64,000 nt of DNA from Candidatus Bathyarchaeota archaeon. Lineage in GTDB: Archaea; Thermoproteota; Bathyarchaeia; Bathyarchaeales; Bathycorpusculaceae. The notes beneath the pieces were generated by a model that saw only the letters and a program-made list of their open reading frames with translations, was not told the origin of the DNA and searched no databases. Where the stretch lies: positions 96,001-160,000 of the forward strand of contig CAVYES010000006.1 in the NCBI GenBank assembly GCA_963767735.1, written 5' to 3'. Both the position numbers and the translations under genes were made by a program. Shown one piece after another: positions 1 to 64,000 of this stretch (positions are counted from its first letter, which is position 1; each line of letters opens with the position of its first letter).

Positions 1-932
<932 letters not shown>

Positions 933-1075
933 TTACCCTTAATAGTTTATTAGTTTTCCGACGAAAATTCAAGCAAGTAGATAAGCAAGCGCAATTTACC
1001 GTCTTGGAAAAAGATGCAGCCAACTTACATGAAACAGTCAAGATTTTAATTTTAACTTACTCGAAAAAAAACATT

Positions 1076-1471
1076 TTAGAAAATTCCGCCTTCTCTAAAA
1101 TAATAGTTCTCTTCTTTCTTCGGTCCAAAGCTTCTTACGCCTTCACGTTTAAGCTGACACCGCAGTTCTTCAGCATACTGCTGGGTTATTTCGCCTTTCT
1201 TCTGCAGGTAAGCAATAATTTCTTCTGCCTGCGCTTCTGTGTCACATCGGCGGATAAAATCCACAGCGCAAGGATTAAAATGGCGAAGCTTATCAGGCGT
1301 CTCAGTGCAAGAGGCAAACTCTTCTTCCGCGCAGTCTTCACAATCTACAGCGCCCTCGGCTTCTTCCGGGTTTTTTCGAACCGCGTTAATCGGTACTTTG
1401 GCGTCTCCCGTTTCAAGTTCCTCGTAGAGGTGTGGAAACATTTTCTTGAGCGCTTTTTTGTCAGTTGCCAT
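1076..1471 (-). CDS. Conserved archaeal protein, DUF2095-like
   Basis: KKMFPHL..EL and P..VDFIRRCDT...A.EII.YL.K.GEI...RSFGPKKE..YY pattern. Confidence 0.8.
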   Translation of the reverse strand: MATDKKALKKMFPHLYEELETGDAKVPINAVRKNPEEAEGAVDCEDCAEEEFASCTETPDKLRHFNPCAVDFIRRCDTEAQAEEIIAYLQKKGEITQQYAEELRCQLKREGVRSFGPKKEENYYFREGGIF

Positions 1472-1551
1472 TTTTCATCAGTTTAATTAAAAATAAATAT
1501 CAAATATGTTCTTTATGTTCTTTTTTGATGGAAAACAAGATTCTGCAAGAG

Positions 1552-2166
1552 CTATAATGGGAGGAACCGTTGGGTTGGGTTGGTTTTCAAAACTTTTTCG
1601 AGTTCCTGCACCTTTAAACCTTTCATTTCATCCCCGAAAACTTCGCATTTTCTTTTTTTCCCTGCTTCCTCACAGCTACGCGCAACAATCTCAAGCCCGT
1701 ATCTATCTGAAGTCTCAGCGTATATGTGAAATGAAGCCATAGTTATTCCACGCTTGTTTACCGTTGTCCAAGCTGTTTTTGAAATTTTAACTTTTTCAGA
1801 TTTTAGGATTTGCACGATTTCTTCGGGCTCATCAGTGTAAACGGCGATGTCAATGTCGCTTCCCTGCTTTATCGTTCCTCGCCAAACGCTCCCGATTAAA
1901 ACGGGACAATAAGCATCAAGAAGCTTCATTATTTTTAGGGCTTCGTTTCGCATTTGAACCAGACGCTCTACTCTTTTTGCGCCCTCGTTTTCTTCAGCTA
2001 TTTTGTCCAGTTCAAGAGCAACTTCCATGTTAGACGGCAAAAAGTGAGTGCCCAAGGTTTTTGCGGCTTTTTCTTTAGCTTGTTTGTATTCTTTTTCAGC
2101 GCCAAAATAAAGTAAGGTAGCAGCTTCCCGAGCAACTCTGCACTTTAAATCGAAGTCAACGGTCAA
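1552..2166 (-). CDS. Pol-beta-superfamily nucleotidyltransferase domain protein
   Basis: LIGSVWRG...SDIDIAV motif; N-terminal VAREAA.LLY....EYKQAK helix. Confidence 0.85.
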   Translation of the reverse strand: MTVDFDLKCRVAREAATLLYFGAEKEYKQAKEKAAKTLGTHFLPSNMEVALELDKIAEENEGAKRVERLVQMRNEALKIMKLLDAYCPVLIGSVWRGTIKQGSDIDIAVYTDEPEEIVQILKSEKVKISKTAWTTVNKRGITMASFHIYAETSDRYGLEIVARSCEEAGKKRKCEVFGDEMKGLKVQELEKVLKTNPTQRFLPL

Positions 2167-2186
2167 TCATTCACCTATCGTTTTTA

Positions 2187-3437
2187 TCAGGGTTTCACTA
2201 TTGTTTCGTATAGTTCGACGGTTTTTTCGGCGATTCTGGTCCAAGTGAACTCGGCTAGGACACGTTTTCTGCCGTTTTTACCCAGAACCTTGCGTCTTTC
2301 AGGGCTTTCTAAAGCGCTGATTACTCCCCATGCAATATCGGATGGGTTATTTGGGTCCACGTGGTATCCGCATTGTTCTTCACCGCAGCAAATTACTATT
2401 TCCCGCATTCCGCTGACGCCGGCGGCGCCTACGACAACAGGCTTCTCCATGCTCATCGCTTCAAGAGCTACGATGCCAAACGGTTCATAAAAACTGGGGA
2501 AAACTGCTATGTCGCATGAGGCATAATGCAGTATTCGTTCTTCCTCTGGGATGAAGTCAAAGCAGAATTTAACATACTCGTTAAGTCGAATGGTTCTTGT
2601 AAGGTTTGTTAAGTATTCTTGAAGGTCGCCTACGCCTACAATTACCAGTCGCGCATTAGGAATCTTGGTTAGAATATGAGGCATCGCCATTATGAGTTTA
2701 TCAACGCCTTTGACGCCTACGAGCCTGCCGAGGAAAAGAATCATTAATTCATTATCTTTTATGCCATACTTGCTTCGAATTCGCTTAATGTTCTCTGAAG
2801 AAACGTTTTCAGGATTATATTTTTGCGGGTCAACACCATTGTAGCTTACCTGAATTTTTTCTCTTGGAAAACCAAGCTGTATAAGCTCATCTTTCATGGC
2901 GTAAGATACTGTCACGATCATATCAGCCATTTTCCCCGCACGTAATTCTATGTTGCTGACTACGCTTGAGCCGTTTCCTAATGTTCGACCTTTCTCAGTT
3001 GAGTGAACATGGAAAGCTAAGGGCAAATCCGTTTCTCTTTTAACGGTAATCCCGCCCATTGCCGAAAGCCAATCATGCGCAACAACAATGTCATACTTCA
3101 TACCTTCTTTTTTAATCAACTCGTTGATGAGTTTAGCCGCTGACAAATAATTATAAACCATTAATTTGCCGAAGAAATGTAATCCTCTGCCCCATTTTTT
3201 GATGTCTTCAGCTATCACGTCTGGAAGCGAATCCGAAATGTCAATGTGCAGCGGGCGATGAATCTCTATTCCACGCCAAATTTCTCGGGTCGGCAAAGAA
3301 CCAGCGTCATCATTCATGGTGAAAACCGTTACGTCGTGATCGTCTAAGACAAACTTTCTTGTAATCTCGGCTGCGTAAGTTCCTAGTCCACCGACTATTT
3401 TAGGCGGGTACTCGTAAACGAAGACGGCAAGTTTCAT
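2187..3437 (-). CDS. Glycosyltransferase family 4 (GT-B, glycogen-synthase-like)
   Basis: EYPP...GGLG, AHDW, HVHSTE.GR, GRL..VKG and YEPFGIVALEAM motifs. Confidence 0.93.
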   Translation of the reverse strand: MKLAVFVYEYPPKIVGGLGTYAAEITRKFVLDDHDVTVFTMNDDAGSLPTREIWRGIEIHRPLHIDISDSLPDVIAEDIKKWGRGLHFFGKLMVYNYLSAAKLINELIKKEGMKYDIVVAHDWLSAMGGITVKRETDLPLAFHVHSTEKGRTLGNGSSVVSNIELRAGKMADMIVTVSYAMKDELIQLGFPREKIQVSYNGVDPQKYNPENVSSENIKRIRSKYGIKDNELMILFLGRLVGVKGVDKLIMAMPHILTKIPNARLVIVGVGDLQEYLTNLTRTIRLNEYVKFCFDFIPEEERILHYASCDIAVFPSFYEPFGIVALEAMSMEKPVVVGAAGVSGMREIVICCGEEQCGYHVDPNNPSDIAWGVISALESPERRKVLGKNGRKRVLAEFTWTRIAEKTVELYETIVKP

Positions 3438-3595
3438 CCTAACTGTTCACCAATTTACCCTAAGAATTGGTAATCACCATACTAAAGCTTTGCTTAACTG
3501 AGGAAGCAAACTTGAAATGGAAGAAAGCACAAGAAAGTTAAGGAAAGGTTTGATTAGACGGTTATGCATATCACATATAGGCAAGGTGCCAGCAA

Positions 3596-4159
3596 ATGAG
3601 TTTATCAACTGTAAAACAAGAAATACTAGAAACTATGCTACTTCACGAAAGACCCTTAAAAGCCGTCGAAATCGCAAGCGAAACCAAAATGAAGTTTCCG
3701 CCGGTCATGATGCACCTATTAGGGTTTGCTCGCATGGGATACGTGAGTTCACCTGAAAAAGGATTATACATTATAACTGTGAAGGGAAAAGAAGCTCTCG
3801 GCATACCGGAAATCAACAAAGAAAAAGCTACCGCCATATTGGCTTATGCACCACATGATAAAGCATTCCACTTCTACGTTGACATTGGAAAACCATTAAA
3901 CTTGCACGCTCACAACCTTCGTGATTTCGCCAATAAAGTCGAAAAGGCAGACGTTGCATCAGTAGAATTCCATACAAAACGCGGCGACTTTGAAGCCTGG
4001 TTCAACGAACTCGGAGACGCAGAATTATCAAAAAAGACTGCATTATTAAAACAAAGAAATGTGGTTGGAGAGGACCTGCGCATGCAATTGCATGAAATCG
4101 TTCTCCAACGATATGTAGCCTTAGCTAAATTGGCAGACCAACCAGTTTTCACCGAATAA
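3596..4159 (+). CDS. Winged-helix protein with a C-terminal DUF5752-like domain
   Basis: N-terminal wHTH (AVEIA...VMMHLLG...GYV...KGLYIIT.KG); C-terminal KAFHFY...A.NL.DF...SVEFH..RGDFEAW. Confidence 0.7.
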   Translation: MSLSTVKQEILETMLLHERPLKAVEIASETKMKFPPVMMHLLGFARMGYVSSPEKGLYIITVKGKEALGIPEINKEKATAILAYAPHDKAFHFYVDIGKPLNLHAHNLRDFANKVEKADVASVEFHTKRGDFEAWFNELGDAELSKKTALLKQRNVVGEDLRMQLHEIVLQRYVALAKLADQPVFTE

Positions 4160-4288
4160 ATTTAGCTTTTTTTATAAATCGTTTTGTAATTTTCTGCAGA
4201 CCTGCGTATCGTCGTATACTACATATGTTCGGGGCTAACCGTGCCTTTATCATACTATGTTGAAATGGACGTCCAACGGTTTCCATGC

Positions 4289-4317
4289 CATGCAACGGTG
4301 AGCAAAATAGTTGCATG
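4289..4317. promoter_or_regulatory. Inverted repeat CATGCAAC-N13-GTTGCATG, candidate operator
   Basis: Perfect 8-bp inverted repeat about 85 nt upstream of the RHH regulator's likely start. Confidence 0.35.
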
Positions 4318-4401
4318 CACATTTTTCACAATTTCGGGTGTTTGGTTATGGAAAAAATGAAATATGCAGAGGCGAATATTACGTGGTTGAGGAGAATCTC
4401 T

Positions 4402-4902
4402 GTGAGCGAAGTTAGAATTGTTTCCGTCAAGATACCTGAAGAAGTCTACCTTGAAATGGCGTTGCGTATTCCTGAGGGTGACCGAAGCAACTTTATCAGG
4501 GAAGCCATAAGTGAGAAGCTTGAGAAAACGCCTAAAGCAGACAAACTTTTAGCACTAGAAGAGCGAATGGGCAAAATAGAGCAGGAGTTCGGGCAAATCA
4601 GAAAGTACCTAGCCGATTTGGAACTGCTAACGTTTCAGCATGGAAAAATTAACCCGCATTCTTTCTGCCTCGATGAGGTAGACCATAAAATAATGGAGTA
4701 CCTGCTTCACTACAAGAGCGCAACTACCCCCGAGTTAGCTGATTACGTCAAAACCAACAGATGGCTAATACTAAACAGGCTCAGAAAAATCCAGAAAACC
4801 TCCAAGAAACAAGTTGGAAAACCAGTGATAGAGTATTATGCGGGCGAGCGGTCTGGGAAAAAGAAGGCTTGGTGGATAGACGAAGAACTGATCCAGGAAT
4901 AA
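4402..4902 (+). CDS. Ribbon-helix-helix plus wHTH DNA-binding protein (likely GTG start at 4402; ORF opens at 4285)
   Basis: IVSVKIPEEVY...RSNFIREAI.EKL (RHH), a coiled coil, then ATTPELA...ILNRLRKI (wHTH); GAGGAG upstream. Confidence 0.75.
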   Translation: MSEVRIVSVKIPEEVYLEMALRIPEGDRSNFIREAISEKLEKTPKADKLLALEERMGKIEQEFGQIRKYLADLELLTFQHGKINPHSFCLDEVDHKIMEYLLHYKSATTPELADYVKTNRWLILNRLRKIQKTSKKQVGKPVIEYYAGERSGKKKAWWIDEELIQE

Positions 4903-4947
4903 CATGGTTAGCTTTAAATTAATTGGGCATGTTGGTTTGTAAACTGT

Positions 4948-5026
4948 GGGCTCGTAGTCTAGTACGGATTAAGGCATCGGCCTCCGGAGCCGAGAATCCT
5001 GGGTTCAAATCCCAGCGGGCCCGCCA
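4948..5026 (+). tRNA. tRNA-Arg(CCG), intronless, encoded CCA
   Basis: Acceptor stem GGGCTCG/CGGGCCC plus G-CCA; anticodon arm TCGGC-CT-CCG-GA-GCCGA; T arm CTGGG-TTCAAAT-CCCAG; TTTAAA TATA-like box about 30 nt upstream. Confidence 0.97.
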
Positions 5027-5217
5027 TTTGAACTTGCAGGTTCAAAATTTGTTTTGTTTTTGGTGGAATTAAGGTTTGATCTGGGCTTAGAACTGGGAAA
5101 ACTTTGTGGAAACGGGTTTTTGAGGCGGATGTTTTGAACTATTTCGATGTTGCATTTGAGATTGATTGAACCAAACGCATGTTAAGAGTACGCTTGGCGG
5201 GCATCGTCTTGCAGAGG

Positions 5218-6021
5218 CTACGGTAACATGAATTCAAGACCCCTATAAAATTGCCTGTAAGCTGGCCTCTTAAACAGTTCTTTGACAGAAACAAACCCCT
5301 CATCGGTCTCCCAGAAACGCGAAGGTGCCTCAGAGCCGAAAACATCGTTCCACATCGACTTTGTCTTTTGTGACCAAACAATTTCTCGCAAAGACACGTT
5401 GGGAGCCGAATCCGGATAATTCTTAACGATCCTTTGCGCTCGCCGCAACGTTTCCTTTGAAGCCCTCCCAATCTCACGATCAGCCAATGCCTCCATCTGG
5501 GGGTTTTGGTCGTTTCTCTGTTTCCAGCAAAGCCACCCAGCCAAGTTAATGGCTTCTCCGGCTTCTTTCTCTGGGTTTTCCTGTGGTTTCCATCCCGTGT
5601 CTTCGGCAAGCGCATAGAGGATAGGCTCAACGATTGCTGGAGGCTTACCAAATTTGCAGGAGACTTCTACCAAAGTTGGCTCTCTTAAAAATCGTAACTC
5701 ACGCTGAAGCTCTTCAAGCGCCAGTCTAACGGCTTCCACTTCAGCCTGGGTTTTGTTGACATTCTCAATAGAAAACAACACATCAGGCATCAGCGAGTTT
5801 GGCGTCCCATAGAAGAGCCCTTTGTGGCAAATCTTCCCACCCGCAACAAGAAACCGCAGCTTGCCTGTGACGGCTACTCCCAGCCCCTTTCGGTCTTTGT
5901 ATCGAATTTGGTACGTTTGCCAGAGGGTTTCTACTATTTCCGTCCAGCGAAGCATGTTAGGTTCATGCTTTTGCAGAAGAGAAACAATGTCCCGCTCAAG
6001 CATGTCAAACTTATCAGCCAT
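5218..6021 (-). CDS. Hypothetical protein, probable N-terminal wHTH
   Basis: 267-aa ORF with IVSLL...LRWTEIVE.L...L..LV..GKI pattern; divergent from the ParB operon. Confidence 0.6.
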   Translation of the reverse strand: MADKFDMLERDIVSLLQKHEPNMLRWTEIVETLWQTYQIRYKDRKGLGVAVTGKLRFLVAGGKICHKGLFYGTPNSLMPDVLFSIENVNKTQAEVEAVRLALEELQRELRFLREPTLVEVSCKFGKPPAIVEPILYALAEDTGWKPQENPEKEAGEAINLAGWLCWKQRNDQNPQMEALADREIGRASKETLRRAQRIVKNYPDSAPNVSLREIVWSQKTKSMWNDVFGSEAPSRFWETDEGFVSVKELFKRPAYRQFYRGLEFMLP

Positions 6022-6222
6022 TTACTACCCCAATTACTTGTTGAATATTAATTCTTTATTAACTAAAATTTGCTTTTATTCTTCAAAGAAATTTTGGTCA
6101 TTAACTATTAATTTTTCGTGGCAAAATCTCAGCAACCGTTTAGGTTTTGGATTGACCATTAGTAGCTAATTAGCTTCCTGTATTTTAGAACCGACCTTTA
6201 TTTTTCTGCAGAGGATAAAGTA

Positions 6223-6786
6223 ATGGAAAAGAAAACAACGGTTAAGGTTCCTGACGCTTATCTGCCATTGCTGGAGGATCTTCGGCTGCTTCGAAATGAC
6301 GGCAACAACCCCAACAAGATGACGATCAAGCAGAAAGACCAGGTTTGGAGCAGCCTACAAAAGTACGGTTGGACTTATCCGATCGTAACCAACAAGGACG
6401 GCGTTTTCGCGGATGGCGAGCAAAGAGCGCAGGTCTGCATAGGTCAGGGCGAGTTTTTTGGTCCAGTTCTTCGACTGCCCGTCTCCGATGTTGACAGGCG
6501 AATGCTGCGGCAGATCCTAAACAAACTCAAAGGCAAACATAGCATGGAGCTTGATGACGCTGATTACAGGCGTATTGTAGAGGCTGGTGAAATCGACTGC
6601 TTAGCTGCACTGTTGCAGTCCATCGGCGAAAAAATGCCGGAAACAGACGGGCGAGCTCCTGAAAACTCAAACATCATTCCTGACAGCTACGAGCTAATCA
6701 TCGAATGCGAGGATGAGACGCAGCAGAAATGCTTCTTTGAGAAGTTGACGGCTGAAGGATACAAAGTGAAAGTTCTAAATCTGTAG
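6223..6786 (+). CDS. ParB/Srx-like N-terminal domain protein (virus type)
   Basis: NPNKM...SL.KYGW..PIV.NKDGV.ADGEQR motif; GAGG RBS. Confidence 0.8.
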   Translation: MEKKTTVKVPDAYLPLLEDLRLLRNDGNNPNKMTIKQKDQVWSSLQKYGWTYPIVTNKDGVFADGEQRAQVCIGQGEFFGPVLRLPVSDVDRRMLRQILNKLKGKHSMELDDADYRRIVEAGEIDCLAALLQSIGEKMPETDGRAPENSNIIPDSYELIIECEDETQQKCFFEKLTAEGYKVKVLNL

Positions 6787-6797
6787 AGGCGGAAAAG

Positions 6798-7481
6798 TTG
6801 GATTTTGATTTTACGGTGAGTTGGAGTGAACCGGATAGTTTTCGAGCTCAAAGCGTCGTTGGCAGCTTCACATTAAGCGACGTAAAGTTACAGAAGCATT
6901 TCAAAGGCTCACTACCGATTGAAAGCTCAGACTGGCAAATCGGCGTCATCGTCGGCCGCAGCGGTTCAGGCAAATCAAGCATAGCAAAAAAGCTGTTTCC
7001 AGACGCATACACCACAGGCTTCGAGTACACAGAAAAATGCATCCTTGATGACTTTCCCCAAGAAACAGAAACAAACCAGATAACCAGGCTCCTATGCAGC
7101 GTCGGCTTCGCGTCACCTCCAGACTGGCTGAAATCTTACAGCTGCCTAAGTCAAGGAGAAAAAATGCGCGTCGACATCGCCAGAACGCTCTGCCTCCCTA
7201 GGAAGCTGATCGTTTTTGATGAGTTCACCTCGGTCGTAGATCGCGAGGTAGCAAAAGTTGCCTCTTACGCAATCAGCAAGGCAATTAGGCGCCGGAAAGA
7301 TAAGAAATTCATTGCCGTAACCTGCCACTACGACGTAGTGGATTGGTTGGATCCAGACTGGGTTTTCTGCACTGACACAATGGAGTTTGACCGAAAAAAA
7401 GAGGGCGGCCGCCCGTTGAGCTCAAGGTTTACCGGTGCGGCAAATCCACGTGGACACTGTTTCGGCAATATCACTATCTAA
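6798..7481 (+). CDS. Soluble ABC-family ATPase; N-terminal part of a probable ABC-GNAT fusion
   Basis: Walker A GRSGSGKS, signature LSQGEK, Walker B IVFDEFTS, H-loop VTCHYD; no permease gene nearby. Confidence 0.9.
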   Translation: MDFDFTVSWSEPDSFRAQSVVGSFTLSDVKLQKHFKGSLPIESSDWQIGVIVGRSGSGKSSIAKKLFPDAYTTGFEYTEKCILDDFPQETETNQITRLLCSVGFASPPDWLKSYSCLSQGEKMRVDIARTLCLPRKLIVFDEFTSVVDREVAKVASYAISKAIRRRKDKKFIAVTCHYDVVDWLDPDWVFCTDTMEFDRKKEGGRPLSSRFTGAANPRGHCFGNITI

Positions 7482-7900
7482 ACGGCAATCTCGGCGCAGG
7501 CGTCAGATGCTACAGTGCCTTCTACCACGAAAAACCAGTAGCGTTTATCGCAGTCGCGCACGTGCGAATGAGGGGACACTTCTTTCGAGTCAGCCGCCTC
7601 GTTGTTTTGCCCGATTACCAGGGTATAGGCGTCGGAAAGCGTCTGCTTAATTTTGTCGCCGAGCTCTATACTTCTCAGTTGAATTTGCCGTTCTATTTGG
7701 TTACGAGCAATCCACAGCTAGTTCGAGGAAATCTAGACCACTGGATTGTAAAACGTGTTGGGCACAGCGGCCATGGAAGGAATGATTCAAGGATAAATCG
7801 GGGGCTCATAAAGTCGGCAAGCAAGGGACGGCTTACTGTAACACTCCAATATGTTCGAAAGAGAATTAAAGGTGACAATGTTGGATGCAATAACACTTGA
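7391..7900 (+). CDS. GNAT-fold acyltransferase in the -1 frame relative to the ABC ORF
   Basis: Frame opens right after TGA 7388-7390: ...RPPVELKVYRC..STWTLFRQYHYLN...RVSRLVVLPDYQGIGVGKRLL (acetyl-CoA motif QGxGxG). Confidence 0.85.
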   Translation, partial: PKKRGRPPVELKVYRCGKSTWTLFRQYHYLNGNLGAGVRCYSAFYHEKPVAFIAVAHVRMRGHFFRVSRLVVLPDYQGIGVGKRLLNFVAELYTSQLNLPFYLVTSNPQLVRGNLDHWIVKRVGHSGHGRNDSRINRGLIKSASKGRLTVTLQYVRKRIKGDNVGCNNT

Positions 7901-8282
7901 AAGACGCTTAGAAATCTTGAAGCTTGAAGGAAACGGCTTAGAACCGTGCGAAATTGTGAAGGAACTAAGTGTAAAATATCGGGTATCTGAACGTGCCGTA
8001 TACAAAGATTTTGAGAGCCGTAACAGCTGGCAGCCCCAACTTCAAGAGATGAAGAAAATACTGTTAAAAGTGATTAACCGGCATGAGCAGATGTATCGTA
8101 AAGCCATAGTTGCATACATGCAGGCAAAATCTGACCGCGCTCGCATAGCAGCTTTGAATCTTATGCGTCAAATAAATGAGGATATCGCCGAGATGTCAGG
8201 AGCCAAAACCAAAGGTGAGACGGAACCTGAAGAAATCCGAATAAAATGGGAGGACCCTAAAACATGCACAAAACAGCAGTAA
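7878..8282 (+). CDS. HTH protein, putative terminase small subunit
   Basis: AGGTGA RBS before ATG 7878; HTH EIVKELS.KY.VSERAVYKD, helical middle region, C-terminal EIRIKW strand; overlaps the TerL start. Confidence 0.65.
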   Translation: MLDAITLERRLEILKLEGNGLEPCEIVKELSVKYRVSERAVYKDFESRNSWQPQLQEMKKILLKVINRHEQMYRKAIVAYMQAKSDRARIAALNLMRQINEDIAEMSGAKTKGETEPEEIRIKWEDPKTCTKQQ

Positions 8283-9526
8283 TCAAATACAAGCCTCATC
8301 CTGGACAAGTTGAATTTCACTTTAATTCAGTAAGGTTCCGAGTGCTCAACTGTGGACGCCGCTGGGGCAAAACCGTTGCAGGCGCTAACGAGTTCATTAG
8401 GCAAATTTGGCAGAAAGGCGAGGGCAAAGAAAAAATGGGCATTGTGGCATTTGCTGTTGCCCCCACTTATTGGCATACTCAGCGTCAATGGAGCGAGTTC
8501 TTCAATTATTGCCCGCCTGAACTTATAGAGGAAATCCGCAGGGCTGAACGGCACGTTATTCTCAAAGGAAAACGTCACATCTGGTTTAAAAGCGCAGATA
8601 ATCCTGACTCGCTTAGAAGCCAAGGAGTAAAGGTCCTATGGGTTGACGAGGGAGCTCAGATTGCGGAGGAGGCATGGACTATGGCGCTTAGGCCTGCATT
8701 GATGGATGAGAAAGGCATCGCCTTCTTCACAGGAACGCCCAGAGGACATAACTGGTATTTTCAGCTCTGGACCCGAGGCCAAGATCCGTCGCAAACTGAT
8801 TATAAGAGTTGGAGCTTCCCCAGCGGCAGCAACCCGTATCTGGATCCAGCGGAGATTGCTTCTTTTGCCCGTGACATGCCTGAACTTGCTTATCGCCAAG
8901 AGGTTATGGCTGAGTTTCTTGAGGATGTTGGCTCAGTCTTCAGAGGCGTAGACCACATTGTTAAAGGTACCTTCCAACCGCCTGAACCGTACAAGCAATA
9001 TGTTATGGGAGGAGACCTTGCTAAACTCATAGACTTTACAGTGCTAATCGTTCTCAATATGGACGGACACCTATGTGCCTTTGACAGGTTCACCCAGCTA
9101 GACTGGGTTTTCCAACGCAAACGCATAATTCAACTAGCCCAACAATACAACGCCCGCCTACTAATCGACAGTACAGGAGTCGGAGACCCAATCTGCGACG
9201 AGATCCGACGTGAAAACGTTCGAGTTGACGGCTACAAATTCACCAATACCACAAAAAAAGATCTCATAGAAAACTTGAGCATTATGATCGAGAACGGACA
9301 GGTTACGATACCGCAAATTCCTGAGTTAATTAATGAGCTCAAACTCTACGGGTACAAGATCAGCGCCAGTGGGAACGTGCAGTATGGAGCACCCGAAGGC
9401 TACCATGACGATTGCGTTGTTGCATTAGCGTTAGCTGCTTGGCAACTTAAGCGTTCTCCCCCTCTTCTGGGAATCGGTGTCTCGGTGATTAAGAAAAAAC
9501 CAGTTTACAGAGACGAAGATGATTAA
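8264..9526 (+). CDS. Terminase large subunit
   Basis: PHPGQ, Walker A GRRWGKT, Walker B VLWVDEGA, FTGTP.G.NW, nuclease GGDLAK..DFT and HDDCVVALALA; reading frame intact. Confidence 0.95.
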   Translation: MHKTAVIKYKPHPGQVEFHFNSVRFRVLNCGRRWGKTVAGANEFIRQIWQKGEGKEKMGIVAFAVAPTYWHTQRQWSEFFNYCPPELIEEIRRAERHVILKGKRHIWFKSADNPDSLRSQGVKVLWVDEGAQIAEEAWTMALRPALMDEKGIAFFTGTPRGHNWYFQLWTRGQDPSQTDYKSWSFPSGSNPYLDPAEIASFARDMPELAYRQEVMAEFLEDVGSVFRGVDHIVKGTFQPPEPYKQYVMGGDLAKLIDFTVLIVLNMDGHLCAFDRFTQLDWVFQRKRIIQLAQQYNARLLIDSTGVGDPICDEIRRENVRVDGYKFTNTTKKDLIENLSIMIENGQVTIPQIPELINELKLYGYKISASGNVQYGAPEGYHDDCVVALALAAWQLKRSPPLLGIGVSVIKKKPVYRDEDD

Positions 9527-9614
9527 AATAAAAAAGAATTTTGTCTTGGAAGCCGGCTGGGAAAAACTAATGAATCTTTATTGGGATTTATTGGTCTGAA
9601 ACTGAGGGTTTAGT

Positions 9615-10160
9615 ATGGAAGATGAAGTGGTAATCATCGAAGTCGTACCCAAAATGTTTGATGTCGTCAATACACCGGATAAATTCAGTTTTAGAGTCAA
9701 CTACATAAAAGAAATGTACGATGTAAATCAGCCAATTACTCGTAGACCAGAGTATTTGGCGGTTAGAGACCCGGGTTACTCCCGAATCGAATTACTCTTT
9801 AAAATCGATTTGCTTAAGTCTAATTTTGAAAAGGGACAGCTGGTTCCTCAAGGCAAACCAATATTTCTTCAATCTTATTTGAGACTGAAGGAATCCTCCA
9901 CCACTCATGTTGTGTACACGCCACAGGGAGCGGGAGAAGAAGGATCGTTAAAGAGAACCATTTGGTACACGTCTTTTAGGACTTTGCTAACGCATAGTTC
10001 AACAGATGAATTCATCGGAGAAAAGTCCAAACCATTTACGCGTGTAAACCTTTGCAACGGCTTTTACTGCAAACATTTCAGCTACTGCGAATTCTTCAGT
10101 CACTCGGAAAACCCTATTATAAAAAGCTCCAGCTTACCAAAAAGAAGTATCGTCAAATGA
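9615..10160 (+). CDS. Hypothetical protein
   Basis: 181-aa ORF with RBS-like GAGGG; no recognisable family; not portal-like. Confidence 0.6.
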   Translation: MEDEVVIIEVVPKMFDVVNTPDKFSFRVNYIKEMYDVNQPITRRPEYLAVRDPGYSRIELLFKIDLLKSNFEKGQLVPQGKPIFLQSYLRLKESSTTHVVYTPQGAGEEGSLKRTIWYTSFRTLLTHSSTDEFIGEKSKPFTRVNLCNGFYCKHFSYCEFFSHSENPIIKSSSLPKRSIVK

Positions 10161-10178
10161 CACGAGAATTCTAAACTT

Positions 10179-11477
10179 TTAAGATTTGTAAGTTATCTGG
10201 GAAGCCCTTAGATTGCCTTTTGATGCTTTTCTTCTCTTGCGAAAAGCTGTTACCAACGTTGTTCCTGCAACTACAACTATGACTACAAGAGTGATTATTG
10301 CTAACGAAAACTCTGGAATTGTAGGTATAGGAGATGGCGAAGAGCTATTTGTACTAATGATTTTAATAGCAGAGGTTTTTGCCAGCCAATTATCACCAAC
10401 CCCATTACTAACTGCAAACGTGTACCCTCCATCATCTGTTTGCAATACCGAGTAAACAGTTCCATTACATGCTATTTCCCATTGCAGGTTTCCATCTGAG
10501 TCTGTCTTAACTAAGTTTCCTGAAAACCCTCCACATGCTAAAGCGTATCCTCCGTCACTCGTTTGTATAACTGACCAAGCGACTTCACCTCCAAGTTCTC
10601 CGTACGTTTGATTCCAAAGCAACTTGCCATCCGAATTAGTCTTAATCATGAAAACTGTATTCGAACCGCCTGCCAAAACGTATCCTCCATCGCTGGTTTG
10701 AATAATCGAATTAGCTTCAAAGTAGCCTGAAGGTCCATTGTAGGTTTGGTTCCATAACATGTTACCCAAAGAGTCAGTTTTAATCAGCAAAGCATTACTT
10801 TCTGATGTGGAAGTTTCCACGAACCCTGCTAAAGCATATCCACCATCACTTGTTTGAACCATTGACGTGCAATAACTGACCGCTTCGCCTCCATAGGTGT
10901 GGCTCCACTGAATCTCGCCAGTCGAATTAACTTTAGCCAACCAAAAATCTCCATTACTGCTTCCCGCCATAATGTAATCCCCATCATTTACAGTAATCAA
11001 AGATGATACGTCTATTCCAGTGTAAGATTGTCTCCATTGCACATTGCCTTGGGAATCAAGTTTAACCAAGTAAGAAGAATTAGACGTACCGCCTGCAAGT
11101 GCAAATCCTCCGTCTGAAGTCTGTACAATCGAATTTGCTCCACCCCAGTTTGTATTCATTGTTGAATCGTAATCGAAACCAGCCATATTCCACTGTTGAT
11201 TGCCTGAGGAATCGACTTTAACCACCCAAAAATCTATTATGCCAACTGCAATTTCCATTCCCATGCCTGCTAATGCATAATCTCCATCAGTGGTTTGTAT
11301 CATCGAACGAATTGAACTTGAATCTCCTGTACTGTATGCATGTTCCCAAACAATAGGCGGGGCAGTCGATGAAGCAGAATTAGCGGTCGCCAAACTTGTT
11401 GGTTCCACGATTGCTGCTAAGAATATGAGTTCAAACACAAAAACAACTGCAACATATTTCCAGTTCATAGACAGCAA
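10179..11477 (-). CDS. Secreted beta-propeller-like repeat protein with a PEF-type C-terminal anchor
   Basis: Signal peptide; repeated QTSDGGY.LAG...L.K.DS.G...W; tail PTIPEF, TM helix, RKRRK. Confidence 0.85.
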   Translation of the reverse strand: MLSMNWKYVAVVFVFELIFLAAIVEPTSLATANSASSTAPPIVWEHAYSTGDSSSIRSMIQTTDGDYALAGMGMEIAVGIIDFWVVKVDSSGNQQWNMAGFDYDSTMNTNWGGANSIVQTSDGGFALAGGTSNSSYLVKLDSQGNVQWRQSYTGIDVSSLITVNDGDYIMAGSSNGDFWLAKVNSTGEIQWSHTYGGEAVSYCTSMVQTSDGGYALAGFVETSTSESNALLIKTDSLGNMLWNQTYNGPSGYFEANSIIQTSDGGYVLAGGSNTVFMIKTNSDGKLLWNQTYGELGGEVAWSVIQTSDGGYALACGGFSGNLVKTDSDGNLQWEIACNGTVYSVLQTDDGGYTFAVSNGVGDNWLAKTSAIKIISTNSSSPSPIPTIPEFSLAIITLVVIVVVAGTTLVTAFRKRRKASKGNLRASQITYKS

Positions 11478-11763
11478 TGACTATTGCATGCTTTCTTCTT
11501 TTATAAGTTGTTAAAGATTTACCTAAGAACACGTTTCATTAAGCTTTTAAGTTTAAGTCAGCCTTAAATCCAGTATTGTACAGAATAACTAAGCACTACC
11601 TTGAAGGAATCATTGCTATCTTGTAAATCTGGTATTATTTTAACCGTGACTTAAACTGTTAATAGCTATCTTTCCATGATACCAGAATTCTGGTTTGAGT
11701 CACATAAGAATCCATGAACTAATTACAAAAAGCCTTGAAGGTCGCACCTTTTCCTAAGTTTTA

Positions 11764-12210
11764 TTAGTTTTTCCCCAGCGCGGTTGTTCGTAACGCAAGT
11801 GATGCAATGTCAAGATACTCTTTTTTCTCCGCCTCAGTCAGATTGAGAATTAACTTGCTGTAATTCCTGCCTTGAGTGCCGTGAAAGAGTTCGTTCCTTT
11901 TTTCAGAGAAATTAAGAAGCGCTTTGTACTGAGTGTTATTCAATCTTTTGATTTTATAAAGAAAATCAATCTCCGGTCTAAAATGTCGTAAAACATAATC
12001 TATCTTCGGATTGCTCATCTCATGGTTAATATTTTCATTTTGAATATCAAGACCAAATTCATGGATAATTTTCTGGTCGATATCTGATTCAACCATTCCC
12101 CATGCATAGGTGAATGCTTCCAAGAATTTTTTTGCATATCTCAGATCCTCAAAATCTTTATCACCGGATGAAGGATAACCCATTCTACAGACCCTTCTTC
12201 GTTTTCTCAA
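11764..12210 (-). CDS. Putative HEPN-domain protein
   Basis: Small, apparently helical ORF with an R-N-x3-H motif (KRNELFHG). Confidence 0.5.
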   Translation of the reverse strand: MRKRRRVCRMGYPSSGDKDFEDLRYAKKFLEAFTYAWGMVESDIDQKIIHEFGLDIQNENINHEMSNPKIDYVLRHFRPEIDFLYKIKRLNNTQYKALLNFSEKRNELFHGTQGRNYSKLILNLTEAEKKEYLDIASLALRTTALGKN

Positions 12211-12288
12211 TATCTTGCTATGCAGATTTAAGACTTATCGTTCAAAAAGTCAAAAAAACTAAAGTTGTAGTAATAAGTCACTTTGTGA

Positions 12289-12888
12289 TTATGGAGTGTT
12301 TGTCCACACTGGAGTTATAGTCCAATTAGAGACAATGCCTTCGTGATAAATAGCAATTTCAACTGTAGTGGTTCCTTTACTATCTAAATTTCCAAGCTGT
12401 AATGAAATAGGACCTATAGCACCTGCTACATAAATGGTAGTTGCAGAGTCAGTTCCATATGCTCCGATATATTCCAAGGGAACAGTCATGTCTATTTCTA
12501 ATGTACCAGTAGCACTGTAAGCAACGACATGCAATCCTGCGTTGTATGCTTCATCTACTCCTGTATTAGTTACTGAACCTTTAATGAAAAGGTGATTATA
12601 TGTCTGTTGAGGAGGATTATTAGTTGTAGCATTACCTGATATTTCAGCTACCCCTAATGAAGCTACAAGGTGTGCAGATGTTAAATTTGTAACTTCAGAA
12701 TTAATGTTTGAAATTTGGCTGGTTAAATTGGCTATTTCATTATTTTGATTTACTATTTGATTGTTCAAAGAAGCTATTTCAGAATTTCTATCGCTCACTA
12801 CTCCATTATAATAAAATATAGTTCCAGCAATTGTACTTACAAAAAGTATAATTATCAAAACTGATACGGCTTTTATTTTTTTGTTCAT
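12289..12888 (-). CDS. Membrane-anchored coiled-coil/Ig-like protein (paralog of 15223-15813)
   Basis: N-terminal TM, Asn-rich heptads, L.I.G.VTN.G...AYN.GLHVVAY, ends V.NWTITPVWTN.P. Confidence 0.8.
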   Translation of the reverse strand: MNKKIKAVSVLIIILFVSTIAGTIFYYNGVVSDRNSEIASLNNQIVNQNNEIANLTSQISNINSEVTNLTSAHLVASLGVAEISGNATTNNPPQQTYNHLFIKGSVTNTGVDEAYNAGLHVVAYSATGTLEIDMTVPLEYIGAYGTDSATTIYVAGAIGPISLQLGNLDSKGTTTVEIAIYHEGIVSNWTITPVWTNTP

Positions 12889-13518
12889 TCAATCACTGAC
12901 ATTTCTGTATACCCTATTTCTCTTTCTTGCAAATACAATCGACAGCAACATTACTGCAAAAAGTGGTAGAATTATCAACAACGTTGGAAACTCTGGAATG
13001 GTAGCCGTTAGTGATGGTGTTGGGTTTTGGACTAAGAATTGAACAGGAATGGCTGATGCATTAAGAAGCAGATTCTTGCCATAGTACATGTTTGCTTCTA
13101 TAGAAATTTCATGCTGACCATTCGTTAAGTTGGAAATGTGAAGTGAGTAAGAGAATGATGGATTAGTTTTGAAGGTCCAATTACCGTAGCCGCCATAGTG
13201 GTCATTTGCAGTATCATTTGAGGCAATGCTGACAAAGGAACTGTTGTCAATTCTGTAGGCATAATTTCCAACCAATTCTAAATTACCAACTGGCAACAAA
13301 TCATATGTCCACGTTAATTTGAATATTAGAGGCATTGTGTTGTTATAGATTGCTTGACTATTTGGACTATATATTGTTAGACTAAAGGAACTGCCTGCTA
13401 CTCCAGTTGGGCTAACATAAGAACTTGATGTTTGTGCATAAACTATAGATTGAGTTAGGAGTGCCAAAATTAAAAAGAGGGCAACAAGCAATGAGAAACT
13501 CTTGCTGAAACTACCCAT
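12889..13518 (-). CDS. Secreted Ig-like protein with PEF-type anchor
   Basis: Signal peptide; YSP...IYNN, Y.ID, LTNG.H.I.I.A; tail IPEFP, TM helix, RKRN...RNVSD. Confidence 0.8.
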   Translation of the reverse strand: MGSFSKSFSLLVALFLILALLTQSIVYAQTSSSYVSPTGVAGSSFSLTIYSPNSQAIYNNTMPLIFKLTWTYDLLPVGNLELVGNYAYRIDNSSFVSIASNDTANDHYGGYGNWTFKTNPSFSYSLHISNLTNGQHEISIEANMYYGKNLLLNASAIPVQFLVQNPTPSLTATIPEFPTLLIILPLFAVMLLSIVFARKRNRVYRNVSD

Positions 13519-13538
13519 ACTTAGTATTAGGAAACTAT

Positions 13539-13671
13539 AGGCGATAAAAGGCTATTCGTATAACTTTCTTGACTGGGTTTAGTCAAACTTTCTTGACCAA
13601 CTCTTAGGTGCACAGGTACCTATTACGCGGTACCTCGGTACCTCAAGCAAGTTAGCGGTTTTTCGATGCCT
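13539..13671. repeat. About 130-bp intergenic repeat, copy A
   Basis: Aligns with 16870-16998: AGGCGATAAAAGGCTATT, TTTCTTGACT..TTTAGTCAAACTTTCTTGACCAA, CACAGGTACCT, GGTACC, ATGCCT. Confidence 0.92.
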
Positions 13672-13686
13672 TCTTCGTCATCAAGC

Positions 13687-14349
13687 CTAAAAATTCGCTG
13701 TGAAGTAAGTTACGTCAGTTGGGACATTAACTGTTGCGAATTGCATTTCTTCTCCCTGTGGTCCTTGATAAGAAATTGTGACATTGTATGATTGACCACC
13801 TACAAGCAGGATACTGTACTTGCTGTTTGAGATTGGCGTGCTTGATTGGGAATGTGAAAAAACGTAAAAAGTGATTGTGCCACTTTGGCAATAATGTACT
13901 GTGCCTGATACCACCACTTCATTGCTTGGTTCTGTTGATGGGTAAGGAGTGGGAGAATACACAGAAGAAATTATTGGCTCAGAGTTTGAGATTGTAGACT
14001 TGACATATAGAATCATTCGGTTGGAATTTACGCTGTCCACGACCATTTGAAGCCCTGCGAAACTGGGTCTACCTCCTTGATTTGCTCCGAAACTCTGGGT
14101 TGAGTTATTAATGAGCGTCTGAGCCGTCACTTGAAAAACAGGCATTGTTGCGGGAATTCCATTAAGAACATCATCATAAGTTATGTAATAGACAGTATTG
14201 CCAAATTTTATAGAATAGGTCTGAGCAATCGTAAGGGAGACTTTGGTATAACCTGAAAGCGAATCAGCAACAAAGAATTCATAGCCAACAACGGCTATAA
14301 CAACGATTGTCACCAATAAAACAACGGGTATGATTTTTTTCTTCTGCAT
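13687..14349 (-). CDS. Membrane-anchored secreted protein
   Basis: KKK plus TM at the N-terminus, Ser/Thr/Pro linker, beta-rich domains. Confidence 0.75.
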   Translation of the reverse strand: MQKKKIIPVVLLVTIVVIAVVGYEFFVADSLSGYTKVSLTIAQTYSIKFGNTVYYITYDDVLNGIPATMPVFQVTAQTLINNSTQSFGANQGGRPSFAGLQMVVDSVNSNRMILYVKSTISNSEPIISSVYSPTPYPSTEPSNEVVVSGTVHYCQSGTITFYVFSHSQSSTPISNSKYSILLVGGQSYNVTISYQGPQGEEMQFATVNVPTDVTYFTANF

Positions 14350-14447
14350 TCAATGGGTTCCTCTATTTCCTCATTTATCTCTTTGTATCAATGCCGATTT
14401 AGCTTTTGCTCTCTGCGCTTTTTGCCATCGCTTGATGTGGAAAAAGG

Positions 14448-15182
14448 CTATTCACCCAAGTGTGCATAACTGAAATCCTGTTCTTGCATTGTATCGCTTC
14501 CTGCTGGTGCATAAACGGTTAGATTTCCCATAAAGCCACTTGCGGAGAATGGATAAAACTCTGGAAGCCCATAATTAAAATTCACCGTTACGTTGTATGT
14601 TTCTTCATTTTTTAAAGCAATACTGTAACTGTAATAGCTGTAGTTGCTATCCTCAAAGTAAGGTACTACTGTGTAAATTACCATTGTCCTTGTGTCTTTG
14701 AACTGTAAGGAATCCATGCTTACAGCATAAGGTGACGTTACCACTATTTGTCCTGTAACTGTTACGTTTTTGTTTAGAACCGATATTATGCAGGAAGCAT
14801 TTGAAATTGTTGTATCGCTTGTTATTTTAACAGTTAAAGAGTAATTTCCACTTGGGGTAGAATCAGGAGCATTTATTGTTAGGGTGCTGTTGAATGAGGA
14901 ACTGCCAGTTGCTGGTGCAAAACTGTATTGCATGGAAGTTGAATTTAGCATGGCTGTTAAGGTTGTATTTTCAGGGTTACCTTTTGAATCAATGTTAACT
15001 TGGATTTGAGAACTGTTTCCTTGAATTACTTCTGTTTGGTTTGTTGAGAGGCTAAGGCTAATTCGTGTGGTGGTCAATTGATTGTATATTATTACTGCTC
15101 CAATCGATGACACTACAAGCACAACTAGAATTACGGAAGCAATGATGATGTTCCTCTGTTTCTTGTTCGAATTTTGAACCAA
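14448..15182 (-). CDS. Membrane-anchored Ig-like surface protein
   Basis: N-terminal TM; V.QG.S...STLTI.....TP.GNY.LTV. Confidence 0.75.
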   Translation of the reverse strand: MVQNSNKKQRNIIIASVILVVLVVSSIGAVIIYNQLTTTRISLSLSTNQTEVIQGNSSQIQVNIDSKGNPENTTLTAMLNSTSMQYSFAPATGSSSFNSTLTINAPDSTPSGNYSLTVKITSDTTISNASCIISVLNKNVTVTGQIVVTSPYAVSMDSLQFKDTRTMVIYTVVPYFEDSNYSYYSYSIALKNEETYNVTVNFNYGLPEFYPFSASGFMGNLTVYAPAGSDTMQEQDFSYAHLGE

Positions 15183-15222
15183 ATTATATCATTTCTTTTT
15201 ATGATTTAATTTTATTTAGTGA

Positions 15223-15813
15223 TTATGGTTCATTTGTCCACACGGGCGTTATAGTCCAATTAGAAACTGTGCCTTCGTGAAGAATACTCAGGTCAGGGTA
15301 CGAGTCTGAACCAATACTCACAGTCTGCTCACCGTCTACGACTCCAAGTACTTGGTTGTAACCGCCGTAATTTTTTAAAGCAAAAGCGTCAGTTGCAGCG
15401 TCACTTCCACGTATTCCACCGCTTAATGGAAAAGTCGCGTTTATGTCCAATGTACCATTGCTAAAGGCATCATAAGCAACAACGTGCAATCCTACATTAT
15501 ATGCTGTGCCTTTTCCTGAATTAGTTACTGTGCCAGTTATGTAAAGGTAATTATAAGGAATTGGAGTAGGGTTCCCATTATAATCCTTGCTCTCATTACC
15601 CAGTAGTTCATGTACCCCTAAATGTGCTGTAAGATTCACAGTTGGATAATTTGCTATTATACCGGTTAGCTTTGAAATTTGGCTGGTAAGATTTGCTATC
15701 TCATTATTTTGATAGGCTAATTTGTTGTTATAATAAGACATAGCTCCAGCAATTGCACTTACAAAGAGTACAGCTACAATCAAAACTGATATGGCTATTA
15801 TTTTTTTGTTCAT
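15223..15813 (-). CDS. Membrane-anchored coiled-coil/Ig-like protein (paralog of 12289-12888)
   Basis: Shares MNKKI.A.SVLI, QNNEIANLTSQIS, GLHVVAY and HEG.VSNWTITPVWTN with the other copy. Confidence 0.8.
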   Translation of the reverse strand: MNKKIIAISVLIVAVLFVSAIAGAMSYYNNKLAYQNNEIANLTSQISKLTGIIANYPTVNLTAHLGVHELLGNESKDYNGNPTPIPYNYLYITGTVTNSGKGTAYNVGLHVVAYDAFSNGTLDINATFPLSGGIRGSDAATDAFALKNYGGYNQVLGVVDGEQTVSIGSDSYPDLSILHEGTVSNWTITPVWTNEP

Positions 15814-16839
15814 TCAATCACTGACATTTCTAAGGCTATTTCTCTTTCTTGTAAACACAATCGATAACAGCATAACTGCAAAAAGTGGCAGAATTATCCA
15901 CGTTGGAAACTCTGGAGCGGTAGGTGTTGGGATTGGTGAAGTTGGTGTTGGAGTTGATAAAGTAGCAGAGATATCAACTTGGTGTATAAGCGGATAATGG
16001 TCAATGTTGTTTTCATCTATGACATGTGGTGTGTTTCCTATTCCTAAAGAGTCAATCTGAGAAGCATTAGGATATTTTGATTGGTAGTCGCTCCAGTAGT
16101 TTCCGCCAGAAGGATAACCATGATCCCAAATGTTCACGGAGGCAATACCAGTACCACTGAGTAAGCCTTCATCTTCTATTTGACCTGTGTTGTTTGTGAA
16201 GTTGTTGTGATAAATGCTATTGTTTGAGCTGTCATCTACATAAAAAGCATCTTTGGAGCTGTTCGTCATACTGTTTTCAACTATCAAGTTGTTCGAGGTT
16301 TCGTCGAGGTCTATTCCGACCATGATGTTTACTATGATGTTTCCAGTTATGATGTTTGAACTTCCACCATCAAAACCTATTGCACATGTGGGCAGAATCG
16401 AAGGGTGGTTGACATATGCTTGTGTTATTGTATTGTTTGTAACTGTGACATTTGACGTGTCATCTAATTCAATGCCAGTTACGCAATCTGTAATGATAAA
16501 GTTTTTCAGGGTTACATTTGCTACGTCACTTAGTGAAAGCCCATCTCCGTCGTCAGTGATGGTGGTTGAGCTAAGGGTGTGTCCGTTTCCGTCAAGTACC
16601 ATGTTGCTTCTCTGTACTGTTATGCAGATGCCTTCAACGCTTGTAACTTCGTCGCTTATCAAAGTGTAGACGTTTCCCGTTTGCTGGATGGGTGCTGTCG
16701 AAGGAGTTACACTACCGTCAGTATTAATGGCAATATCGCCTTGTGATTGGGTAAATTGAGCTTTAACCGGTCGAATGCAAACAACACCTAAAACCATAAG
16801 GCAAATGAGGATTAGGGCAAGAACGATGTTTTTTTTCAT
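15814..16839 (-). CDS. NosD/CASH-like parallel beta-helix protein with PEF-type anchor
   Basis: I..DGSV.P.TAPI, N-rich repeats, IYHNNF.NN, WD.GYPSGGNYWSDY, IDHYPL; tail APEFP, TM helix, RKRN..RNVSD. Confidence 0.9.
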   Translation of the reverse strand: MKKNIVLALILICLMVLGVVCIRPVKAQFTQSQGDIAINTDGSVTPSTAPIQQTGNVYTLISDEVTSVEGICITVQRSNMVLDGNGHTLSSTTITDDGDGLSLSDVANVTLKNFIITDCVTGIELDDTSNVTVTNNTITQAYVNHPSILPTCAIGFDGGSSNIITGNIIVNIMVGIDLDETSNNLIVENSMTNSSKDAFYVDDSSNNSIYHNNFTNNTGQIEDEGLLSGTGIASVNIWDHGYPSGGNYWSDYQSKYPNASQIDSLGIGNTPHVIDENNIDHYPLIHQVDISATLSTPTPTSPIPTPTAPEFPTWIILPLFAVMLLSIVFTRKRNSLRNVSD

Positions 16840-16869
16840 TCGTTTTCCTATTTATTATTAGGTTGTTAA

Positions 16870-16998
16870 AGGCGATAAAAGGCTATTTGTAAAAGTTTCT
16901 TGACTGAATTTAGTCAAACTTTCTTGACCAAAAAGTAGGTACACAGGTACCTGTTAGGCGGTACCGCAGTACCTCAAGTTAACGATTTTTCTATGCCT
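16870..16998. repeat. About 130-bp repeat, copy B (overlaps the 3' end of the PQQ-like gene)
   Basis: Aligns with 13539-13671. Confidence 0.92.
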
Positions 16999-18735
16999 AA
17001 GTATCACGGCAACAGAGAACACAGAGAGAAGCAAAGGCAAAATTGCAAACCAAGATAACTCTGGCACACTTTTTGTGTTGGAATTCGAATCACTGGGCGT
17101 CGGCGCGGGAGTAGAGCTGGCATCTGGTTGGGTTGGTGTGGGGGTTGGAGTTGGTGTTGAAACCGCCGTTTGACTGGGACTTGGAGTTGGACTAGACGAA
17201 CTGATGATCACAACTGCATTTGTGCAACTAGGACAATTTCTTGAATCCCCGCTGTAGCAAGCAACTATTGTTGCGAGTACACCAGTGTTGTCTGAGTAAG
17301 TGGTAGTGCTAGTTCCTGAAACTACACTTGTTGTTTTCTGGCTGAATACACCTGAGTTGGTGCTCGTTATCCACGTTATAGTTCCAGTGGGATCGTTTCC
17401 AGTTACAGTAACTGTTAAGGCAACGGGTGAAGTGCCGTACTCGGAAGTGACAGAAATTTGTGTTGGTTGCTGATTAAGCAATTCTGGATTGTAACCGAAA
17501 GCATAAAGGCTACCATCATCCGAGCCAATGTAAACTACACCATCTGCAATAGCTGGAGAAGACCGCATTCCACCTGTTGTGGCAGTCCATTCTAAGACAC
17601 CTGTGGAGGAGTTTAAGGCAAAGAAGTTGCCATTGCTCACTCCCATAACCCCGTCAAAAACAAGTCCGCCTGCAACAGCAGGGGAACCGAATATTAAGCC
17701 ATGAGCCGAATAGATCCAGACTTGACTGCCCGTCAAAGCGTTTAGCGCATATAAATTGCCTCCCGTTGACCCCACATAGACTATGCCATCATAAACTGCC
17801 GGGCAGGAATCTACTGGTCCGCCAGTTAGATAACTCCATAATTCGACTCCAGTGGAAGCGTTCAACGCATAAATATAGGAAGGGTTTAAAGCAGTCATAT
17901 TGCTGTCATCTGAGCCGACATAAACAATTCCTTGGGCAACTGATGGAGAAGATTCAACTTGACCGCTTGTGGTGAAATTCCATAATTGGATTCCAGTTGA
18001 TGCGTTAATGGCGTACGCGTTGCCGTCTGCTGAGCCAGTGTAAACAATTCCATTGGCTACCGCTGGTGACGTAAATACCGATTGTAACGCAATTGTGGAA
18101 TTTTCTTGGTAGACCCAAATTTTTGTTCCAGTTGTTGCGTTTAAAGCAAGGATTCCATAGCTGTTAAGTCCTGGGCCATAATAGGCAAGATTTGCATTTA
18201 CATAAACCACACCATCGACCACGGTGAGAGCAGACGAATATGCGTTAGCCTCGTAACTCCATATTTTGCTGCCCGTTGAAGCGTTTAAGGCATAGATATA
18301 CGAATCGTCGGTCCCTATGTAAACGACGCCATTCGAGACTGCCGGAGACGAACGTACATACAAGTATCCAGTCGTAAAATTCCAAATGCTCAAACCAGTG
18401 GAAGCGTTTACGGCATAAACTATTCCACTATCTGACCCAAAATAGACAATGCCACCAACAATTGCTGGCGAAGACACTATAGGAGATGGGCCTGATCCCC
18501 AAGAAGCTGGTGTCTGAGTGTTATAACCCCAAAGCGTCTGGTTGGTTGTTGGAACGGTTGAGCTTGAAGTGCCTGAATGGCTTGGGTCTGCGTGAAACAT
18601 TGACCAAGAATCGGCGCCTGTGCCCGTGCCATCGTTTTGCTGCGCCATAACATCGTGCTGATAAAATAAGCTTATACAGACCAGACTGGTTATCAAGGCC
18701 ATGGAGAGAATAGCTGCCATTGTTTTCTTTTTCAT
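16954..18735 (-). CDS. PQQ-like (BamB-type) beta-propeller surface protein with Ig-like domain and PEL anchor
   Basis: WSMFHADPSHSG; repeats SSPAV..G.VY.GS.D..YALNA.TG..W; PT linker; VPEL, TM helix, RHRK. Confidence 0.92.
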   Translation of the reverse strand: MKKKTMAAILSMALITSLVCISLFYQHDVMAQQNDGTGTGADSWSMFHADPSHSGTSSSTVPTTNQTLWGYNTQTPASWGSGPSPIVSSPAIVGGIVYFGSDSGIVYAVNASTGLSIWNFTTGYLYVRSSPAVSNGVVYIGTDDSYIYALNASTGSKIWSYEANAYSSALTVVDGVVYVNANLAYYGPGLNSYGILALNATTGTKIWVYQENSTIALQSVFTSPAVANGIVYTGSADGNAYAINASTGIQLWNFTTSGQVESSPSVAQGIVYVGSDDSNMTALNPSYIYALNASTGVELWSYLTGGPVDSCPAVYDGIVYVGSTGGNLYALNALTGSQVWIYSAHGLIFGSPAVAGGLVFDGVMGVSNGNFFALNSSTGVLEWTATTGGMRSSPAIADGVVYIGSDDGSLYAFGYNPELLNQQPTQISVTSEYGTSPVALTVTVTGNDPTGTITWITSTNSGVFSQKTTSVVSGTSTTTYSDNTGVLATIVACYSGDSRNCPSCTNAVVIISSSSPTPSPSQTAVSTPTPTPTPTQPDASSTPAPTPSDSNSNTKSVPELSWFAILPLLLSVFSVAVILRHRKIVNLRYCGTA

Positions 18736-18905
18736 CGGCTTTCCGACTATGCCACTATGCAATAATTACGTATATCAGTTTATCGCTAATATGCATTCAC
18801 ATGAGAACAAAACAACAACTCAGCCCAGCATGATGGGCGCTAAAGCAGGAGTTTGCCTTTTTTCCGCGCGTGCAAGTATTTCAGGGGGTAGCTAGTGAGC
18901 ATTCT

Positions 18906-19865
18906 CTATGAGTTCTGACGATGGTTTCTTCTTTTTTTGAAGGCTATGACGGCGATTATGAAGATAATTGGTAAGCTTACAGCTACCAAGATTTCGATGT
19001 TTGAGTTTATTGGTGTTTCGGGCGCCTGTTCGGAAGGAAGCTGCATTAGCGGATGGTTATCGGGGATTTTGCCGTTAACTAAATACGGGACGTCTCCTAT
19101 GTCGCTACCATTTGTGGCGGTTCCGTTATAGTCACTCCAGTAGTTGCCATCAACGTTAATCCCCCATGGATTTGTTTCGTTTAGGGATGCTGGGCAGTGG
19201 CAACCGTTAATTTGGTTGGTATTGTTGATGAAGTAGTTATTGTCTATAGTTATGTTTGAGTACGGAGTCGCTGGACTGCCTATCCCCACAAAAAGACCAT
19301 CCGTGTTATTTTCGATGTAGTTTTTGGTGAAGCAGTTTTGTGAACCCGCAACTAAGATGCCAACTATGTTTCCCTTTACTGTGTTCCCTGAGATAGTGTT
19401 ATTTTGTGTCCAAATGTACATGCCGATGCTGAAGTTCTCGACTTTAATATTCTCGATTTTTAAGTCAACTATGTTGCTACCTGCTACGTCGATACCTATA
19501 GTCCATGGAACTTACGGTCCCATTTGCAATACCCGGAGGCCCAGAGCCTATGATCCAAAGGCTAGTCATTGTTCCATTAAATGTTCCTTGAAGGGTATGG
19601 CCATCTCCGTCCAAAGTAACACCACTTTTTTCTATCACGATTGAGGTGTAAATATTTTCGGTTAATGTGTAGGTGTCTCCTTCAATTGTATTGGCGCACC
19701 CGCTGGAATTACGTTGCCGTCTGGCTGGATAAATATCCTGTTATCTGCCGCATCGCCCTTAACGAATCCAATAGACAAAAATGATGAAAACAAAAGCAGA
19801 AGGGACGCGCAAAGTGTTAGAGCATTTCTCAAAGTTTTTCTCAAGGTTTTAACACTCTTCATCAT
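18906..19865 (-). pseudogene. Frameshifted NosD-like beta-helix surface protein
   Basis: The N-terminus (signal, IFIQPDG.V.P..API) is in ORF 19662-19865 and the C-terminus (GNYWSDY...DNHPL, TM) in ORF 18906-19421; the middle is disrupted. Confidence 0.8.
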
Positions 19866-19878
19866 TGTTTTGAATTTT

Positions 19879-21489
19879 TTATTCTAGCCAGTTGCGGGAT
19901 TCAAAGACCGTTTTTCCCGCCATGTTAACTTTTAAGCAGCTTTTTTCAGGGCACATTTCGACACATCGCAAACACATTATGCATGCTGGGTCATTCACGT
20001 TTCCGCCTTTCTCTTTATAAACTTTGGTAACTTGAGTGGGGCAGACTCTTTTGCAGATGCCGCATTTGGTGCATTTCGTTTCTGTCTTTTCGAGGCGTGT
20101 AACTGAAACGTATTTGAATGGTGGAAAAGTGCTGAAGAGGGCGATTAAACCGCCTAAAGGGCATATTCTGCACCAGGAACGTCTAAATACGAAGGCAGCC
20201 GCCGTGACTATTCCCAGGCTTAACAGGTTGAGAGATGTGACGTAGTATCCCAACTGCAGAAATTGCCCTGTTGTAGTGCTAAAGATTTGCGCTGGTCTCA
20301 TTGGCCCAAGAAGAGTTTCTATCATAACGCAAAGGGGTTTCATGGGACAAACTTGGCAGAAGGGCGAGGAAAAATACGTGTAGGTGTATCCTCCAGGTTG
20401 GGTGCCTGGAACTACCAGTGTGCCTGTGATGGCTTCTGATCCTAAAATGAAGCTTACGATTATAATTGAGGCTATGATTACGTATCTAAGTTGCCGGATT
20501 TTTTCACTGGTTTTTTCGGAGAGATCTTTGTGACGAAATCTTGAATGTTTTGCGGATCCAGCTGATAAAGTCCAAATAAAGACCGAAAGGACAAGCCCAT
20601 CCGCAGAAAATTCTTCCTAGAATAAGAGACATCAGTATCACTAGACCAAACACTATCGCAAGTCGCTCTATGCCTGGAAGGACATAGTTTACATCCCATC
20701 CGTGGCCAGAGTTCCAGAATGGGAAAATGTAAGCTTGAATTTGCCACAGAGCACAGGTGACGGTTCTTCCACAGGCGTAGTAGCAGCCGAATGTAGGGAC
20801 CGAAAGACCGTCGGGATTTGATACGCCTGCTAGATTTGTTCCAATTAGGTAGTCGTGTTCTGTCATGGATGCGAATGGGAACCCGGGCAATCCATTAACC
20901 CCAATAAAGACACCTAAGAATAGGAAGAAAACGAGGGCAATTTGGACATAAACTCTGGCTGACGTTACTTTTCTTTTTTTGTCTCGAACAATCTTGGCAA
21001 CTGCTAGTGCGCCTCCTATTATTATGAATAAGCCTAACCCTATCACGAGAAGGCTGGGTGTTGGTGTAATAAGCGGGCTCCAAATCGGAATAGGAGGAGG
21101 CGTAGAGTTTGGGGGAGAAAGCACGTTCTACAGAGAGCCTAGTAATCTATGGCGTCGTGTATTGTATATATGCTCCAGAAACCGTATTCATTAAGCGTCA
21201 ACGTAACGTTAAATTGGCCTGTAGCGTTGACTGTAGTATAACAATTTACCCAGCTTGAGTCAGGTCTGACAAAAGTTACTAGTACAGAAGCGTTTTGTTG
21301 GAATGGATATATTAGCCCTGTGACGGTCACAGATTGGTTTATGTTGATTTGAGTTGGGCTTACGTTTGCAATTACGGATGGACCAGAGCAAGCGTTTGCA
21401 GGTTCACCAACGTTAGAAGTTATTAGCAAGACCATTACTACTAAAACAGCCAAAGCTGTTACCGAAATATAACCCGGTATCTTAACCAT
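19879..21489 (-). pseudogene. Frameshifted NapH/MauN-like membrane 4Fe-4S protein with N-terminal Ig-like domain
   Basis: Fragments carry GRIFCGWACPFG, FCQVCPM, RSWCRICPLG and two CxxCxxCxxxCP motifs, split over ORFs 21139-21489, 20504-21124 and 19879-20343. Confidence 0.8.
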
Positions 21490-21608
21490 AGTAAATCGCT
21501 TTGAGTTTCAGTATTTCATCAAGGTGGACTGTTTTCATCAGGTCGTAATATTATTATTTGAAATTGCTTAAAAGTTTATGGAAGTTCGCTTCAGAAACAA
21601 AAATGTTT

Positions 21609-22940
21609 TCAGGCCTCTGCCAAAGCACTCTTTGCTCCATTTATCATTTTAGCTTTGAATCTCTTTTGAAACATCAAGAAAACCACTGTTGCAACGACAG
21701 CGACCGTAACTATCACCCCGATGATAACGGGCAAAGTGTTAGAGGACGTAGGTGAAGCGTTCAAGGCGTAAACGCCCAAAGCATAAACAGTTTTTCCGCC
21801 GCCTACGTAGAGGACTCCGTTGGCAACAGCGGGAGAAGACAAAACCATGCCGCCTGTAGTATAATTCCAAAGTTTGACGCCGCTTGAAGCATTCAAGGCA
21901 TAAACATTGCCATTATAGGAGCCAACATAAACTACACCCTTTACAACGGCAGGGGAAGATGTAGGAAATGGATAAATGTGAACTGCCTCGTTGACGGCGT
22001 AATTCCAGAGTTTGGCACCGTTTGTGGAGTTCAAAGCATAAAGGTTACCGTCCTGCGAACCTATGTATACTATGCCGTTAACAACAGCGGGAGACGAAGC
22101 AACGTAGCTGCCTGTGGTATAATTCCACATTTCGACGCCGCTTGCAGCGTTCAAAGCATAAACATTGCCGTCCCAAGAGCCGACATAGACAACGCCGCCG
22201 ATGATTGCAGGAGACGAATCAACATAGAGACCAGTGGTGTAATTCCAGATTTTGGCGCCGGTAGCAGCATTCAAAGCGTAAACGTTTTTGTCATCGGCGC
22301 CGAAATAGACTATGCCGTTCACTACAGCTGGGGATGATTCAACCAATACATTGTCGTCGTTGTCGATGATGTAATGCCAGATTTGGGCGCCACTTGTAGC
22401 GTTCAAAGCATAAACGCCGCCTTCATCAGCGCCTATGTAGACTACATCGCCTACAACTGTAGGAGATGACTCAACATCTGCGCCTGTTCCATTTAAAAGG
22501 GTGAAATCCCAGAGTTTGGCGCTATTAGTAGCCTTCAAAGCATACACATTATCCCATGAGCCTATGTAGACTACTCCGCCGACGACAGCGGGAGACGAAA
22601 TTCCACCATCGATAGTGTAGTTCCAGAGTTGGGTGCCAGTTATAGCGTTCAAAGCATAAATGTTCTTATCATTTGAATCGACGTAGACGACGCCGTTGAC
22701 AACGGCGGAAGACGAGTCAACCAAGAGGCCGTTAGTGAAAGTGTAATTCCAAAGTAACGTGGGGATAAGCACTGAATTACCTGTTCCTGTGCCACTGTGC
22801 GAAGGGTTCGCACGAAACATTGACCAGCCAGGGGAAGCCTGCTGAGCAGCCGCTTTTGCCGCGAATGTGGAGAAGAACTGTAAGCACAAAATGAAAATAA
22901 CCGCAACTGCTAATGTTCCTCTCAGTTTCTGTGCCCCCAA
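21609..22940 (-). CDS. PQQ-like beta-propeller surface protein
   Basis: WSMFRANPSHSG, about 8 SSPAV/YALNA repeats, C-terminal TM helix. Confidence 0.92.
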   Translation of the reverse strand: MGAQKLRGTLAVAVIFILCLQFFSTFAAKAAAQQASPGWSMFRANPSHSGTGTGNSVLIPTLLWNYTFTNGLLVDSSSAVVNGVVYVDSNDKNIYALNAITGTQLWNYTIDGGISSPAVVGGVVYIGSWDNVYALKATNSAKLWDFTLLNGTGADVESSPTVVGDVVYIGADEGGVYALNATSGAQIWHYIIDNDDNVLVESSPAVVNGIVYFGADDKNVYALNAATGAKIWNYTTGLYVDSSPAIIGGVVYVGSWDGNVYALNAASGVEMWNYTTGSYVASSPAVVNGIVYIGSQDGNLYALNSTNGAKLWNYAVNEAVHIYPFPTSSPAVVKGVVYVGSYNGNVYALNASSGVKLWNYTTGGMVLSSPAVANGVLYVGGGKTVYALGVYALNASPTSSNTLPVIIGVIVTVAVVATVVFLMFQKRFKAKMINGAKSALAEA

Positions 22941-23081
22941 ATGAAGTAAACGTCTGCGTGTGGAAATAAAACTTGTGCAGCTTTTCCTCGTTACAATTGC
23001 AAAAAATTATATAGCCGTATCGAATTAACGCTGGGTAAGCATGAACTTACTCTGTAATGAGCAAGAAAAGCATCATACGTA

Positions 23082-23606
23082 ATGGATCAAGGAGAAGGAA
23101 CAAATATGAATAAAAAGATGGCAGGGTTAATTGTAATCGTTGCTGTTGTCATTGTCTGTGTTTTGGTGGGTGCTCTTGTTGTAGCGCCTTTATTTACTTC
23201 GGCTCAGCAAACACCGAAGCGTCTTGATTTTACAGTCACTGGAACAAATAGTTGCCTGCGGTTTTTGGATGCTAATGTATCGCTTTGCTATGTACCTTTT
23301 ACGGTGGGCGCAAATCAGAACTGGCAATTGACGATAAATTGCACCCAAATGCCTGGTGGTGCCAGCGGTTGGACTGACTTATACATTTACAATGGCTACT
23401 GGGATAATGGGACCAACTATAAGTGCACTGCGGAAGATGTTTACCCAATTCTGGCCAACATACAGAGCACTAATTGGGAAATACAAGGGAACACCGCTTT
23501 CACAGAAACCTTTAACGGAACCACAACTTCACAAAGCTACACTATCTTCTTTGTTTTCCCAAATGGCGGGCAAGGAACATTCCACGTAACGTACCAGCAA
23601 ATATAA
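23082..23606 (+). CDS. Membrane-anchored secreted protein (likely start ATG 23106)
   Basis: MNKK plus TM; beta-rich domain with several Cys. Confidence 0.75.
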   Translation: MDQGEGTNMNKKMAGLIVIVAVVIVCVLVGALVVAPLFTSAQQTPKRLDFTVTGTNSCLRFLDANVSLCYVPFTVGANQNWQLTINCTQMPGGASGWTDLYIYNGYWDNGTNYKCTAEDVYPILANIQSTNWEIQGNTAFTETFNGTTTSQSYTIFFVFPNGGQGTFHVTYQQI

Positions 23607-23953
23607 TAATCAAAAGCGCTTAGGAAAAAAGATTCTTGCACAACAAAAGAAGACAAAGAATTGCTAACGTTGGGGATTGTATTCTGCTAGGTTTTTTATA
23701 AAGTACATTTGCTTTTCTTGCAGACCCGAAACCAATAAGGCTCCATGCGCGTTAGCCTGCCCGAGCAAATCAATCAACTGCACATGGAAGCCACAATAGC
23801 TCGTTATTCCTAACTTTACAATTGTTTTTAACATTTTTGCAATAAAGCGTCGGACCGCTTCAAAAATTTTAGTCACCCGTATCAAATTGTGTAAGATTTA
23901 AATGCTGTTTCCATATTACTTGCTTTCATTAGAATATTCAATGAGAACTCTCC

Positions 23954-24652
23954 ATGTCATTGATACCTGCAGTTTCTAATCCGTTTCTCGGAGCGTTTGC
24001 CGGCGGCTTATTGTATGGATTAGCTGTTTGCACCGCAGCCTGTGTGCCTTACATCGCAAGTTACATTGCAGGTGTCGGTGCCGGTTTTCGCAAAGGCACC
24101 GTTATCACTTTAATTTTTAATTCCGGACGGATAGTAGCTTATGCGTTAATTGGATGTTTAGTTGGTTTATTTAGCGGCTTGTTCAGGTTGGCTTTGTCTG
24201 ATACCGCAATTTCGCCGTTTCAAATTTATTCTTCAATTACCTTCAGCATCGTGACTATGATTATTGGCGTTAGCGTTCTTCTAAAGTTAAGATCACCCTG
24301 CGAGTGCAACCTACCAAAGAGCAAAACCTCGGTTACTCAGGGAACAACAGGTAGGTTTGGGTTTGATTTTGGCGCTTTTTCGCTTGGTTTAAGCAGAGGA
24401 CTAATCTTATGTCCACCGTTAGTGGCGCTTTTAATTTATTCGCTGCCTTTCTCAACTCCATTGGGCAGTGTGGGGTTAGCTGTCTTGTTTGGTTTAGGAA
24501 CCGCATTGTCCCCGATGTTGCTGCTTGGAGGAGCTACCGGTTGGCTTCTTAACAAGGCACCCCTATTGCGGAAATGGATTTCAATTGGGGGCGCGGGGAT
24601 TCTAATAGTGCTTGGAATTGCCGAATTAATTAATGCAATAATCAAACTATAA
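23954..24652 (+). CDS. DsbD_2/CcdA-like (TauE/SafE-type) membrane protein
   Basis: G...C...C.P, FNSGRIVAY, G.SRGLI.CPPL, FGLGT..PM; multiple TM helices. Confidence 0.85.
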   Translation: MSLIPAVSNPFLGAFAGGLLYGLAVCTAACVPYIASYIAGVGAGFRKGTVITLIFNSGRIVAYALIGCLVGLFSGLFRLALSDTAISPFQIYSSITFSIVTMIIGVSVLLKLRSPCECNLPKSKTSVTQGTTGRFGFDFGAFSLGLSRGLILCPPLVALLIYSLPFSTPLGSVGLAVLFGLGTALSPMLLLGGATGWLLNKAPLLRKWISIGGAGILIVLGIAELINAIIKL

Positions 24653-24762
24653 TAATCAGATGACGAGAAAGAAATGGCTTGGAATCAAGCAGGGTGCAGC
24701 GCGTTGGCTTGTCCCGAATAGTTATAGCGCGAATGGCTCTTAGAAGAAGATGAAAAACTTTT

Positions 24763-24969
24763 TTGCTCAAGTTGCCTTATGAAGGAAGCATCAGAGATAG
24801 ACCAGATTTTTTAGCCATAAGAGACCCGCATGAGAGAATCTTTGGATTGCCAGCTTTGCACTCTAGACGAAAAAGCGGATCTCTAGCTGAAGGCGTTCAG
24901 TTTACAAACGTAAAATTTGTTTCGATTAGCACCTACCTAAACGAACATCTTCATTTCTCTATCGGATGA
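24763..24969 (+). pseudogene. Possible remnant related to ORF 9615-10160
   Basis: IRDRPDFLAIRDP versus ITRRPEYLAVRDP. Confidence 0.35.
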
Positions 24970-25082
24970 GCTCCTGACACTGAAGAATTTCGCTCTGCTC
25001 TTAAGGGCTAGCGCGCTAACAACAGCAGGATACGAACCAACCTGTCCAGATTTAAGAATTATTATCCGATAGTTTTCTAACA

Positions 25083-25325
25083 TTATTTGCGCCCGCGCGC
25101 GAATATTGCTACTAAACCAAAGAAAAAAACTATCCATGCAATAATTATTAAATAATATAGGGTGATTTGTAATGCTGTATAAGGTGTATAAGAAGCCATT
25201 GTTTTGTTTGTCATATTCCACCAGTATCCACCAACAAAATATGTAAACAAAACAAATAGAACAACTAATATTATTTTGCCTATACTAGCTATTCCCGTTT
25301 CTATTTCACTACCTTTCGTCATCAA
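25083..25325 (-). CDS. Small two-TM membrane protein
   Basis: Two hydrophobic segments and a basic tail. Confidence 0.55.
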   Translation of the reverse strand: MMTKGSEIETGIASIGKIILVVLFVLFTYFVGGYWWNMTNKTMASYTPYTALQITLYYLIIIAWIVFFFGLVAIFARGRK

Positions 25326-25414
25326 ATTTGTGTTCTATTTAGTGTGCGCGCTAAAAATAAATATTCCCATGTAGCGCGCCTTCGGCGCTAAAGAACTATT
25401 AAAGACCTTTTGCT

Positions 25415-25570
25415 TATGGTTCTAACAAGCTTTTGCTTTTCTTGCCTCTTATTATTAATACAAGCCCAACTGCAACGATTGCCACGATAGCTACGGCAAT
25501 CCCTACTCCATAGATTGCTTCTTGAAGCAAACTTGATTGCGGCGTATGGCTCGGAGAAGGGGAGAGTGTA
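25415..25570 (-). pseudogene. Orphan C-terminal membrane-anchor fragment
   Basis: Hand translation TLSPSPSHTPQSSLLQEAIYGVGIAVAIVAIVAVGLVLIIRGKKSK, with no ectodomain upstream. Confidence 0.65.
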
Positions 25571-25650
25571 GAGCGCGGCGCGCTAGATGGATGCTTGATT
25601 TTCGGAAAAGTATTATAGAGTGAAAAATAACCTCGTAATTTGAGTCACTT

Positions 25651-26367
25651 ATGCTTAAAACGGTTGTTGCAATCATATTTGTTGCGTTGATATCTGCTTC
25701 GACAACTTTACCGTTAGGTCAGCTAACTGTGGGTCAGCCTTCCGTGGGGGTAAAGCCAGGCTACTGGGTTGAATACACGGTTAAAACTTCAGGATCCCCT
25801 CCAGCGGCCCAGGATATTACGTGGGCTAAAATTGAGATTTTAGATGTAGAAGGCGAATGGTTTAACGCCAACTTCACTGTTAGATACGTTAATGGAACGG
25901 TTTCAAGTAACGTCGGATCATTCAACTTCACTTCTGGAAATACTGAAACTTGGATAATTATCCCTGCAAACCTGGGCCCGGGACAATCCTTCTATGATTC
26001 ATCAACCGGCAACGCAACCATTCAAGGTCAACTGCAAAAGACCGTTGCAGGAGCAACCCGAGCAGTCACATACACGAACCGCACCTTAAACGGCATTGTA
26101 CTAGATAAACAATGGGATAAAGCAACGGGCTTTTATATTCAAAGTGCTGATGACATCACAACCGCTGCACCGGTAGCTGTTAACGGCGGTTTAGCTTACA
26201 CAATCAATGCAAGAGCATATGCGACAAACATCTGGAGCCCACAAATCTTAGGCTTGAACCAAACCGTCTTCTACATCGTTATCGTAATCGTCATAGTTGC
26301 AGTAGCACTAATAGTTTCAGTGTTGGTTTTGGATCGAAGGAGAAAAAAAGTCCTGATAACTAAGTAA
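25651..26367 (+). CDS. Secreted protein with C-terminal TM anchor
   Basis: Signal peptide; VGVK.G.WVEY.V...IIPANL..G...WDKATG...TNIW; TM helix plus RRRKK. Confidence 0.85.
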   Translation: MLKTVVAIIFVALISASTTLPLGQLTVGQPSVGVKPGYWVEYTVKTSGSPPAAQDITWAKIEILDVEGEWFNANFTVRYVNGTVSSNVGSFNFTSGNTETWIIIPANLGPGQSFYDSSTGNATIQGQLQKTVAGATRAVTYTNRTLNGIVLDKQWDKATGFYIQSADDITTAAPVAVNGGLAYTINARAYATNIWSPQILGLNQTVFYIVIVIVIVAVALIVSVLVLDRRRKKVLITK

Positions 26368-26539
26368 ACGTCAGCTTAAGAAGGGGTTTAGGCTTGCTCG
26401 TCAAGAAAATGTTAATCGAAATAATTTCGCAAGAGACTGGCTTGCTGGCGGAGGCGCATCTTCCTCTGCAGTCATCAACGGCATATTATAGCGCGATGGT
26501 ATAAGAAATGTTAAACGAGCTGGGCGCTCATGCCATATT

Positions 26540-26715
26540 ATGAGCGCCTTAGTTTGTGGGTTAGATGTGCATAAGGACAGTACTTATACGACTATTTTGA
26601 ATTCTGAAGGAAAAATCGTCAACCAAACAAGAATGAGTAATGAAAAAGTGCTTCCGTATCTCTCGCATTTTGACGTAGGCAAGATCGGTATGGAATCTTC
26701 CAACCAGATCGCATC
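26540..26715 (+). mobile_element. IS110-family transposase, 5' remnant
   Basis: VCGLDVHKDS...I.N..G......R...IGMESS (DEDD RuvC-like N-terminus); similarity ends after about 58 codons. Confidence 0.8.
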
Positions 26716-27208
26716 GAGCAGGCTGAGGCAGTACTGCGAAAGCACAAAACTAAAAGAAGAAGACGAGAAGGATGCAGCCAACTCTTGCAGTCTTTGTTGC
26801 CTCTTGCTTCATTTTTTCACCTTACTAAGCAACGGCAGTCATTTTGAGCCTGAAGAACTATATTATTTTTGTCATCGGTTCGTCTAACGTAGTTTTCCAC
26901 AAATAAACGATGAGAGTTTTAGGCAATGGTCGGTGTCTCCAACTAGGAATCATGTTAAGGTAATGAGGTGATTTGATAAGTGAAGAAAAATTTGATACCG
27001 AATGTTTTGAGAAACTTAAAGCAGTATTCAACGAATATGAGGCGGAGCAGAAAGAGCGTTTCAAAAACTTTAGCAGAGGTCTCAGTAATAGTAGTAAGTT
27101 AAGCGCTTATCGCGTGAAGAACGGCCAGAAAGGCACCATTGCAAACGACATTAGCGGAGAAGCGCAAAGTGTGGCCATAAGCACCTTCTAGTGCTTTTCT
27201 TTCGTAGT

Positions 27209-28408
27209 CTACCTTGAATCATGATTAGTCCGTGTAGCTTTTTTTACGACCAATGCAACCGCACAAATGGTCACTAGCCCCAGTACTAATAATAAAATGA
27301 TCGCCGTCGTGCTGAACTCCGGAATAGTTGGGCTTGGAGACGAAGACGCGTCAGAAGCATTAGGTATAACAGATACTGTATCAGATAGAGAATTGGCTAC
27401 AAAGACCTCACCTTTGGCAGAATCGTAGGCAATGTCCGATGGAAGGTTTCCCACAGTCAAGTTGGCAACCACAGAATTGCTGCTATCTGATATAACCGAG
27501 ACTGTATTGGAATTGAAATTAGGAGCATAATTGGTTGCGAAGATTTCGTCATTACCAGAATCATAAGCTATGACATCGGGACTGGTTCCTTTCAGGGTCA
27601 GGTTTGCAACCACGGTATTGGTTTTGTCCGATATAACGGCGAGCGTTCCGTTAGGGTTGGTTGCATAGATTTCGCCTTTGTTAGGATTATAGACCATGCC
27701 AGTGGGATTAAATCCGATGGGTACGGTCGCAACTACGACATTATTGCTGTCCGATATAACGGATACCTGGCCCCCATTATTGGGGTTGTCTTCGCTAACG
27801 AATATTTCGCCTTTGCCAGAATCGTAGGCTATAGCTTCAGGGTTTGTTCCTTCGAGATTCAGATTAGCAATCACAGTATTGCTGTTGTCCGATATCACGG
27901 AGACTGTACCGTTAGATATAACGTATGGGGAGCCGTAGAGTAAGCCGACGTTGGGATTGGTTACGAATATTTCGCCTTTGGCAGAATCATAGGCTACCAT
28001 ATTTGGTGCGTCTCCAGGATTTGGTCCTCCCAGAGTCAAGTTAGCAACCACAATATTGCTGCTATCGGATATAACGAAGACGGTACCAGAGGGATTGGTA
28101 ACATAGATTTCGCCTTTAGCAGAATCATAAACTATCCATCCAAGATGAAGATTATTTCCCAAATTCAGGTTGGCAACTACTGTATTGCTACTATCCGATA
28201 TAACTGAGACAGTGTCATAACCCAAATTAGTGTTAAAAAGAGTCATATAGATCTCGCCCTTCCCCGAATCATAAGCTAAGGTGTTAGGATCACCTCCTAC
28301 AGTTATCGTGTGGATTTCGCCGACGGCGTTTACCGCATCGGCTACCGATAGAGCAAGAATTATAATGAATAGAATTGAAATAGAGAAGATTCTTGTCAGG
28401 TTCTTCAT
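27209..28408 (-). CDS. YncE/YVTN-like beta-propeller surface protein with PEF-type anchor
   Basis: About 7 repeats P..AYDS.KGEI.V.N...VSVISD..N.VVA; tail TIPEF plus TM helix. Confidence 0.92.
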   Translation of the reverse strand: MKNLTRIFSISILFIIILALSVADAVNAVGEIHTITVGGDPNTLAYDSGKGEIYMTLFNTNLGYDTVSVISDSSNTVVANLNLGNNLHLGWIVYDSAKGEIYVTNPSGTVFVISDSSNIVVANLTLGGPNPGDAPNMVAYDSAKGEIFVTNPNVGLLYGSPYVISNGTVSVISDNSNTVIANLNLEGTNPEAIAYDSGKGEIFVSEDNPNNGGQVSVISDSNNVVVATVPIGFNPTGMVYNPNKGEIYATNPNGTLAVISDKTNTVVANLTLKGTSPDVIAYDSGNDEIFATNYAPNFNSNTVSVISDSSNSVVANLTVGNLPSDIAYDSAKGEVFVANSLSDTVSVIPNASDASSSPSPTIPEFSTTAIILLLVLGLVTICAVALVVKKATRTNHDSR

Positions 28409-28639
28409 AATGATATGTGAACTTCAATTATCTTATAAGTTCCCGCAACTTTTAGGGGAAAAATTGTGTCTCTTTCAGTTTTGTCTGAGATAGCCCGTAT
28501 CGCCAGTTAGATTTTTCGCTTCTGCGTTCCCCTTTTTCTTTTTTGGGCTTTCGTTGCAGAAATCGAATTCTTGATTTTGCGCTTATTGACAAACGAAGAG
28601 TAGGTACATCTAATCGTGGGAAAAGGTCATTGCTTCAAC

Positions 28640-28659
28640 TTAGCGGTTTTTCGATGCCT
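28640..28659. repeat. 20-bp exact copy of the end of the 130-bp repeat (orphan RHRKTA tail)
   Basis: TTAGCGGTTTTTCGATGCCT is identical to 13652-13671. Confidence 0.85.
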
Positions 28660-28690
28660 AATTAGTACAGAACAAATAACAAGTCAAAAG

Positions 28691-29197
28691 CTATTTGACA
28701 ATTGTTACGTTTAGTGGCACAGTTTGAAAAACACTTTTGCTGTTTGGTTCTGTAAAAATAAAGCCTACAAATTGGTATACTCCTACTGCTGCTACATCGT
28801 TGCGGTAAGCTGTTAACCAATTAAAATTTTCGGTGATGCTTCTTTCTGGCGCAAGTGTCACGGTTGAATTAAGCCCTCCTTCGTTTTCTTGTGCTATTAC
28901 AAGATTGCTTTTATTGTCATAAACGTCAAACTCGAAATATGAGTTGGAGCTGACGAAAGAGAGCTTCAAAGCTTGATGACTAACGTTGGTTAACGCCAAA
29001 GTTACGTTGATGTTTTGTCCTTGTGTATAGGTAGTTGTTTTTGCACTAAGAGTCAAAGAAAGTTGTAATCCATTGGTTACACTACTGTCTGCGGTTCTGC
29101 CACTGGTTGAATAGGTATTCATTACAAAATAGAATGCCGTTAGCGAGATAATCAGTAGCACTGCAGAGGCTAAGATTATTAATTTATTTTTGCGCAT
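28691..29197 (-). CDS. Membrane-anchored Ig-like (BsuPI-like) protein
   Basis: N-terminal TM; LQL.L....T.Y..G..I..T..LTN, F.VYD, TL.P.......W, G.Y. Confidence 0.75.
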   Translation of the reverse strand: MRKNKLIILASAVLLIISLTAFYFVMNTYSTSGRTADSSVTNGLQLSLTLSAKTTTYTQGQNINVTLALTNVSHQALKLSFVSSNSYFEFDVYDNKSNLVIAQENEGGLNSTVTLAPERSITENFNWLTAYRNDVAAVGVYQFVGFIFTEPNSKSVFQTVPLNVTIVK

Positions 29198-30566
29198 AAT
29201 CTACGATTGAAGCTTATTTTTTGCGTCTATTTAAAACCAGCAGTTAGAGCCCTAAATGACTCCATGAAAAGAAACGCTTAATCAGCTCAGTCTCCATCAA
29301 CCTCTCGTTTGGGAGAGTTCAATAATCCTTAATCCGGCTAAGTTTTGATGGTCAATCAAGGAAGGATTCATAGTAATTTTTTCTTTCTCCATTTAAAATC
29401 ACTTCTTGTTCACCAACTTATTTTCTAGCTAAGAAAGCCTTACATTACCCAAAACAAAGTTAAAGCTAGAATCCTTCCTTCAATATTGAACCAAAATTCT
29501 TTATCCTAACCCATTTTGGACCTTCCTTTGCTGTTTACGTTTTAGATGATCCAAAGTCCAGTTAGACGTTTGACGTAAAAAAGTTCAGTTATTTTTTGAA
29601 AATTCTCAACTCTTCGCCCGTTTTCTTCTGGAAACTCCGAGTTACTCTCTGGAAACTAGAGGTCTGTAATAAGTAAATAGGACGGATAAAGACGTTTCAG
29701 CCTAATTTTAAGGAGACTTGATTTTGGATGAAATGGCTCTTCGACAAGTATACGAGATTTAGATTTTCTGAAAAGCATAAAATTCGGTTATTATTGAAAA
29801 ATACTTGAACTCTTTTCTATTTTCTATTTCCTTCATTGTCTAAGAAGGGATGACCGAATATCAAGTTCCCGCCTGCTCTTTTAATTCTACCCCGCTTATT
29901 TCCGCGCCAAATTTTCTTAAACTCCGAAGTACAAAAAAACCATCAAAAACTCCTTTATCATTGAAGTTTGTAAGAAGTCAAAATGGGAAGTATGTTCCCC
30001 TCAAATGAAAACGTTTGGTTGGGTCAACATTGGGAGGACATGGAGGCTTTTGAGCCCCACTAAAGAGACCTTGGCATGTCTGAACCAAAACGTGCTTTGA
30101 CCTGCCAAATCATACTTACCCCTTTTTTTATAAAAATCAAAAAGTCATTAATGTCCGTCAGCTGAGTAACGGTTTTTAGGAAATCCATTAAGTCCATAGA
30201 TTCGACGATGGAACAACACACTTGATAAGGTTTAGAAATAGAAATCTGCGTCTATAAGAACTATGAATCCATGCTCGAACTGAGAAAACAAGAAAGAAGA
30301 TAACGAAGTTTATTGTCATTTCTAAAGATGCGGATTTACTATGAAATGTAAGAATTGCGGGCACCTTGTCTGGGTTGTTAGTACAGTTGGCGAAGACACA
30401 GTTTACAAACACAAACAATCTAACCATAGCTTTTACTGCCCCTGCAGGAAACCTGAGCCATCTTAGTATCAAAATTGTAGCTTTCAGGTTCTCAAAAACT
30501 TACTTTTAACTGTTCGTAATCTAAGATACATACATACTATATTCAGCAAAAACATGCATTTCGATA

Positions 30567-31319
30567 ATGACAACAGAAAGGCAGTTAGAAATGAATAAGT
30601 TGACTATCGCTGGTTTGATATTCGTTATGTTGCTAGCAGCATTATTCACAGGATGGGCAATTCTCTGCGAGAATTCACAACCACAATTCACAGGGCGACC
30701 AGTGGAGGAGGGATTGGCGATTGAACCTACGGCTATGACTAAAAACAACAACCTCTACAATATTTCTATAACAATCAATGCGTCTTTACCTGAAACAATA
30801 AACAAACTTCAACTCAACGAAAACATAACAGGCTTAACAACCTACGTAAATGGGACAACAGTAAACACGGCAAATCCCCTTCAAATCAAATTAAACAGCG
30901 GCGACTCAATCGAAGTTAACCTTACAATGCCCTGCGATGAGTATTCTTCAGTAAATGAAATCACTGTAATTTCAACTGATGCTATGTACTATACGGTACT
31001 GCCATCATCGTTTCAGCCGAATCTTGTCTCAGATTTAGGTTGGTACTTACATAACAGCACAGACCCAGTATCTAACATGGCTAACAAGTTCACAATTTAT
31101 GGTGATATTCGCAATCAAGGTGCGACAAATGCGCAAAATTGTAGTTTAATTATAAAGTTTTACAATAACGAAGAATTGCTTCAAACTTCAAATATCCCAA
31201 TTGGCGAAATTAGCGGATTCGACGGTTGTGCTTATTTGAATTCAACAAATGTTCCTTGTGGTGTTGCTGACTCCGTAACAAAAACAGAAGTCTCCTTAAG
31301 GGGAGATAATGTTTCGTAA
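30567..31319 (+). CDS. Membrane-anchored secreted protein
   Basis: N-terminal TM; C-terminal I.G.I.N.G...A.N domain resembling the 12289/15223 paralogs. Confidence 0.75.
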   Translation: MTTERQLEMNKLTIAGLIFVMLLAALFTGWAILCENSQPQFTGRPVEEGLAIEPTAMTKNNNLYNISITINASLPETINKLQLNENITGLTTYVNGTTVNTANPLQIKLNSGDSIEVNLTMPCDEYSSVNEITVISTDAMYYTVLPSSFQPNLVSDLGWYLHNSTDPVSNMANKFTIYGDIRNQGATNAQNCSLIIKFYNNEELLQTSNIPIGEISGFDGCAYLNSTNVPCGVADSVTKTEVSLRGDNVS

Positions 31320-31909
31320 AGAGAGATATGACAATCCAAAAAACGGTCCATGCAGGAAAACAGAGCCATCTTAGGTCATAAAATTTTGGCTTTGTAATTT
31401 TAGTATGACACTGATTAATTGACTCTAGAAATATGGAAGAAAAAAGTCAAGCTCGGTTTTCCAACCTTTTTCTTCAGGCATTATTCACAAGAATTATTCA
31501 TTAAGAAAACTGGATTTTCTAGAAGTGAAGTTTACATGTTAAACTGGGATTTTGAGTTCTAATCGAATCCTATACGCCACGAATGCGAATGATCCGAAGA
31601 TTGTTGCTATTGACACCAAATCTAATAGTCCAAACATATTTTCACCATTTTGTTTTATACTTAGTTACTTGCACAGTTAAATATAAATCAGATTGTGATT
31701 TGTTCATAATTATTCATAATAGATTGACGCACGTCTAAAAAAACAAGAAAAAGGTATCGAAGCTCTGGCTAAAAGAGAAAAAGAAGAGAGTGGATAAAAA
31801 ATTATGATGAATAAAGAGATGATTGATGATTACTCAATTTATTCTCAGATGATTTGCTGGAAGAGCCTTAAATAACCCCTCCTAGAAATAAGACACCTGT
31901 GTAAGAGAA

Positions 31910-32203
31910 ATGAAGAGCGAAAAGAAAAAAATAATCATTGAATCATGCGACCCTGTCCTTAAGACAACGATAAAAATTCCTTCGAACGAAACGGTTATTG
32001 TTGGAAATCAAGGAGCAATTTTGGTTCCTGAGTTGAACATTTTACCGATACAAGGTGTTGGTAACAAAGATATTGTATGTGATAATGAAAACTGCCTTTA
32101 CATGCTGGCAAAAGACGTTACCGAAAATCAAATATTAGTTTCTATCAAATGCCCATCCTGTGGAACAATAAGGAAGTCAGAAAAGGCAAAATTGAGTAAG
32201 TAG
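31910..32203 (+). CDS. Small Zn-ribbon-like protein
   Basis: CDNENC...CPSCG cysteine pairs. Confidence 0.6.
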   Translation: MKSEKKKIIIESCDPVLKTTIKIPSNETVIVGNQGAILVPELNILPIQGVGNKDIVCDNENCLYMLAKDVTENQILVSIKCPSCGTIRKSEKAKLSK

Positions 32204-32314
32204 CTGTTGGTAAAGAGAACATGTAAGTAGAGAATCATTGGTTTTCTAGACCGGAATTGTTAAGAAAGAAGATGTTAGAGGGAAAGGAATACTTAAAAAT
32301 ACAGGTGTAAAAGT

Positions 32315-33031
32315 TTGAGAGAGGTAGCAATCCAATTTGAGGGTTTTTCTTCTTATAATGACTTCCTTAGAAATGGCAGAATTACGGTTGGTAATGAGAT
32401 AGAAATGTCAAAAGGAGTCATTCTAAGATATGAAGGAACAAGGCTTTGTGAATCAGTGGATGCGCCATCCATAACCCAATTAACGCTTTTCATAAGCATC
32501 GATGTGATGCTGCCGATTGCATTGGGCTTGGTTTCAAGTTGGATTTACGATAAAATTAAAGACGAAAAAACATGCACTGTTAGAATTAATGGAATTGAGG
32601 CTAAGGTAGACAAGCAAAAGATATCAGAATTATTGGCGATGGAGCTGCAAGAAAAGCCCGACTTCAAGGAGCATACTTTAAACTTGGCACTTGCCGCCAT
32701 CGACGAAGGAGAATTATTAATGTCTGCTCGTACACTGTCGGGCAAGCCAATATCGTTTGATGGAAAGCGGCTCCCTTACCCGGATAACATGGTTTCTTTT
32801 GCCGATTACAAACAAAACCATACAATTGAAACGATAGTTTACATAAGAGATGACGTATTAAACGCTTTTTTTGATAGAGAATTGCAGTTGTTTGCAATAG
32901 CTAATAGAGACGAAGCGTTTGGCAAAAGAGTTTTCTTCGAGTCTTTATCTTTGTACTCGAATAATATTCCTTCAAGCGTCAAAGTTGAAATAATATCAAA
33001 CAAAGAAAAGAATAATACGGGTAAACAATGA
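32315..33031 (+). CDS. Hypothetical protein
   Basis: 238-aa ORF in AT-rich DNA with AGGTG RBS. Confidence 0.6.
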   Translation: MREVAIQFEGFSSYNDFLRNGRITVGNEIEMSKGVILRYEGTRLCESVDAPSITQLTLFISIDVMLPIALGLVSSWIYDKIKDEKTCTVRINGIEAKVDKQKISELLAMELQEKPDFKEHTLNLALAAIDEGELLMSARTLSGKPISFDGKRLPYPDNMVSFADYKQNHTIETIVYIRDDVLNAFFDRELQLFAIANRDEAFGKRVFFESLSLYSNNIPSSVKVEIISNKEKNNTGKQ

Positions 33032-33256
33032 AATGAAAGCCATACTTCCGATAGATTAACTGGTTGAAATTATGATTCTAAAAGACTTTTCATGTTTTTT
33101 CTTGATAACGAATTTGATGATGAACTGATAAACTGAGAATATTGAGTGTTTACTAGAGGAATTACAAGGTATTCATCAAGTATTTGACCACTATTATAGC
33201 AGATGTTAGCATCAAAATACTCGATTAGCAGTGGTTGAAGTACTTCTTTCAGGATT

Positions 33257-33686
33257 CTAATCCAATGAAGGGATTATTTGTTTTTGTTCCTGTTCTACTT
33301 CTCTGTCTTCTATTTCTAATGGGAAAATTTGCCAATGCGTTTGTATTACTACAATGCCGTATGATTCAATTAATTTACGAAGTTGATATGGTACATGAGG
33401 AATTATTAGAACCCGCTTGCCAAGGTGGTTGAGGTCTATTTTCTTGTACTCTTTTAACAAATCATCGATTTGGTCTGGAAGGAAGTCATGAATAGATGTG
33501 AGTGCCCAATTCTTTATTGATAAAACGCAGAATTGTCCACCCGTTTTTAGAATTTCAATAGCAAACTCAACAGCAGTTTTTTTTCCATTCCAAATGAGTT
33601 TTGTATTGTGAAATAAAAGGTCTTCATCGCCACAAGTTATCCCTGTGGGTAAGTTAGTCTCAAACAAAATTCCTGTTGATAACATA
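33257..33686 (-). CDS. Hypothetical protein (start uncertain; ORF opens at 33898), possibly degenerate nuclease fold
   Basis: Open frame with SIKNW...KRVLII...GIVVIQT..QI; upstream part overlaps the GT39 gene. Confidence 0.4.
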
Positions 33687-33803
33687 AACAAATGGGCAAA
33701 AAACGTGGCTGTGCAAACAAAAAACCCGTTGAACCAGCATTTTAAACGGTACCCCTCTTTGTCTTTACAGTTTTTAAGCGTGTTCAGATAATATACGTGG
33801 CAG

Positions 33804-35174
33804 ATGAAGCAAAATAGTACTCCTGTGGCTGGCTTGCGCAGGCTGTTATGTAGCAATTTCTCATTGCTAAGCATCCTTATCGGCTCAGGCTTATTCACGT
33901 TTGCCGCGGGACCCTTCTTTAACAGCGATTCAACGCTTGAATTTCAAGTTGCCTCAAACGTTATAAAAACCGGCATGCCCTACATGCAGACGGGTTACCT
34001 TCTTAACCAGCCGCCCCTGGGATTCTACATTGACTCCATATGTTTTCGCCTGGTCGGCTTGTCTTTTAGCAACGGCGCAGCATTCATAACGCTTTTTGGC
34101 TTGGGCAGCGTACTGCTGGTTTACCTCATTGGCAAAGAATGGTATGGCAAAACAACAGGTTTGTTTGCCGCAGCAATTTTCGCCCTAACGCCCTGGCAAC
34201 TGGTCTTCTCAAGAACGTTTCTCATCGATGCCCAATGCCTCTTTTTCAGCCTACTCTCGTTGCTCGTAGGCGTTTACGCGGTCAAGCGGGATTCAACTAA
34301 GCTTTTCATGGCGTCCGCCGTCATTTTTAGTTTGGCGTTTGCAACAAAACTCTACGCTGTCTTCATGCTTGTCCCACTAGCCCTATTCTACTTCCGCTAC
34401 AGGCAGAAAAGCCTAAAGCGCCCCTACGTGGTTTTAGCGTTTTTTGTGCCTCTGGTCATTTTTAGTTTTGCCTGGTACCAGTTTATCTGCCAGGGAAGCG
34501 TGATTAACCTGTTCCGTCATGATGATTTTACCCATTTTAACCCTTCCAACGGCATGCCCTCACCTTTCTTCGCAGCAAACTACCTGTGGATCAATTTAGG
34601 CGGGTTCATCTTGGCTGCAACCGCGTTTTCCATCGCCGTCTCCCTGGGACAAAAGCAGCTTTTCAAAAAAACCCTTCCCCTTGACCTGATATGCTTAGCT
34701 ACAATAGTAGCGGTGGCGGGAGTCGACACTTTCATGGGTGTAGCATTAAACTATCAAGCGCCTTTCACGGGCGCGGTAAAATACAATTATCAACTTCTGC
34801 CATTCATCTGCCTGCTTGCAGCCTCAATTATAAGCAAATTCCAAACGCTTTTCGGCACATTAAAAAAGAAGCTTAATCCCTCGCTCCTTTTTTTTGCGGT
34901 GGCCGCGGTCGGCGTTGCCCTGTTTCTTAAGGCTCTTTTTGAGGACTTCCGCAACGTGAGCTTGTATTCGGAATTGGATTACTTGGTTTTTTGGGCGCAG
35001 AGGCTCACCGCAGGCTATTCATTTAGAAGTTCTGCGCCTATCAGCCCGCTGAGCGCTTTGGCGCATGTTCAGTACTTGGGGTTTGCATTGGTTCTTTCAG
35101 GCTTAACTTGGGCAGTGCTAAACGATAAACCACTAAACGAAGCTTTTGAAAAAATCAGGGTCAGATTGGGGTAG
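33804..35174 (+). CDS. ArnT/PMT-like GT-C glycosyltransferase (family 39)
   Basis: QPPL.FY, LVYLIGK..YG...GL.AA, SR...ID, LAFATK; many TM helices. Confidence 0.9.
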   Translation: MKQNSTPVAGLRRLLCSNFSLLSILIGSGLFTFAAGPFFNSDSTLEFQVASNVIKTGMPYMQTGYLLNQPPLGFYIDSICFRLVGLSFSNGAAFITLFGLGSVLLVYLIGKEWYGKTTGLFAAAIFALTPWQLVFSRTFLIDAQCLFFSLLSLLVGVYAVKRDSTKLFMASAVIFSLAFATKLYAVFMLVPLALFYFRYRQKSLKRPYVVLAFFVPLVIFSFAWYQFICQGSVINLFRHDDFTHFNPSNGMPSPFFAANYLWINLGGFILAATAFSIAVSLGQKQLFKKTLPLDLICLATIVAVAGVDTFMGVALNYQAPFTGAVKYNYQLLPFICLLAASIISKFQTLFGTLKKKLNPSLLFFAVAAVGVALFLKALFEDFRNVSLYSELDYLVFWAQRLTAGYSFRSSAPISPLSALAHVQYLGFALVLSGLTWAVLNDKPLNEAFEKIRVRLG

Positions 35175-35175
35175 G

Positions 35176-35630
35176 CTAGCTTTTGGCGTTTAACAGATTT
35201 CTGGCCATTCCTGCGGCTATGTTTAAACAGTGAATGTCGCCGTTGTCTGTGCCTACGTAGACGCTCCAGTTATAGATGGCTGGTGACGACCACACTTCAT
35301 TTCCAGCTGGATATTTCCATACTGTTTCCCCATTGGAGGCGTTGAGGCAGTAAACTTGGCTATCCCTTGAGCCTACAAAAACGTAGCCTTCCACGACCGC
35401 AGGGGATGACTGCACCATTCGCCTGTTGTGTAATTCCACAAGAGTTAGCCGAGTTGGTTTGGCTGTTTTCAGTCGCGAGACCGTTTGTGGTTTGGATTTT
35501 GGCGGAACATTGTCCAATCGTTGATGCTGGAACTGGCGCTGCTGCCTGAAGCTGCCGACATGCAAATTGATATAACTAGAATGACACAAATGAGGCTAAT
35601 TAGTAGCCAGTTGAGTTTTCGCATTGCCAT
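35176..35630 (-). pseudogene. Truncated, frameshifted PQQ-like propeller gene
   Basis: Signal peptide and DWTMFRQNP in one frame; two SSPA/YCLN repeats in another; then truncated. Confidence 0.8.
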
Positions 35631-35785
35631 CCTTACAATTGACCACATGTAAAATTAGAATATTAAACTAATTGAACTTCGAGACGCATTTGTTTGGGTC
35701 CCAGTAGACCAGCCACCTTACCGAAATGTTTCTTGTGCTAAAATTTTAGATGTAGAAAAATAATTGATTGGCGTTGCTGTTTATG

Positions 35786-38218
35786 TTAATGCTGTTTCCA
35801 GAATCTTTTAGCTGTTTCAAACGCTTTTTTTGGATTTAGATACTTTGATAGCTGATATGTTTTCTTTGATAGTTGATATAGAAGGCTGCTTATTGCTATG
35901 GCGAAAGCTGGGAAAGCTGGAAGAATATACCAGAAAAGTTTTGACTGAGCAAAAGTAAACACCGCAAGCACAAGTGACATCCAAAGGAGAATTAAAGTGT
36001 CCTCTTTGAAACGCTTGATAACCGCCTTGAATGCGCAGAGTCCCGCAGCGAAAGGCAGCAATACTACCCAAAGTAGGTTTTCGTTATTGGCTAAATAATT
36101 AAAATAGTAAAGGTAATTTCCGACGTGACCCTCAACGGTACCAACTGTTCGCGTAACGTCATCGTACACAAAATACCAGTACCAGAACTGTGATCCAAAA
36201 CGGGCGTTCATATAGATTAGCCATGGAGAAAAAACCAGAATACCTACTCCCCAAAAAAGGGTAAAGTGTTTTGTTAGGAGAAACCTGATGTTTCTGCGTG
36301 TTGCGATGAGATACGTGAAGATGATTAGTGGAATGAGTAAGGCTTCTATCTGTTTTGTCATTAGCGCCAACCCGAAAAATAAGCCGCTTAACGCTGCGTA
36401 ACGGTAGGGTTTTTCTGTTTTTTCGCTTAAAACAAAAAAGTACAAGCTGCCCAAAATAAAGAAAACTAGTGGAACATCGGTCATTGCGAGTCGTGCAAAC
36501 ACGTAGAAGGTTGTAAATGTGCCTAAAACTATAGCTGACAGAAATCCTACGTAGACATTGTAGAGTTTTTTTCCTAAATAGAAGACAAGCACCAAAGATA
36601 ACGTGCCAAATACGGCGCTGAAAAACCTTGACGAGAAATTGTTAACGCCGAAGATCTGGTAGGAAAGAGATATCACCCACATGCTAAGAGGCGGCTTGCC
36701 TGACCAAAATAACCCGCCAAAAGCCCATGGGGTTAGGTAATCTCCTGTTTTAACCATGTGGTATGCCCATTGAGAGTACGTTTGCTCGTCGGTAGCCCAA
36801 AGATGTCCGCTTCCTAAATTTACGAAGAATATTGTTGAAAAACCCAGAATTGCCAAAACACAAAGCGAATCGGTGTGTGCTGAAAACCAAGATTGATTTT
36901 GGTCAGAAATCTTTGAGGCTTCAGCGTTTCGCTTAGCCCGTCTAGTTGAGCGAACAAATAGGCTAACTGCAAAAACAATCACGACCACTACGGAACCCGC
37001 AATCATATCAAATGCAATCGTGATCCACGCTGGAGCGCTAGTAGAGTGCAAAAGTGTTGTTCCAGTATTCGAATAGGATAAGGCAAAAGCGTAGATGTGA
37101 TTGTCATCGGAACCCACGTATAGGGTATTGTTGGCGATGGCTGGTGAGGAGTCCACGAAATTTCCAGTTTGGTAACTCCATTGCTTTGTTCCCGTGGTGG
37201 CGTTGAGGCAGTAGATGTTGTTGTCTTCTGACCCGACGTAGACGTTGCCGTTTGCAACTGCAGGTGAAGACAAGACCCAGTACCCTGTTGGAGTTTGCCA
37301 TATTTTCTGGCCGTTTGTTGCGTTTAGGCAGTAGATGTTGTTGTCTTCTGAGCCTATGTAGATGCATCCGTAGGCGACGGCTGGCGAAGAGGTTACTGAA
37401 TCTTGGGTTTGAAATTTCCAAATCTGAGCGCCTGTGGAAGCATTCAAACCACAAACGTAGCCGTCGTATGAGCCTATGTAAACGTAACCGTCGTATACAC
37501 TAGGAGACGAGATTGTGGTTCCAGTGTGGTGGTTCCATATCTGGCTACCTGTAGATGCATTAAGAGCGTAAACTAAAAAGTTCGAGGCAACGTACACTAC
37601 GCCGTCTGAGACGGCAGGCGACGACTCAACCTGGCCACCAGTAGTGCAATTCCATAGTCGATTGCCGTTTGTAGCGTTCAAAGCATAAACGTTGCCGTCA
37701 TAGGAGCCAATGTAGACTACGCCTCCAACAACGGCAGGAGACGAATAAAAACTGCCCGAAGCCGGCTCAACAATGCTGCCAATAGTGTAATTCCAGAGAA
37801 CTGCGCCGTTTGTAGCGTTCAAAGCATAAACGTTGCCGTTAAAGGAGCCTACGTAGACTCGCCCGTTATAGAGGGTAGGTGACGACCCGACTGCACTTCC
37901 AGTATTGTAGTACCATACTAATTCGCCGTTGGAAGAATTGAGACAGTAAACAGCCCCGTCGTAGGAACCTACGTAAACGAAGCCGTTAGCTACTGCAGGC
38001 GAAGAGAAAACGCTCGCCATAGTTGTGAAATTCCACAGGAGTTTGGCGGAATTCATTGAACCATTACCAACTGCAGTGCCGCTGTGGCTTGGGTTATCAC
38101 GAAACATCGTCCAATCGCTGCTGGGATTGGTGCTGGCACATGAGGCAACCGAGATGCAGCATGACAAAATTAAAAGAAGAGAAATAATGACTATTAGTGT
38201 CAGCTTGTGGTTTCTCAA
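35786..38218 (-). CDS. PQQ-like beta-propeller fused to an ArnT/GT39 glycosyltransferase
   Basis: Residues about 30-380 are propeller repeats, then a TM helix, then DE..Y...A..M...GDY.TP, KPPL, R..SA, ARLAMTD, LA.MTK, K..WYILP.FPA. Confidence 0.93.
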   Translation of the reverse strand: MRNHKLTLIVIISLLLILSCCISVASCASTNPSSDWTMFRDNPSHSGTAVGNGSMNSAKLLWNFTTMASVFSSPAVANGFVYVGSYDGAVYCLNSSNGELVWYYNTGSAVGSSPTLYNGRVYVGSFNGNVYALNATNGAVLWNYTIGSIVEPASGSFYSSPAVVGGVVYIGSYDGNVYALNATNGNRLWNCTTGGQVESSPAVSDGVVYVASNFLVYALNASTGSQIWNHHTGTTISSPSVYDGYVYIGSYDGYVCGLNASTGAQIWKFQTQDSVTSSPAVAYGCIYIGSEDNNIYCLNATNGQKIWQTPTGYWVLSSPAVANGNVYVGSEDNNIYCLNATTGTKQWSYQTGNFVDSSPAIANNTLYVGSDDNHIYAFALSYSNTGTTLLHSTSAPAWITIAFDMIAGSVVVVIVFAVSLFVRSTRRAKRNAEASKISDQNQSWFSAHTDSLCVLAILGFSTIFFVNLGSGHLWATDEQTYSQWAYHMVKTGDYLTPWAFGGLFWSGKPPLSMWVISLSYQIFGVNNFSSRFFSAVFGTLSLVLVFYLGKKLYNVYVGFLSAIVLGTFTTFYVFARLAMTDVPLVFFILGSLYFFVLSEKTEKPYRYAALSGLFFGLALMTKQIEALLIPLIIFTYLIATRRNIRFLLTKHFTLFWGVGILVFSPWLIYMNARFGSQFWYWYFVYDDVTRTVGTVEGHVGNYLYYFNYLANNENLLWVVLLPFAAGLCAFKAVIKRFKEDTLILLWMSLVLAVFTFAQSKLFWYILPAFPAFAIAISSLLYQLSKKTYQLSKYLNPKKAFETAKRFWKQH

Positions 38219-38309
38219 TTGCCATTTCTCACAAGTGTAAGCACATGTAAGAGTAGAGATATTAAACTAATTGGACTTAGAGGTAAGAAGGCGCTTTCTG
38301 GGTTCAGGG

Positions 38310-39788
38310 TCAAAATAAGTTTCTTATATATTTCAAAATGAGTTGTGGCTGATCAAATGCTTCCTTCAATGACTTCCGTGGATTTTTAATAAGATTCAAT
38401 AAAGATAATTTCTTATACTCCTCAAGCGCCTTGGACGCTATCTCCTTCACTTCTTGAGCGGTAAAATCTTCAGTTGAAATCAACGGCATGCCCTTCGGTT
38501 GACGTGCTTCGGCAAAAGAGTTCCAAGTCAAATCTTCCTGAATGTACCCTTCTGCTTTACACTCATCATACAATCTTGTCCCGTATGAGGGTGTAGCGAT
38601 AAAGAGGTGCATGCCAACGTCAAAATCGCGTTTAAGCTTTAAAGCAAAATCAACGGTTTTCTGCATGTTCTCTTTCTTTTCGCCTGGAAAGCCAATAATA
38701 TAGAATGCGCCTGTTTTCAGATCGATGTCTTTGCAGATTTTTGCAACTTCAACTACGCGGTTCAAGTCTAGGCTCTTGCAGATTACATCGTTTAAGATTT
38801 GTTGGTCGCCTGACTCAACGCCGAAAAAGACGCTTTGGCAACCTGATTTTTTCATTTTTTCCAGCAGACTCAAGTTTAAACAGTCTGCTCGGACTCCATT
38901 TGGCGTTTCCCAACCGATCTTGATTTTTTTCTCAATTAAGCCGTTGCAGATGGCTTCGAACCTTGCAAGGTCAAAGGTTAAGTTGTCATCTTCAAAGAAA
39001 ATGTTTTTAACATTAAATTTTTCCACAACAAACTGGATATGGTTGAGAACGTAACTTGCGGAGTGCGCCCTAAACTGCTTGCCCATGTGCAAATGGACCG
39101 AACAGAAACAGCAGTTAAAGGGGCAACCTCTGCTGGTGATCATGGATATTGCCCTGTTTCTGAAGCTGCGGTAACCTATCTTTTTTGGGCTGAGGTATTG
39201 TTCCATATCTACTAGGTCGTATGCTGGGTAGGGAAGCTCATCCAAGTTTTCGATGAAAGGTCTCGGGGAATTTACTTTGACTTCTCCATCCTTACGGTAG
39301 GCGACGCCGAGAATTTCGTTTAACTGTTTTTTTCCTTCAAAATGCTGCGCTAAATCAAGCATTGCGTATTCGCCTTCGCCTGTAACTGCAACGTCAACGT
39401 TTTTTGCTTCTTCAAGAAAGTCTTTTGGAACCGTGGTTACGTGTGGACCGCCCACAACTGTTAAAATGCTTTGGTCAACTTGCTTGGCTAAATTGCTTAT
39501 TTTAACCGAATTTTCTATTTGGCAAGTGAATGGTCCTGCCACACCAACAATATCGGGTTTCCGACTGTAAATTTCCTGCTTTATGTGCTCAAAAGGCATG
39601 CCAACGTTTATGGTTTCGCCATTTTTCAGGAATTTGCCATCGCTCATAAAAGCATCTAAAATTTCAGTTTTGTAATCTGCCTTCTCAAGTACTGCAGCGA
39701 TGTACATTAAGCCAAGAGGCAGATTGCCTGCCGGCTGATCAGAACCTGGATAAAATACCTGCGGCGGATTGATGAGAAGCACTTTCAT
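38310..39788 (-). CDS. B12-binding radical SAM protein
   Basis: PLGLMYIAA, VGGPH, GEGE, TSRGCPFNCCFC, FEDDN, FGVESG, IIGFPGE. Confidence 0.95.
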   Translation of the reverse strand: MKVLLINPPQVFYPGSDQPAGNLPLGLMYIAAVLEKADYKTEILDAFMSDGKFLKNGETINVGMPFEHIKQEIYSRKPDIVGVAGPFTCQIENSVKISNLAKQVDQSILTVVGGPHVTTVPKDFLEEAKNVDVAVTGEGEYAMLDLAQHFEGKKQLNEILGVAYRKDGEVKVNSPRPFIENLDELPYPAYDLVDMEQYLSPKKIGYRSFRNRAISMITSRGCPFNCCFCSVHLHMGKQFRAHSASYVLNHIQFVVEKFNVKNIFFEDDNLTFDLARFEAICNGLIEKKIKIGWETPNGVRADCLNLSLLEKMKKSGCQSVFFGVESGDQQILNDVICKSLDLNRVVEVAKICKDIDLKTGAFYIIGFPGEKKENMQKTVDFALKLKRDFDVGMHLFIATPSYGTRLYDECKAEGYIQEDLTWNSFAEARQPKGMPLISTEDFTAQEVKEIASKALEEYKKLSLLNLIKNPRKSLKEAFDQPQLILKYIRNLF

Positions 39789-40030
39789 TAAGGTTACCCA
39801 ATGATTATAAAGTTGACCTGCCCGAGATATTTAAATTAACTTGCGAATCTATTTGCCATTGAATATTGCTGTTGGTTAGCTGTTTTTTTGTATATTTCTT
39901 CATATGAAATAATCTTCCATTTTTGCTTAGTTGGCATGTTGCTGTTATACTACAATCACATAAGTTTATGAGCGGTCATTCGGCTCTACTCTTAATAACT
40001 TTTCCCTTGTTTAATAGGAGGTGACTTTTT

Positions 40031-40348
40031 TTGAGTATACGTGAAGAAAACAGAAAAGGCAAGATGACTGTTGCGGAGGCAGGAAGGAAAGGCGGCGAAA
40101 AAACCGCTCAAACTCATGGACGAGAGTTTTATGAGGAAATCGGTCGCAAAGGTGGCGAGAAAGTTTCCCAAGAGCGAGGTCCAGAATTCTATAGTGAAAT
40201 AGGCAGCAAAGGTGGTTCTGAGCGGGCTAAGCAGCATGAAGGTACGAGCGAAGCTATGGGAAAAACAAGCCTTGAAGAAGCAGGTCATAGAGGTGGACAA
40301 AGAGTCCGGAAACTAATTCAAGCGGGCAAAGAGCATGAAGAAGAATAA
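40031..40348 (+). CDS. KGG-repeat stress hydrophilin (GsiB/YciG/Em-like), copy 1
   Basis: EAGRKGG, FYEEIGRKGG, FYSEIGSKGG, EAGHRGG; GGAGGTGA RBS and TTG start. Confidence 0.92.
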   Translation: MSIREENRKGKMTVAEAGRKGGEKTAQTHGREFYEEIGRKGGEKVSQERGPEFYSEIGSKGGSERAKQHEGTSEAMGKTSLEEAGHRGGQRVRKLIQAGKEHEEE

Positions 40349-40435
40349 AAAAAGCTTATTTTTGTAACCGCTTGTTAATTTTCCCTTTCTTTAGATATCA
40401 ACTGCTTTGTTTTTTTTTAGTGGAGGTGAACGACG

Positions 40436-40630
40436 TTGTCGAGAGAGGAGAGAAAAGGTAAAATGACCGTTGAAGAAGCCGGAAGGAAAGGCGGACTGAA
40501 AACAGCTGAAACTCATGGAGAAGAATTCTATAGTGAAATTGGCCGTAAGGGTGGCAAAATAGGCGGACCGAAAGGTGGGCAAAGAGTCCGTAAACTTGTT
40601 GAAGCGGGAAAAGCCCACGAAGAAGAATAG
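40436..40630 (+). CDS. KGG-repeat stress hydrophilin, copy 2
   Basis: MTVEEAGRKGG...FYSEIGRKGG; GGAGGTGA RBS and TTG start. Confidence 0.92.
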   Translation: MSREERKGKMTVEEAGRKGGLKTAETHGEEFYSEIGRKGGKIGGPKGGQRVRKLVEAGKAHEEE

Positions 40631-40874
40631 AAAAAACCACGTTGGAACTTAATTAAAATTTGAAGGCTATTCGAGATTTTTCCACGTTTGAGTTTTGACT
40701 TAATTTATGGGTCTAAATTCCTTTTTAATCTGAAAAAAAGCTCTTCTAGTTGTTGCTGTGCTCAGACAGCCACATATATTTAAAAGGTTTGCTTCGGGCT
40801 AGAAAATTAAGAAAGCGACTATTTGTCGGCGGTGTTGCAAAAAGCGTGAACATGCTCTTTGGAGGTGATATTTT

Positions 40875-41132
40875 TTGAGTGAATTGAGAAAGAAGGGCAA
40901 GATGACTGTTGCGGAGGCTGGTCGGTTGGGTGGAGAGAAGACGTCTGAGACTCATGGGTCTGAATTTTACAGTGCAATCGGCAGCAAAGGTGGTTCTCAG
41001 CGAGCAAAGCAGCATGAAGGTACATTGGAAGCAAGAGGAAAAACAAGTCTTGAAGAAGCAGGTCATAGAGGAGGACAAAAAGTTCGCAGGCTTATTCAAG
41101 CAGGAAAGGAATACGGGGAAGGAGAAGAATAA
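40875..41132 (+). CDS. KGG-repeat stress hydrophilin, copy 3
   Basis: Like copy 1 minus one repeat; GGAGGTGA RBS and TTG start. Confidence 0.92.
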   Translation: MSELRKKGKMTVAEAGRLGGEKTSETHGSEFYSAIGSKGGSQRAKQHEGTLEARGKTSLEEAGHRGGQKVRRLIQAGKEYGEGEE

Positions 41133-41237
41133 AATTTTTAAGGAATTTTAAGCATTTTTGGGATTTTAAAGCATTTTGGGTTCCAAATGTGTTTTGTTTT
41201 CCTTAATAAGTGCTTAACTGAAAGAAAACTCATCGAG

Positions 41238-41385
41238 CGTTGAAGAAGTTGCGAGGAAAGGCACGCGGAAAAGCGGCGCAAGATCTGTGAGGCACATAAG
41301 TGAGATTTCTGTTAATAAAATAATGTAGTAAGGTTTTCGCGTCGGGAAATAATGCGAGCGTAGGGCAAGAGATTGGCCGCAGGTT
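41238..41385 (+). pseudogene. Possible degenerate KGG copy
   Basis: GTTGAAGAAGTTGCGAGGAAAGGC (VEEVARKG) and GAGATTGGCCGCAGG (EIGRR) with stops between them. Confidence 0.4.
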
Positions 41386-41428
41386 AATTTTTGAAGATTT
41401 TTTTCATGAAATTTAGTTTATCTTATTT

Positions 41429-41614
41429 TTGGAGGTGACGTGTTTAAAGGAATCGAGGAATAAGGGCAAGATGACTGTTGCGGAGGCTGGTCGGATGGGC
41501 GGACGGAAGACGTCTGAGACTCATGGTTCTGAATTTTACAGTGCAATCGGCAGCAAAGGCGGACTAAAAGTTCGAAAACTCATTGAGGAAGGAAAAGAAC
41601 ATGAGAGAGAATAA
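41429..41614 (+). CDS. KGG-repeat stress hydrophilin, copy 4 (start uncertain)
   Basis: KGKMTVAEAGRMGG...FYSAIGSKGG; TTA sits where the other copies have TTG after the RBS. Confidence 0.85.
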   Translation: MEVTCLKESRNKGKMTVAEAGRMGGRKTSETHGSEFYSAIGSKGGLKVRKLIEEGKEHERE

Positions 41615-41671
41615 ACTGCAAACATTTTTATTTTTTTTTAGTCAACTCGTTCAAGAGTAAGGAGGTGAAGG

Positions 41672-41956
41672 ATGACGAGTAGAGAAGAAGCTAAAACAAG
41701 TAGACGCGTGGGCGTAGGTCAAGGAAGGGCAGAGCGACGATACACAAATAGAAGTGGAAAATCTGGTCACGTTAGCCCAGCAATAGTGGAAAAATATCTT
41801 GCAGGCATACATTACCCCGCAGAAAAAAAGAACTTGGTAGATAGAGCACTTGCCCAAGATGCCTCAAACGATGTGATGGAATTATTAAACAAGCTGCCTG
41901 CTAAAACCTATAAATCGCCAATAGACATAACCAAAGAAATGGGAAAAATGAAGTAA
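41672..41956 (+). CDS. DUF2795-family protein
   Basis: V.KYL.GI.YPA.K..LV..A....A...V...L..LP...Y.SP.DI; GGAGGTGA RBS. Confidence 0.88.
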   Translation: MTSREEAKTSRRVGVGQGRAERRYTNRSGKSGHVSPAIVEKYLAGIHYPAEKKNLVDRALAQDASNDVMELLNKLPAKTYKSPIDITKEMGKMK

Positions 41957-42155
41957 TAACTGAACACTCCGTTTATCAAATTTAATTTCTTGGAATTCGT
42001 TTCCTACTTTGTTAAAATAGATTAATGTTTTAGTCAACTTTGCTCGCTATTTGTAGGTTTTGTGATTGCTTTTTGATGACCACACACGCTTAAAGGCTAT
42101 CCTTGAGCAGATAACAGGATAACCTTTTTAGAACAAATGACGGGGGTGAATAATT

Positions 42156-42365
42156 TTGGTAGTTAAAAGTGAAGAAAAAAGGAAGATGACACGTGAGGAA
42201 GCTGGAAGAAAAGGCGGTCTAAAAGTGGCTCGAGAAAAAGGACCCCAATTTTACAGAGAGATCGGCAGGAAAGGTGGCGAAAAAGTTGCTGAGGAGCGCG
42301 GTTCCGAGTTTTACAGGGAAATCGGAAGGAAAGGCGGAGAGAGCAGAGGAAAGAGAAGTGAATAA
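42156..42365 (+). CDS. KGG-repeat stress hydrophilin, copy 5
   Basis: MTREEAGRKGG and two FYREIGRKGGE repeats; GGGGTGA RBS and TTG start. Confidence 0.92.
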   Translation: MVVKSEEKRKMTREEAGRKGGLKVAREKGPQFYREIGRKGGEKVAEERGSEFYREIGRKGGESRGKRSE

Positions 42366-42439
42366 AGCTTTTTTTCTCATGTGCCATTTTCGGATTTTAT
42401 TAACCGAAAGGCAAATATTGAAATAAGTTTATTGTTTAA

Positions 42440-42892
42440 TTGGTTTTGTCGATGGAAATTCTCGTTTTATATTACAGTAGAACAGGAAATACTGAAAAAA
42501 TGGCGAGAGCAGTAGCTGAAGGCGCACAAATCAACGGTAACATTAGAGTAGAATTAAATTTTCACATTGAACCTGAAGAAATAAGCAGGTTTGACGCTTT
42601 AGTCGTTGGCGCACCGACTTATCATCATGAGATGCCTATTGATTTCAAAAATCTTTTTGAGGAAGCTGCGGTTAAGGGCGTAAGTTTAAAGGGCAAAGTC
42701 GGCGCTACCTTTGGTTCTTATGGGTGGAGCGGTGAAGCACCTGGACTTATTTTGGAAATTATGAAAAATAAGTTTGAGATGCAAGTTGTTGAATCGCCTT
42801 TACTTGTGAAGTATACTCCTGACGAAAAAATGCTTAGCTCTTGTAAAGATTTAGGAAAAAGAATTTCCGAAAACTTGCAGAAGAAGGCTTAA
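42440..42892 (+). CDS. Flavodoxin
   Basis: YYSRTGNTEKMA, VGAPTY, FGSYGWSGEA. Confidence 0.93.
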   Translation: MVLSMEILVLYYSRTGNTEKMARAVAEGAQINGNIRVELNFHIEPEEISRFDALVVGAPTYHHEMPIDFKNLFEEAAVKGVSLKGKVGATFGSYGWSGEAPGLILEIMKNKFEMQVVESPLLVKYTPDEKMLSSCKDLGKRISENLQKKA

Positions 42893-42912
42893 CCTAAGTG
42901 AAGTGAGGATGT

Positions 42913-43398
42913 ATGGAAAAACCGAAGAATAATCTTGTTGAATTTTTGAAAAATCAAATAGTGATTGAAAACGAAATAGTTGCTTCCCTTGAAAAAGCAC
43001 TTGTTGACATGAAGAATCCGGCTGTTAAAGGCGTCTTGAAGGGTGTTTCGCTGGATTCTGTGAAGCACGCGGAACTTTACACGTCAGCCGTTACCTTGCT
43101 GACTGGTACTCCTACAGCATTAACGCAGGAGAACCTTGATCAGCAAAGAGCACTCATAGAAAAACACATAGAGATAGAATCGAAACTGATTAAGCGCCTT
43201 GAAGTCATGATACCTAATATTGAAAACAAGAAGGTTGTGTTTCTCTTAAACTCCATATTAGCCGATGAAATCAGACACCACGCTATGCTAAAGATGGTTT
43301 TAGAAATAATTGTTCACGGAGAAACAATAACTGAGGAAGATTGGTGGAAACTGCTGTGGGAAAACGCGCCGTTTCACGGAGCTCCTGGTGGCGGTTAA
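42913..43398 (+). CDS. Ferritin-like/rubrerythrin-like four-helix-bundle protein
   Basis: E...DSVKHA...HIEIE...ADEIRHH metal-ligand pattern. Confidence 0.88.
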   Translation: MEKPKNNLVEFLKNQIVIENEIVASLEKALVDMKNPAVKGVLKGVSLDSVKHAELYTSAVTLLTGTPTALTQENLDQQRALIEKHIEIESKLIKRLEVMIPNIENKKVVFLLNSILADEIRHHAMLKMVLEIIVHGETITEEDWWKLLWENAPFHGAPGGG

Positions 43399-43429
43399 TA
43401 AAAAAAACTTTGGGATTTTTAGATTTTAG

Positions 43430-44377
43430 CTAAGAGTTAGCGTTGTTATTCATGACTTGTTCAGACGAGCTCCATGTGTCTTCGACTATTTGCTGAAGCT
43501 CCTTGAGTACTGACGCTAACATTTCGCCTTTGCAGGTTAAGCCATAAGCTTTCGGAGTTTTCCTGATGAAAACCAACTTTTTGCCTTTTAAGCCTCTGAG
43601 ATACTTGTATGTTCTTCTCATGGAGATTTCTGTTTCTTTGGCGATCCTTCCAGCCGGGATTCCTTCACTTGTGATGACATCGTAAACTTTTCGTTCGGGA
43701 ATTGTGAAGGTTTCTATGTTTGGGTCTCGTTTTGATTTAAAGAAAAATATGTAATCCCTCTCAATGGGGGTTTCTATCAAACCTGCAGATCGTAAACGCT
43801 TTAGTATTCGGGAAGCGATTTTTGACGAGATAAGCGCTTCGATATCTTCAAAAGTTTTTGGTCCTGACAATAAAGACTGTAAAAGAATTTCTTCATAGCA
43901 TTCCGAGTGGGCTGGAAGCATTTCCGCAAATTCTGGGAAGCATCCTAATAGCTCGGTTAACCGACCGCCAAACATGGTTGCATAGTATTCGTCTCGTGCT
44001 TCTGTAGCTAGACCTACTGCCATTAAAGGCTGCAAGTATTCTTCGTTTATGGTGTCTTGGCTGTGGCTGTGACCAGTTTCTTTAAGTTCTTGTTGTAATT
44101 GGCTTACTGAGTATCTACCGCTTACGATAGCTTTTAGAATATGCAGTCTTGTCTCGTTTTTTAGAACGTTGAAGAGTTCTTTTAAGTAGTTTGGGTTATC
44201 CATTGTTTCGCGGAGTTTTCTTAGTTCGTTTTTTAGTTTGTATACTCGGCATCGGTTTATGCATTCTAAGGGTGTTATTGGAGCGCAGTTTCTGCATTCT
44301 GCATTAAGTGTTTTAAGCATTCCGACAAGGTCGTGGTTGTTTTCAGTTTTTCGGGGTGGTAATAGGACATTGCCCAT
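43430..44377 (-). CDS. Multi-wHTH (ArsR-like) protein with N-terminal Cys cluster
   Basis: CRNCAPITPLECINRC; LKNETRLHIL..I; further wHTH repeats. Confidence 0.78.
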   Translation of the reverse strand: MGNVLLPPRKTENNHDLVGMLKTLNAECRNCAPITPLECINRCRVYKLKNELRKLRETMDNPNYLKELFNVLKNETRLHILKAIVSGRYSVSQLQQELKETGHSHSQDTINEEYLQPLMAVGLATEARDEYYATMFGGRLTELLGCFPEFAEMLPAHSECYEEILLQSLLSGPKTFEDIEALISSKIASRILKRLRSAGLIETPIERDYIFFFKSKRDPNIETFTIPERKVYDVITSEGIPAGRIAKETEISMRRTYKYLRGLKGKKLVFIRKTPKAYGLTCKGEMLASVLKELQQIVEDTWSSSEQVMNNNANS

Positions 44378-44460
44378 TTGTTTTTTCTCCTATCTTGGCG
44401 TTTGCCGTGACAGGGAAGCCCTAAAGGTCTTGCAAACTTTTTTGCGATTGATACCCCGTC

Positions 44461-44497
44461 ATGACGCACGTCATAAAATATGACAAGCGTCATATTT
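44461..44497. promoter_or_regulatory. Tandem ATGAC-N4-GTCAT palindromes abutting a TATA-like box
   Basis: ATGACGCACGTCAT (44461-44474) and AAATATGAC-AAGC-GTCATATTT (44476-44497), followed by TTTAAA. Confidence 0.7.
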
Positions 44498-44526
44498 AAA
44501 TAGGTTTTCCCCAGAAATAAGAGTAA

Positions 44527-44913
44527 TTGGTGTTAAACTTGATACTACCATGCGAAGTGGGCGTAAAAACCGTTTTGCCAGCCGTAAAAGCACTAATGGC
44601 AAGGTCAATCGTTGAAAAACACGGATTGAACGAAAAACAAACTGCGGAACTCCTTGGCCTATCCCAATCTGCAGTTAGCCGATATGTGGGAAGAGAAAGA
44701 GGAAACCTACTTACGATAGAAAACTCGACTGAAGTTTTAGCACTTATAGATCAAATGGTCACTTCACTCATAAAAGACCCTAACAACAGAGCAGAAATCC
44801 TCAATCTTTTCTGTCAAACCTGTACAGCCATCCGAGAAAAAGGCCTGATGTGCCCGTTTTGCCAAAAAGAAATGTCTCCACAATGGGCGGAAAACTGTCT
44901 CTTTTGCCGCTAA
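44527..44913 (+). CDS. Archaeal HTH transcriptional regulator (COG2522-like, Cys-rich)
   Basis: LPCE...LPA...AELLGLSQSAVSRY...RG; C-terminal CxxC...C..C...CxxC. Confidence 0.85.
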   Translation: MVLNLILPCEVGVKTVLPAVKALMARSIVEKHGLNEKQTAELLGLSQSAVSRYVGRERGNLLTIENSTEVLALIDQMVTSLIKDPNNRAEILNLFCQTCTAIREKGLMCPFCQKEMSPQWAENCLFCR

Positions 44914-44969
44914 TTGAGAGCAATTAAGATTTATTAAAAACGAAGTTTAATGTTTTTTGAGGAACCTCG

Positions 44970-45908
44970 ATGTCTTCCGATGAGACTGCTTTTTTAGATA
45001 CCCTTGAAAAAGTGACCAAAAGCGTAGTTAACATAAGCGCCATAAAACTCGTTCACAACATTTTCTACCAAGCTGTACCTGTGGGAGGAATGGGTTCGGG
45101 AACCATAATCGATCCGAAGGGGCTAATTTTAACAAACAACCACGTGGTCGGCGGCGCACAAAAAATCAGCGTTACTTTAAGCAGCAACGAAATAGTTGAA
45201 GGCACAATTGTTGGATCATGCGCCATTCACGACATAGCTGTGGTTAAAATTAATGGTAATAAAAGAAATCTTCAGGCAGCACAACTTGGCGACTCAGATA
45301 AAATACGGGTAGGGCAAAGGGTCTATGCTATTGGTAACCCCTTCGGTTTAGCAGGTGGACCAAGCGTAACTTCCGGAGTTATAAGCGCCGTTAATAGGAC
45401 AATAGAATCTGACCGAGGCTTGATAGAGAACCTTGTTCAAACGGATGCATCTATTAACCCAGGAAACAGTGGCGGTCCACTAGTAGATGTTACCGGTAAA
45501 GTTATCGCAATTAACACCGCGATTATTCCTTTTGCTCAGGGCATCGGTTTTGCTGTTCCTATAAACTCAGCGAAAAGTTGCACTGATGAAATTGTTACCG
45601 AAGGAGGAGTCAAAAGACCCTGGCTCGGCATCGTGGGATTAACTTTAACGCGGGAAATCTCGCGTTACTATGGTCTACCAGTGAACCGTGGAGTTTTAGT
45701 CACCCGAATTGCTGACGGCAGCCCTGCAGAAGCCGCTGGAATGGCTGAAGGAGACATCATTCTAGAAATAGGCAAGACAGAGACCAATAAAATTGAGGAC
45801 TTGGTCAATGAGATTCAGAGAAGAAAAGTCGGTGACGTAGAAAGAATTCTTGCCCTACGCAACGGCGGGGAACACTTCTTTGAGTTAAAACTAAGCGAAG
45901 CACCATAA
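44970..45908 (+). CDS. HtrA/DegP-family serine protease with PDZ domain, no signal peptide
   Basis: GSG, LTNNHVV, DIAVVKI, QTDASINPGNSGGPL, PWLG. Confidence 0.95.
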   Translation: MSSDETAFLDTLEKVTKSVVNISAIKLVHNIFYQAVPVGGMGSGTIIDPKGLILTNNHVVGGAQKISVTLSSNEIVEGTIVGSCAIHDIAVVKINGNKRNLQAAQLGDSDKIRVGQRVYAIGNPFGLAGGPSVTSGVISAVNRTIESDRGLIENLVQTDASINPGNSGGPLVDVTGKVIAINTAIIPFAQGIGFAVPINSAKSCTDEIVTEGGVKRPWLGIVGLTLTREISRYYGLPVNRGVLVTRIADGSPAEAAGMAEGDIILEIGKTETNKIEDLVNEIQRRKVGDVERILALRNGGEHFFELKLSEAP

Positions 45909-45935
45909 ACACAGTTTAAAGCGGGAGGATTTACG

Positions 45936-46361
45936 TTGAGTCAAAGTCAAATTAAAGATATCTTAAAAAAATACAAAGTTATTGCGGTTGTTGGTTTATC
46001 TAAAGAACCCGGGAAAGATAGCCACAGAGTTAGCGCTTACCTAAAACAACATGGCTACCGCATCATTCCAGTAAACCCTTTCGCGGATGAGATTCTCGGC
46101 GAAAAAAGCTTCCCAAGCCTGCTAGATATTCCACCAGAAATCCAAAAAACCATAGAAATAGTTGACATTTTCCGACCATCAAAAGAAGTGCAGCCGATAG
46201 TACAGCAAGCCGTCAAACTAAAAGAGACTAATGGAAAGCCCTTCGTGGTTTGGATGCAGCTTGGAATAGTTAATGAAGAGGCCGCTGAGGCAGCTAAACG
46301 TGCCGGTTTGATTGTTGTTATGGATAAATGTTTGATGATCGAGCATCACAACTTAGCTTAG
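45936..46361 (+). CDS. CoA-binding protein (YccU-like)
   Basis: IAVVGLS, GY.IIPVNP, VDIFRPS, WMQLG, VMDKC. Confidence 0.93.
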   Translation: MSQSQIKDILKKYKVIAVVGLSKEPGKDSHRVSAYLKQHGYRIIPVNPFADEILGEKSFPSLLDIPPEIQKTIEIVDIFRPSKEVQPIVQQAVKLKETNGKPFVVWMQLGIVNEEAAEAAKRAGLIVVMDKCLMIEHHNLA

Positions 46362-46439
46362 AAGGCTTCAGCGCGGAGCAGTAATTGCTACAAAAATGGT
46401 TCAGCAGAGAAACATTTCACAATATGAAGAAAGACAAGT

Positions 46440-46919
46440 TTATGTGATTTGTTCGAGAACTTTTTGTATTTCCTGATAGTTTGGTTCAACTGCTGGATTA
46501 TCCGAGATCCAAACATACCGAACTGTACCTTCTGAGTCAATGACGAAGATTGAACGTTTAGCAACCGTGTAGCCGTCAAGCCCGGCAAAATTGGGTAACT
46601 CTAATTCATAGGTTCTGGTAACTTCACGTTTGTAGTCGCTTAGTATTGGAAAGGGTAGCCTGTTTTTTTCTGAGAATGCTTTATTTGAGAAGGGGTCATT
46701 TACGCTTATTCCGATAACCTGCGCATTCAAATCGATAAGTCGCGCCATGGAATCGCGGAATTCACACATTTCCTTTGTACATGTTGAAGTGAATGCACCA
46801 ACAAAAAAAGCTAAAACGATTTTTTTCCCCAAGAACTCATTTAGGCTCCTTGATTTCTTATCCGTATCGGGCAAAGTGAAGTCTGGCGCCTTGTCTCCAA
46901 CTTTTATTTTGCTTGACAT
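46440..46919 (-). CDS. Peroxiredoxin (BCP/PrxQ-like)
   Basis: [33 protein letters not shown]. Confidence 0.93.
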
Positions 46920-46981
46920 AAAAAGTAATCCTTAATTCTAGAAAAAAGATTTAGGTGTATAAATGGATGACGCTTTTGATT

Positions 46982-47641
46982 TTAGCCAAAAGTGAAGGCG
47001 CTTGGACAAATTTTGTTGAGAACGCATGTTTCGCATTTGGGTTTTCTTGCAATGCATACTTGTCGGCCGTGGAAAATCAGCAAATCGGTGAGTTTCATCC
47101 ACTTGTCTTTTGGAGTAATTTTCATTAGGTCTTGCTCTATTTTAGCAGGGTCATCGTGTTCGGAAAGTCCAAGTCGCTGAGAGAGCCTGCGGACATGAGT
47201 GTCGACTGCTATTCCGGAGATTATGCCGTAAGCATTGTATAATACTATGTTAGCGGTTTTTCGCGCAACACCCGGAAGCTCCAGCATCTCATCCATCGTT
47301 TTTGGAACTTGCGAATGGTATTTTTCGACTAAGAGTTGGCAGCATTTTTTTAGATTTCTGGCTTTGTTATGGTAGAAGCCTGTTGAGCGTATGTCTTGTT
47401 CTAACTCTTTTATGTCAACGCTAACATAATCTTCGGGCGTGCGGTATTTTTTGAAAAGTTTTTGGGTTACTATGTTTACTCTTTCATCAGTAGTTTGAGC
47501 CGATAGCATGGTTGCTACAAGTATTTCCAATGGGTCAGAGTAGTTAAGAGCAGTTTTTGCGTTTGGAAACTGTTTTTCCAGCAGTTCAATTATTTTGGCT
47601 GTCCTCTGTTTGGGTTCAAGGAATATTTCCGGTCTTTTCAT
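46982..47641 (-). CDS. nth: Endonuclease III
   Basis: LSAQTTDERVN, LPGVARKTAN, VDTHV.R, C.ARKPKC..C.L...CP. Confidence 0.97.
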   Translation of the reverse strand: MKRPEIFLEPKQRTAKIIELLEKQFPNAKTALNYSDPLEILVATMLSAQTTDERVNIVTQKLFKKYRTPEDYVSVDIKELEQDIRSTGFYHNKARNLKKCCQLLVEKYHSQVPKTMDEMLELPGVARKTANIVLYNAYGIISGIAVDTHVRRLSQRLGLSEHDDPAKIEQDLMKITPKDKWMKLTDLLIFHGRQVCIARKPKCETCVLNKICPSAFTFG

Positions 47642-47839
47642 CCAGATTCTCCTTAGAAGCACGACTGTTTAATCTAGTGAACTGTTGGGGAAATAAAAGT
47701 TTGCTTCGATGGATAATTGTTTTAACATTTGTTTAATAATGCCGTTATGTACTTCAAATTTGCAAATATTTATCGGATTGTTATTGCGCAATGTTTATAT
47801 AATTTCCAATAATCTGAAAATATGTTAATCTAATTTAAA

Positions 47840-48406
47840 GTGGCAGTTATGGTTAACCCAACAAGAATAACCGTTGCCTTCGACAAAACAACAGCCGACT
47901 TGCTGGAAAAAATAAGTACCGATGCGCAAGTATCACAAAGCGAAGTTATGCGCCGTGCCCTAAAATTCTACAACGAAAACAAAGCTCTCGAAGACCCAGC
48001 AATCAAGAAAAAAATTCAGGCTTACATGGATATGCTTCTTAATGGTGAACACGTCATCATAGATGTTGATCACTGGCTGATGTTCTTGCGGCTGATCGCT
48101 TCATCGCCTGGACGGGAAAAGTTTTGGAGCGAACATAAGGAAGTAGCTCGAGCTCACTGGGAACAGCTCAAAACAAAAGTGCATTCACCAGAAGAAATGC
48201 TATTCAGACTTGAGGCCTGCAACTTTTACCGTTTAACAAAGAACGGCCCAAACGACTACACATTAGTTTTGGTTTCCGAGATTTCGAAGGATTTCATCAG
48301 GGTATTCCTTGAAGAGTACTTTGCAGCTATGGGCGTCAAAGCCGAGATAAAAGAGAACTTAACCAAACTCAGAGTTACAATTAAACCCGCCACAACAAGA
48401 ATGTAA
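47840..48406 (+). CDS. CopG/RHH-family regulator
   Basis: RITVAFD...SQSEVMRRALKFY; GEHVI.DVDHW. Confidence 0.85.
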   Translation: MAVMVNPTRITVAFDKTTADLLEKISTDAQVSQSEVMRRALKFYNENKALEDPAIKKKIQAYMDMLLNGEHVIIDVDHWLMFLRLIASSPGREKFWSEHKEVARAHWEQLKTKVHSPEEMLFRLEACNFYRLTKNGPNDYTLVLVSEISKDFIRVFLEEYFAAMGVKAEIKENLTKLRVTIKPATTRM

Positions 48407-48496
48407 AAAGCCCCAAACTTTTTTAGCCTCTACTCCTGCGCAGTGCACAAATGTTTTTACACTATTTTGCACTAACCATTGTTCTAGGTGACTGAA

Positions 48497-48646
48497 GTGA
48501 GTATAAAACTAAAAGTTGACGGAAAAGAAATTCCATTAAACGAATTTGTGGAGAAAATCTTAAACGGAACATTAATAGGCGCCGTTACTTCGCTCCGAGG
48601 AATAAAAGAGGATTGGAAAAAAATCGAGATAGAAATTCAAAAGTAA
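48497..48646 (+). CDS. 49-aa protein resembling the small domain often appended to MobB
   Basis: Below the ORF-track cutoff; AGGTGA RBS; MSIKLKVDGKEIPLNEFVEKILNGTLIGAVTSLRGIKEDWKKIEIEIQK. Confidence 0.8.
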   Translation: MSIKLKVDGKEIPLNEFVEKILNGTLIGAVTSLRGIKEDWKKIEIEIQK

Positions 48647-48648
48647 AT

Positions 48649-49209
48649 TTAACCGTTAAATTCGACGGCGCTGTCGATTTCCGCGAACAGTTCCTTTTTA
48701 GCTTTGCATATTGGGCAAATGTACGGTGGGTCTTCCCTAAACACTACATATCCGCATTGTTTGCAGTACCATAACTTCTTTTTAACTCCCGATTGTGTTT
48801 TTTCAGCTTTTGGTGTTGGTTTTTCTTGTTGTCCTTGAGAAGGCGCTTGGTTAGTTGGGGCTGCTTGTGTTCCGTAAGCTCTTTCCATTTTTTCTGGGGG
48901 TCTTCGTTCGGGTACTTCGGGTAAGTTTTGGCTTTCGTAAACTTGTTTGTTGACGTAGAGTCTGCAATAGCAGGCGCCGTATTGGGCGACGTCTGGGTCG
49001 CGATAATCGCAGGGGCAAATTATGTCTCGATCATATTCGAAGTTGCCTGAGGTTAGCCTACATGGGCATAGCGGGTAGCCGTAGCGGTCTTCGTTTGTTT
49101 TTAATCCTTCCAAAAAGCCCTGTAAAAGTTCAGGCTGAGGCGTTAGATAGTATCCGTAGGTTTTAGCGTCTGCTTCAGCCCTTTTTCGAACTTCCTCTAT
49201 GGTAGTCAA
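48649..49209 (-). CDS. Ferredoxin:thioredoxin (glutaredoxin) reductase catalytic domain fused to a rubredoxin-like domain
   Basis: CPCR...CPC...CYC.LY; C-terminal W.CKQCGY...P...CPICKA. Confidence 0.93.
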   Translation of the reverse strand: MTTIEEVRKRAEADAKTYGYYLTPQPELLQGFLEGLKTNEDRYGYPLCPCRLTSGNFEYDRDIICPCDYRDPDVAQYGACYCRLYVNKQVYESQNLPEVPERRPPEKMERAYGTQAAPTNQAPSQGQQEKPTPKAEKTQSGVKKKLWYCKQCGYVVFREDPPYICPICKAKKELFAEIDSAVEFNG

Positions 49210-49490
49210 ATTTCCAACGCCTCTTTAAGTTTGTCTTTGCGAAAACCGGTAATAACAACTTTATCATCCACAATAATCGTTGGATAGCTAATCATACCGC
49301 CCGCGTTTTGGACTGTTTCATGAATTTTTTGTTTATCTTTCTCGTCTTCTAGATCCACATCAACGTATTCGTATTGGATATTGTTCTCGTTTAGAAACTG
49401 TTTAGTCATCTTGCACCAAACACAAGTGCTTAAAGCGTACAGGAAAACCTTGTGTTTGTTGTTTTTACCCAAAATCTTAGAAATATTCAT
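49206..49490 (-). CDS. Glutaredoxin/NrdH-like redoxin
   Basis: LSTCVWCK, SYPTI, GF; overlaps the FTR start. Confidence 0.92.
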   Translation of the reverse strand: MNISKILGKNNKHKVFLYALSTCVWCKMTKQFLNENNIQYEYVDVDLEDEKDKQKIHETVQNAGGMISYPTIIVDDKVVITGFRKDKLKEALEI

Positions 49491-49596
49491 AGCGAAACAC
49501 TCTACTAGAAACATTTGCTCTCGGCGAAATATATCTTTAGCTGAGCTAAAGTTAAAAATCGGGTCGGATTATTTTCTATCGTAAGAAGTTCTGCAA

Positions 49597-50970
49597 TTAT
49601 GCTGGTCTGAGGTTGCCGAAAGCGTTCTGAACCACTTCTGACATTGCTGGATGAATGTGCATGCCTTGAGCGATAGGTGCAAAAGTTCCATCTTCAGACA
49701 CCATGGCGTTGACGATTTCTTGAATAAGAATTGAAGCTTCCGGACCAATTATGTGCGCTCCAAGAATTTTGCCCGTTTCTACCTGTGCAATCACTTTTAC
49801 GAAACCCTCAGGAAACCCCATAGCTGCACCCATAGCTGTTTCACTGTAAGGGGCCATTCCTACTAGAATGCTGTGATATTGCTCTTTTGCTTGTTTTTCT
49901 GTTAAGCCGACGCTGGCAACTTGGGGGTGACTGAATATGGCGTGCGGTGCCGCTGCGAAATCCATTTTTGCTTTGTGTTCATGAACGGCGTTGTGCCAAA
50001 CGACACCTGCCTCGTAGTTGGCGACGTGCTTGAACATTTGAACGCCGATGGCGTCGCCGAAAGCCCAGATGTTTTTTTTGCTGGTTTCAAGGTACCCGTT
50101 TACTTTAATGAAGTTATGTTCGTCTAGCTCTATTCCTGTTTTTTCAGGCTTTAAAATGTCAGCGTTGGATACTCTGCCTGTGGCTACTAATACTGCTTCA
50201 GCCGAGAACTCGTGGAGGCTGCCGTCTTGTCGGTTTCGGGCGAAGAGCGTTTTAGTTGTGCCTTCTTGTTTTGCTTCGGTGACCTCATAGCCTGTATATA
50301 TTTCCATTCGTTGCTGCATTTGCTTCTTTAACAGTTCAGAGATTTCTGGTTCCTCCTCAGGCACTACTCGGTCGGGTCTTTGAAGTATGGTGGTTTTTGT
50401 GCCGATGCTCGAGAAGAAGTGTCCGTACTCCATGCCAATGTAGCCTCCGCCAACAATAAGTACGCTTTTGGGCGGCGTTTTAAGCTCCAAGACGGTATCG
50501 CTTGTCAAATACTCTATTTTGTCTATGCCTTTAACTGGCGGTATTCCTGGTCGAGCACCTGAAACTATAAAAATATTTGTTGCCGTAATCGTGTGTGCGC
50601 CAACCTGCATGGTGTAATCTGAAATGAACTCTCCTTTCTCCTTAAACCACGTAAGATTAGGCGTTGCTTCAACAGCTTGTGCCTGGTGCCCTGAGTCATG
50701 GTTAACTAGTGCATGCATCCTATTCATGATATTGCTGAAATCAACCGAATCCAAGGTTGCGTGGACACCTATTTTCCCTGACTCTTTCATGGCGGCGATA
50801 ACATCGATTGGGTAAATCAGCATTTTTGATGGAACACAACCCACGTTTATGCATGTGCCGCCCATTTTCCCATTTTCAACCAGCGCTGTCCTGAAACCCT
50901 GATCAATTGCCGTTGAAGCAACAAGCATACCAGAGCCTGAACCAATAACGATTACATCGAATCGCTCCAT
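49597..50970 (-). CDS. Dihydrolipoamide-dehydrogenase-family flavoprotein disulfide reductase
   Basis: IGSGSG, GGTCINVGCVPSK, VGGGYIG.E, GDA, HIHPAMSE. Confidence 0.93.
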   Translation of the reverse strand: MERFDVIVIGSGSGMLVASTAIDQGFRTALVENGKMGGTCINVGCVPSKMLIYPIDVIAAMKESGKIGVHATLDSVDFSNIMNRMHALVNHDSGHQAQAVEATPNLTWFKEKGEFISDYTMQVGAHTITATNIFIVSGARPGIPPVKGIDKIEYLTSDTVLELKTPPKSVLIVGGGYIGMEYGHFFSSIGTKTTILQRPDRVVPEEEPEISELLKKQMQQRMEIYTGYEVTEAKQEGTTKTLFARNRQDGSLHEFSAEAVLVATGRVSNADILKPEKTGIELDEHNFIKVNGYLETSKKNIWAFGDAIGVQMFKHVANYEAGVVWHNAVHEHKAKMDFAAAPHAIFSHPQVASVGLTEKQAKEQYHSILVGMAPYSETAMGAAMGFPEGFVKVIAQVETGKILGAHIIGPEASILIQEIVNAMVSEDGTFAPIAQGMHIHPAMSEVVQNAFGNLRPA

Positions 50971-51085
50971 AACAAGCCTCACATTGTAAATGGAAACGTT
51001 AAATGACAGATAAACTTTTCAGCGCTTTGTCTATAACTGGAAAATCTTTTATGCAAGTGAGAGTTAACTTTTAATTGGGATTTTG

Positions 51086-51184
51086 ATGGCAAAACCGATT
51101 AAACCGACAAAAGCGGAAGAAGAAAAGAAAAAGAAAGCCTACTACGCTAAAAAAGAGAAAAAAGCAAAAGAAGTTAAAAAATAG
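51086..51184 (+). CDS. Candidate 32-aa Lys-rich small protein
   Basis: MAKPIKPTKAEEEKKKKAYYAKKEKKAKEVKK; TTTTAT box about 35 nt upstream. Confidence 0.5.
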   Translation: MAKPIKPTKAEEEKKKKAYYAKKEKKAKEVKK

Positions 51185-51962
51185 CTTCTATGCCTAGAAA
51201 CTTTGGGATGCACCGTTTGTCGTGGACAGCGTCGAAGCTTCCCAATTCATCTTTTTTTAGTGGCAACACGATTCTTGACACTAAACCGTTTAAGCTGTAG
51301 GGTAGCCGAATTAAACGCATTTCACCCGCAGTTACCCACTCGTCAATGTGAAAGCCAGCGCTTTTTACTTGTCCCGCAAAGACCTGCCTTCCTTGATTAC
51401 TCAACAGATAAGCTTCTTTGTCTAAAACGTGCAGATGGAAACCTCGTCCTGAATAGACAGCTCTGACTTCAGAGAAACGGTTTGCAAGAAACTCGTAAAG
51501 ACCAATCGCTTCTTTCCTAACCATTTCCAATTCTAATTCGCAGAAGCTCAACCCTTGCTGCCGCTTCATTTTATCCGCCAAGGTGCCGTGGATGGGGCAA
51601 GTTATGTTTTCTGGGTCCAGATCGAAAGCAAGTTCCTGCCCCACTTTGAGGTCGTTTGCGTCGTAGACGTTTCGGTCATAATATACTGCTTCAGGCAAAA
51701 ACTCAATTATTTGGTCTTTCAGGTCTTCCAAGTTTTTGTAATCGTCGATTATTATGGTGGTTGCCGCGTCTTCTTTGTATTTTTCGGGGTAAATTTTTGT
51801 ATGCCTGCCAATGATTACTGCAAACTTTACTTTTCTGCTTTGACTGCTGAACCATTGGGCGGCTCTTTGCAGGTTAAATTCAGAGCTGTAGAATTGTTTT
51901 CTTTCTTCAAGAGTGGAGTATCTCATGCCTTGTGGCATATAATATTGGTTCATCAGTATCAC
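51174..51962 (-). CDS. PriS-like archaeo-eukaryotic primase (AEP) protein
   Basis: ELAFDLD, YSGRGFHLHV, IDEWV...RLIRLPYSL. Confidence 0.88.
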   Translation of the reverse strand: MILMNQYYMPQGMRYSTLEERKQFYSSEFNLQRAAQWFSSQSRKVKFAVIIGRHTKIYPEKYKEDAATTIIIDDYKNLEDLKDQIIEFLPEAVYYDRNVYDANDLKVGQELAFDLDPENITCPIHGTLADKMKRQQGLSFCELELEMVRKEAIGLYEFLANRFSEVRAVYSGRGFHLHVLDKEAYLLSNQGRQVFAGQVKSAGFHIDEWVTAGEMRLIRLPYSLNGLVSRIVLPLKKDELGSFDAVHDKRCIPKFLGIEAIF

Positions 51963-52060
51963 TTTAAAAATGGTTGATTATCCCCAAATGTTTTGCGGAA
52001 GAATCCGTTGGCAGAAAGCCTAATATTGTAGGTTTTCTGAATTTATTATGGTGAATTTTT

Positions 52061-52378
52061 ATGCCAATAGACCCTGATTTTCAAACAAAACGACAAGTTG
52101 TCGGCGAACATAACGGACATAAAGTTTGGGGACCAGTCGAAGCCCCGACGAAACTGGGTATTCATGGAACATCCAGCGCTGTAGACTGGGATTCCTGTGT
52201 CGGAGACGGTGTATGCATCGACGTCTGCCCCGTATCACTGTATGATTGGGCTGAATCTCCCGGACACCCACTTTCTGAGAGGAAATCTGACCCAGCCCGA
52301 GAAAAAGACTGCATACAATGCCTAGCCTGCGAAATGCAATGCCCCGCGGCAGCAATAAAAATAACTCCGCCACCATAA
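52061..52378 (+). CDS. 2x[4Fe-4S]-type ferredoxin with N-terminal extension (zinc-ferredoxin-like)
   Basis: H.GH.VWGP...LGIHGT..AVDWDSCVGDGVC..VCP; CIQCLACE.QCP. Confidence 0.92.
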   Translation: MPIDPDFQTKRQVVGEHNGHKVWGPVEAPTKLGIHGTSSAVDWDSCVGDGVCIDVCPVSLYDWAESPGHPLSERKSDPAREKDCIQCLACEMQCPAAAIKITPPP

Positions 52379-52576
52379 AAAACAAACGTTAGTTTCAATA
52401 GCCTTTTTAATCTTTTTACACCTTTTTTAACTTAATTTAACCTTTTCTAGCCTCAACCTAAAACCAAATCAAGCATTAACAACAAAAGAAACTTGAAAAA
52501 CGTTTTTGCAGAAACAAAGGATTAGGTTAATTTTAACTTCTTTTCACAAAAAAAGAAAAAGAGTAAGCCTGAGAGC

Positions 52577-53188
52577 TTACTTGAACAAGCTGAGCTTTTT
52601 GTTGACGTTGTCCCAGTTGACGATGTTCCAGAAGGCTTCAACGAATTTTGGTCGCTCGTTTTTGTAGTCCAGGTAGTATGCGTGTTCCCAAACGTCGAGA
52701 ACCATTAGGATGTTGAATGTTGGGTAAACGTTCACGTTGTGTTTTTCGATTTGCATTATCAGCGGTCTTCCGATGCATGGATGTACGGCTAGCGCAGCCC
52801 ATCCTGAACCTTCAACACTTGTAGCAGCCATCGTGAATTCCTTTTTGAACCGCTCGAAACTTCCAAAGCCCATATCAATCATGTCGGCTACGGCTCCACT
52901 CGGTTTTCCTCCTCCTTTGCCCGCTGGCGCCATGTTTTCCCAGAAAGCTGTGTGCAGGAGGTGTCCTCCGATGTTGAAGGATAACTCTTTAAGAAGGGCT
53001 TTCTGGTCGAGGTCTGCATTTTCGTTGCGTGCCTTGTCAATTTTTTCAAAAGCTGCGTTTGCGCCGTTTATGTAGGCTTGATGATGCTTGTCATGATGCA
53101 GTTTTAGCTGCTGCTCCGAAATATATGGTGCCAAAGCATTATAGTCATACGGCAATTTGGGTAGAGTAAACGATTTTACTTTTTCCAT
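52577..53188 (-). CDS. sod: Fe/Mn superoxide dismutase
   Basis: [31 protein letters not shown]. Confidence 0.97.
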
Positions 53189-53345
53189 AAAATTCACCAA
53201 AAATCAAGCAAACCAAAGGAGAAAACAACTAATATACTTTGCCTAGATCAAATAGCGCTGAATCCTCATAAAATAGAAAGCTACGTACTTTAGCGTTAGT
53301 ATAGCTTATAACTTGCTTTTGATTAATTATTTTCTAGTGAATTTT

Positions 53346-53849
53346 ATGACTAAAACTGATGAGAATCTTAAGGCTGCTTTCGCAGGCGAATCCCAAGCTA
53401 ACAGGTTGTATTTGGCTTTCGCTAAGAAGGCAGAGGAAGAAGGCTTCCCTCAAGTTGCTAAACTGTTTAAAGCCGCAGCGCAATCAGAAACAATCCACGC
53501 CCTAAACCACCTGCAGATAACTGGACAGGTAAAATCAACCAAAGAAAACTTAGGCACTGCGATTACTGGAGAAACATACGAGTTCAAAACAATGTACCCC
53601 GAATTCATCGCTGACGCAAAGAAGGAAGGAAATAAACACGCTGAAATTAGCTTTGAGTTCGCCAACAAGGTTGAGCAAATCCATGCGGGCTTATACCAGA
53701 AAGCACTTGATACAATGAAAAACAAAAAGGAACATGCCGCGGTAGACTATTACGTGTGCCCTGTTTGCGGAAACACATTTGAAGGCTCAGCTCCCGACAA
53801 ATGCCCAATCTGCGCAACGCCAAAAGAGAAATTCATGAAAATAACATAA
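53346..53849 (+). CDS. rbr: Rubrerythrin
   Basis: AFAGESQA, E..HA, GE.YE...MYP, C-terminal CPVCG...CPIC. Confidence 0.96.
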   Translation: MTKTDENLKAAFAGESQANRLYLAFAKKAEEEGFPQVAKLFKAAAQSETIHALNHLQITGQVKSTKENLGTAITGETYEFKTMYPEFIADAKKEGNKHAEISFEFANKVEQIHAGLYQKALDTMKNKKEHAAVDYYVCPVCGNTFEGSAPDKCPICATPKEKFMKIT

Positions 53850-53853
53850 AAAG

Positions 53854-55041
53854 CTAAGGTTTGATTTTTTGGGCTATCTTTTGCCCAAAATCAAAACATT
53901 TTTTCAAATCTTCTTTGTCTGGAACGTATTTCACCTCAACGTTTGACTCGTACACCTCGAAACCTGCTTTTTTCGCCATTTCCGTCATGTCTCTAACTGC
54001 GCCGCCGCCCCAGCCATAGGAGCCAAAGAAACCCCAGATTTTGCCTTTAGGCTTCAAACCAGTTATGTACGTTAAAAATGAGCCTAAACTGGGAAACATC
54101 TGATTGTTCAGTGTTGGCGAACCCACAACCACCATTTTGGCGTCGAGAATCTCTGTCACTACGTCGGTGTTGTCTGTGGCTCGAAGTTTGAGAAGCTTAA
54201 CTTCGATGCCTCCGCTTGTTAAGCCGTCGGCTATGGCTCTTGCCATTTTGTCTGTGCTTCCCCACATGGTATCAAAAACCACAACTGCCTTCTGTTTAGC
54301 GGCGCCGGAGCTCCAGTTCAAGTAGGCATTAATTATCTTTGATGGGTCTTTTCGCCAAATTATGCCGTGGCTTGGTGCAATAATGTCGATGGGAATTCCC
54401 ATTTGGACAATTTCCTGAATCTTTCTTGTTATAAGCGGAGCAAAAGGAATCAAAATATTGGCATAATACGTTTTGGCTTCTTGCATAAGCTCGCATTCAT
54501 CAACCTCATCGTCAAAACGCCCAGAGCCTGCAAAGTGCTGTCCAAAAGCATCATTAGGCATGAGGATTTTGTCTTCAATTATGTAGGTGAACATGCTGTC
54601 GGGCCAATGCAGCATAGGTGCCTCAATAAACCTCAACGTACGCTTGCCCAGCTTCAATTCATCGCCACTTTTAACAGTTTCAACCACATTGAAGTCTGCC
54701 CCATAATGCTCGATTAAGGCGTCTTTTCCCCTCTGCGAAGAAATTATCTTGGCGTTTTTCGCAAGTTTCGCAATTATGGGGAGGCTGCTGGAATGATCCA
54801 TCTCCACGTGGTTAACTATTATGTAATCAATTTTTTCAAGGCTTGTTAACTCCGAAATGTTTTCGATAAGCTCGTTGCTGAACGCATGTTTCACGGTGTC
54901 GATGAGCGCTATTTTTTCATCTGAAATCAAGTATGCGTTGTAGGTGCTTCCTCGACTGGTAATGTAACCGTGAAAGTCTCGTATGTTCCAATCGACAACT
55001 CCAACCCAGTTTACCCCTTCCTTCAAAACAACTTTAACCAT
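53854..55041 (-). CDS. fprA: Flavodiiron protein (FprA)
   Basis: GSTYNAY, NHVEMDHS, HWPDSM, DAFGQH, APSHG, C-terminal flavodoxin domain. Confidence 0.96.
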   Translation of the reverse strand: MVKVVLKEGVNWVGVVDWNIRDFHGYITSRGSTYNAYLISDEKIALIDTVKHAFSNELIENISELTSLEKIDYIIVNHVEMDHSSSLPIIAKLAKNAKIISSQRGKDALIEHYGADFNVVETVKSGDELKLGKRTLRFIEAPMLHWPDSMFTYIIEDKILMPNDAFGQHFAGSGRFDDEVDECELMQEAKTYYANILIPFAPLITRKIQEIVQMGIPIDIIAPSHGIIWRKDPSKIINAYLNWSSGAAKQKAVVVFDTMWGSTDKMARAIADGLTSGGIEVKLLKLRATDNTDVVTEILDAKMVVVGSPTLNNQMFPSLGSFLTYITGLKPKGKIWGFFGSYGWGGGAVRDMTEMAKKAGFEVYESNVEVKYVPDKEDLKKCFDFGQKIAQKIKP

Positions 55042-55047
55042 GATATC

Positions 55048-55467
55048 TTACTCCTTTGTCACTTTAACATTATAGCTTATTTTTACGCCTGCCTTCTCAA
55101 AAAGTATTCCCACGGGGCAATTTTCAAGAGTCAACTTATGCATCCTCTCAACTCTATCCTGCGGTGCATTGGTTTTGATCTGGATATCAAAAGTTTCCTC
55201 AGCTATAGTTCCTGTTTCATCCGATTTCAATGCTTCGACCTTAACTTTTAACCCTTTTAGTTCCAAATGCATTTTCTTGGCTGTCAAAAGGCAAATTGTC
55301 GCATAACAACCGGCGTGGCTCATCAAGCAAAGTTCAAGGGATGAAGATCCAAGTCCTGTTCCCAGGTCAGGTGCAAGGTCCACTATGTAACTGTGGGCTT
55401 CATTATCGTCGAGGGCTATTTGGAAGCCTTCTATTAACTTGGCGTTTGCATAGATTTTTGTTGTCAA
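55048..55467 (-). CDS. OsmC-family protein
   Basis: D....G...G....EL..MS.AGC...CPV. Confidence 0.9.
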   Translation of the reverse strand: MTTKIYANAKLIEGFQIALDDNEAHSYIVDLAPDLGTGLGSSSLELCLMSHAGCYATICLLTAKKMHLELKGLKVKVEALKSDETGTIAEETFDIQIKTNAPQDRVERMHKLTLENCPVGILFEKAGVKISYNVKVTKE

Positions 55468-55785
55468 AGTTTCTCCGCTCCAATTTGAGGGCAGTAAAAA
55501 TCAAGTTTTGATTGTTGTTAGCGTTTATATGGATTGTGTTTTGTGGGACCTTTCAATGTGATTTAGTGTGATCGAGGCGGGGTATGGTCCCAATTTTGTT
55601 GTTGAATTCTTATATCTAAATTGATGGGAGAGTTCGATGCCCGACTAGTAAGACGAAACGTCTCGTTTTAAGCCTACGTCTTTGTGCTCTTCTTTAAGTA
55701 AAATAAAAAATCAATATATGCCTCAATCATCTTACTTTATATTTGCCACGACCAAAAATTGGCAAGCTATTGGAGCGTAGGTTTT

Positions 55786-56430
55786 ATGAGTTTAATTCCT
55801 GATGATAAGAAAGAATTGCTTAAAAACGATTTTAATGAGAAACTGGTTGACCCAGTTAAAATTGTCATGTTTACCCAAGAGATGGAGTGCCGATACTGCT
55901 CTGACACGAGAAACCTTGTGCAAGATTTAGCCACACTCAACGACAAGATAACAACTGAGATCCATGATTTTGTCGCTGACGCCGCAAAAGCCAAAGAATA
56001 CGGCATCGATAAAATTCCGGCCATAGCTATAATAGGCAAAAAAGATTATGGCGTCAGAATTTACGGGATACCCTACGGGTATGAACTTCAAACTTTAATT
56101 GAAGCAATCATTAACGTTTCAAAAGGTCAAACGGACCTTTCAGACAACACTAAGTCTATTCTAAAAGAAGTGAAATCTCCCGTTCACATACAAGTCTTCG
56201 TTACTCTAACATGTCCTCATTGTCCCGCTGCTGCTGCCGTCGCACATAAACTGGCTATCGAAAGCGACTTGGTGAAAGCAGATGTGATAGAAACCAGTGA
56301 GTTCCCCGACTTAGCCATCAAGTACAATGTGATTGGCGTACCAAAAATTGTTATTAATGAGAAAATAGAGTTTGTTGGAGCTTTCAATGAGGATCTGTTT
56401 GCGGAACATGTATTGTTAGGCGCCTTCTAG
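55786..56430 (+). CDS. Protein disulfide oxidoreductase (PDO, two thioredoxin folds)
   Basis: CRYC, GIP.GYE, VT.TCPHCP, GVPK. Confidence 0.95.
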   Translation: MSLIPDDKKELLKNDFNEKLVDPVKIVMFTQEMECRYCSDTRNLVQDLATLNDKITTEIHDFVADAAKAKEYGIDKIPAIAIIGKKDYGVRIYGIPYGYELQTLIEAIINVSKGQTDLSDNTKSILKEVKSPVHIQVFVTLTCPHCPAAAAVAHKLAIESDLVKADVIETSEFPDLAIKYNVIGVPKIVINEKIEFVGAFNEDLFAEHVLLGAF

Positions 56431-56507
56431 AAACAGAAGCAGTTAACAGAAAAAGAACTTGACGGGAATCAAAAAGGAAAATGGCCGACAGCAGCCAATA
56501 ATAAAGT

Positions 56508-56708
56508 TTAGTTTCCTCCGCAACCGCAACTATGTGCGCCTGGTTTTCCAGACATGCCAGCGTATTTTGCTGGATCTTTGTCGAAAGTGATTTTACAGGA
56601 AGAGGCGCAGAAATAGAAAGCTTTGCCGTTGTAATCGGATTTGAATTTTGCTTTTTTCTCGTCAACCATCATGCCGCAAACCGGATCTTTCGCCATATTC
56701 ATTTTCAC
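56508..56708 (-). CDS. YHS/TRASH-domain metal chaperone
   Basis: DPVCGM.V...YFC...C...F..DP.KY; C-terminal HSCGCG. Confidence 0.9.
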   Translation of the reverse strand: MKMNMAKDPVCGMMVDEKKAKFKSDYNGKAFYFCASSCKITFDKDPAKYAGMSGKPGAHSCGCGGN

Positions 56709-56721
56709 CTCACGTTAGATT

Positions 56722-58827
56722 TTATTGGTTTACTTTGTTTGATTTAAACTTAGCCAGCTTCAGCAGCGCCGAGTTGCTGACTACGGTTATGCTGCTTATC
56801 GCCATGGCGCCGGCAGCGTACATAGGGTTAAGCAAGCCTGCGGCTGCAATCGGAATCATAACTACGTTATAGCCAAAAGCCCAAAACAGGTTAGTGTCGA
56901 TTTTGCGCATGGTTTTCTTGCTCAGCTCAATGGCTAACGCCACATCGCGCAAGTCATCTCTTATCAGGACAATGCCCCCTGTTTCTTTGGCAATGTCGGT
57001 TCCGCTGCCAATAGCAATACCGATGTCTGCCTGCGCGAGTGCGGGAGCATCGTTGATTCCGTCCCCAACCATAGCTACAACTTTGCCTTTAGCCTGCAAC
57101 TTTTTGATTTCATCCGCTTTTTCCCAAGGCAGAACGTTTGCAATAACCTGACTTATTCCCAATTGTTTGGCTATAGCTTTGGCTGTCGTCTCATTATCTC
57201 CAGTCAGCATTGCAATCTCCAAGTTCATTTCCTTCAAATCCGCGATGGCTTGGGCGGCATTCTCTTTAGGGGTATCCATAGCCGCAATCAACCCAGCAGC
57301 ATCGCCATCGACGGCTAGTATCATGACAGTTTTCCCCTGGCTCTCCAGCAATGCAAGGTCGGTCTCTAACCCGCCTAAAGCTACGTTTTGTTCCTGCATT
57401 AATTTGCGGTTTCCAAACAGAAGCTTTTTGCCTCCGACACTGCATTTGACGCCTCTGCCGGGTATGGCCTCGAAACTGCCGGATTCTGAAATGCTTATCC
57501 CGTCTTTTTCGGCTTTGGCAAGGATTGCTGCCGCTAATGGGTGCTCGGACCCTTTCTCAGCTGAGCCTGCATACTGCAACACGTTCTGTTGAGTGTAGGC
57601 GTTGTAGGTTTTTATGTCGGTTACGCTTGGTTCTCCTTTTGTCAAAGTGCCTGTTTTGTCGAATACGACGGTTGTGAGTTTTCTTGCTTTTTCAACGAAT
57701 TCTCCGCTGCGAAGTAACACGCCGTACTCTGCGCCCTTTCCGACACCTGCAAGAATTGCTGTCGGAGTCGCTATTCCTAAAGCACACGGGCAAGCGATTA
57801 ACAGTACGGCAAGAAGCGCTAAAAATGCCTGTGTGAAACCAGCCGCTATGAACCAATAGATGAATGATAAGGCTGCAGCCGTGAAAATTATTGGAACAAA
57901 ATATTTTATGACGCGGTCGGCGAATTTTTGTGCTGGTGCGCTGGAAGCCTGCGCTTCTTCAACAAGATGCACTATCTGGGATAGGGCTGTTTCGTCGCTG
58001 AGTTTCGTAGCTTTGATTGTTAAGAGCCCTGTTTTGTTGATGGTGGCGCCGATGACTTCGCTTCCGACAGTTTTCTCGACAGGGATGCTTTCGCCCGTGA
58101 GCAGCTTCTCGTCTACTGACGAGTAGCCTGAGATTACTGTGCCGTCTATAGGGATTTTTTCTCCCGGTTTCACCGTGATTGTGTCGCCTACCTGCACTTG
58201 CTCAATAGGGATGTCGGATTCCTTGCCATTTTTAACGACCCTTGCCATGGTTGGTTGAAGTTCGAGCAGTTTTCGTATTGAAGCGGCAGAGCGGCGTCGA
58301 ATTGTTTCTTCGATGTATTTACCCAGCAGAACAAAAGCTAAAATGCCGATGGCGATTTCCAAATAGCTTACACTTGCGCTGATTGCTGATGGAACAAATA
58401 GGCTGATAACTCCATACAACCAGCCTGCTAGGACTCCGACAGAGACTAGCACATCCATGTTAACATTGTGGTTCTTAAGCGACAAGTATGCACCTTTGTA
58501 GATTCGAAAGCCCGCAATCCAAACGACAGGCGTAGACACTGCGAGCACGATAAGGTTGATGACTTGCAACCCGCCAACTACGTCAAAATACATTGCTGCC
58601 GCCAAAAGCCCGAAAAGCGTAATTAAGCGTAAACCTAGGGCGGCTACTACGCCGATTAAGGTGACTGCGACTCGACGCTGCATGGCTTTCAGTTCGCGTT
58701 CGGGTGCGGTGTAGACATCGAGGCATTGTTGGCTGCAGAAGTAGTAGGTTCGGTCGCCTATCTTGGCACTTAGGGCTGTTTCCGTGTCAACATCCATGCC
58801 GCATACTGGATCGCGTATTTTAGTCAT
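56722..58827 (-). CDS. copA: Cu(I)-type P1B ATPase with N-terminal YHS domain
   Basis: [32 protein letters not shown]. Confidence 0.95.
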
Positions 58828-59206
58828 GGCTTTCTCTTTGAAATGTTTGGCTGCTTATCCATATAAATGTGTCTAAAAAAGATACATATTTAACCATTGC
58901 ACGAACGAAAACAGTTAACCAAACAAACCTCCACCCAACAAAAACCCCGGCAATACTGCAACAAAAAAAAATTAGCAATCGACCAAAATCAACAATTAGT
59001 AAAATCAGCGGCTTAGAAATAGAGCTGCAAAGTTCTTCCAAATGTTATTTTTATTTCCGCATATGATCTATGCAGGTTTTCCACGGTGGGTGGGGCAGTG
59101 TCGAATCCGGTGCTGGGCAACTTGATGCGTCTTTAACACGCAAAAGGGGGACTAATAATGAAAATCTTTATAGCTGTTCTGGGCTTTTACACATGGCTGA
59201 TAACGC

Positions 59207-60058
59207 TTGTCTGCTATTCTTCACTTGATCTATGCAGCGCTAATAGGACTAATCCAGGGCATTTCTGAGTGGCTGCCCATAAGTAGCAAAACACAAATCA
59301 TCGTTTCCTCCACTTATCTTCTCAAGCTCACATTTCAGCAAGCATACACTTTTGGCCTTTTCATGGAGATCGGCACGATTTTTGCTGCTGTAGTTTATTT
59401 CAGAAAAGATCTGTTAGAAATGATACGGGTGCTGTTTGGTTCGAAGGATAAATTGCAAAGAAAACTTCTCATCTACGTCATAGTTGTCACATTAATAACT
59501 GCCCTAATAGCCGTTCCAATCTATCTTGTTGCCGACTCCATAAGCGGAATCGCATTAGGTATCCCAATGCTCATAGTGGGGTTGGTTCTTCTGGCAGACG
59601 CCGCGCTCATACGATACTCTAGAAGGAAAAGGGAAAAAGGAATAAACTCCAGAAAACTGGAAAACTTGTCACTCAAAGATTTCGTGCTCATAGGAATCGT
59701 GCAGGGCATATCAGCTTTGCCTGGGGTCAGCAGGTCAGGGACCACGACGAGCGCCATGTTGCTGCTGGACGTTGAACCTGACGAGGCTTTTAGACTATCG
59801 TTTGTTGCGGGCATTTTCGCGTCAATCGGAGCTTTTGGGCTAACTCTTATCGCCTCCAGGTCGAATGTGTCCGCTGCGGTTGCAGGGATTGGTTTGGCAG
59901 GCATCGCCGTGGCAATAATAGTTGCCACGATTGTAAGTTTGTTTTTGATTGATTTTCTTATCAAAGTCGCTGGAAAGTCAAAAATAATTTACCTAATAAC
60001 CGCGCTTGGAATAATAGCAATGGCCAGCGGCTTGCTGTATTTAGTTTTTCGATTATGA
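59207..60058 (+). CDS. uppP: Undecaprenyl-diphosphate phosphatase (BacA/UppP family)
   Basis: QG.SEWLPISS, Q..SALPGVSRSG.T, AFRLSF. Confidence 0.93.
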   Translation: MSAILHLIYAALIGLIQGISEWLPISSKTQIIVSSTYLLKLTFQQAYTFGLFMEIGTIFAAVVYFRKDLLEMIRVLFGSKDKLQRKLLIYVIVVTLITALIAVPIYLVADSISGIALGIPMLIVGLVLLADAALIRYSRRKREKGINSRKLENLSLKDFVLIGIVQGISALPGVSRSGTTTSAMLLLDVEPDEAFRLSFVAGIFASIGAFGLTLIASRSNVSAAVAGIGLAGIAVAIIVATIVSLFLIDFLIKVAGKSKIIYLITALGIIAMASGLLYLVFRL

Positions 60059-60282
60059 TGCAGATATTGATAAATTTTAAACCAAACTTTACAGCCGAAA
60101 TAATTGCTGCTCCTTAACGCATTGCGCCACACAGCAAAAGCATCCGCGCTTATCTTTTTTGCGTGCAAAGATAAGCGTAATCATCAAGGAAAATACAACT
60201 CGAACTTACTCCAATATCAAATGACCTCTGAAAAATGGCTCAGCCAAAAGACTTGTGAGATGCGAAGTAAGATGCGCGAAGG

Positions 60283-60558
60283 TTATTCTAATCGTTTAAT
60301 TATGTGGTACCCGAATTGTGTCTTTACGGGGTCAGAAGTTTGGCCTTTCTCGAGCGCGAAAGCAGCTTTTTCAAACTCCTTAACCATTTTGCCTCTTGTA
60401 AAGGTGCCTAAGTCTCCGCTGTTCTTTGCAGATGGGCAAAGAGAGACGTTTTTGGCGATTGAGCCGAATTTTTCGCCTTTGTCAAGTCGAGCTTTAATGT
60501 TTTTTGCTTCTGTTTCTGTCTTGACGAGAATGTGTGCACAGTGAATTTTGTCTGTCAT
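60283..60558 (-). CDS. ppiC: Parvulin-type peptidyl-prolyl isomerase
   Basis: HILVK, S.CPS...[22 protein letters not shown]. Confidence 0.95.
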
Positions 60559-61432
60559 AAACAGAGTGAACATCACTTTATCATATAACTTTTACGTGCA
60601 AACCACGCATTTTCATAATGAGCTGATTGATTTGTCCAACAGAACAGCAACAATCTCGGAAAATGACAAGATAAATGCAATTTGGCTTCGTTTATAATGC
60701 CTAAAAATATATAAAAAGTTAAAAAACTTAGCTGCGGCTTTCCCACCGCTTCGAACTTCGAAGTATCGGCTAACGTAATTGTTATAACAAAAGCAGCCAG
60801 TACTTTATGCATGACAAACTCTATTCCACTCAGAAATATGGAAGAAGAACAAAAAGTCGACTATGCCACAGTAGAGCAAATTTCAAAAATTATGAGATTT
60901 TTAAGAAATATTGAAGATTAAGGAAACTTTAGAACTGACAAAAAACGGGGCAACACTAAACAAAACGACTGCCATTACACCCGTTAAGCCTCGGTAGCAT
61001 TTTTTCCCTGTTCTTAGCACGTTTACGCAATTTCGACTGGTAAATTGCACACGTTAAAAAGTTATCGGCGATTTCGTGGGCGTGACGGGCAAAGGTTCAA
61101 CGAATGGCGCACCATTCAAAATAACCTAATATTGAAGTAACGTTGTTGCAACTCACGTCACTGTTCGCCATGTTGTGGCATTGAGCCAAGGCAAGAAAAG
61201 TATAATTGTAAATCCGGCGCAAAAGGCTTAAGCAACTTGGAAGCTCAGGCGTTCGACGAAAAAGTAGTTGATGTGTAAAGAGTTTTCAAACAGGCCAAGA
61301 TTGACCAGCAAGAGCTTACAACACAAAAGCTATCGACAGCAATTGACTGAGAATAAAATAGTTAGATAATAAAGAAGGGAATAATCTCCCACCTATCGAT
61401 GAGAGATACATGCTCATTCGGTAAGTCTAAAT

Positions 61433-61612
61433 TTACTCGATTACCTGAATTGCACCTTCAGGGCATTGGGCTTCACATGCTCTGCAGACTAGGCATTCGC
61501 TTGCTTTGCTTGGCGATGATTTGCCGTCTTTTATTTCGTAAACGCCTACAGGGCAAGTGTTCACGCATGTTTCGCATCCGGTGCATTTGGGATCAACAAC
61601 TATTTTTACCAT
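61433..61612 (-). CDS. 2x[4Fe-4S] ferredoxin
   Basis: Below the ORF-track cutoff; MVKIVVDPKCTGCETCVNTCPVG...ECLVCRACEAQCPEGAIQVIE. Confidence 0.93.
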   Translation of the reverse strand: MVKIVVDPKCTGCETCVNTCPVGVYEIKDGKSSPSKASECLVCRACEAQCPEGAIQVIE

Positions 61613-61673
61613 ATTTGTTTACCTCTGATTTTTATTGAAAAGTTATTGTGTAAAATAAAAGGGTTTAGGTATT

Positions 61674-63512
61674 TTAGTGAGCTTTTTCACGTAGTCTTAG
61701 AAGTATTCCGTTTATTGTTGATTCCGCTTTGTCTTTGCGTTTCTGGTTGTCTGCAATGTTTTTCTTGTAATTTTCTATTGAAATTTCGCCTTTACTTTGT
61801 TGAGATTCAAGGTTTTTGATGTTATTCTCAGCTTCAGTTAAGTCTTCTTCCGCAGAATCAAGTTGCTTCATTAAATCTGCGTAAGCGCTGCTTGAGTTTC
61901 TGAAGGCATCTTTTAATCTGTTTGCATTTCTTGTAAGAGTTTCTAAACGGATTTCTATGGCTCTGCGTTGAACTTTGTATTGGCGTCTGGGAATCTTTCC
62001 TTTCTGCGCTCTTGAATCCAACGATCTTATTTCCGTATTTAACCGTTTTTTGTCGTCATAAGCCTCAGTGAATTCTCTTAGAGTTTCCGGAGTAATACGT
62101 TGACTAGTCATAGATTCACCGCTTTTTGCTTGTTCGGGTAGTGTCGCTGTGGTCGTTTTTGGAGTTGATTTTGAAGTTGATACCTTTTCTCTTCGAGTTT
62201 TAATTGTTTCTTTTTCGTTTGGTTTGCGTTTATTGTAGAACACAGCTCCTACACATCCAATGACAGCTACGAGTGAAACCCACAAAGTGGGTAGAAAAGA
62301 AACCCAAACTGGATTGTAATTATACGATAATTGCACGGTATTTCCTTCTGGAAGACTGTAATCAACGAAGCTTATTCCATCTCTCGTTATCGTAAGGGTG
62401 TCTTGGAACGTATTTCTCGTTAAAGAGCTGGATGAATCGAGGGATGATAGCTGTGGGGTGGTGATTGATGCTCCTTCAGGCGGGTTAAACGTGAAGGTTG
62501 CATGGTCAACGTAATAGTTGAAATCTGGGAAAAGTTCAAAGTTGTTGAGGGTGTATTTGGAGCCTTGGATGGTTGCGCTTGGTAAATTGTAGCTAGCTGT
62601 AAGAATGGTGGATTCCCCCTTTGTTATTGGTGTTGTCAAAGTGGCATTGGCCTGCAAAATGCCCGTAGTAATGGGGGTGAAGCTGGTTGTTAATGATGCA
62701 CCAGTTTCATCTTTTACTACAATGTCTGCGGCATTCTTCGGTAAATCTAAAATAAAAGCCGTCATAGCTAACGTTGAGTTGCTTACGATGGTGTAACTGT
62801 CAGAAGCGGTTACTTTACCCGCTGGGTCAATTGTTATTTGACGGTTTAGCTGGCTTATATCGCTTTGCTGTATTGACCCATTGTATATTTCAATTGAGGC
62901 CTCCGCAGGAGAATAAGTGTATGCAGGCAAGTTTTGCGCGACATAGTTATAAGTGTCAACTGTTCCGTCGTTTTTAATAATGGTTATACCTTGCGGCGTG
63001 CTTGGAAGACTTAATGTAACGTTGCAGGTAGCGGCATTTTGTGTGAGGCTTGGGTAAGCTGGAAAGTTAAGCGTGTAAGCGTTGGCATCTACTAGGGTAA
63101 GAAGATTGCTGGATAGAACAAATGCCACCGTGAAAACGCTGGGGGATTGACCATTAAAATTGACTTCGACACCGTAAAATCCGGGTTGGTTACCTAATTG
63201 GACCCCTAAGGTCACTTGGAAAACGTTGGTTGAGTCGTAAGCTACGGCTTTGAGGACGTCCGTGCTGAATACATAGGGCATCCCAATCGTAAAGCCATTC
63301 GTTATTTGCCCAGAAACATGAACTGTATCTTGAATTACAGTTTGTCCAGAATACAACACGGTGACCTGATGATCAACCTGGGTGATGCTGTACCCAGTAG
63401 TTTGAGCAAAAGCCCCTCCGGAAGGCAAAATAATTGAGAGAGAAACTAGTAGCAAAGAAACCGCAATAATGAATACTGCATAGGTTCGTTTCACTGAATT
63501 CACCAAGTTCAA
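61674..63512 (-). CDS. Large single-pass membrane protein: external beta domains and cytoplasmic coiled coil (ribophorin-I-like architecture)
   Basis: Signal peptide, two beta-rich repeats (V.H.V.V...G / L.R.I.I...G), TM helix, long charged helical tail. Confidence 0.7.
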   Translation of the reverse strand: MNLVNSVKRTYAVFIIAVSLLLVSLSIILPSGGAFAQTTGYSITQVDHQVTVLYSGQTVIQDTVHVSGQITNGFTIGMPYVFSTDVLKAVAYDSTNVFQVTLGVQLGNQPGFYGVEVNFNGQSPSVFTVAFVLSSNLLTLVDANAYTLNFPAYPSLTQNAATCNVTLSLPSTPQGITIIKNDGTVDTYNYVAQNLPAYTYSPAEASIEIYNGSIQQSDISQLNRQITIDPAGKVTASDSYTIVSNSTLAMTAFILDLPKNAADIVVKDETGASLTTSFTPITTGILQANATLTTPITKGESTILTASYNLPSATIQGSKYTLNNFELFPDFNYYVDHATFTFNPPEGASITTPQLSSLDSSSSLTRNTFQDTLTITRDGISFVDYSLPEGNTVQLSYNYNPVWVSFLPTLWVSLVAVIGCVGAVFYNKRKPNEKETIKTRREKVSTSKSTPKTTTATLPEQAKSGESMTSQRITPETLREFTEAYDDKKRLNTEIRSLDSRAQKGKIPRRQYKVQRRAIEIRLETLTRNANRLKDAFRNSSSAYADLMKQLDSAEEDLTEAENNIKNLESQQSKGEISIENYKKNIADNQKRKDKAESTINGILLRLREKAH

Positions 63513-63696
63513 GTTTCGTTAATGTTGTGTTCGCTTATTTATTTACTTTACAGTAAATGGCTCCCAATGTGTAATTTATACTTTTTAACAATTCCCCCCT
63601 TTTTTCCAATTGCAATTTAGTTTTTCAGACCTTTTCGGAAATTTTTTCTGAGCTACTAATCGTATAGAGGCTTTGTTTTGACGCGTGTGAGGAATA

Positions 63697-64000
63697 ATGC
63701 CTTCAGGGAAGCCGCGAGACAGTAATAGATAACGAGGAACTGGGCAAAGCTCTTGAAAAGGCCAATGGCATTGAGGATATATATTTTTGGTTGCGGGCTC
63801 TTGCCGTTCTTTCCTGCTAAGGCTATGTGGGAAACGTCGTGGTGAGATTTCTCGGATTCCTTTGGACAGCTTCAGGGTAGAAAACGACTTGCTTAACGTA
63901 ACATTTGCATTAGAGAAGAAGAAGCGAAAACACAAGAAAGGCCCTGCCTGTAACACCAAAAACTCAAAGGGATCTTTGTTTTGCAAAAAATGCGGATTGG
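63697..64000 (+). pseudogene. Frameshifted tyrosine recombinase/integrase N-terminus, running off the window
   Basis: Three frames join as MPSG / RETVIDNEELGKALEKA...WLRALAVL / LRLCGKRRGEISRI...VE...LNVTF..EKK...CKKCG; resembles box I (G-x-R-x-x-E). Confidence 0.65.

Follow-up and report, generated by a model that had tools for sequence, protein, structure and literature searches.

A conserved slippery run and frame break suggest programmed −1 recoding between the ABC-ATPase and GNAT domains of a viral gene in Bathyarchaeia

The split ATPase-acetyltransferase gene and its surroundings

The window, a stretch of 64,000 nucleotides from a Candidatus Bathyarchaeota archaeon, carries on its forward strand an open reading frame (ORF) for an ABC-type ATPase of 227 amino acids (6798..7481; stop codon TAA at 7479-7481). 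Residues 1-201 precede a run of seven A's (7394..7400, forward strand; phase A_AAA_AAA, then a G), and a 26-aa tail follows it. Around the run, the 0 frame reads GAC CGA AAA AAA GAG, the last A of the run being the third position of its codon. The −1 frame is shut just 5′ of the run by a TGA (7388-7390) and is open from 7391 up to a stop at 7898-7900; it reads PKKRGRPPVELKVYRCGKSTWTLFRQYHYL... and specifies, past the run, a linker and a GNAT acetyltransferase domain in 166 codons (7400..7900, forward strand). The earliest ATG, GTG or TTG in this continuation is the GTG at 7562. On a −1 slip, 201 and 166 residues would be joined in a fusion of 367 aa. An earlier note, made from the letters of the window, had placed the heptamer, the TGA and the GTG at these same coordinates and had given both product sizes, 227 and 367 aa, all of them correctly.

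The ATPase ORF matches PF00005 (1.2e-9; 39.4 bits against a Pfam gathering score of 25), and the best Foldseek matches are ABC nucleotide-binding domains. The −1 peptide matches PF00583 over residues 35-103 (2.7e-8; 34.5 bits against 20.7). Jointly, the two halves span the whole of the profile phrog_11143 (357 positions), the ATPase ORF covering positions 11-201 (E 1.4e-58) and the −1 peptide positions 197-350 (E 8.3e-30), while an in-frame relative on a viral contig (L125) matches positions 15-354 in one piece (2.8e-94). In the AlphaFold model of L125 (pLDDT 91.3), the stretch between the run and the YHYL motif forms a GNAT strand (209-214) and a helix (216-225). The −1 peptide directly past the run (RxRPPVELKVYRCG) still resembles the in-frame relatives there (RP.I.L.IY/H). 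The break lies exactly at the domain joint, and therefore the short product would be a complete ATPase.

Upstream lies a ParB-like gene of 187 aa (6223..6786, forward strand; phrog_620 1.7e-9, phrog_498 1.4e-10; no match in the Pfam search); such a gene also precedes the ATPase-GNAT gene in L125 and in a paralog on another contig of the same genome (L002). Downstream, a forward-strand ORF of 143 aa (7851..8282) has a weak PHROG match (phrog_15023, 0.0038) and none in the Pfam search. A similar ORF adjoins the paralog and one of 155 aa is found in the corresponding place of L125; by its position only, the 143-aa ORF suggests itself as a candidate small terminase subunit. It is followed by the gene for a terminase large subunit (TerL) of 420 aa (8264..9526, forward strand; PF03237 2.6e-14, PF17289 9e-8, phrog_2 8.2e-42).

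The window's copy sits in a short, truncated provirus island that has TerL and in which we found no portal gene; the window's own copy may therefore be expressed no longer. Two clearly degraded copies, with three and seven stops, occur on contigs C7 and C8 of the same genome.

A family of ABC-ATPase/GNAT proteins in phages has been predicted to carry out an acyl modification of a DNA base (2013 work, as cited in the accessible part of PMC7824862). It resembles the gene of the window in having a profile over both domains, a ParB-like gene upstream and a terminase downstream, and by analogy with that printed prediction the enzyme described here may acylate a DNA base. Typical members of the family, unlike the window's gene, are single in-frame proteins, and the accessible part of PMC7824862 makes no mention of a frameshift.

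Conservation of the run and of the frame break

Logan contigs of three independent runs from three studies cross 7394-7400 without an inserted or deleted letter (rare variants are lost in such contigs, and run X1 does not cover 7207-7502), and the run is therefore A7, as the earlier note had read it, and not A8, which the note had named as a sign of an assembly error that would refute its reading. Among the sequencing runs listed as containing the stretch, none is of RNA. Taken by itself, A7 is not unusual, with 62 matches on both strands of the window against 89.5 expected from shuffles; the conservation of the run is what exceeds chance.

We compared 82 close copies, consisting of the window, the paralog and, among the matches listed, 80 genome loci, all but four of which are labelled Bathyarchaeia or Bathyarchaeota. 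(Beyond the analysed sets, the scans matched another 114 stretches of genomes and 43 of viruses.) All 82 have a run of at least seven A's (A7 in 72, A8 in two, A9 in eight), the last A always in position 3 of a 0-frame codon and the 0-frame stop 81 nt on. Entropy is zero at the seven A's and at the following G. Every copy has AAA for both Lys of the run and the Arg codon ahead of them is solely CGA (64) or AGA (8), while the 11 other conserved Lys columns, taken as a control, mix AAA with AAG, the minor codon occurring 13 to 38 times. Judged by this codon usage, the run is selected as nucleotides.

When sequences of all sources were pooled (162), 150 could be classified by anchor patterns, among them 69 viral contigs; the other 12 were 11 viral loci and one genome locus already shown with run and break. 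The −1 break is found in 115 of the 150, of which 114 have a run of at least seven A's (A9 in 30 copies, A8 in three), and the same run, phase and break occur in 33 of the 69 viral contigs. Variants with A_AAA_AAG at the slip site are also seen (L127 and L132). Beyond YHYL, the GNAT frame remains open for at least 125 codons in 106 of the 115 broken copies. At the protein level, the best 120 matches (72-96% identity) include none longer than 282 aa, most measuring 221-230 aa, and fusions in frame (353-385 aa) are confined to more distant relatives. The close homologs are hence not the in-frame fusions that, by the earlier note, would have refuted its reading: the 80 genome loci and the paralog share both the run and the −1 break.

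An assembly error, or a gene that is simply dead, is hardly conceivable as the origin of this pattern. The truncated island and the degraded copies on C7 and C8 might speak for decay. The length of the run, however, is confirmed in three independent runs and the same break recurs in assemblies of several projects and assemblers; moreover, both halves are under purifying selection (see below), and the truly degraded copies look different, with their three and seven stops.

In a tree of 148 rows (two more sequences were left out), a clade of 112 rows with a support of 99 is frame-broken in all rows but one, and at least five changes between A7 and A9 are required. In-frame relatives L125, L126, L128 and L129 have an A10 at the same spot. 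On these comparisons, the ancestral state is an in-frame ATPase-GNAT fusion. The A10 copy L125, whose ATPase part is 92% identical to that of L114, is nested in the A9 clade; in the course of evolution, therefore, the length of the run does change in the DNA.

That nesting is what would be expected from phase variation, in which the run changes its length in replication and just the rare A8 or A10 genomes make a fusion. We consider this very improbable, given that only one of the 112 rows of the clade is in frame, that no indel variant appears in the contigs of the three runs (which would, admittedly, have dropped rare ones) and that such a switch needs no conserved hairpin downstream, of the kind described below.

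Selection and start codons in the −1 frame

Upstream of the run, pN/pS in the 0 frame is 0.124. In the −1 frame, it is 0.25 for codons 16-25 and 0.31 beyond the 0-frame stop, against values of 1.0-1.1 for the 0 frame from −1 codon 16 onward. Over the first 15 codons past the run, up to −1 codon 16, the two frames are not separated (0.75 for −1 against 0.65 for 0). By this measure, the codon-position signal is found to change frame at the run, and purifying selection is acting on both reading frames. Together with the conserved break and the conserved run, this supports the proposal of the earlier note that recoding would yield the ATPase alone plus an ATPase-GNAT fusion.

The same data bear on a simpler arrangement, two separate overlapping genes, in which a one-base deletion split the ancestral fusion, the GNAT part has a start of its own, a Met at −1 codon 16 or 19, and is never joined to the ATPase. 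An ATG is present at one of these codons in 84 of the 115 broken copies, so that a separately started GNAT is possible in most of them; where codon 19 is not Met, codon 16 often is (M/S in 10, M/T in six, M/V in five), and an ATG occurs at the corresponding place in only three of 34 in-frame relatives. The pN/pS values between the run and codon 16, which do not favour the −1 frame, are also in keeping with separate genes. We nevertheless judge this arrangement improbable. It leaves unexplained the invariant synonymous sites of the run (82 of 82) and the frozen arms of the downstream hairpin, and translation begun at codon 16 or 19 would leave out the GNAT strand 209-214 of the L125 model. In most copies, a −1-frame stop lies three codons ahead of the last A of the run, and 24 of the 115, the window and whole subclades (e.g., L110-L116) included, have no ATG, GTG or TTG between the run and YHYL. 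The first start of the window's copy (GTG 7562) is inside the Pfam-matched GNAT core. A GGTG resembling a Shine-Dalgarno sequence ahead of the codon-16 Met was considered and dropped, since its distances of 10 nt (codon 16) and 19 nt (codon 19) are unconvincing.

A predicted hairpin downstream of the run

The minimum free energy structure of the window's copy predicts an RNA hairpin that starts 7 nt past the heptamer (7408..7441, forward strand). Its outer stem of 8 GC-rich base pairs joins GCCGCCCG (7408-7415) with CGG-U-GCGGC (7433-7441), the U at 7436 being bulged, and encloses a weaker inner helix (7417-7422/7426-7431). The earlier note had pointed to two palindromes following the run, GGGCGGCCGCCC (7403-7414) and TTGAGCTCAA (7416-7425): both are present, but the conserved stem is neither of them folded on itself; it is the pairing of 7408-7415 with 7433-7441.

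The pairs of the hairpin are kept at 91.3% across 79 distinct sequences. In its arms, the third positions of the −1 frame have an entropy of 0.02 in 78 A7 sequences against 1.00 in 24 A9 sequences. The mean fold of the A7 forms is −18.3 kcal/mol (z −2.97 against mononucleotide shuffles; 71 sequences), compared with −5.4 kcal/mol for control stretches and −6.0 kcal/mol for the A9 forms (27 sequences); against shuffles that preserve dinucleotides, the fold of the window's own copy is ordinary (z −0.79), with 41 of 200 shuffles folding equally well. The hairpin is present in 80 of 80 A7 rows and in one of 29 A9 rows, an association that comes down to just four independent contrasts on supported branches (three agree and one is a tie; p 0.25). 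Counted for covariation, none of the 14 pairs changes on both sides, RNAalifold returned no consensus structure for the 82 junctions, and an Rfam scan of 7200-7700 (E up to 10) gave no match.

Dual coding by the 26-aa 0-frame tail was considered as the cause of the frozen sites. It is excluded for the last 10 codons, where the 0-frame pN/pS is 1.01, and is unlikely in the stem region because the A9 forms vary freely at the same positions.

A hairpin 3′ of a slip site cannot influence RNA polymerase, since it is not transcribed yet when the polymerase is at the run. This matters for the choice between two machines. In polymerase slippage, a variant that we count within the recoding proposal, the archaeal RNA polymerase would slip on the T7 run of the template and add one A, so that part of the mRNAs would encode the fusion in frame. 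Several observations on the family fit such slippage: A9 in 30 of the 115 broken copies, the five or more changes between A7 and A9 in the tree, the A9 forms without a downstream hairpin, and the A10 retained in this position by in-frame relatives, with L125 inside the A9 clade. For another family of poly-A frameshifts, the accessible part of PMC3711429 gives a reporter yield that grows with the run (10% for A7, 40% for A9, 63% for A11), and slippage has been proposed, according to the accessible part of PMC1088944, for the A9 and A8 runs of IS elements, some of them from Sulfolobus solfataricus. For the A7 of the window, though, we hold it to be rather unlikely. Seven A's are short for efficient slippage, published cases having 8-9 or more; the hairpin 7 nt downstream, conserved with its frozen synonymous sites in the A7 forms alone, would be of no use to a polymerase; and in the one archaeal case examined experimentally, fucA1 (A-AAA-AAT), the shift is reported to be translational (PMC1616953 and PMC8211752, both in their accessible parts). 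The evidence from the hairpin leans toward the ribosome for the A7 forms, and for the window's copy we regard ribosomal −1 frameshifting as moderately probable.

Discussion

We propose that the site is probably one of programmed −1 recoding, placed where the two domains of a viral ABC-ATPase/GNAT gene meet; that a slip occurs, its frequency and the machine that slips are what we infer from the sequence comparisons. Ribosomes reading straight through would stop at TAA 7479-7481 and release the 227-aa ATPase. Some would move one base back on CGA-AAA-AAA, the two tRNA-Lys re-pairing with identical AAA codons, and would then read AGA GGG CGG..., giving ...DRKK-RGRPPVELKVYRCG... and continuing to 7900 to produce the 367-aa ATPase-GNAT fusion. 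In the A7 lineage, this shift of the ribosome would be aided by the GC-rich hairpin starting 7 nt past the heptamer, and in the A9 sister lineages, which lack the hairpin, the identical protein would arise when RNA polymerase slips and inserts one extra A. More tentatively, a single Bathyarchaeia viral gene family could possess two interchangeable devices at the same codon, A7 with a 3′ hairpin for the ribosome and A9 without a hairpin for the polymerase, which would have been swapped several times, with an occasional in-frame A10 revertant.

Slips by which a protein gains the domain encoded downstream of it are known from other mobile elements and viruses. In OrfA/OrfAB of the IS1 and IS3 families and in G/GT of phage lambda, a −1 slip of this sort sets a fixed ratio of the two proteins; lambda G/GT slips on G_GGA_AAG without a strong structure. 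The window's gene would have in common with them the −1 slip fusion in a mobile element or virus, but the proteins are unrelated, and its product is an enzyme and not a chaperone or a transposase.

The dnaX gene offers a second comparison. In E. coli, it has A_AAA_AAG with a hairpin. The tau/gamma gene of Thermus thermophilus has an A9 and is subject to transcriptional slippage (accessible parts of PMC1088944 and PMC3711429). As far as these sources go, dnaX yields two products, one long and one short, at a poly-A site, as is proposed for the window's gene, and in dnaX as in the window's family, where the hairpin is a predicted one, both a heptamer with a 3′ hairpin and a longer run without a hairpin occur. 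It is, however, a bacterial cellular gene in which the slip truncates the protein, while the slip in the window would add a whole catalytic domain.

Among archaea, fucA1 (alpha-L-fucosidase) of Saccharolobus solfataricus P2 is, according to the accessible part of a 2021 review (PMC8211752), the sole −1 programmed frameshift demonstrated; this is in line with the scarcity of documented programmed frameshifts in archaea on which the earlier note had remarked. The same part of the review describes overlapping ORFs related by −1, an A-rich heptamer (A-AAA-AAT, where the window has A-AAA-AAA) and a putative stem-loop, all features shared with the window, and in both genes a single A of the run sets the full-length relatives apart. 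Unlike the window's gene, fucA1 is cellular, broken in two strains and full-length in other Sulfolobales, as far as that text describes it; the window's gene is viral, its break is kept in 115 diverged copies, and it is described here from its sequence. A poly-A frameshift cluster of magnesium chelatase (chlD-like) genes includes Methanocaldococcus and Methanococcus (Antonov et al. 2013; accessible part of PMC3711429). It likewise presents a −1 break that is conserved in archaeal and bacterial genes, located at runs of A7-A11 and recognised by comparative genomics; it differs in belonging to another gene family and in having been tested in E. coli reporters, and for this cluster the accessible part of PMC3711429 contains no pattern of hairpin versus run length. 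In the literature on archaeal virus frameshifts, we found no description of a frameshift in an ATPase-GNAT gene, and a paper on Bathyarchaeia viruses (PMC10848311) makes no mention of acetyltransferase, ABC, frameshift, ParB or GNAT.

For an archaeal site, the depth of the comparison is unusual: it draws on 115 diverged natural copies, has an internal control by codons and includes in-frame relatives as outgroups. In the output of gene callers, the ATPase-GNAT gene is split: one part is named "ABC transporter ATP-binding protein", and the acetyltransferase is truncated or absent. Such annotation conceals a widespread viral enzyme of a family predicted in print to modify DNA. The site exists both as A7 with a hairpin and as A9 without one; the question of ribosome versus polymerase is therefore directly testable. 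If the reading with two devices is true, ribosomal and polymerase mechanisms would both operate in these archaea, and the family would provide a natural series for the response of the archaeal ribosome and RNA polymerase to run length and downstream structure. A fixed ratio of ATPase to ATPase-GNAT would then matter for the enzyme, for example, via mixed ABC dimers.

Slip site and the two reading frames

The ORF at window positions 6798-7481 encodes an ABC-type ATPase (PF00005, 39.4 bits against a cut-off of 25), and its frame runs over positions 7380-7425 as ATG GAG TTT GAC CGA AAA AAA GAG GGC GGC CGC CCG TTG AGC TCA A. The earlier note had proposed that a programmed -1 frameshift joins this ATPase to a GNAT domain in the -1 frame, and the window sequence bears out its particulars: a run of seven A's (A7) is present at 7394-7400, the -1 frame is closed just upstream by the TGA at 7388-7390, the earliest ATG, GTG or TTG of that frame is the GTG at 7562, and both palindromes that it named are found. 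The product sizes also hold: the 0 frame gives 227 aa, and slippage into the -1 frame at the run would yield 367 aa (201 + 166). The -1 frame is open from 7391 to 7900, beginning PKKRGRPPVELKVYRCGKSTWTLFRQYHYLNG, and its peptide is a GNAT acetyltransferase (PF00583, 34.5 bits against a cut-off of 20.7).

A single PHROG profile, phrog_11143 (357 positions), spans the products of both frames, with residues 13-206 of the ATPase ORF corresponding to its positions 11-201 and residues 3-156 of the -1 peptide to positions 197-350; the predicted handover between the two frames falls exactly on the A run. Since A7 is common in the DNA of the window (62 occurrences over the two strands, where 89.5 would be expected), the run by itself carries no meaning. 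A further A7, at 9253-9259, is located within the terminase large-subunit (TerL) ORF, where the frame is unbroken.

Close relatives share the frame break

The A7 is not an assembly error: Logan contigs from three sequencing runs of three studies span it without an inserted or missing letter, namely record 9 of X2 (covering window 7373-7580), record 12 of X3 (7273-7423) and record 15 of X4 (7320-7470), while run X1 has no cover at the site. Nor is the break private. A protein search gave 7115 matches, and the 120 best (72-96% identity) are all at most 282 aa long, mostly 221-230 aa; the close homologs are not in-frame fusions.

A genome scan, with one genome per species, gave 216 stretches, 194 of them relatives; the best 80 form, together with the window and a copy on another contig of the same genome (C10), a close set of 82 sequences. 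These 80 loci stem from several projects and assemblers; 76 are labelled Candidatus Bathyarchaeia or Bathyarchaeota, two "uncultured archaeon" and two Anaerolineaceae, on short contigs. The latter two (L023 and L051; contigs of 3.0 and 7.1 kb in Anaerolineaceae-labelled MAGs) carry a Bathyarchaeia-type cassette of 76-80% identity, and their label is likely due to misbinned viral contigs.

In all 82 sequences, the run has seven or more A's (A7 in 72, A8 in two, A9 in eight), its final A occupies 0-frame position 3, and the 0-frame stop lies 81 nt past it. The -1 frame is open over 153-179 codons in 72, shortened in eight, and leaves the end of the locus in two.

Selection on the run and on each frame

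Entropy in the 82 sequences is zero at the seven A's and the next G, and reaches up to 1.6-1.9 bits at adjacent third positions. Both Lys codons of the slip site are AAA in 82 of 82, whereas all 11 other conserved Lys columns, which served as a control, mix AAA and AAG, the rarer codon occurring in 13-38 sequences. The Arg codon ahead of the Lys pair is CGA (64) or AGA (8) only, while other conserved Arg columns draw on all six codons.

Over pooled pairs from 114 broken copies (those with the GNAT frame at -1 relative to the ATPase), pN/pS upstream of the run is 0.124 for the 0 frame and >1 for both other frames; between the 16th -1 codon after the run and the 0-frame stop, the values are 0.25 (-1 frame) and 1.01 (0 frame), and beyond that stop, the -1 frame gives 0.31. 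Over the first 15 codons past the run, the frames are not separated (0.75 for -1, 0.65 for 0), so that the -1 reading there is argued from homology and structure. The -1 peptide RxRPPVELKVYRCG..W..FRQYHYL aligns with in-frame relatives, reading KKRQRPKIDLDIHRCSGSLWQQFRQYHYL in the viral contig L125 and SVQPRPSLNLKVFKAKRDVWRVFARHHYL in others. In an AlphaFold model of the 361-aa L125 protein (44-row alignment, pLDDT 91.3, pTM 0.87), the run falls at about K200-K201, a single linker spans residues 199-208, and the GNAT domain has a strand at 209-214 and a helix at 216-225.

Alternatively, the GNAT could be started on its own from a Met at -1 codon 16 or 19, ATPase and GNAT being separate genes only. 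An ATG stands at one or both of these codons in 84 of 115 broken copies; where Met is missing at one, it is often present at the other, and it is rare there in the in-frame relatives. The window, however, specifies Thr and Leu (7448-7450 and 7457-7459), and in 24 of the 115 copies, the window and entire subclades among them, the stretch from the run to the GNAT motif YHYL lacks ATG, GTG and TTG altogether. Moreover, such a start would remove the first GNAT strand and half of the first helix, and would leave the invariant A run unexplained. A separately started GNAT is therefore not the whole story, and as the sole explanation we consider it improbable; many copies may yield a third product as well, a GNAT made separately and shortened at its N-terminus.

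History of the break in the wider family

Searching 1.84 billion cluster representatives yielded 2986 matches. Among the best 150, which were examined, relatives of at most 55% identity are mostly 353-385 aa in length, i.e., in-frame fusions, and a few divergent proteins, 225-235 aa long, have KKK-containing C-terminal tails. An IMG/VR scan gave 126 stretches, 123 of them relatives, and 80 were used. By the frame relation between the Walker-B and YHYL motifs, 150 of 162 sequences were classifiable: a -1 break occurs with A7 in 81, with A8 in three, with A9 in 30 and without a run in one; 30 are in frame without a run and four in frame with A10; one has a +1 relation with a T9 run. At least 125 codons are open past YHYL in 106 of the 115 broken copies. 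Two viral contigs stand apart: L131 has the T9 at the ATPase/GNAT joint with GNAT in the +1 frame, and L141 has the -1 break with no A run of at least six at the joint; both may have a different slip signal at this joint or may be dead genes.

A FastTree tree built on the ATPase part of 148 rows groups 112 of them in one clade (support 99), made up of 80 A7, 28 A9 and three A8 sequences and one in-frame A10 sequence (L125:5992-7077, 361 aa); the rows beyond this clade are mostly in frame. L125 is nested among broken A9 rows and is 92% identical in the ATPase part to one of them, L114. With the clade nearly all broken and its outside mostly in frame, the break is old and maintained, with one single-A reversion. 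One extra A has restored the frame in L125, so the length of the run evidently changes in the DNA itself; as explanations of the break, DNA phase variation, error and decay are, even taken jointly, very improbable.

The 32-kb L125 contig has the complete gene neighbourhood: a ParB-like gene, ATPase-GNAT, a 155-aa ORF, TerL, portal and a minor tail protein. Among the 301 genomes of the host class that were searched, eight carry the gene, all of one family and seven (the window's included) of one genus, a patchy spread that fits a virus.

Ribosomal or polymerase slippage

Slippage of the ribosome and of RNA polymerase yields the same protein (...DRKK RGRPP...). A structure 3' of the slip site is able to impede a ribosome, but a polymerase at the site has yet to transcribe it and is out of its reach. 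In A7 forms, the 45 nt past the run fold into a single predicted hairpin, whose outer arms (GCCGCCCG and CGG-U-GCGGC, window 7408-7415 and 7433-7441) begin 7 nt past the heptamer. Mean MFE and mean z (against mononucleotide shuffles) past the run are -18.3 kcal/mol and -2.97 in A7 forms (71 distinct sequences), against -5.4 kcal/mol and 0.0 in a control stretch (71 distinct A7 sequences) and -6.0 kcal/mol and 0.08 in A9 forms (27 distinct sequences). A fold of -12 kcal/mol or lower is predicted for 80 of 80 A7 rows versus 1 of 29 A9 rows. Within the arms, mean entropy of the -1-frame third positions is 0.02 in 78 A7 sequences versus 1.00 in 24 A9 sequences; farther downstream it is 1.50 in both groups.

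Because the arms are frozen in A7 forms and a downstream structure is useless to polymerase, ribosomal frameshifting is favoured for the window's lineage. Counting against it, no compensatory change was found at any hairpin pair, RNAalifold predicted no structure past the run, the window fold is ordinary with dinucleotide-preserving shuffles (z -0.79), and the association of run length with the hairpin comprises only some four independent contrasts (three agreeing, one tie). Polymerase slippage would favour the repeated lengthening of the run to A9, as well as the A10 of in-frame relatives, and, in published data (PMC3711429), reporter yield in another poly-A family climbs from A7 to A11; as the source of the fusion, it nevertheless seems doubtful to us. 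For the A7 copy of the window, we incline slightly towards ribosomal frameshifting.

Genomic context of the window copy

Judged by its sequence, the window gene is intact in run, predicted hairpin and both frames. A ParB-like gene lies upstream (6223-6786), and a 143-aa ORF of no assigned function, followed by TerL, lies downstream. This island (window 5000-10200: ParB, ATPase/GNAT, 143-aa ORF, TerL) has no portal gene past TerL, and G+C is 0.44-0.49 at 5-9 kb versus 0.34-0.41 at 10-16 kb. Relatives of the L125 portal occur in this genome on contigs C4, C8 and C2, and on neither C6, which carries the window, nor C10; of 14 neighbouring ORFs compared with PHROGs, not one matches a family annotated as structural. 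By its higher G+C, its TerL without portal and the lack of structural matches among those neighbours, the island is probably a truncated provirus remnant. Some 5 kb away from the cassette, a 308-aa ORF that is cut off by the window end (3-926, minus strand) matches phrog_21942 (function unassigned; E 1.2e-102).

The genome carries four cassette copies, intact on C6 and C10 and degraded, with several stops, on C7 (~182.4-183.3 kb) and C8 (~250.5-251.6 kb). The C10 copy (L002; G000:C10:13870-17544) shares the A7 and the break with the window copy, to which its ATPase part is 79% identical; a small HTH-like ORF lies there upstream of ParB rather than downstream of GNAT.

Implications

The observation of the earlier note is thus confirmed and its interpretation supported: on comparative sequence grounds, the site is very probably a conserved programmed -1 recoding site of some kind. 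Our literature search found no published frameshift for the ATPase-GNAT family. PMC8211752 mentions predicted cases in archaeal siphoviruses, and Antonov et al. 2013 (PMC3711429) describe magnesium chelatase genes, two methanogen genera included, with a conserved -1 frameshift at poly-A. The kind of device is therefore already known, while for this gene family and host group we found no description in print.

A Foldseek search with the L125 model placed TmcA (2zpa_A) at rank 13, amid ABC nucleotide-binding domains (E 8.5e-8, TM 0.29). TmcA is an ATPase-plus-GNAT enzyme that acetylates a tRNA cytidine; taking this match as a lead, the role of the ATPase may be to power the acylation of a base in a nucleic acid.
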